Below, one piece after another: positions 1 through 20,403 of a DNA stretch of 20,403 nt. Source of the DNA: Lentisphaeria bacterium. Lineage in GTDB: Bacteria > Verrucomicrobiota > Lentisphaeria > JABSQK01 > JAWLHB01. The stretch's first letter is position 1, and each line of letters starts with the position of its first letter. The translations under genes were made by a program, and so were the position numbers. The notes beneath the pieces were generated by a model, which had not been told where the DNA came from, ran no database searches, and saw only the letters and a list, made by a program, of their open reading frames with translations. Where the stretch lies: the NCBI GenBank assembly GCA_041690595.1, contig JAWLHB010000037.1, forward strand, positions 62,001-82,403, written 5' to 3'.

Positions 1-1
1 G

Positions 2-1699
2 TTCAACGACGCTTACATCACGAGGGATCATGGTTTCGTGCGGATCATGAGCATGGAGAAGATGCCGCGCGAACAGCGACTGCTGGCCAAGGACGCGCCA
101 CGCACCAATATCGCTGTCGAGCTGGTGCGCTTCAGTGAGACGCTGGCCTCGGATATGGCGCCACTTATCGCCCCCTACCTCTCTCCGAAGGCGACCATTA
201 CGCCGGTGCCGCACCTGAATGCGCTGCTGATCGTCGATACCCCGGCGAACGTGGACAAGCTGCAGGAGCTGGTGAGTCGTCTCGACCGCATGGGCGAAAC
301 CACCTGGCCCCAGGACAGTATCGGCGTGCACTACATTTCGCCGACGGTGATCGCGGAAGAACTCAAGCAGGTGCTCCCGATTCTCGGCTTCAGGGTGAGC
401 GTCGGTGAGAAGTCGGACAATCTGAGCATTCGGCTGATGCCGATCGATCGGCTGCAGGCACTGGTGGTGACGGCACCGCATATCGACATCATTCAGGAGA
501 TTCGGCGCTGGGTGCAGGTCCTGGATCGCCAGGATACGGGTGAGGAAGAGCAGATCTATTTCTATGAGGCCAAGCACACCAAGGCGGAGGATCTTGCCGA
601 TGCGGTGAATTTCTTTTTCAATTCGTCGGTGGGGCGCAGTCGTCGCCCGACAGCATCTGGCGGTGACGATGCCGCCACGTCAACCGCTGAGCCGGCGGCA
701 ACCAGCCGTACCGGCGGTGCGGGGAGAGGCACCGAGTCGACCTCGATTCGCGAGAGCGTATTCGAGATTCCCGCGAGTGTGTTTGTCGATGGGAAGCACA
801 ATCGCATGGTCATTCGAACGACCCCGCGCGCCCATGCCACCATGCTGGCGCTGCTGCAGAGCCTGGATACTCCCCCCTTCCAGGTCCTCATCCAGATGTC
901 GATCGCGGAGATTCAGCTCAACGAAGACACGCGCCTCGGCTTCAAGTACAGCGCTCTGTCGAAGATACAGGGCGGGGAGTATGAGTTTCTCAGCCGCTTT
1001 GCATATGGCGACGATCTCAGCGCCACCGCCTCTCCTGGCCTCAATCTGGTGCTCAACAAGGTCTCGGATCCCACCAAGGTCTTCGGCTTCATCGAAGCCG
1101 TCGCGGGCAAGGGCAACACGCGGGTGCTCTTCTCGCCGCAGGTTCTGGCGATCAGCGATGAAGAGGCGATCATCAACGTGGGTGACAAGGTGCCGATCAT
1201 CACCCAGGAAAACAATGCGACGGACTCGACCAATATCACCCGTGAGATCCAGTATCAGGACACCGGTATCATCATGACGGTGACCCCGCACGTCACGGCC
1301 AGCCGCATGGTCACACTCAAGATCAAGCAGGAAGTCTCCGATGCCGTCACCACGACTTCATCCGATATCGATTCACCCACCATCCAGACGCGTATTGTCC
1401 AGACTTCCCTGATCGTCGACGATAACTCGACAATCCTCCTCGGCGGCCTTATCCGCACGCGTGACATCAAGAACGAAACCGGCATTCCCTTTCTCAAGGA
1501 CATTCCCGGCGTCGGCAACCTTTTCGCGCTCAATGTTCGGGAGAATCAGCGGCTGGAACTGCTTATCCTGATGACGGTGAATGTCATCGAGATGGATGCC
1601 GATGTGGAGCGCCTGGCGCGTCGTTACAAGAGTGCCTTGCAGGCGATCAAGGAGCAACTCGGGCCGGCGAATCTCGAGCGGCAGGTGGATGCGCCATGA
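2..1699 (+). CDS. gspD: Type II secretion system secretin (GspD/PulD family), 5'-truncated by window edge
   Basis: Frame is open from the window edge (no stop between 2 and the ORF-track start at 38). Repeated N-domain motifs (LNALLIVDTPANVDKLQELVSRLD; NRMVIRTTPRAHATMLALLQSLDTPPFQVLIQMSIAEI) and secretin C-terminus (EAIINVGDKVPI, QYQDTGIIMTVTPHV, TILLGGLI, GIPFLKDIPGVGNLF). Stop overlaps the gspE start (ATGA). Confidence 0.93.
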   Translation, partial: FNDAYITRDHGFVRIMSMEKMPREQRLLAKDAPRTNIAVELVRFSETLASDMAPLIAPYLSPKATITPVPHLNALLIVDTPANVDKLQELVSRLDRMGETTWPQDSIGVHYISPTVIAEELKQVLPILGFRVSVGEKSDNLSIRLMPIDRLQALVVTAPHIDIIQEIRRWVQVLDRQDTGEEEQIYFYEAKHTKAEDLADAVNFFFNSSVGRSRRPTASGGDDAATSTAEPAATSRTGGAGRGTESTSIRESVFEIPASVFVDGKHNRMVIRTTPRAHATMLALLQSLDTPPFQVLIQMSIAEIQLNEDTRLGFKYSALSKIQGGEYEFLSRFAYGDDLSATASPGLNLVLNKVSDPTKVFGFIEAVAGKGNTRVLFSPQVLAISDEEAIINVGDKVPIITQENNATDSTNITREIQYQDTGIIMTVTPHVTASRMVTLKIKQEVSDAVTTTSSDIDSPTIQTRIVQTSLIVDDNSTILLGGLIRTRDIKNETGIPFLKDIPGVGNLFALNVRENQRLELLILMTVNVIEMDADVERLARRYKSALQAIKEQLGPANLERQVDAP

Positions 1700-3423
1700 T
1701 CGACGGAGCAGAGGAACGCGTGGTGGAATCGACCATGACAGCGAGCGCCAAGAGCAGCTCCGGACGAGAGCCGGATGGCTACATCACCATGGCGAAGCCT
1801 GCCCAGACTTGTGACGTGACGCGGATTGCGGTCGCGGTGGCGGAGCGCTTGGGCCAGTCGCTTGGCGACAAGGATCTGCTGGCGGATTTCGAGCCGGAGG
1901 TGGAGTGGAAGCTGGCCGCGCAGGGACGCCTTTCCGAGACGGACATCCTGCAGGCGTACAGCGCTGCCTCGGGGCTGACGGTGATCGAGGACGAGGATGT
2001 GGAGGGAGCCGAGAAGAACGAGAAGCTCTCCTACGACTATCTGCTCAACTGGCAGTGCCTGCCGCTGCTCTGGGAAGCGGATGAAGTGATCCTGGTGGTG
2101 GCGAGCCCGTACCATGTGCACGAGCTGAGCTATCAGTGGCGCAGCATGTTCGGCATGGCGACGCGCTTTCTGCTCTGTCGGCGCAGCCATCTGGAGCGCA
2201 CCATCACCCATCTGTATGAAGCACGACCGGAAGAGGACGAACTCAGCGGTCTCGGCTTCAACGGTGATGCGTCGGAGGAAGCGTTGAGGGATCTGGCGCA
2301 TGAGGCGCCCATCGTTCGCCTGGTGAGCGATATGTTCAACCGGGCGGTCGAGATGGGGGCGAGCGACATTCACGTCGAGCCGGAAGAGGAAGCGCTGGCG
2401 GTGCGCTTTCGCGTTGACGGCCTTCTGCACACGGTCATGACGCCGCCGGTTTCGTCGTACCCTGCCATCAGTTCCCGCCTGAAGCTCATTGGCGGGCTGA
2501 ACATAGCCGAGCGACGGTTGCCGCAGGATGGTCGTACCGATCTGCGGGTGGGGCGCCACCAGGTGGATATCCGCATCAGCACGGTTCCCTCCATGCATGG
2601 CGAGTCGATCGTGCTTCGCCTTCTGCCCAAAGACATCATCAACTACAATGTGGATACGCTGGGTATGTCGCCGCCCATGCGCGACAATTTCACCAAGTTG
2701 ATCGGTTTTCCCCATGGCATGATCCTGGTGGTGGGGCCGACCGGCAGCGGCAAGACGACGACCCTCTATTGCGCCATGCGCGAGCTGCACTCGGAAGACA
2801 GTAAGATCATCACCATCGAGGACCCGATCGAGTACCAGATCAAGGGGGTGACCCAGATCCAGGTAAAGCCGACGATCGGCCTCACCTTCTCTGGAGGTCT
2901 GCGTCACATTGTGCGCCAGGATCCGGATATCATTCTGGTGGGCGAGATTCGCGACCGGGAAACGGCGGATATTGCCATTCATGCGGCATTGACCGGGCAT
3001 CTGGTGCTGAGCACGCTGCACACCAACGATGCGACCGGTGCGATCAGTCGTCTGCTGGATATGGGGGTGGAGGATTTTCTCCTTTCCTCCGCGTTGATCG
3101 GCGTGCTGTCGCAGCGGCTGGTGCGCCGGGTCTGCGATGGCTGCCAGGGGAAAGGCACGGTCGGCCAGGAAGGGGGTGCCTCCAAAGGCTGCCGCGTCTG
3201 CTCCGGTACGGGCTATCGTGGCCGGGTAGGCATATTCGAGCTATTGATGATGGACGAATCGGTGCGGGCGGGCATCCGCGAAGGTGTCGACAATGCGACG
3301 CTGAACACCATCGCCCGGCGGGCCGGCATGCGGACCCTTCGCGAGGATGGCGAGAGGTTGATCGGCAAGGGGATTACGACCCCCGAGGAAGTGGCGCGGG
3401 TCTGTCAGCTCGACGAGCTTTGA
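1696..3423 (+). CDS. gspE: Type II secretion/type IV pilus assembly ATPase (GspE/PilB family)
   Basis: ASDIHVEP, LNIAERRLPQDGR, Walker A GPTGSGKTT, TIEDPIEY, RQDPDIILVGEIRD, ALTGHLVLSTLHTND, tetracysteine CDGC...CRVC, GYRGRVGIFE. Exact start uncertain (1696, 1735 or later). Confidence 0.95.
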   Translation: MIDGAEERVVESTMTASAKSSSGREPDGYITMAKPAQTCDVTRIAVAVAERLGQSLGDKDLLADFEPEVEWKLAAQGRLSETDILQAYSAASGLTVIEDEDVEGAEKNEKLSYDYLLNWQCLPLLWEADEVILVVASPYHVHELSYQWRSMFGMATRFLLCRRSHLERTITHLYEARPEEDELSGLGFNGDASEEALRDLAHEAPIVRLVSDMFNRAVEMGASDIHVEPEEEALAVRFRVDGLLHTVMTPPVSSYPAISSRLKLIGGLNIAERRLPQDGRTDLRVGRHQVDIRISTVPSMHGESIVLRLLPKDIINYNVDTLGMSPPMRDNFTKLIGFPHGMILVVGPTGSGKTTTLYCAMRELHSEDSKIITIEDPIEYQIKGVTQIQVKPTIGLTFSGGLRHIVRQDPDIILVGEIRDRETADIAIHAALTGHLVLSTLHTNDATGAISRLLDMGVEDFLLSSALIGVLSQRLVRRVCDGCQGKGTVGQEGGASKGCRVCSGTGYRGRVGIFELLMMDESVRAGIREGVDNATLNTIARRAGMRTLREDGERLIGKGITTPEEVARVCQLDEL

Positions 3424-3432
3424 TGCCGTCGA

Positions 3433-6400
3433 TCAGATGGTGATGACGCTTCCTGAGCCGCTGCTCATCTCCTCCGCATCCAGGCTCACTAGGGCGCGGC
3501 TGTCGCGCTCGCGCAGGACGCCGACGCGGCCGCGGAAGACGATGCCGGCAAGGGCGATCGGCACATGGGGATTGGGGCGCAGGAAGATGATGTCGCTGCC
3601 GTCCGCATGCTGAATGTGGAGCGTCTCCTCGCGGGCCATGTAGGTGACGAGCGGAGCCATTTCCGAGGCCGGCCTCGGGAAAAGGACGGTGACGAAGGTG
3701 GCGCCGGGGGTGGAGGGTACGTGGAGGAGCCAGTGCTCGCGCAGGTCATACTTCACCCAGCGCTCCGGCAAGGCTGCCAGCCCCTCAGGTGTCAGCAGAT
3801 CCTTGCTGATCGGGCCCGCCTCGATCCGGGCATCGGCGGCAAAGGGTTCCGCGACGATGACGTCCAACCCCATATCGAGTTCGGGATGGCCTGGGAACCA
3901 GATCCTGCCGGGTTCCGTCTCGCACGGTTCGGCGGAGAGGACATCGATGTTCCACTGGGTTGCATCCGGGCCGGTACAGGTATCCTTGACCACCAGATAC
4001 TCGACGCCGCCCGCCTGGGGAGCCTTCACCATGACGATCTCGCGCACGAAGCCGCTGCGGTGCAGCTCGTCCAGATACATGGCGTCACACGCATAGGCGC
4101 GTGGTCTGGCCGCGACGCGGACATAATCCGCGACGGGATCGGTGACGAAGTGTTCCAGCCAGGCCGTCGGTTGACCACGCCGGGCGAAGCTGACGACATT
4201 GTGCTCCTCGACCGTCGCGCCGTTGCAGAGACGCAGGCCATCGAGCACGAGCGGGACGCCGCGACCATAGTAGTGAAACGAGCCTTCATCCTCGTCGTGA
4301 TGCGAGTGAACGCGTCCAGCTTTGAGGATCAGGAAACTGCTGTGGGGGGTGCCGTCGTGGCTGCGGAAGAGCGCACCGACATGAGGCAGCGCCATGCTGG
4401 TGAGCCGTGGTGCGCGGGGCTCGATCGAATCGTCATGGAAGATGTAATGGCGCGTGAGCGGATTCGAAGTCGGCCCGGAATGGTCATAGAGGTTGCCGAC
4501 GGTTGAGCCGGTGATCTTCCAGCCCCACATCAGTTCGGCCGCGAGTTGCGGATCGGCATCGCGGACGAAGGCGGCCAGTTGGGACATGATCGGGAAGCTC
4601 TTGCGGGCGTTGGGATGGTGCCCGATGGGGGGCGTCATGCGCAGGCCGTTTTCCCGGGGATCCGGTGGGGTGAGGACATGGAGGAGGAAGCGGGCGCCGG
4701 CATGGATGCGGGCGTCGCCGGAGTAATCGCGGATGCCGCCCTTGCGCAAGGCCCAGAGAATCGGCATGTAGAGCATGATCCAGGTGGAAACGAGGTAGGA
4801 GCCGAGATTCTCTTCGCCGGTGCCGTCAGCTCTCAGATAACGATCCAGCTCGATCTCCAGTCGCCGCACACAGGCTTGCACCCAGACGTCGGCGCTGGGA
4901 TGGTCGGCAAGAAGGAGGCCGATGAGGCCCGCGCAGGTGTAGACGTCGCAGTTGAAGTTGGGGAGGTAGGTGGTCTCTCCGTCGCGGAATGCATACTGCC
5001 ACCAGTCGCCATCGGTCATGATATAGGCCGCAAGGGAGCAAACGCGCCTGGCTTCGATCTGTTCTTCCAGGGTGAAGCTTTCCCAAAGGAGGTCGCAGGC
5101 CATGGCGTAGCGTCGCAGGGGGCGCGCCAGGCCGATCGCGTAGTGGGGGCCGAGATAGCCGCGTTCGAGGGTGCTGGCTATCAGTTCTCCCGCCTTGGTG
5201 ATCTGCTCAACCTCGCTCAAGCGTCCGCCTTCACCGGCCACGATGTAACGATCGGCCGGCCGCAGGTGGCGAGTCGTCTCCCACAGGTGCTTGAACTCGG
5301 GAACCCGCTCGATCCGAGCCCGTATGTCGCCAAACTCCTCGCGGCCGCAGAAGACGCGCGGATGAGCCAGATCCGATTCCGGCCATGCCGTGACCCAGTT
5401 CTTTACCTTCTCCAGGGAGAGGTCGCCCAGGCGCGTGCGCAAGGCCCAGGGCGGATACCGCGGATCGGCTTCGAGGCGCAAGGGTCTGCCGCTTTCCGCG
5501 TCCGGATGCGGGGCACGGTGGGTGATCGCGAGGAGCCAGCGGCGCGACATGTTCTCGATCGGCAGCCGCAGCCAGCTTCCTTCGGCGGCGCTGTCCAACA
5601 GGACGACCTCCGCGTTGGCGCCGGGTGTGCGATGGACGGGATGGACCGTATCGTCCGGCATCTTCCAGTGCGCGAGGTCGATGGAGGCGACACCGAGGCA
5701 ATAGGGCTGGCTGCTGTCGTAGACGTTCATCCAGCCGGCATCGATCCCGGGATAGGCGGCGCGCATGGCGGTATGCGTCTTCAACACGGGAGACATGAGG
5801 GGCAGATCCATGATCTCCCAGGCCGCGGTGGAGTGCGTTTGCAGGCGATCGGGCGCCCACCCCTGTCGCAGATCGAAGACGAAGTTGCTGGACGGAAAGG
5901 GGCGTATGCACGGTACGCCGACGCTCTCGATCGGGCGATCCCAGTGGGACTTGCCCAGCGTACCGATTTCCTTGTAGGGACGCGGCGCGGGCCACAGGTG
6001 TACAGGAAGGCTGCTTTCCTCTTCGACGAGAATGTGGCTATCTTCCGGCCGAAGTTCGATGCGGGTGCGATAGACGGCGCCGCCGGGAAAGGTGTACTCA
6101 ACGATGGCAGCCGTCCACAGCGGCCCCTGCTCCGCGATGCGGGTGTGCAGGGATTCCGGGGTGGTGGATGTCTCGAGTCGCCCGGCGCCGATCCATGGCT
6201 GATCCGTGCGCCGTATGGCCAGGATGGGACCCGGGACGACCCGCCCCGCCAGCGAGAGTGGCAGTTTGACGGCGATATGGCCATTGTCCATGACGAGCGT
6301 GTCGTGGCTGTCCTCGACATGAATGGACGTCGCGGCCGCCGGTACACCTGGCGCTTTCTGAAGGTGATAGCAGCGGCACTCGCCGGGAGCGAGATCGAGC

Positions 6401-6630
6401 ACGTGCAGGTAAAGGCGACCGTCACGCAGCTGGATAGTGACCGGTTCCCCGTCGAGAGTAACCTGGAGCGGGCCCTGCTTGCATGCCTCGGGCAGCGGCC
6501 AGGAGACGATTTCGCTGGCCCAGTGTTTGCCGAGCGACTCCCGCAGCTGCAGGTGGTACGTGCCGTCAGACTGTTGGGTGAAGCTTGTGGGCGGAGTCCA
6601 CCGATCGTTCGAGCCCTGGTCGTGCAGCAT
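3433..6630 (-). CDS. Large hypothetical protein, probable heparinase II/III-like polysaccharide/oligosaccharide lyase-related enzyme
   Basis: 1065-aa ORF with AGGA RBS upstream. Central Trp/Tyr-rich helical region (PNFNCDVY, DGTGEENLGSY) followed by HSHHDEDEGSFHYYGRGVPLVLDG and EHNVVSF, resembling the H-x-H-x-D-x-GSF motif of heparinase II/III-like beta-domains. No evident signal peptide. Function is inference. Confidence 0.7.
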   Translation of the reverse strand: MLHDQGSNDRWTPPTSFTQQSDGTYHLQLRESLGKHWASEIVSWPLPEACKQGPLQVTLDGEPVTIQLRDGRLYLHVLDLAPGECRCYHLQKAPGVPAAATSIHVEDSHDTLVMDNGHIAVKLPLSLAGRVVPGPILAIRRTDQPWIGAGRLETSTTPESLHTRIAEQGPLWTAAIVEYTFPGGAVYRTRIELRPEDSHILVEEESSLPVHLWPAPRPYKEIGTLGKSHWDRPIESVGVPCIRPFPSSNFVFDLRQGWAPDRLQTHSTAAWEIMDLPLMSPVLKTHTAMRAAYPGIDAGWMNVYDSSQPYCLGVASIDLAHWKMPDDTVHPVHRTPGANAEVVLLDSAAEGSWLRLPIENMSRRWLLAITHRAPHPDAESGRPLRLEADPRYPPWALRTRLGDLSLEKVKNWVTAWPESDLAHPRVFCGREEFGDIRARIERVPEFKHLWETTRHLRPADRYIVAGEGGRLSEVEQITKAGELIASTLERGYLGPHYAIGLARPLRRYAMACDLLWESFTLEEQIEARRVCSLAAYIMTDGDWWQYAFRDGETTYLPNFNCDVYTCAGLIGLLLADHPSADVWVQACVRRLEIELDRYLRADGTGEENLGSYLVSTWIMLYMPILWALRKGGIRDYSGDARIHAGARFLLHVLTPPDPRENGLRMTPPIGHHPNARKSFPIMSQLAAFVRDADPQLAAELMWGWKITGSTVGNLYDHSGPTSNPLTRHYIFHDDSIEPRAPRLTSMALPHVGALFRSHDGTPHSSFLILKAGRVHSHHDEDEGSFHYYGRGVPLVLDGLRLCNGATVEEHNVVSFARRGQPTAWLEHFVTDPVADYVRVAARPRAYACDAMYLDELHRSGFVREIVMVKAPQAGGVEYLVVKDTCTGPDATQWNIDVLSAEPCETEPGRIWFPGHPELDMGLDVIVAEPFAADARIEAGPISKDLLTPEGLAALPERWVKYDLREHWLLHVPSTPGATFVTVLFPRPASEMAPLVTYMAREETLHIQHADGSDIIFLRPNPHVPIALAGIVFRGRVGVLRERDSRALVSLDAEEMSSGSGSVITI

Positions 6631-6644
6631 GGGGAGATTCCTGG

Positions 6645-7667
6645 TCAGTGATGGATGTCGATAACGCGACCCGTGGCGAGGGAGCGATCAATGGCGACCA
6701 TCTGCCGATGAATGGCGATGGCGTCATCGATGTCACACGCGTTTGGTGCGCCATCAAGGACTGTGGCGACAAAAGCGGCCAGTTGTTCACGAAAGCCGAG
6801 ATGCCCTCGGGAGGTCATGGTGCCGTCGAAGGAGATGGTACCGTGGCGGAGACCATTGTCGAGCCGGAGTTCATAAGAGCCGGCTCCTTCGGGAAGCCAG
6901 GGATTGCCGACGATCCGGCCGCGCGTGCCGATAAGGCCGAAGGAGGCGTCGTCGCGCACCCCATGGCGACCGCCAAAATTGAAGGTGCAGCGAACGCCGT
7001 TGGCATATTCGATGGCAATGGCGGCGCTTTCGGGGAGTTCATCGGCGCAGGGGCCGATCTTGCCCAGCTCATGGCCAAGGGCGACGATGCGGTGCACGGG
7101 CGCGCCGGCCCATTGCTGGCAGAGGTCGAGGTAGTGCACGGCGCAGTCGAAGAGCTTTCCGCCCATGCTGGTGCGCATGGCGCGCCAGTTGCCGGGATCG
7201 GCGTGCTGCATGCTGTGCTGGTTGTACCAGATGTTCGTCAGTTGTCCGAGATCGCCGCGGGCGATGTGTTCGAGGACGGCCTTGTGCAGCGGGCTGGAGC
7301 GGACTTCATAACCGACCTGAAAGACGCGGTTGGCGGCGCACACCGCCTCGCGGATGGCCTGGGCTTCCTCATCCTTCAGGCACAGTGGCTTTTCCTGGAG
7401 CACATGGAGGCCCGCTTCGAGGCAGGCGACGGAGGTTTCCCGGTGCAACGGCGTTGGGAGGGCCAGGATGGCGGCGTCGGCGACGTTGGCCGCCAGCATC
7501 GCCTGCACGCTGGCGAAGGCAGGAACCTTGTGCGTCCTGGCGAGAGCATCACGAGGCTCCGCGTTGATGTCGATCAACGCGGCAAGCTCAGTCCGCGGAT
7601 GGTCGGCAATGACATTGAGATAGCTTGCGCCGTGACCGAGACCCGCAACCGCTAATCGAAGTGGCAT
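6645..7667 (-). CDS. Gfo/Idh/MocA family NAD(P)-dependent oxidoreductase
   Basis: Start re-assigned to ATG at 7667 (MPLRLAVAGLGHG Rossmann motif); ALPTPLH, GLHVLQEKPL, QVGYEVR, GGKLFDCAVHYLD family motifs. Confidence 0.92.
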   Translation of the reverse strand: MPLRLAVAGLGHGASYLNVIADHPRTELAALIDINAEPRDALARTHKVPAFASVQAMLAANVADAAILALPTPLHRETSVACLEAGLHVLQEKPLCLKDEEAQAIREAVCAANRVFQVGYEVRSSPLHKAVLEHIARGDLGQLTNIWYNQHSMQHADPGNWRAMRTSMGGKLFDCAVHYLDLCQQWAGAPVHRIVALGHELGKIGPCADELPESAAIAIEYANGVRCTFNFGGRHGVRDDASFGLIGTRGRIVGNPWLPEGAGSYELRLDNGLRHGTISFDGTMTSRGHLGFREQLAAFVATVLDGAPNACDIDDAIAIHRQMVAIDRSLATGRVIDIHH

Positions 7668-7711
7668 GTTTACAGTCCATTGAGGCGTTTCTCCCTGGCG
7701 TTGGCCTTCGT

Positions 7712-8023
7712 CTAGCCCAGGCTGCGCAGCAGCTTGGCGAAGGGATCGTCGGGATTGTCCAACTCTGCTTCCAGCCTGGCGATCATCGGCATCAGGATGG
7801 AACGCATCCTGGCGGTCGTCGCCTCGTTCATCCACTCGCCGTCAATGCGGATGGATGGACACAGCTCACCGTCGTTCACCTGACAGCGGGCGAAGCAATG
7901 CTGGGTGGTGACGTGCAGGCAGCCGGGATGCTCGCGATCGAGCTTCCGCGCGAGGTGCAGCAGCTCACGCGAATTCGTGCGGCCGCAGATCTGCCCCGTA
8001 CAGATCGTAATGTTGACCGCCAT
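7712..8023 (-). CDS. Thioredoxin-like [2Fe-2S] ferredoxin domain protein (NuoE/Trx-Fd-like)
   Basis: ITICTGQIC...CFARC...PSIRIDGEW: C-x4-C and C-x3-C cysteine pattern; GGGGA RBS-like sequence upstream; co-oriented between the SDR and the oxidoreductase. Confidence 0.78.
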   Translation of the reverse strand: MAVNITICTGQICGRTNSRELLHLARKLDREHPGCLHVTTQHCFARCQVNDGELCPSIRIDGEWMNEATTARMRSILMPMIARLEAELDNPDDPFAKLLRSLG

Positions 8024-8041
8024 GGCCGAGTCCCCCGCTGC

Positions 8042-8743
8042 TTATGGTGCCGCCCGCCGCAAGGGTCGTATTTCGAGGCGACTGATGCAGGTGCCGGGCG
8101 ATGTATCGAGTATGTCGTGGCAGGCTTCGCCGACTTCCATCGGCTGCACCTTCCAGCTCGCATCTTCCCCCTCCGCATGCCGGTGCGAACGGGAGTCCAC
8201 GGAGCCTGGAAAAATCACTGTAACCTTTATACCCAGTTCCCGCAACTCCTGGAAAATAGATTCCGAGAATCCGCTGACGGCATACTTCGAGGCCGCGTAG
8301 CCGCTGCCACCCGGCAGGGGCATGCGTCCGGATATCGAGGAGATGTTGACGATGTGGCCGCGGTCGCTCCGGCGCAGGTAGGGAAGCGCGGCACGGATCA
8401 TGTAAAAGACCCCGTTGATATTGGTTTCCATCATGGCCTGCCATTCGGCGATCTCGATGGTGAGAACATCCTTACGGACAATGAGGCCTGCGTTGTTGAT
8501 GATGGCGTCAATGCCGTCGAGGTCGGCGGCGAGGTTCTCGACGGCGCGTTGCGTCGACTCCCACGAGCGCAGATCCGCGGTGGCGACGGCGCAACGGCAG
8601 CCGCCGCTCCGCAGCTCCCGCTGAAGCTGGAGCAGCAGCTCTTCCGAACGGGCGGTCAGCCCCAATGTGTACCCGTGAGCGGCGAGAGCTTGCGCGATGC
8701 CCCGGCCGATTCCTTTACTCGCACCTGTAACGATCACCTTCAT
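8042..8743 (-). CDS. Short-chain dehydrogenase/reductase (SDR)
   Basis: TGASKGIG, INNAG, IVNISS, YAASK catalytic motif; AAGGAGG RBS upstream of the start. Confidence 0.95.
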   Translation of the reverse strand: MKVIVTGASKGIGRGIAQALAAHGYTLGLTARSEELLLQLQRELRSGGCRCAVATADLRSWESTQRAVENLAADLDGIDAIINNAGLIVRKDVLTIEIAEWQAMMETNINGVFYMIRAALPYLRRSDRGHIVNISSISGRMPLPGGSGYAASKYAVSGFSESIFQELRELGIKVTVIFPGSVDSRSHRHAEGEDASWKVQPMEVGEACHDILDTSPGTCISRLEIRPLRRAAP

Positions 8744-8850
8744 GGGAAAATCCTCCTTTGTACAAGGTTACCATAGCGCGGTGCCGCTTCAGGTGCAGCC
8801 GATCACGGATGAGCCCCGAAAAATAAAACAAGAATTATTCTAAACATGGT

Positions 8851-8878
8851 TTGCAATAGATCTTAGACTGGCTATTGT
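8851..8878 (+). promoter_or_regulatory. Putative sigma70-type promoter for the prepilin-fbpABC operon
   Basis: TTGCAA (8851-8856), 16-bp spacer, TATTGT (8873-8878), preceded by an A/T-rich UP-like tract (8819-8845) in an otherwise GC-rich genome. Confidence 0.5.
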
Positions 8879-8895
8879 GTGCCTCACCATACCGA

Positions 8896-8915
8896 ATGAT
8901 TGGCATGTCAATCAT
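8896..8915. promoter_or_regulatory. 20-bp near-perfect palindrome, putative repressor operator
   Basis: ATGATTGGCATGTCAATCAT: one mismatched pair against its reverse complement, flanked by CCG/CGG; lies between the putative -10 and the prepilin start codon. Confidence 0.6.
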
Positions 8916-8957
8916 CGGAATCAAGGGCGAAACAAAAAGGATGAGGGAGAGTCGAGG

Positions 8958-9755
8958 ATGAAGAAGTCGCGGGTGCAGGTATTCACACTGATAGAGCTTC
9001 TGGTGGTTGTGGCGATCATCAGCATTCTGGCTTCGATGTTGTTGCCGGTGCTGAGCAAGGCGCGGGCGAAGGCGCAGAGTAAGCAGTGCATGAACAACCA
9101 GAAGCAGTTGGGACTGGGGTTCGCGATGTACATAGGCGACAATGACGGCTACTATCCAAGTGCGCGTTGGAAGAGCGGGCTGCAGGTACGTTGGCAGAAC
9201 ATGCTGAGCGAGCACATCGGCGGCTCTGTCGAGAACGTGGCGGCGGAGAGTCATGTCGGTACAGGGAATCGCATCACGAACAAGATCCTGATGTGCCCGA
9301 GCATCTCGGCTTCGCGCAACCAGCTGTCGAGCGGCGACCGTGGCCTCTACCTGCGCAGTGGCGCCTACGGCCTGAACTGGGCGACTTTCGGTCCTTTCAC
9401 TGGCGATGCGACCCTGGCGCGGCAGTATCCGGTGCGCGACAACGTCATCCAGTATTCCAGCGAGACTATTCTCGCGGCGGATGCTTTCGGCGATGCGGCT
9501 AAGACCGAGAACGTACATGCCTACACGCTCGATGGCCCGACGCAGCTCAATACCCGCTGGGGAACCAATTCCAGCCAGTGCCCAGCGGATCCGCGCCACC
9601 TGGGCCGCTTCAACGCGCTCTTTGCGGATGGCCACTCCAGTGAGCTGACCATGAGCGCTGCCGGCTACGATGCGCAGTTCGCGGAAGATGTCGGCGGTAC
9701 TGGGAATCCCGCGCTTTGGAACGGCATGAACGATCCAGCGATGAGCAGCTTCTAA
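8958..9755 (+). CDS. Prepilin-type N-terminal cleavage/methylation protein with C-terminal H-X9-DG motif (DUF1559/SBP_bac_10-like)
   Basis: Start re-assigned to ATG 8958: [61 protein letters not shown], and [14 protein letters not shown] (H + 9 residues + DG). Confidence 0.93.
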
Positions 9756-9769
9756 GGGAGGGCGACGGC

Positions 9770-10399
9770 ATGTCACGCAAGTACATTGGCATCTTGATCG
9801 CGGTGGCGGTGGCCGCCGTGACCTTTCACCTGGTGCGTTCCCTGGGCAGCGACGGACCGCGACCACATACGGACAAGCATGAGGCGGAGGTCGGGCGGAC
9901 GGCCGCGGAACTGATCCAGGCGACAGGCGAGGGCGGTGGCACCGTCACCATCCTCTACCTGTATCCGGAAAAGAGCGAGCCCTACGCCTCGCGTGCCCAT
10001 GCCCTGCGTCGTCACCTGACGGAATCCGGCCTGATCGTCAACGAAGTCTGGTCGCGGGAGGAGGGTCATTACAATGACGACGACTTCACGGCCAGCATCG
10101 ATCTGGCGCTTGACGGATACCCCGAGAGTGACTGCCTGGCGATTGTGGCGGTGGGCAGTGTCACGCACGCCGGCGTATCGCCGAAGCTGAAGGAGTTTCT
10201 GACGGCGGGGGGCAAGCTCTTCCTGGTCGGAAGCACCCATCATGAGTCGCCCTTCGTGGAACTGGCGAAGCGTGGCTACGCGACCATCCTGGCGCGTCGG
10301 ACGACGTGGTTGAAGGAGGCGGACGAGCATCCCAGGCTGCAGGCGGCGCCGGAGTTCGTGCGCAGCCAGTTCACCCTTATCCAATCCAGCCCCAACTAA
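9770..10399 (+). CDS. Membrane-anchored hypothetical protein, possibly a single periplasmic-binding-protein-like alpha/beta domain
   Basis: Start re-assigned to ATG 9770 after AAGGGAGG RBS. N-terminal hydrophobic helix YIGILIAVAVAAVTFHLV, then alternating beta/alpha pattern (TVTILYLY...RAHALRRHLTESGLIV...ALDGYPESDCLAIVAV). Tightly packed in the operon (14 and 11 bp gaps). Confidence 0.7.
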   Translation: MSRKYIGILIAVAVAAVTFHLVRSLGSDGPRPHTDKHEAEVGRTAAELIQATGEGGGTVTILYLYPEKSEPYASRAHALRRHLTESGLIVNEVWSREEGHYNDDDFTASIDLALDGYPESDCLAIVAVGSVTHAGVSPKLKEFLTAGGKLFLVGSTHHESPFVELAKRGYATILARRTTWLKEADEHPRLQAAPEFVRSQFTLIQSSPN

Positions 10400-10410
10400 T
10401 CAGTGGTGAT

Positions 10411-11430
10411 ATGGTGAAGTATCTGAAGGTGTGCCTGGCCGTGTTGGCCGGCTTTTTCATGACGGCCTCGGCTCAGGAGAAGGTGGTGAATGTTTATTCC
10501 CACCGCCACTACGAAACCGATAAGCGGTTGTTCGCACAGTTCGAGAAGGAGAGCGGCATCAAGGTCAACATCGTGAAGGCGAATGCGGACGAGTTGATCA
10601 ATCGCCTGCAGATCGAGGGCAGCAACTCGCCGGCCGATATCCTGCTGACGGTCGATGCGGGGCGGCTCTGGCGGGCTCAGGAGAGGGGGCTGCTGCAACC
10701 CGTCGAGAGCGAGATCCTGCGGGAGAACGTGCCGGCCAACTTGCGCGATCCGGCTGGTCACTGGTTCGGGCTGACGACTCGGGCGCGGGTGATTGTCTAT
10801 GCCGCGGATCGGGTGAAGCCGGAGGAGCTGAGCACCTATGAGGCCCTGGCGGAGCGCAGGTGGCGCAAGCGGATTGCGGTCCGCTCCTCGGAGAACATCT
10901 ATAACCAGTCGCTTCTCGCGAGCCTGATCGCCAACGACGGTGTCGATGCTGCCGCCAAATGGGCGGAGGGCATGGTCGAGAATCTCGCCCGGAAGCCCAA
11001 GGGCAACGATCGGGATCAGATCAAGGCGCTCGCGTCTGGGCAGGCCGATCTTGCCATCGTCAACACCTATTATCTCGGACTGCTCCTCCACAGCGAAGAT
11101 GCGGGCGAGCGGGAGGTGGCGAGCAAGGTGGCGATCTGTTTCCCGAACCAGGGAGATCGTGGCGCTCACATCAACATCAGCGGCGCGGGCGTCACCCGTC
11201 ATGCGCCGAACAAGGATGCGGCCATCAAGCTGCTGGAATTCCTCAGTGGAGCAGAGGCGCAGGCGGCCTTTGCCGGGAGCAACTACGAATACCCGGTCAA
11301 CCCGCGGGTTCCCTGGAGCGAGCAGCTGCAGGCCTGGGGGGAGTTCAAGGCGGATGCCTTGAATGTCGGCGAGCTGGGTCGGCACAATGACGAGGCGGTC
11401 AGAATCTTCGATCGGGCAGGTTGGCGGTAA
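10411..11430 (+). CDS. fbpA: Fe(3+) ABC transporter substrate-binding protein (FbpA/FutA/IdiA family)
   Basis: Start re-assigned to ATG 10411; signal peptide ending ASA-Q; VNVYSHRHY, SPADILLTVDAGRL, WFGLTTRARVI, NIYNQSL, KGNDRDQI, NTYY tyrosine pair, HINISGAG, NYEYPV. Confidence 0.93.
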   Translation: MVKYLKVCLAVLAGFFMTASAQEKVVNVYSHRHYETDKRLFAQFEKESGIKVNIVKANADELINRLQIEGSNSPADILLTVDAGRLWRAQERGLLQPVESEILRENVPANLRDPAGHWFGLTTRARVIVYAADRVKPEELSTYEALAERRWRKRIAVRSSENIYNQSLLASLIANDGVDAAAKWAEGMVENLARKPKGNDRDQIKALASGQADLAIVNTYYLGLLLHSEDAGEREVASKVAICFPNQGDRGAHINISGAGVTRHAPNKDAAIKLLEFLSGAEAQAAFAGSNYEYPVNPRVPWSEQLQAWGEFKADALNVGELGRHNDEAVRIFDRAGWR

Positions 11431-11434
11431 CATC

Positions 11435-13078
11435 ATGGCGAATGGGTTGCAGACATCATGGCGGCGTGCGTGGAGCCCGTGGACGGTAAGTACCGCGGCG
11501 CTCACCGCCATGGTGATGGCGCCCTTCGTGGTGCTGGCGGGATACCTGGTCTTCGGCGTGGCGGCGGAGTGGGGGCATATCGCGCGCCACCTGCTGCCCC
11601 GCTACATCGGCAATACCGCCATGCTGACCGCCGGCGTGGCGCTCGTTACGCTCCTGATCGGGGTGCCCACTGCCTGGCTGGTCGCCGTCTACGACTTTCC
11701 CGCGCGGCGCACCCTGGCATGGGCACTCCTGCTGCCTCTGGCGATCCCGACCTACCTTGCCGCCTTCACGTGGGCGGGGATTCTCGATTGGGCGGGACCG
11801 GTGCAGAGCACGCTGCGGCGCACCTTCCCCGGCCACGACGGCACCTGGCTGCCCTTCGAGATCATGTCCATGCCTGGCGCCATCCTGGTGCTGGCGAGCG
11901 TCCTCTACCCGTATGTCTATCTGGTCACGCGCGTCTCGTTTCAGCGCCAGTCGCATCTGGTGCTGGAGGCGGCTCGGACGCTGGGCCGTCCGCCGCTGCA
12001 GTGCTTTCTTCGGGTGGCCTTGCCCCTGGCGCGTCCGGCGATGGCCGGCGGTGTCGCCCTGGCGCTCATGGAGACGCTCAATGACTATGGAGCGGTGAAG
12101 TATTATGGGATCGATACCTTTACCACGGCGATCTTCCGGGCCTGGTTTGGCCTCAACGACATGACCTCCGCGATCCGCTTGTCGGCGTGCCTGCTGGGAG
12201 CGGTGGCGCTGGTGATGGCGCTGGAATACGGCTTGCGGGGGCGAGCGCGCTTCGGGAACGGCGGGTCGGATCAAGGTGCGCAGCGGCTGCGGCTGACGGG
12301 ATGGCGGGGGTGGGGCGCAAGCCTCGTCTGCGCCTTGCCGGTGCTTGTCGCTTTCGTGGTGCCGGTGCTGATGCTGTCGGCCTGGGCCGCGTCGACCTGG
12401 CGGCAGGTGCTCGAGCGGGATTTCCTGCTGCTGGTGCGCAACAGCTTTCTGCTGGCGGCGGGAGCCGCGCTGGTGGCGGTCGTGATCGCGATCGTGATCG
12501 CCTTCACGGTGCATCTGTATCGGCGGCGTTCGCTTCGCCTGATCGCCGGCGCGGCCTCGGTGGGCTACGCGGTACCGGGGGCAGTCATCGCGATCGGGGT
12601 GTTGGTACTCTGCATCGCCGGCGATCGCCTTCTCGGTCGCTGGTCCGCGGGCCATACCGGGCTCCTCTTCACGGGAAGTGTGGCGGCGTTGCTGGGCGCC
12701 TACGTGGTGCGCTTCCTGGCCGTCGGCAAGCAGACGATGAGCGCCGGCTTCGAGGGGCTCGGCAATCGGTTGCAGGCGGCGTCGCGGACCCTTGGGGCGG
12801 GGCCGTCGCGGACGTTGTTTCAGATCGAGCTGCCGCTCTTGCGTGGTTCGGTCGCGGCGGCCGCTCTGCTTCTCTTTGTGGAGGTTTTGAAGGAGTTGCC
12901 ATTGACCTTGATCCTTCGACCGTTTAACTTCGATACGCTTGCGACGCGCGCCTACCAGTATGCCAGCGAGGAAATGCTGGCGCAGTCGGCCGCACCGGCG
13001 CTGCTGATTCTCCTCACCGGGCTTCTGCCCATCATCCTGATCAATCGCCTCAGCCAACGCCAGGCCTCACCTTCATGA
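11435..13078 (+). CDS. fbpB: Fe(3+) ABC transporter permease (FbpB/FutB family, duplicated TM domain)
   Basis: Start re-assigned to ATG 11435; many TM helices; LPLAIPTY, LYPYVYL, EAARTLG and AASRTLGA EAA loops, METLNDYG, KELPLTLILRPFNFDTLAT. Confidence 0.93.
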   Translation: MANGLQTSWRRAWSPWTVSTAALTAMVMAPFVVLAGYLVFGVAAEWGHIARHLLPRYIGNTAMLTAGVALVTLLIGVPTAWLVAVYDFPARRTLAWALLLPLAIPTYLAAFTWAGILDWAGPVQSTLRRTFPGHDGTWLPFEIMSMPGAILVLASVLYPYVYLVTRVSFQRQSHLVLEAARTLGRPPLQCFLRVALPLARPAMAGGVALALMETLNDYGAVKYYGIDTFTTAIFRAWFGLNDMTSAIRLSACLLGAVALVMALEYGLRGRARFGNGGSDQGAQRLRLTGWRGWGASLVCALPVLVAFVVPVLMLSAWAASTWRQVLERDFLLLVRNSFLLAAGAALVAVVIAIVIAFTVHLYRRRSLRLIAGAASVGYAVPGAVIAIGVLVLCIAGDRLLGRWSAGHTGLLFTGSVAALLGAYVVRFLAVGKQTMSAGFEGLGNRLQAASRTLGAGPSRTLFQIELPLLRGSVAAAALLLFVEVLKELPLTLILRPFNFDTLATRAYQYASEEMLAQSAAPALLILLTGLLPIILINRLSQRQASPS

Positions 13079-14136
13079 TCTTGCTTATCGACCATCTTTC
13101 CAAGCGGTTCAGGCAACAGGAACATCCCGCCCTCGATGCCGTCAGCTTCTGTGTGGAGGCGGGCGACATTGTCTGCCTGGCCGGCGAAAGCGGCAGCGGC
13201 AAAACGACGCTGCTGCGCTGCATCGCGGGACTGGAAGCACCGGACTCCGGCCGCATCAGCGTCGCCGGCGAGCTGTTGACGGAGGGGCCTGCCGTCGTTC
13301 CCCCGGAACAGCGGGGCATCGGCCTGGTCTTCCAGGATTACGCCCTTTTTCCTCACCTTACCGTCCTTCGCAACGTCATCTTCGGGCTGCATCATCTGCC
13401 GCGGCGGGAACGGCGGGGGCGGGCGCGTGAGATGCTCGACCTGGTGCGCATGAGCGACTACGAAGGGCGTTACCCCCACGAACTCAGCGGCGGGCAGTGT
13501 CAGCGAGTCGCGCTGGCCAGGGCCATGGCTCCCCAGCCGCGCCTTCTCCTCTTCGACGAGGCCTTTTCCAGCCTCGATCGCCAGCTTCGCCGCGCCATGC
13601 TCGACAGCGTCCGGCAGCTCCTGAAGCAGACTGGTACCACGGCCATCTGTGTCACCCACGACATCGCCGACGCGCTCGCATTGGCGGATCGTCTGGCCAT
13701 CCTCCGCCAGGGAAAGCTCCTGCAGATCGGCACCCCCCACAGCATCTATGACCGCCCAGTCGACCAGTATGTGGCCACCTTCTTCGGCGACACGAATCTG
13801 GTGCCCGCGGAAGTCTCGCCCTCCTGCGTGACGACCGATTTCGGCACCCTCGCCCGACCCGAAGGGGTGAACGGCGCCCGCCACGCGTGGCTCTCCATTC
13901 GTCCCCACGACCTGCAGATCAAGGCCGCCGGGGAAGGCGCCTGCGGCACCGTCATCGATGTCCGCTTCCAGGGACATTGCCAGGAATTGCATGTGAAGCT
14001 CCGGTGCAGCCAGCGCCGTCCGTACCGGGTCCATGTCCCGCTCGATGAGAGCTGGAATGTGGGTGACTGCATCCACCTGCTGCCGGAGGCGGACAAGGTG
14101 CGCCTCCTGGCCAGCCAGACCGTTGATGAAGGCTGA
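13075..14136 (+). CDS. fbpC: Fe(3+) ABC transporter ATP-binding protein (FbpC/FutC family)
   Basis: GESGSGKTT, VFQDYALFPHLTV, LSGGQCQRVALARA, LLLFDEAF, VTHD, C-terminal TOBE-like region; ATGA overlap with the permease stop. Confidence 0.92.
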   Translation: MILLIDHLSKRFRQQEHPALDAVSFCVEAGDIVCLAGESGSGKTTLLRCIAGLEAPDSGRISVAGELLTEGPAVVPPEQRGIGLVFQDYALFPHLTVLRNVIFGLHHLPRRERRGRAREMLDLVRMSDYEGRYPHELSGGQCQRVALARAMAPQPRLLLFDEAFSSLDRQLRRAMLDSVRQLLKQTGTTAICVTHDIADALALADRLAILRQGKLLQIGTPHSIYDRPVDQYVATFFGDTNLVPAEVSPSCVTTDFGTLARPEGVNGARHAWLSIRPHDLQIKAAGEGACGTVIDVRFQGHCQELHVKLRCSQRRPYRVHVPLDESWNVGDCIHLLPEADKVRLLASQTVDEG

Positions 14137-14153
14137 GGAATGCGCCGGGATGA

Positions 14154-14937
14154 TCACCCTTGGGGAGGGGGAGCGGACGGATTTAACCACGAAGTATACG
14201 AAGAGCACGAAGGTTTGATTTACGGAAAAACGTAGATCGTTGGGTAGCGGGTCACCCTTGGGGAGGGGGAGCGGACGGATTTAACCACGAAGTACACGAA
14301 GAGCACGAAGATTTGATTTACGGAAAAACGTAGATCGTGGTTGACGACCTGGGTAGNNNNNNNNNNNNNNNNNNNNNNNNNNNNNNNNNNNNNNNNNNNN
14401 NNNNNNNNNNNNNNNNNNNNNNNNNNNNNNNNNNNNNNNNNNNNNNNNNNNNNNNNGGGGAGCGGACGGATTTAACCACGAAGTACACGAAGAGCACGAA
14501 GATTTGATTTACGGAAAAACGTAGATCGTGGTTGACGACCTGGGTAGCGGTCACCTTTGGGGAGGGGGAGCGGACGGATTTAACCACGAAGTACACGAAG
14601 AGCACGAAGATTTGATTTACGGAAAAACGTAGATCGTGGTTGACGACCTGGGTAGCGGTCACCCTTGGGGAGGGGAAGCGGACGGATTTACCACGAAGTA
14701 CACGAAGAGCACGAAGATTTGATTTACGGAAAAACGTAGATCGTGGTTGACGACCTGGGTAGCGGTCACCCTTGTGGAAGAGGAAGTGGACGGATTTAAC
14801 CACGAAGTACACGAAGAGCACGAAGATTTGATTTACGGAAAAACGTAGATCGTGGTTGACGACCTGGGTAGCGGTCACCCTTGGGGAGGGGGAGCGGACG
14901 GATTTAACCACGAAGTACACGAAGAGTACGAAGATTT
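14154..14937 (+). repeat. Tandem array of a ~108-bp unit (at least 7 copies, interrupted by an assembly gap), each carrying one CACGAAG-triplet element
   Basis: Units start (TCACC) at 14154, 14252, then after the gap a partial unit from 14457, then 14551, 14659, 14766, 14875; periods 98 (internal deletion), 108, 107, 109. Consensus TCACCCTTGGGGAGGGGGAGCGGACGGATTTAACCACGAAGTACACGAAGAGCACGAAGATTTGATTTACGGAAAAACGTAGATCGTGGTTGACGACCTGGGTAGCGG. Confidence 0.97.
14357..14456. other. Assembly gap (100 N)
   Basis: Run of exactly 100 N inside the tandem array; true copy number unknown. Confidence 1.
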
Positions 14938-15048
14938 GGGTTCAGATTCTGCTGAAGCCAAGGATAAGCATTATGAATATTGTAAAGGTAACGAATATCA
15001 TAAAAAGTTGCTTTCAGAACCTTCGTGCTCTTCGTGTTCTTCGTGGTT
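14906..15048. repeat. Inverted doublet (REPIN-like) upstream of the GxxExxY gene
   Basis: Forward arm 14906-14933 AACCACGAAGTACACGAAGAGTACGAAG; reverse arm 15021-15048 CTTCGTGCTCTTCGTGTTCTTCGTGGTT; 87-bp AT-rich loop. Confidence 0.92.
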
Positions 15049-15200
15049 ATACTTGTAGCGTCAGAGTTGATTTATGCTGGCTTACATCGAAAATAATAAT
15101 GGACTCCGTGTTGAAAGCAACTGCATGAATCGTTAAGTTGCAGCGTAACGCAGGAAAACCGTATCCTTGCACCACAAAGAGGATGAGGGGGCAACGAGGA

Positions 15201-15572
15201 ATGGAGTTTGATTCGCTTTCGAACCGAGTGATCGGCTGTGCGATTGAGGTCCACCGTGAACTTGGGCCCGGCTTGCTCGAATCCACTTATGAGCAATGCC
15301 TGGCGCACGAGCTGAATCTGGGTGGGATCGCATTCCGCCTCCAGCATGCGCAGCCTGTCGACTACAAAGGCATCCGCCTCGATTGTGGCTACCGTGTTGA
15401 TATCCTCGTGGAGGATGTGCTGATTCTGGAGTTGAAGAGCGTCGAGCAGCTCACGGGCATCCATGAGGCGCAACTGCTGACATACATGAAGCTGGCGCGC
15501 GTCAAAACCGGTTTGCTGATCAACTTTAATGTCACGAAACTCAAGACTGGCATCAAGCGTCTCGTTCTGTGA
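15201..15572 (+). CDS. GxxExxY protein (PD-(D/E)XK nuclease superfamily, PDDEXK_3-like)
   Basis: Start re-assigned to ATG 15201 (123 aa): VIGCAIEVHRELGPGLLESTYEQCL (G-x-x-E-x-x-Y), YRVDILVEDVLILELKS (D...E-x-K), HEAQLLTYMK, GLLINF. Confidence 0.96.
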   Translation: MEFDSLSNRVIGCAIEVHRELGPGLLESTYEQCLAHELNLGGIAFRLQHAQPVDYKGIRLDCGYRVDILVEDVLILELKSVEQLTGIHEAQLLTYMKLARVKTGLLINFNVTKLKTGIKRLVL

Positions 15573-15590
15573 CTCCTTGCGGCCGGATTT

Positions 15591-15680
15591 AACCACGAAG
15601 AGCACGAAGAGCACGAAGGTGCTGCTTATTGCAGTACTGTTTTTTTCAGAATCTTCGTGCTCTTCGTGTCCTTCGTGGTA
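15591..15680. repeat. Inverted doublet (REPIN-like) downstream of the GxxExxY gene
   Basis: Forward arm 15591-15618 AACCACGAAGAGCACGAAGAGCACGAAG; reverse arm 15653-15680 CTTCGTGCTCTTCGTGTCCTTCGTGGTA; 34-bp loop; sits between convergent stop codons (15572 and 15742). Confidence 0.92.
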
Positions 15681-15741
15681 ATATTCTTACCGTGGGATGA
15701 TCACCGAAGCGGGACATTGCACATGGTTGTTTGTCGGTGGA

Positions 15742-16479
15742 TCAGAGGTAGTGGATGCGGTAGGCGTTCTCGGCCATGAGGCGGGCGTTGTGGGCGTCAC
15801 CGCCGTCGAGGTTGGCACTCATGAATACGGGGGGGGTATAGCCGTCGGCGACGAGTCGGGCGACGGTTTCCGCGACGATGGCATTGGCGATCGCGGTGCC
15901 GGTGACGGTGGAGAGGGGACCGACCGCCTGGGGAAAGCCGGCAATGGGCACCGCGGCATCGCCGTAGGGGGCCTCGTTGTCGATGACCAGATCGCAGACA
16001 TCCTTGAGCTTGTAGCCATCGGGATGGCGGCTGGTGACGCCGTCGGTATAGGCGATGGAGGTGATGGCGATGGTGGTCGCGCCGCGCTCCCGGGCGGCGA
16101 GGGCGAGGTCGATCGAGACGGCATTGCGCCCACTGGTCGAAGCGACGAGGACGATGTCGCCCTTCTCTACCTTCACGGTGCCAAGCAGTTCGCGGCCGAG
16201 GCCGGGCAGGCGCTCGAATTGCGAGGTGGAGGGCATCGGACGCACGAGCAGGTTCATGCCGTGCGGATAGATCGGGTTCATGAGCATCAGGCCACCGGTG
16301 CGGTAGACCATCTCTTCGGCGACCATGAAGGAGTGGGAGGCGCCGAAGGCATAGAGCGCATTCCCTCCCCGGATGGCGTTGACGAAGAGATCGGCGGCCT
16401 TGTCGATCGCGTTGGCCTGACTGCGGCGTACCCGTTCAAGGGCATCGATGGCGGCGGCGAAATAGGCATCGGCGCTCAT
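15742..16479 (-). CDS. SIS (sugar isomerase) domain protein, UPF0309/SIS_2-like
   Basis: LYAFGASHS, EEMVYRTGGL, SQFERLPG, GDIVLVASTSGRNAVSIDLA, IAITS, SRHPDG, DLVIDNEAPYGDA, PPVFMSANLDGG. Confidence 0.92.
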   Translation of the reverse strand: MSADAYFAAAIDALERVRRSQANAIDKAADLFVNAIRGGNALYAFGASHSFMVAEEMVYRTGGLMLMNPIYPHGMNLLVRPMPSTSQFERLPGLGRELLGTVKVEKGDIVLVASTSGRNAVSIDLALAARERGATTIAITSIAYTDGVTSRHPDGYKLKDVCDLVIDNEAPYGDAAVPIAGFPQAVGPLSTVTGTAIANAIVAETVARLVADGYTPPVFMSANLDGGDAHNARLMAENAYRIHYL

Positions 16480-16480
16480 G

Positions 16481-17227
16481 TTAGTAGCCTCGTTGCTGGT
16501 AGGTGGCGCGCGTGCGGTCGTTGTGCTCGGGGCCGCCGTCGCGGTTGTGACTGATGAGGATGCTGGCGGGCGAGCCGGCGGCGGCGGTCTTCTCCATCAC
16601 CATGCCCCAGAGCAGCCACCCGGCCGCATCCTGGCCGAGACCGGACATGGGGATGAGGGCTGACTCGTAGCCGGGTACCTCGACGCCCGCATCGCCATAG
16701 GGCGCACCGATGTCAATGGCGACATCGACCGCTTCGCGAAGGCGTTTGCCGCTGGGATGGAGCGACTTCACCCGCTCGGTATAGGTGAAGGAGGTGAGCC
16801 CGATGGTCCCCACGCCGATCTCGCGGCAGCCGAGGGCCAGCTCGACCGGTCCGCGGTTGCGGCCGGAAACCGAGGACAGGAGCATGACGTCGCCGGCGCG
16901 CAGGTTGCTCTGCCGGATGGCGGCGCGAACCCGCTCCAGGTCACGGTTGTCCGCTTCCGGATCGACGGCGGCGCGGCACTTCGGGAGGGGATTGGTGACG
17001 TTCATGTGGAAGGAGAAGGGCTGCACCGCGCAGAGGCCGCCGGCGCGATTGATGAAATCGCCCTGGAGCCCATGGCCGATCTCGGAGCAGTTGACGGTGC
17101 CGCCGCTGAGAAGGGCCTTCACGACCATGTCGGCCGCGCGTTCAAGGACCGGCAACTGGGTGGATTCGAGGTGATGCAGGATGCCGCGTACGGCGTCGAA
17201 GTAGCGGGCTGGCGTCTGGAGGGTCAT
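16481..17227 (-). CDS. Second SIS domain protein, divergent paralog
   Basis: IGHG, NRAGGL, GDVMLLSSVSGRNRGPVELA, IGLTS, SLHPSGKRL, DVAIDIGAPYGDA; GAGGA RBS upstream. Confidence 0.88.
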   Translation of the reverse strand: MTLQTPARYFDAVRGILHHLESTQLPVLERAADMVVKALLSGGTVNCSEIGHGLQGDFINRAGGLCAVQPFSFHMNVTNPLPKCRAAVDPEADNRDLERVRAAIRQSNLRAGDVMLLSSVSGRNRGPVELALGCREIGVGTIGLTSFTYTERVKSLHPSGKRLREAVDVAIDIGAPYGDAGVEVPGYESALIPMSGLGQDAAGWLLWGMVMEKTAAAGSPASILISHNRDGGPEHNDRTRATYQQRGY

Positions 17228-17236
17228 GGGGTGTCC

Positions 17237-18169
17237 TCAGGAGGTGCGGTTGGAGACTTCTGCAAGGAGGGTGGCAATGGCGGGATCGGCCGCGGTGCCA
17301 CGGATGCGCCGCAGGGCGTCGATGCCGAGACTGACCACCGGCGGCTCGAGCAGATGGAGGGTCGTGAAGCGGGGGGCGATCTCGGCGATCTTTTCCCACA
17401 GGCGGGTGCGGTACAGCTCGCAGTGGCGGATCAGGCTGCCCGTCCCCACCACCGTGTAGGCGTCGTTTTCGATCTGGAGCACAGTGACCAGATCGCGGAA
17501 GGTCTCGGCCAGGGCGGTCGCCGCCTTGTCGATGATCCGGCAGGCAACGGCATCCCCTTTGGTCGCCTCCTCGCTGACGATGCGGGCGACGGAGGCGACC
17601 AGCGACCGGTCGCGGCTGAAGAGGGCCAGGTCGATCATTTCCATCGGACGCTTGATGCTGAAGGCGTCGAGGACGCGATCGCGCAGGGAGGTGGCATGGC
17701 GCGGGTGCCAGTCCGCGCGGAAGGCGGCCTGGATGGCGAGCCAGCCGATGTGGTAGCCGCCGCCGAAGTCGCCCAGAATGGGGCCGCCTCCATCCAGATG
17801 GCGTTCCCGTCCATCGGCCGTGGTGGCATGGGCAAAGGCGCCGGTGCCGGCAAGGAGCACGACCCCCTGCTGGAGATTGGCATGGGCCATGGCCGCTTCC
17901 CATTCGCTGCCCGGAATGTAATCGATGCGTTCGTAGTTGCGCAGGCTTTTCAGGGGAACCAGCAGCCCCAGCGTGATGAGGTAGACCGTCTCGAAGTGGC
18001 GCTCCACATCGCCGAGTGTTTCCCGCAAGGCGTTGGAGATGGAAATGATGTTGCGGCCGCCGACGCCCAGCATGGCGTTGTGGCCCCACCCGAGAATATG
18101 CCCCTCGAGATCGAGCAGCATGATCTCGCATTTGCTGCCCCCGGTATCGATGACAAGAATCGCGTCCAT
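17237..18169 (-). CDS. BadF/BadG/BcrA/BcrD-type ATPase, N-acetylglucosamine/N-acetylmuramate kinase-like
   Basis: Start re-assigned to ATG 18169 after AAGGAG RBS; LVIDTGGSK phosphate loop, VLLAGTGA, DGGGPILGDFGGGYHIG, GDAVACRII. Confidence 0.88.
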   Translation of the reverse strand: MDAILVIDTGGSKCEIMLLDLEGHILGWGHNAMLGVGGRNIISISNALRETLGDVERHFETVYLITLGLLVPLKSLRNYERIDYIPGSEWEAAMAHANLQQGVVLLAGTGAFAHATTADGRERHLDGGGPILGDFGGGYHIGWLAIQAAFRADWHPRHATSLRDRVLDAFSIKRPMEMIDLALFSRDRSLVASVARIVSEEATKGDAVACRIIDKAATALAETFRDLVTVLQIENDAYTVVGTGSLIRHCELYRTRLWEKIAEIAPRFTTLHLLEPPVVSLGIDALRRIRGTAADPAIATLLAEVSNRTS

Positions 18170-18318
18170 GGATCTCCTTGGTCTGCGTTTTCCCAATCGT
18201 CTGGTAATATGCGCGACCTGCCTCGCCAGACAACCCCCGAAGCGAAATTATAGAAATTCCTGCCGCCCGCCGGGTAAGCCTCGCGCGGTGGTAGTCAGCG
18301 GGTAGGAGCAGGAGTATA

Positions 18319-18987
18319 GTGGCCCGCATCATGAAGAGCCCCTTGATCCAACTGGAGCAGCTTGTTTTTGCCTATCCGGGCCAGCGCCGCCTTTTCGACA
18401 GCTTGGAGCTGACGGTGACGGCTGGCGAGCGGATCTGCATCGGCGGCCGGAATGGGGCGGGCAAGACCTCCCTGCTGCTGATGATGGTGGGACTGCTGAA
18501 GCCGGAGTCGGGGCGGATTGTCATCTTCGGGCGGGAATGTCGCCGGGAGGCTGATTTCCGGGAGGTGCGGGGCAGGGTGGGGCTGGTCTTTCAGGATGCT
18601 GACGATCAGCTGTTCTGCCCTACGGTGCTGGAGGATCTCTGCTTTGGCCCGCTGAACCTGGGCAAATCCCCACATGAGGCTCACCGGATCGCGGTGGAGG
18701 TGATGACGCGCGTGGGGCTCGCCGGCTTCGAGGATCGCTTGACGACGGAGCTGTCCGGCGGCGAAAAGCGTTTGGTCTCCCTGGCGACCGTCCTCGCCAT
18801 GGAGCCGGAGGTCCTGCTGCTCGACGAACCGACCGGTGGCCTGGACGACAACCACGTCGACAAGATCCTCCAGGTCCTGCTCGACCTGCCCCAGGCGCAG
18901 ATCATCGTCAGCCACGACCAGGCCTTCACCCACGCCCTCTGCACCCGCCACCTCTCCCTCCACACCGCCCGCCTCCATCCCCGGTAA
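18319..18987 (+). CDS. Energy-coupling-factor (Co/Ni) transporter ATPase, CbiO/NikO-like
   Basis: FAYPG, GRNGAGKTS, VGLVFQDADDQLFCPTVLEDLCFGPLNLG, LSGGEKRLVSLATVLAMEPEVLLLDEPT, VSHD. Start GTG 18319 or ATG 18331. Confidence 0.92.
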   Translation: MARIMKSPLIQLEQLVFAYPGQRRLFDSLELTVTAGERICIGGRNGAGKTSLLLMMVGLLKPESGRIVIFGRECRREADFREVRGRVGLVFQDADDQLFCPTVLEDLCFGPLNLGKSPHEAHRIAVEVMTRVGLAGFEDRLTTELSGGEKRLVSLATVLAMEPEVLLLDEPTGGLDDNHVDKILQVLLDLPQAQIIVSHDQAFTHALCTRHLSLHTARLHPR

Positions 18988-19019
18988 TGCGGGGAGGCGG
19001 GGAGGCGGCGGGGGAGGCG

Positions 19020-19752
19020 GCGACGGAGTTGTGGACCATGAAGGACGTGAAGGACGTGAGTATGGCGGCTAGATTAGAGCAAATATAACCACGAAGGACA
19101 CGAAGAGCACGAAGATTTAGAAAAAGGAAAGTTGAGCATGATTGGTTATCTTAATGATTAAGAACGTGATCTTTAGTCATCCTTTCGTGATCTTCGTGCT
19201 CTTCGTGGTTAAGTCTGACCGGTGAAACACAAAGAACACGCAAAGATAGAGCAGGAAGAGGCGGGGAAGACGGATTTGTGGACCGTGAAGGAGATGAAGG
19301 AGATGACGATTGGGGATGGGAGCGGCGAGAAAAAATAAACCACGAAGGACACGAAGAGCACGAAGATTTAGAAAAAGGAAAGTTGAGCATGATTGGTTAT
19401 CTTAATGATTAAGAACGTGATCTTTAGTCATCCCTTCGTGATACTCGTGCACTTCGTGGTTAAGTCTGGCCAATGAAACACAAAGAACACGCAAAGATAG
19501 AGCAGGAAGGGGTGGGGAGGACGGAGATGTGGACCATGAAGGACGTGAAGGAGATGAAGATTGGGGATGGGAGCGGCGAAGGAAAGATAACCACGAAGGA
19601 CACGAAGAGCACGAAGATTCAGAAAAAGAAAAGTAAGAATTTATATGTATCTTAAAGGTTAAGAACGTGATCCTCAATCATCCTTCGTGATCTTCGTGCT
19701 CTTCGTGGTGAAATCTGTTCGGTTAACCACAAGGAACGCAGAGAGCGCAGAG
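19020..19752. repeat. Tandem repeat of a 251-bp composite unit (about 3 copies), each with an inverted CACGAAG-triplet doublet
   Basis: Forward arms at 19087, 19338, 19589 (period exactly 251); reverse arms at 19183, 19434, 19683; loops 68, 68, 66 bp. Confidence 0.95.
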
Positions 19753-20332
19753 ATTGGAGTTCGAGGGGGGGTATGAGAGCGGCTCCAGTCGCGGTTCGGA
19801 GAACCGCTGGCATGTTGTCGGGCCTGTGGAGGCTGAAGCGCTGAGTAATTGTGGTCAGGTGGGGGGATGGCTATGCGCCAGTCGCGGTTCGGAGAACCCC
19901 TCCCACATTGAGGGATGCGCCGCTCGGAGAGCGGCCACGGGTTGGAGGGCAGAAAGTGGGGCGGGGCGAGTGAGAGGGGCAAGATGCTGGGGATGGGAGC
20001 GGCGATAAAAGATAACCACGAAGGACACGAAGAGCACGAAGATTAAGCATAAAGATGGGGAAACGTTAGAAATCGTTGAAAGGATTAAGATTGTGATCAA
20101 AAACATCCTTCGTGCTCTTCGTGCACTTCGTGGTGAAATCTGTTCGGTGAACCACAAGGAACGTAGAGAGTGCAGAGATTGTGAGCGGGGGGAGGATATG
20201 AGAGCGGCTCCAGTTCGCGGTTCGGAGAAGCGCTCCCACGTTGTCGGGCATGTCGAGGCTAAGGCCTTGGGTAATTGTGGTTAGGTGGGGCGATGGCCAT
20301 GCGCCAGTCGCGGTTCGGAGAACCCCTCCCAA
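19562..20332. repeat. Direct duplication with 425-bp period (doublet + CGCAGAG element + two REP-like hairpins)
   Basis: Forward arms 19589/20014, reverse arms 19683/20108, AACCACAAGGAACGYAGAGAGYGCAGAG 19725/20150 (all offset 425); REP-like hairpins 19789/20215 and 19882/20308 (offset 426). Confidence 0.93.
19789..20332 (-). repeat. Four GTGG-footed REP-like palindromes
   Basis: TCGCGGTTCGGAGAACCSCTCCCAC-like 25-mers at 19789, 19882, 20215, 20308. Minus-strand consensus GTGG-GA-GCGGTTC-TCC-GAACCGC-GA (tetranucleotide foot + 7-bp stem, 3-nt loop); individual copies carry stem or foot mismatches. Confidence 0.78.
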
Positions 20333-20403
20333 CTATGTATGCCTTCAAGTGTTCATGGCTAAAAGATCTCCAGATTTTTTGTGAATGGCTGCGACGAGTG
20401 CGT

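Follow-up and report, generated by a model that had tools for sequence, protein, structure and literature searches.

MITEs and insertion sequences carry a gene between inverted ends and are accompanied by internally deleted and gene-less derivatives; free-standing homing endonucleases, some of which are PD-(D/E)XK enzymes, are small selfish nucleases whose cut site is absent from their own allele. In REPIN/RAYT systems, as far as the accessible text of two descriptions extends (PMC3116915, PMC3733652), copies of the cognate repeat lie on both sides of a single-copy enzyme gene, and the genome also contains scattered inverted doublets without the gene, whose spacers vary, as well as singlets and tandem arrays of the repeat; the type of repeat co-varies with that of the enzyme. 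The accessible part of a further account describes these systems as mostly vertically inherited (10.1101/2022.05.22.493013). The intergenic TAACTGA repeats of Beggiatoaceae occur as sets of 2–6 heptamers beside start codons and are distributed patchily across phyla; the accessible text of that paper suggests a mobile repeat-binding protein, and its main text contains neither the word nuclease nor the word endonuclease (PMC4679880).

The window analysed here, a stretch of 20 403 nucleotides from a Lentisphaeria bacterium, contains a GxxExxY (PDDEXK_3) gene on the forward strand (15201–15572; ATG at 15201, stop at 15572, 123 amino acids), with a convergent ABC ATPase gene as neighbour on one side and a SIS-domain gene on the other. 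A preliminary description had placed this gene between two inverted doublets of a CACGAAG repeat with common outer contexts; the arms, the gene and both outer contexts were found as described. The upstream doublet consists of a forward arm (14906–14933, forward strand; three heptamers with a 9-bp period), a spacer of 87 bp (14934–15020, 33 % G+C) homologous to spacers in dispersed gene-less doublets, and a reverse arm (15021–15048, reverse strand) 152 bp ahead of the start codon. The downstream doublet starts 18 bp past the stop with a forward arm (15591–15618, forward strand) and ends, after a 34-bp spacer, with a reverse arm (15653–15680, reverse strand); this spacer holds a terminator-like stem-loop (15618–15638; 0.7 such sites are expected by chance). 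The arms closest to the gene point outward (<gene>), which is a minority layout. Recurrence of the element without the gene about 3.4 kb away had also been reported, and corresponds to four gene-less CACGAAG doublets (about 19087–20135) that lie partly within a 251-bp tandem repeat, with a sister heptamer arm and an unrelated REP interspersed among them. Overlooked in the two-doublet picture was an adjoining upstream tandem array (14154–14905, forward strand) of 98–108-bp units, each composed of the left flank of the doublet family and one forward arm, which adds at least seven forward arms (seven visible). The array falls into two parts (14154–14338, 98 bp×1.9; 14457–14938, 108 bp×4.5) and is interrupted by a 100-N assembly gap (14357–14456); its units are 96–97 % identical to each other, and its left flank is homologous to the flank of dispersed doublets. 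A CRISPR-type or RNA-guided array was considered and rejected in view of this unit identity and of the absence of any Rfam match in the window. No sigma-70-like promoter was found between 14880 and 15800. Further purine-rich word arrays with 9-bp phasing are seen within the 251-bp repeat (19002–19570).

Genome-wide, the three-heptamer CACGAAG arm was found 65 times (33 forward, 32 reverse) and the reversed control pattern not once, so chance does not account for the arms. With a looser pattern the count rose to 86 arms, grouped into 44 clusters across the 8.1 Mb; its control gave 2. The GxxExxY gene is present as a single copy in this 8.1-Mb, 97 %-complete assembly and touches one arm cluster on both sides. 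Thirty of 64 CACGAAG arms are paired into 15 doublets; nine of these doublets, the upstream one included, have common flanks and diverged A+T-rich spacers and are therefore copies of one another, with outer ends that are not sharp. No GxxExxY remnant was detected by nhmmer in the doublet spacers of this genome. A sister word is represented by 94 well-kept arms in 71 clusters (type CACAAAG-CGCAGAG-CGCAAAG), none of them in doublets and one of them in the window (about 19728–19752). A cognate GxxExxY gene for this sister family is absent from the assembly and may have been lost or left unassembled; arms evidently persist without their gene.

To compare loci, 310 of them (276 distinct proteins) were collected. 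Seventy came from a 61-genome sample of relatives and the other 240 were the best matches to three close queries, so the set as a whole is biased toward close homologues; none of the 60 relatives sampled is of the same family as this genome. Layouts were counted at the 238 loci with at least 200 nt on each side. An arm lay within 300 nt at 217 of these, and no arm was detected at 21. The enrichment beside homologues that had been put forward for checking was confirmed: applied unchanged, the detector was positive at 72 of 75 loci beside the gene vs 2 of 75 in control windows at 1150–1450 nt. Among homologues of less than 60 % identity, 45 of 62 had an arm. The forward arm ended at most 15 nt from the start at 103 of 147 loci, and the reverse arm began at most 15 nt from the stop at 103 of 145. 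The commonest arrangement was a gene inside one inverted pair (114/238), as against outward-facing arms like those found here (26/238), so a gene between two doublets is not the typical unit. Homologues of 71–86 % identity span eight phyla, which implies horizontal spread.

Dispersed arms were counted per genome as the sum of three word patterns, one of them loose, minus reversed controls. At least 20 net arms were present in 23 of 32 gene-bearing genomes vs 0 of 29 that lack the gene, and at least 10 in 27 of 32 vs 2 of 29, in a comparison whose word patterns derive from the flanks under study and in which related genomes do not count as independent. This agrees with the gene dependence of the dispersed copies expected in the preliminary description. 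Fewer than 10 arms were found in 5 of the 32 gene-bearing genomes; the direction was the same within each of the five families that include both gene states.

The preliminary description had further presented the system as one without a tyrosine transposase, which is correct for the surroundings of the CACGAAG arms and incorrect for the genome as a whole: there are four Y1 hits, none less than 29 kb from a CACGAAG arm on its contig. One of the genes, a RAYT-like Y1/HUH gene (C11:187754–188044), has around it six copies of an unrelated REP of its own (G000:C11:187115–188728), a classical REP-like repeat with 164 copies genome-wide that also occurs in the window (19789–19905 and 20215–20331). 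A conventional RAYT–REP pair exists alongside the GxxExxY system in this genome. The doublets could accordingly be REPINs moved by a Y1/HUH tyrosine transposase encoded elsewhere, with the GxxExxY gene as cargo, and both the four Y1 hits and the 10 of 164 REP copies located within 500 bp of a CACGAAG arm would fit such an origin. We hold it to be very improbable, given that no Y1 gene is flanked by CACGAAG arms, that the RAYT-like gene has its own REP and that the arms are not palindromic. Counted by hand, at least 20 arms occur in five of seven genomes with GxxExxY and no Y1 hit and in none of 13 with Y1 and no GxxExxY; arm abundance follows GxxExxY, not Y1. Three genomes with 138–293 net arms and no Y1 hit (G023, G045 and G057; 91–94 % complete) largely refute movement by a Y1 enzyme.

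The conservation of the arms was measured in 46 canonical cassettes (1022 pairs below 90 % amino acid identity, mean 75 %), in which identity was 98 % in the heptamers, 53 % in the two-base linkers and 31 % at four-fold sites, the last being saturated. Left and right arms agreed in the first linker at 28 of 62 loci and in the second at 20, where shuffles gave 16.8 and 16.2; heptamer deviations were mirrored in the opposite arm in 2 of 24 cases. Selection appears to be stronger on the words than on arm-to-arm pairing, and the phased fixed words with free linkers resemble protein-binding sites; since the heptamers are fixed while the linkers drift, the arms are better regarded as putative binding sites than as REP hairpins. 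Their earlier likening to REP-type hairpins is also at odds with the folding of a single arm, which is no better than that of shuffles (z=−0.08 and +0.84). Doublets fold strongly (z about −11), as would be expected of an RNA-level element comparable to the gene-bearing 23S rRNA intervening sequences, with arms that pair in the transcript, a gene excised from the mRNA and a protein whose target is the RNA stem. The frequent placing of the gene in the loop (114/238) and the excess of matches in the first linker (28/62 vs 16.8) are in keeping with such an element, which is nonetheless improbable: the linkers are mostly unpaired (34/62 and 42/62), the mirroring of heptamer deviations is confined to the 2 of 24 cases given above, outward or same-direction layouts are common and include that of this window, and arms in single-arm tandem arrays cannot pair. 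Other arrays of this last kind were noticed at G000:C29:11797–12223 and G067:C1:3187251–3188115, with periods of 62 and 105 bp.

Co-variation of word and protein was followed after addition of 147 genome loci and two viral loci (the only two on viral contigs), giving 385 distinct proteins, of which 278 were kept; rows with fewer than four words or with a majority below 70 % were excluded, and the frameshifted L209 was dropped from the residue count. Trees were calculated with quick IQ-TREE (148 rows) and FastTree (385 rows) runs. In line with the co-variation anticipated in the preliminary description, 14 words change 22 times on the tree (223 rows) vs at least 84 times in 100 shuffles. Arg120 occurs with C at word position 3 (CACGAAG) in 231 of 231 cases and Ser120 with T (CATGAAG) in 35 of 36, the exception being L452. 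An aromatic residue 3 is associated with central GA (179/179) and a non-aromatic one with central AG (42/47, five exceptions), and this match holds in both deep clades. One protein (L061) combines Arg120 with the remaining markers of the Ser120 clade, and CACGAAG accounts for 16 of its 18 words. Unlinked dispersed copies behave likewise, being mostly CATGAAG in two genomes with Ser120 (G007, G067) and CACGAAG in three with Arg120 (G064, G065, G068). An overlap of arm and codon as the source of the Arg/Ser120 match was rejected: the codon containing the variable base would be 122, and the end codons are free to vary. Independent contrasts for the residue-to-base match number one or two on well-supported branches, and the sign test is not significant; the terminal codons have the tightest linkage to the arms, so part of the pattern could have arisen through linkage alone. 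The match is best taken as a prediction, not as proof. That the GxxExxY protein recognises the heptamer word is nevertheless, in our judgement, highly likely.

The protein scores over its whole length with the TIGR04256 profile (150.3 bits, cut-off 35) and the PF13366 profile (145.4 bits, cut-off 22). Residues E27, D67, E77 and K79 are intact, and Arg120 and Phe3 are those of the CACGAAG type; in an alignment of 95 sequences, E27 and E77 were invariant and D67 and K79 were present in at least 90 %. The predicted structure (pLDDT 95.7) matched Cas4 SSO0001 (4ic1; Z=7.9, rmsd 5.0, 101 aligned residues), the type IIG endonuclease domain of BpuSI (3s1s; Z=7.9, rmsd 2.7, 91 aligned residues) and the Holliday junction resolvase Hjc (1gef; Z=6.5); the majority of the best matches are PD-(D/E)XK enzymes, all with Z below 8. 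Foldseek with the predicted model returned nothing at E values up to 0.001, a sequence search of solved structures gave no match, and the Cas4 profile matched weakly (E=0.006). Among Pfam and NCBIfam profiles, only the GxxExxY families matched the protein, and no recognised transposase gene was found. By its predicted fold and its D…ExK residues the protein is classed as a member of the PD-(D/E)XK superfamily; the predicted fold by itself assigns no function, and the family, which comprises 7481 clusters at 50 % identity (E up to 1e−10), is entered with function unknown in the accessible part of PMC3424549. Seven tandem double-domain relatives were examined out of a larger number found (P0001–P0005, P0007 and P0008); D…ExK is kept in their first domain, and the catalytic D and ExK are missing from the second. 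A second domain of this kind hints at one active site per two subunits, which would mean a nicking enzyme.

The mobility of the cassette was traced in relatives. For the genus of G067, 27 genomes were searched and 24 loci examined, of which 18 were resolved. The cassette splits a 628-amino-acid gene into two intact frames; the gene is continuous in 16 of the 18 resolved congeners, and the other two have a decayed cassette at the site, from which it follows that the cassette is a derived insertion. In L360–L362 the downstream half of the split gene gains a new start just past the reverse arm, so both halves remain open. For the genus of G064 (41 genomes searched, 24 examined, 12 resolved), a decayed copy was found in one other genome; in the remaining 11 the site is occupied by different repeats or different genes, or has little in it. 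A filled and an empty version in G063 are distinguished by the cassette together with about 5 nt on either side of it; the overlap is 2 nt. No target duplication was resolved at the empty sites, the between-species junctions being too diverged. Thirteen copies in G062 comprise one with the full gene, ten internal deletions and two gene-less doublets; as far as sequence comparison within this one genome reaches, the series demonstrates that gene-less doublets derive from the cassette by internal deletion.

Some cassettes are carried by other elements. Six copies in G061 (L311–L316), one of them internally deleted, lie inside a MITE-like element whose terminal repeats are imperfect and which has TAA/TTA flanks, and in G062 and G063 (L317–L334) the cassette and its deletion series lie inside a MITE-like element that is itself located within REP-like palindromes, with an apparent 10-bp duplication in L319. 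We take these carriers to be of IS4-like and IS5-like types. As they have terminal repeats of their own and apparent target duplications, dispersal there need not involve the nuclease. The arms might then serve as operators or fold-back elements that control a nuclease gene with another role, dispersed copies being passive products of gene deletion and of hitch-hiking within repeat hot spots and MITEs of IS origin. The directly observed carriage within two unrelated MITE-like elements speaks for this account, as do the orphan 94-arm family of this genome and the closeness of the arms to start and stop (at most 15 nt at 103/147 and 103/145 loci), where pairing could hide the start. It has to contend with dispersed, unlinked copies that match the word of the resident protein and are nearly absent where the gene is absent, and with a nearest upstream arm in the window that is 152 bp away and reversed. 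We rate it as rather unlikely.

The best explanation overall, which we favour with modest confidence, is a small PD-(D/E)XK nuclease partnered with its own binding sites. It is supported, at the level of sequence, by the association, the conservation of the words, the matching changes of word and protein, the insertion at new sites and, in one genome, the deletion-derived doublets. Each arm carries a 7-base word in three phased copies, and the GxxExxY protein would read this word as sequence, probably through N-terminal residues (about 3–8) and a C-terminal strand (Arg120). The usual unit would be arm–gene–inverted arm; at the present locus, extra doublets and the tandem array may have accumulated and so placed the gene between doublets. 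The protein would bind the arms in DNA and then nick or cut beside them, and host repair, by recombination or template switching between copies, would duplicate arms, doublets, arrays and occasionally the whole cassette. To our knowledge, strand-transfer chemistry is not known for this fold, so joining would need host enzymes or carriage within other elements. Whether cutting by the protein drives the spread of the repeat appears to us evenly balanced; the hitch-hiking in MITEs, the orphan 94-arm family and the lack of gene remnants in the spacers of this genome count against it. Of the enzyme-plus-cognate-repeat idea of the preliminary description, what remains is the enrichment, the gene dependence and the co-variation; REP-like hairpins and a doublet-flanked gene as the typical unit do not.

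Compared with REPIN/RAYT systems, the GxxExxY system has the same flanked single-copy enzyme gene, the same scatter of inverted doublets that lack the gene and differ in their spacers, of singlets and of tandem arrays, and the same co-variation of repeat and enzyme type, each as given above from the accessible descriptions; abundance here likewise depends on the cognate gene (23/32 vs 0/29), with one orphan family. The differences lie in the enzyme (PD-(D/E)XK here, scoring only as PF13366; Y1/HUH there), in the arm (three direct heptamers without a GTAG-type tag at the ends here; a palindrome with such a tag in the accessible descriptions), in the usual position of the gene within the doublet and in the occurrence of close homologues in eight phyla as opposed to the mostly vertical inheritance reported in the accessible text. 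The logic is REPIN/RAYT-like, but by enzyme and repeat structure the system is not a member. With MITEs and insertion sequences it has in common a gene between inverted ends together with internally deleted and gene-less derivatives; unlike them, its cassette contains no DDE, HUH, serine or tyrosine transposase, and its doublet ends are not sharply defined. Like a homing endonuclease, the GxxExxY nuclease would spread by cutting and host repair, but its presumed sites flank its own gene and multiply. Cas4, BpuSI and Hjc have the predicted fold in common with it (Z=7.9, 7.9 and 6.5), but no sequence match links it to any solved structure. The TAACTGA repeats, in the accessible part of their description (PMC4679880), are similar as heptamer sets that adjoin start codons and are patchy across phyla, and dissimilar in word, in a period of 7 and in being almost never inverted.

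Within the literature searched, mainly openly accessible main texts, no description of the system was found, no link to a repeat was found for GxxExxY, PDDEXK_3, PF13366 or TIGR04256, no match was found for a 16-base arm fragment, and no earlier description of the residue-to-base match was found. We tentatively suggest, at somewhat less than even confidence, that the GxxExxY genes of many phyla represent one class of minimal selfish element. A single restriction-like nuclease of 120 residues would recognise phased heptamers by a simple amino acid code, in which, for instance, Arg120 specifies C and Ser120 specifies T; by cutting next to the heptamers it would spread gene-less repeats and cassette alike, with no known transposase involved. 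Such a class would be new in having no component common to REPIN/RAYT systems or IS elements, though its logic is REPIN-like and its mechanism is one that we infer. It would explain abundant intergenic repeat families of tens to hundreds of arms per genome and would add an enzyme class unrelated to the RAYTs to those that maintain dispersed repeats. The cognate site and the one-residue specificity prediction make the activity of a very large family directly testable.

Some minor observations concern the surroundings of the arms. Very short palindromic inserts of differing kinds break individual arms at L001, L018, L045, L050 and L072. A small hairpin starting GGTTGCGGC has 14 matches in this genome (G000 contigs C21, C29, C39, C42 and C85); in seven cases a CACGAAG arm is no more than 500 bp away. 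Several phased-word families form mosaics in the intergenic regions of this genome.
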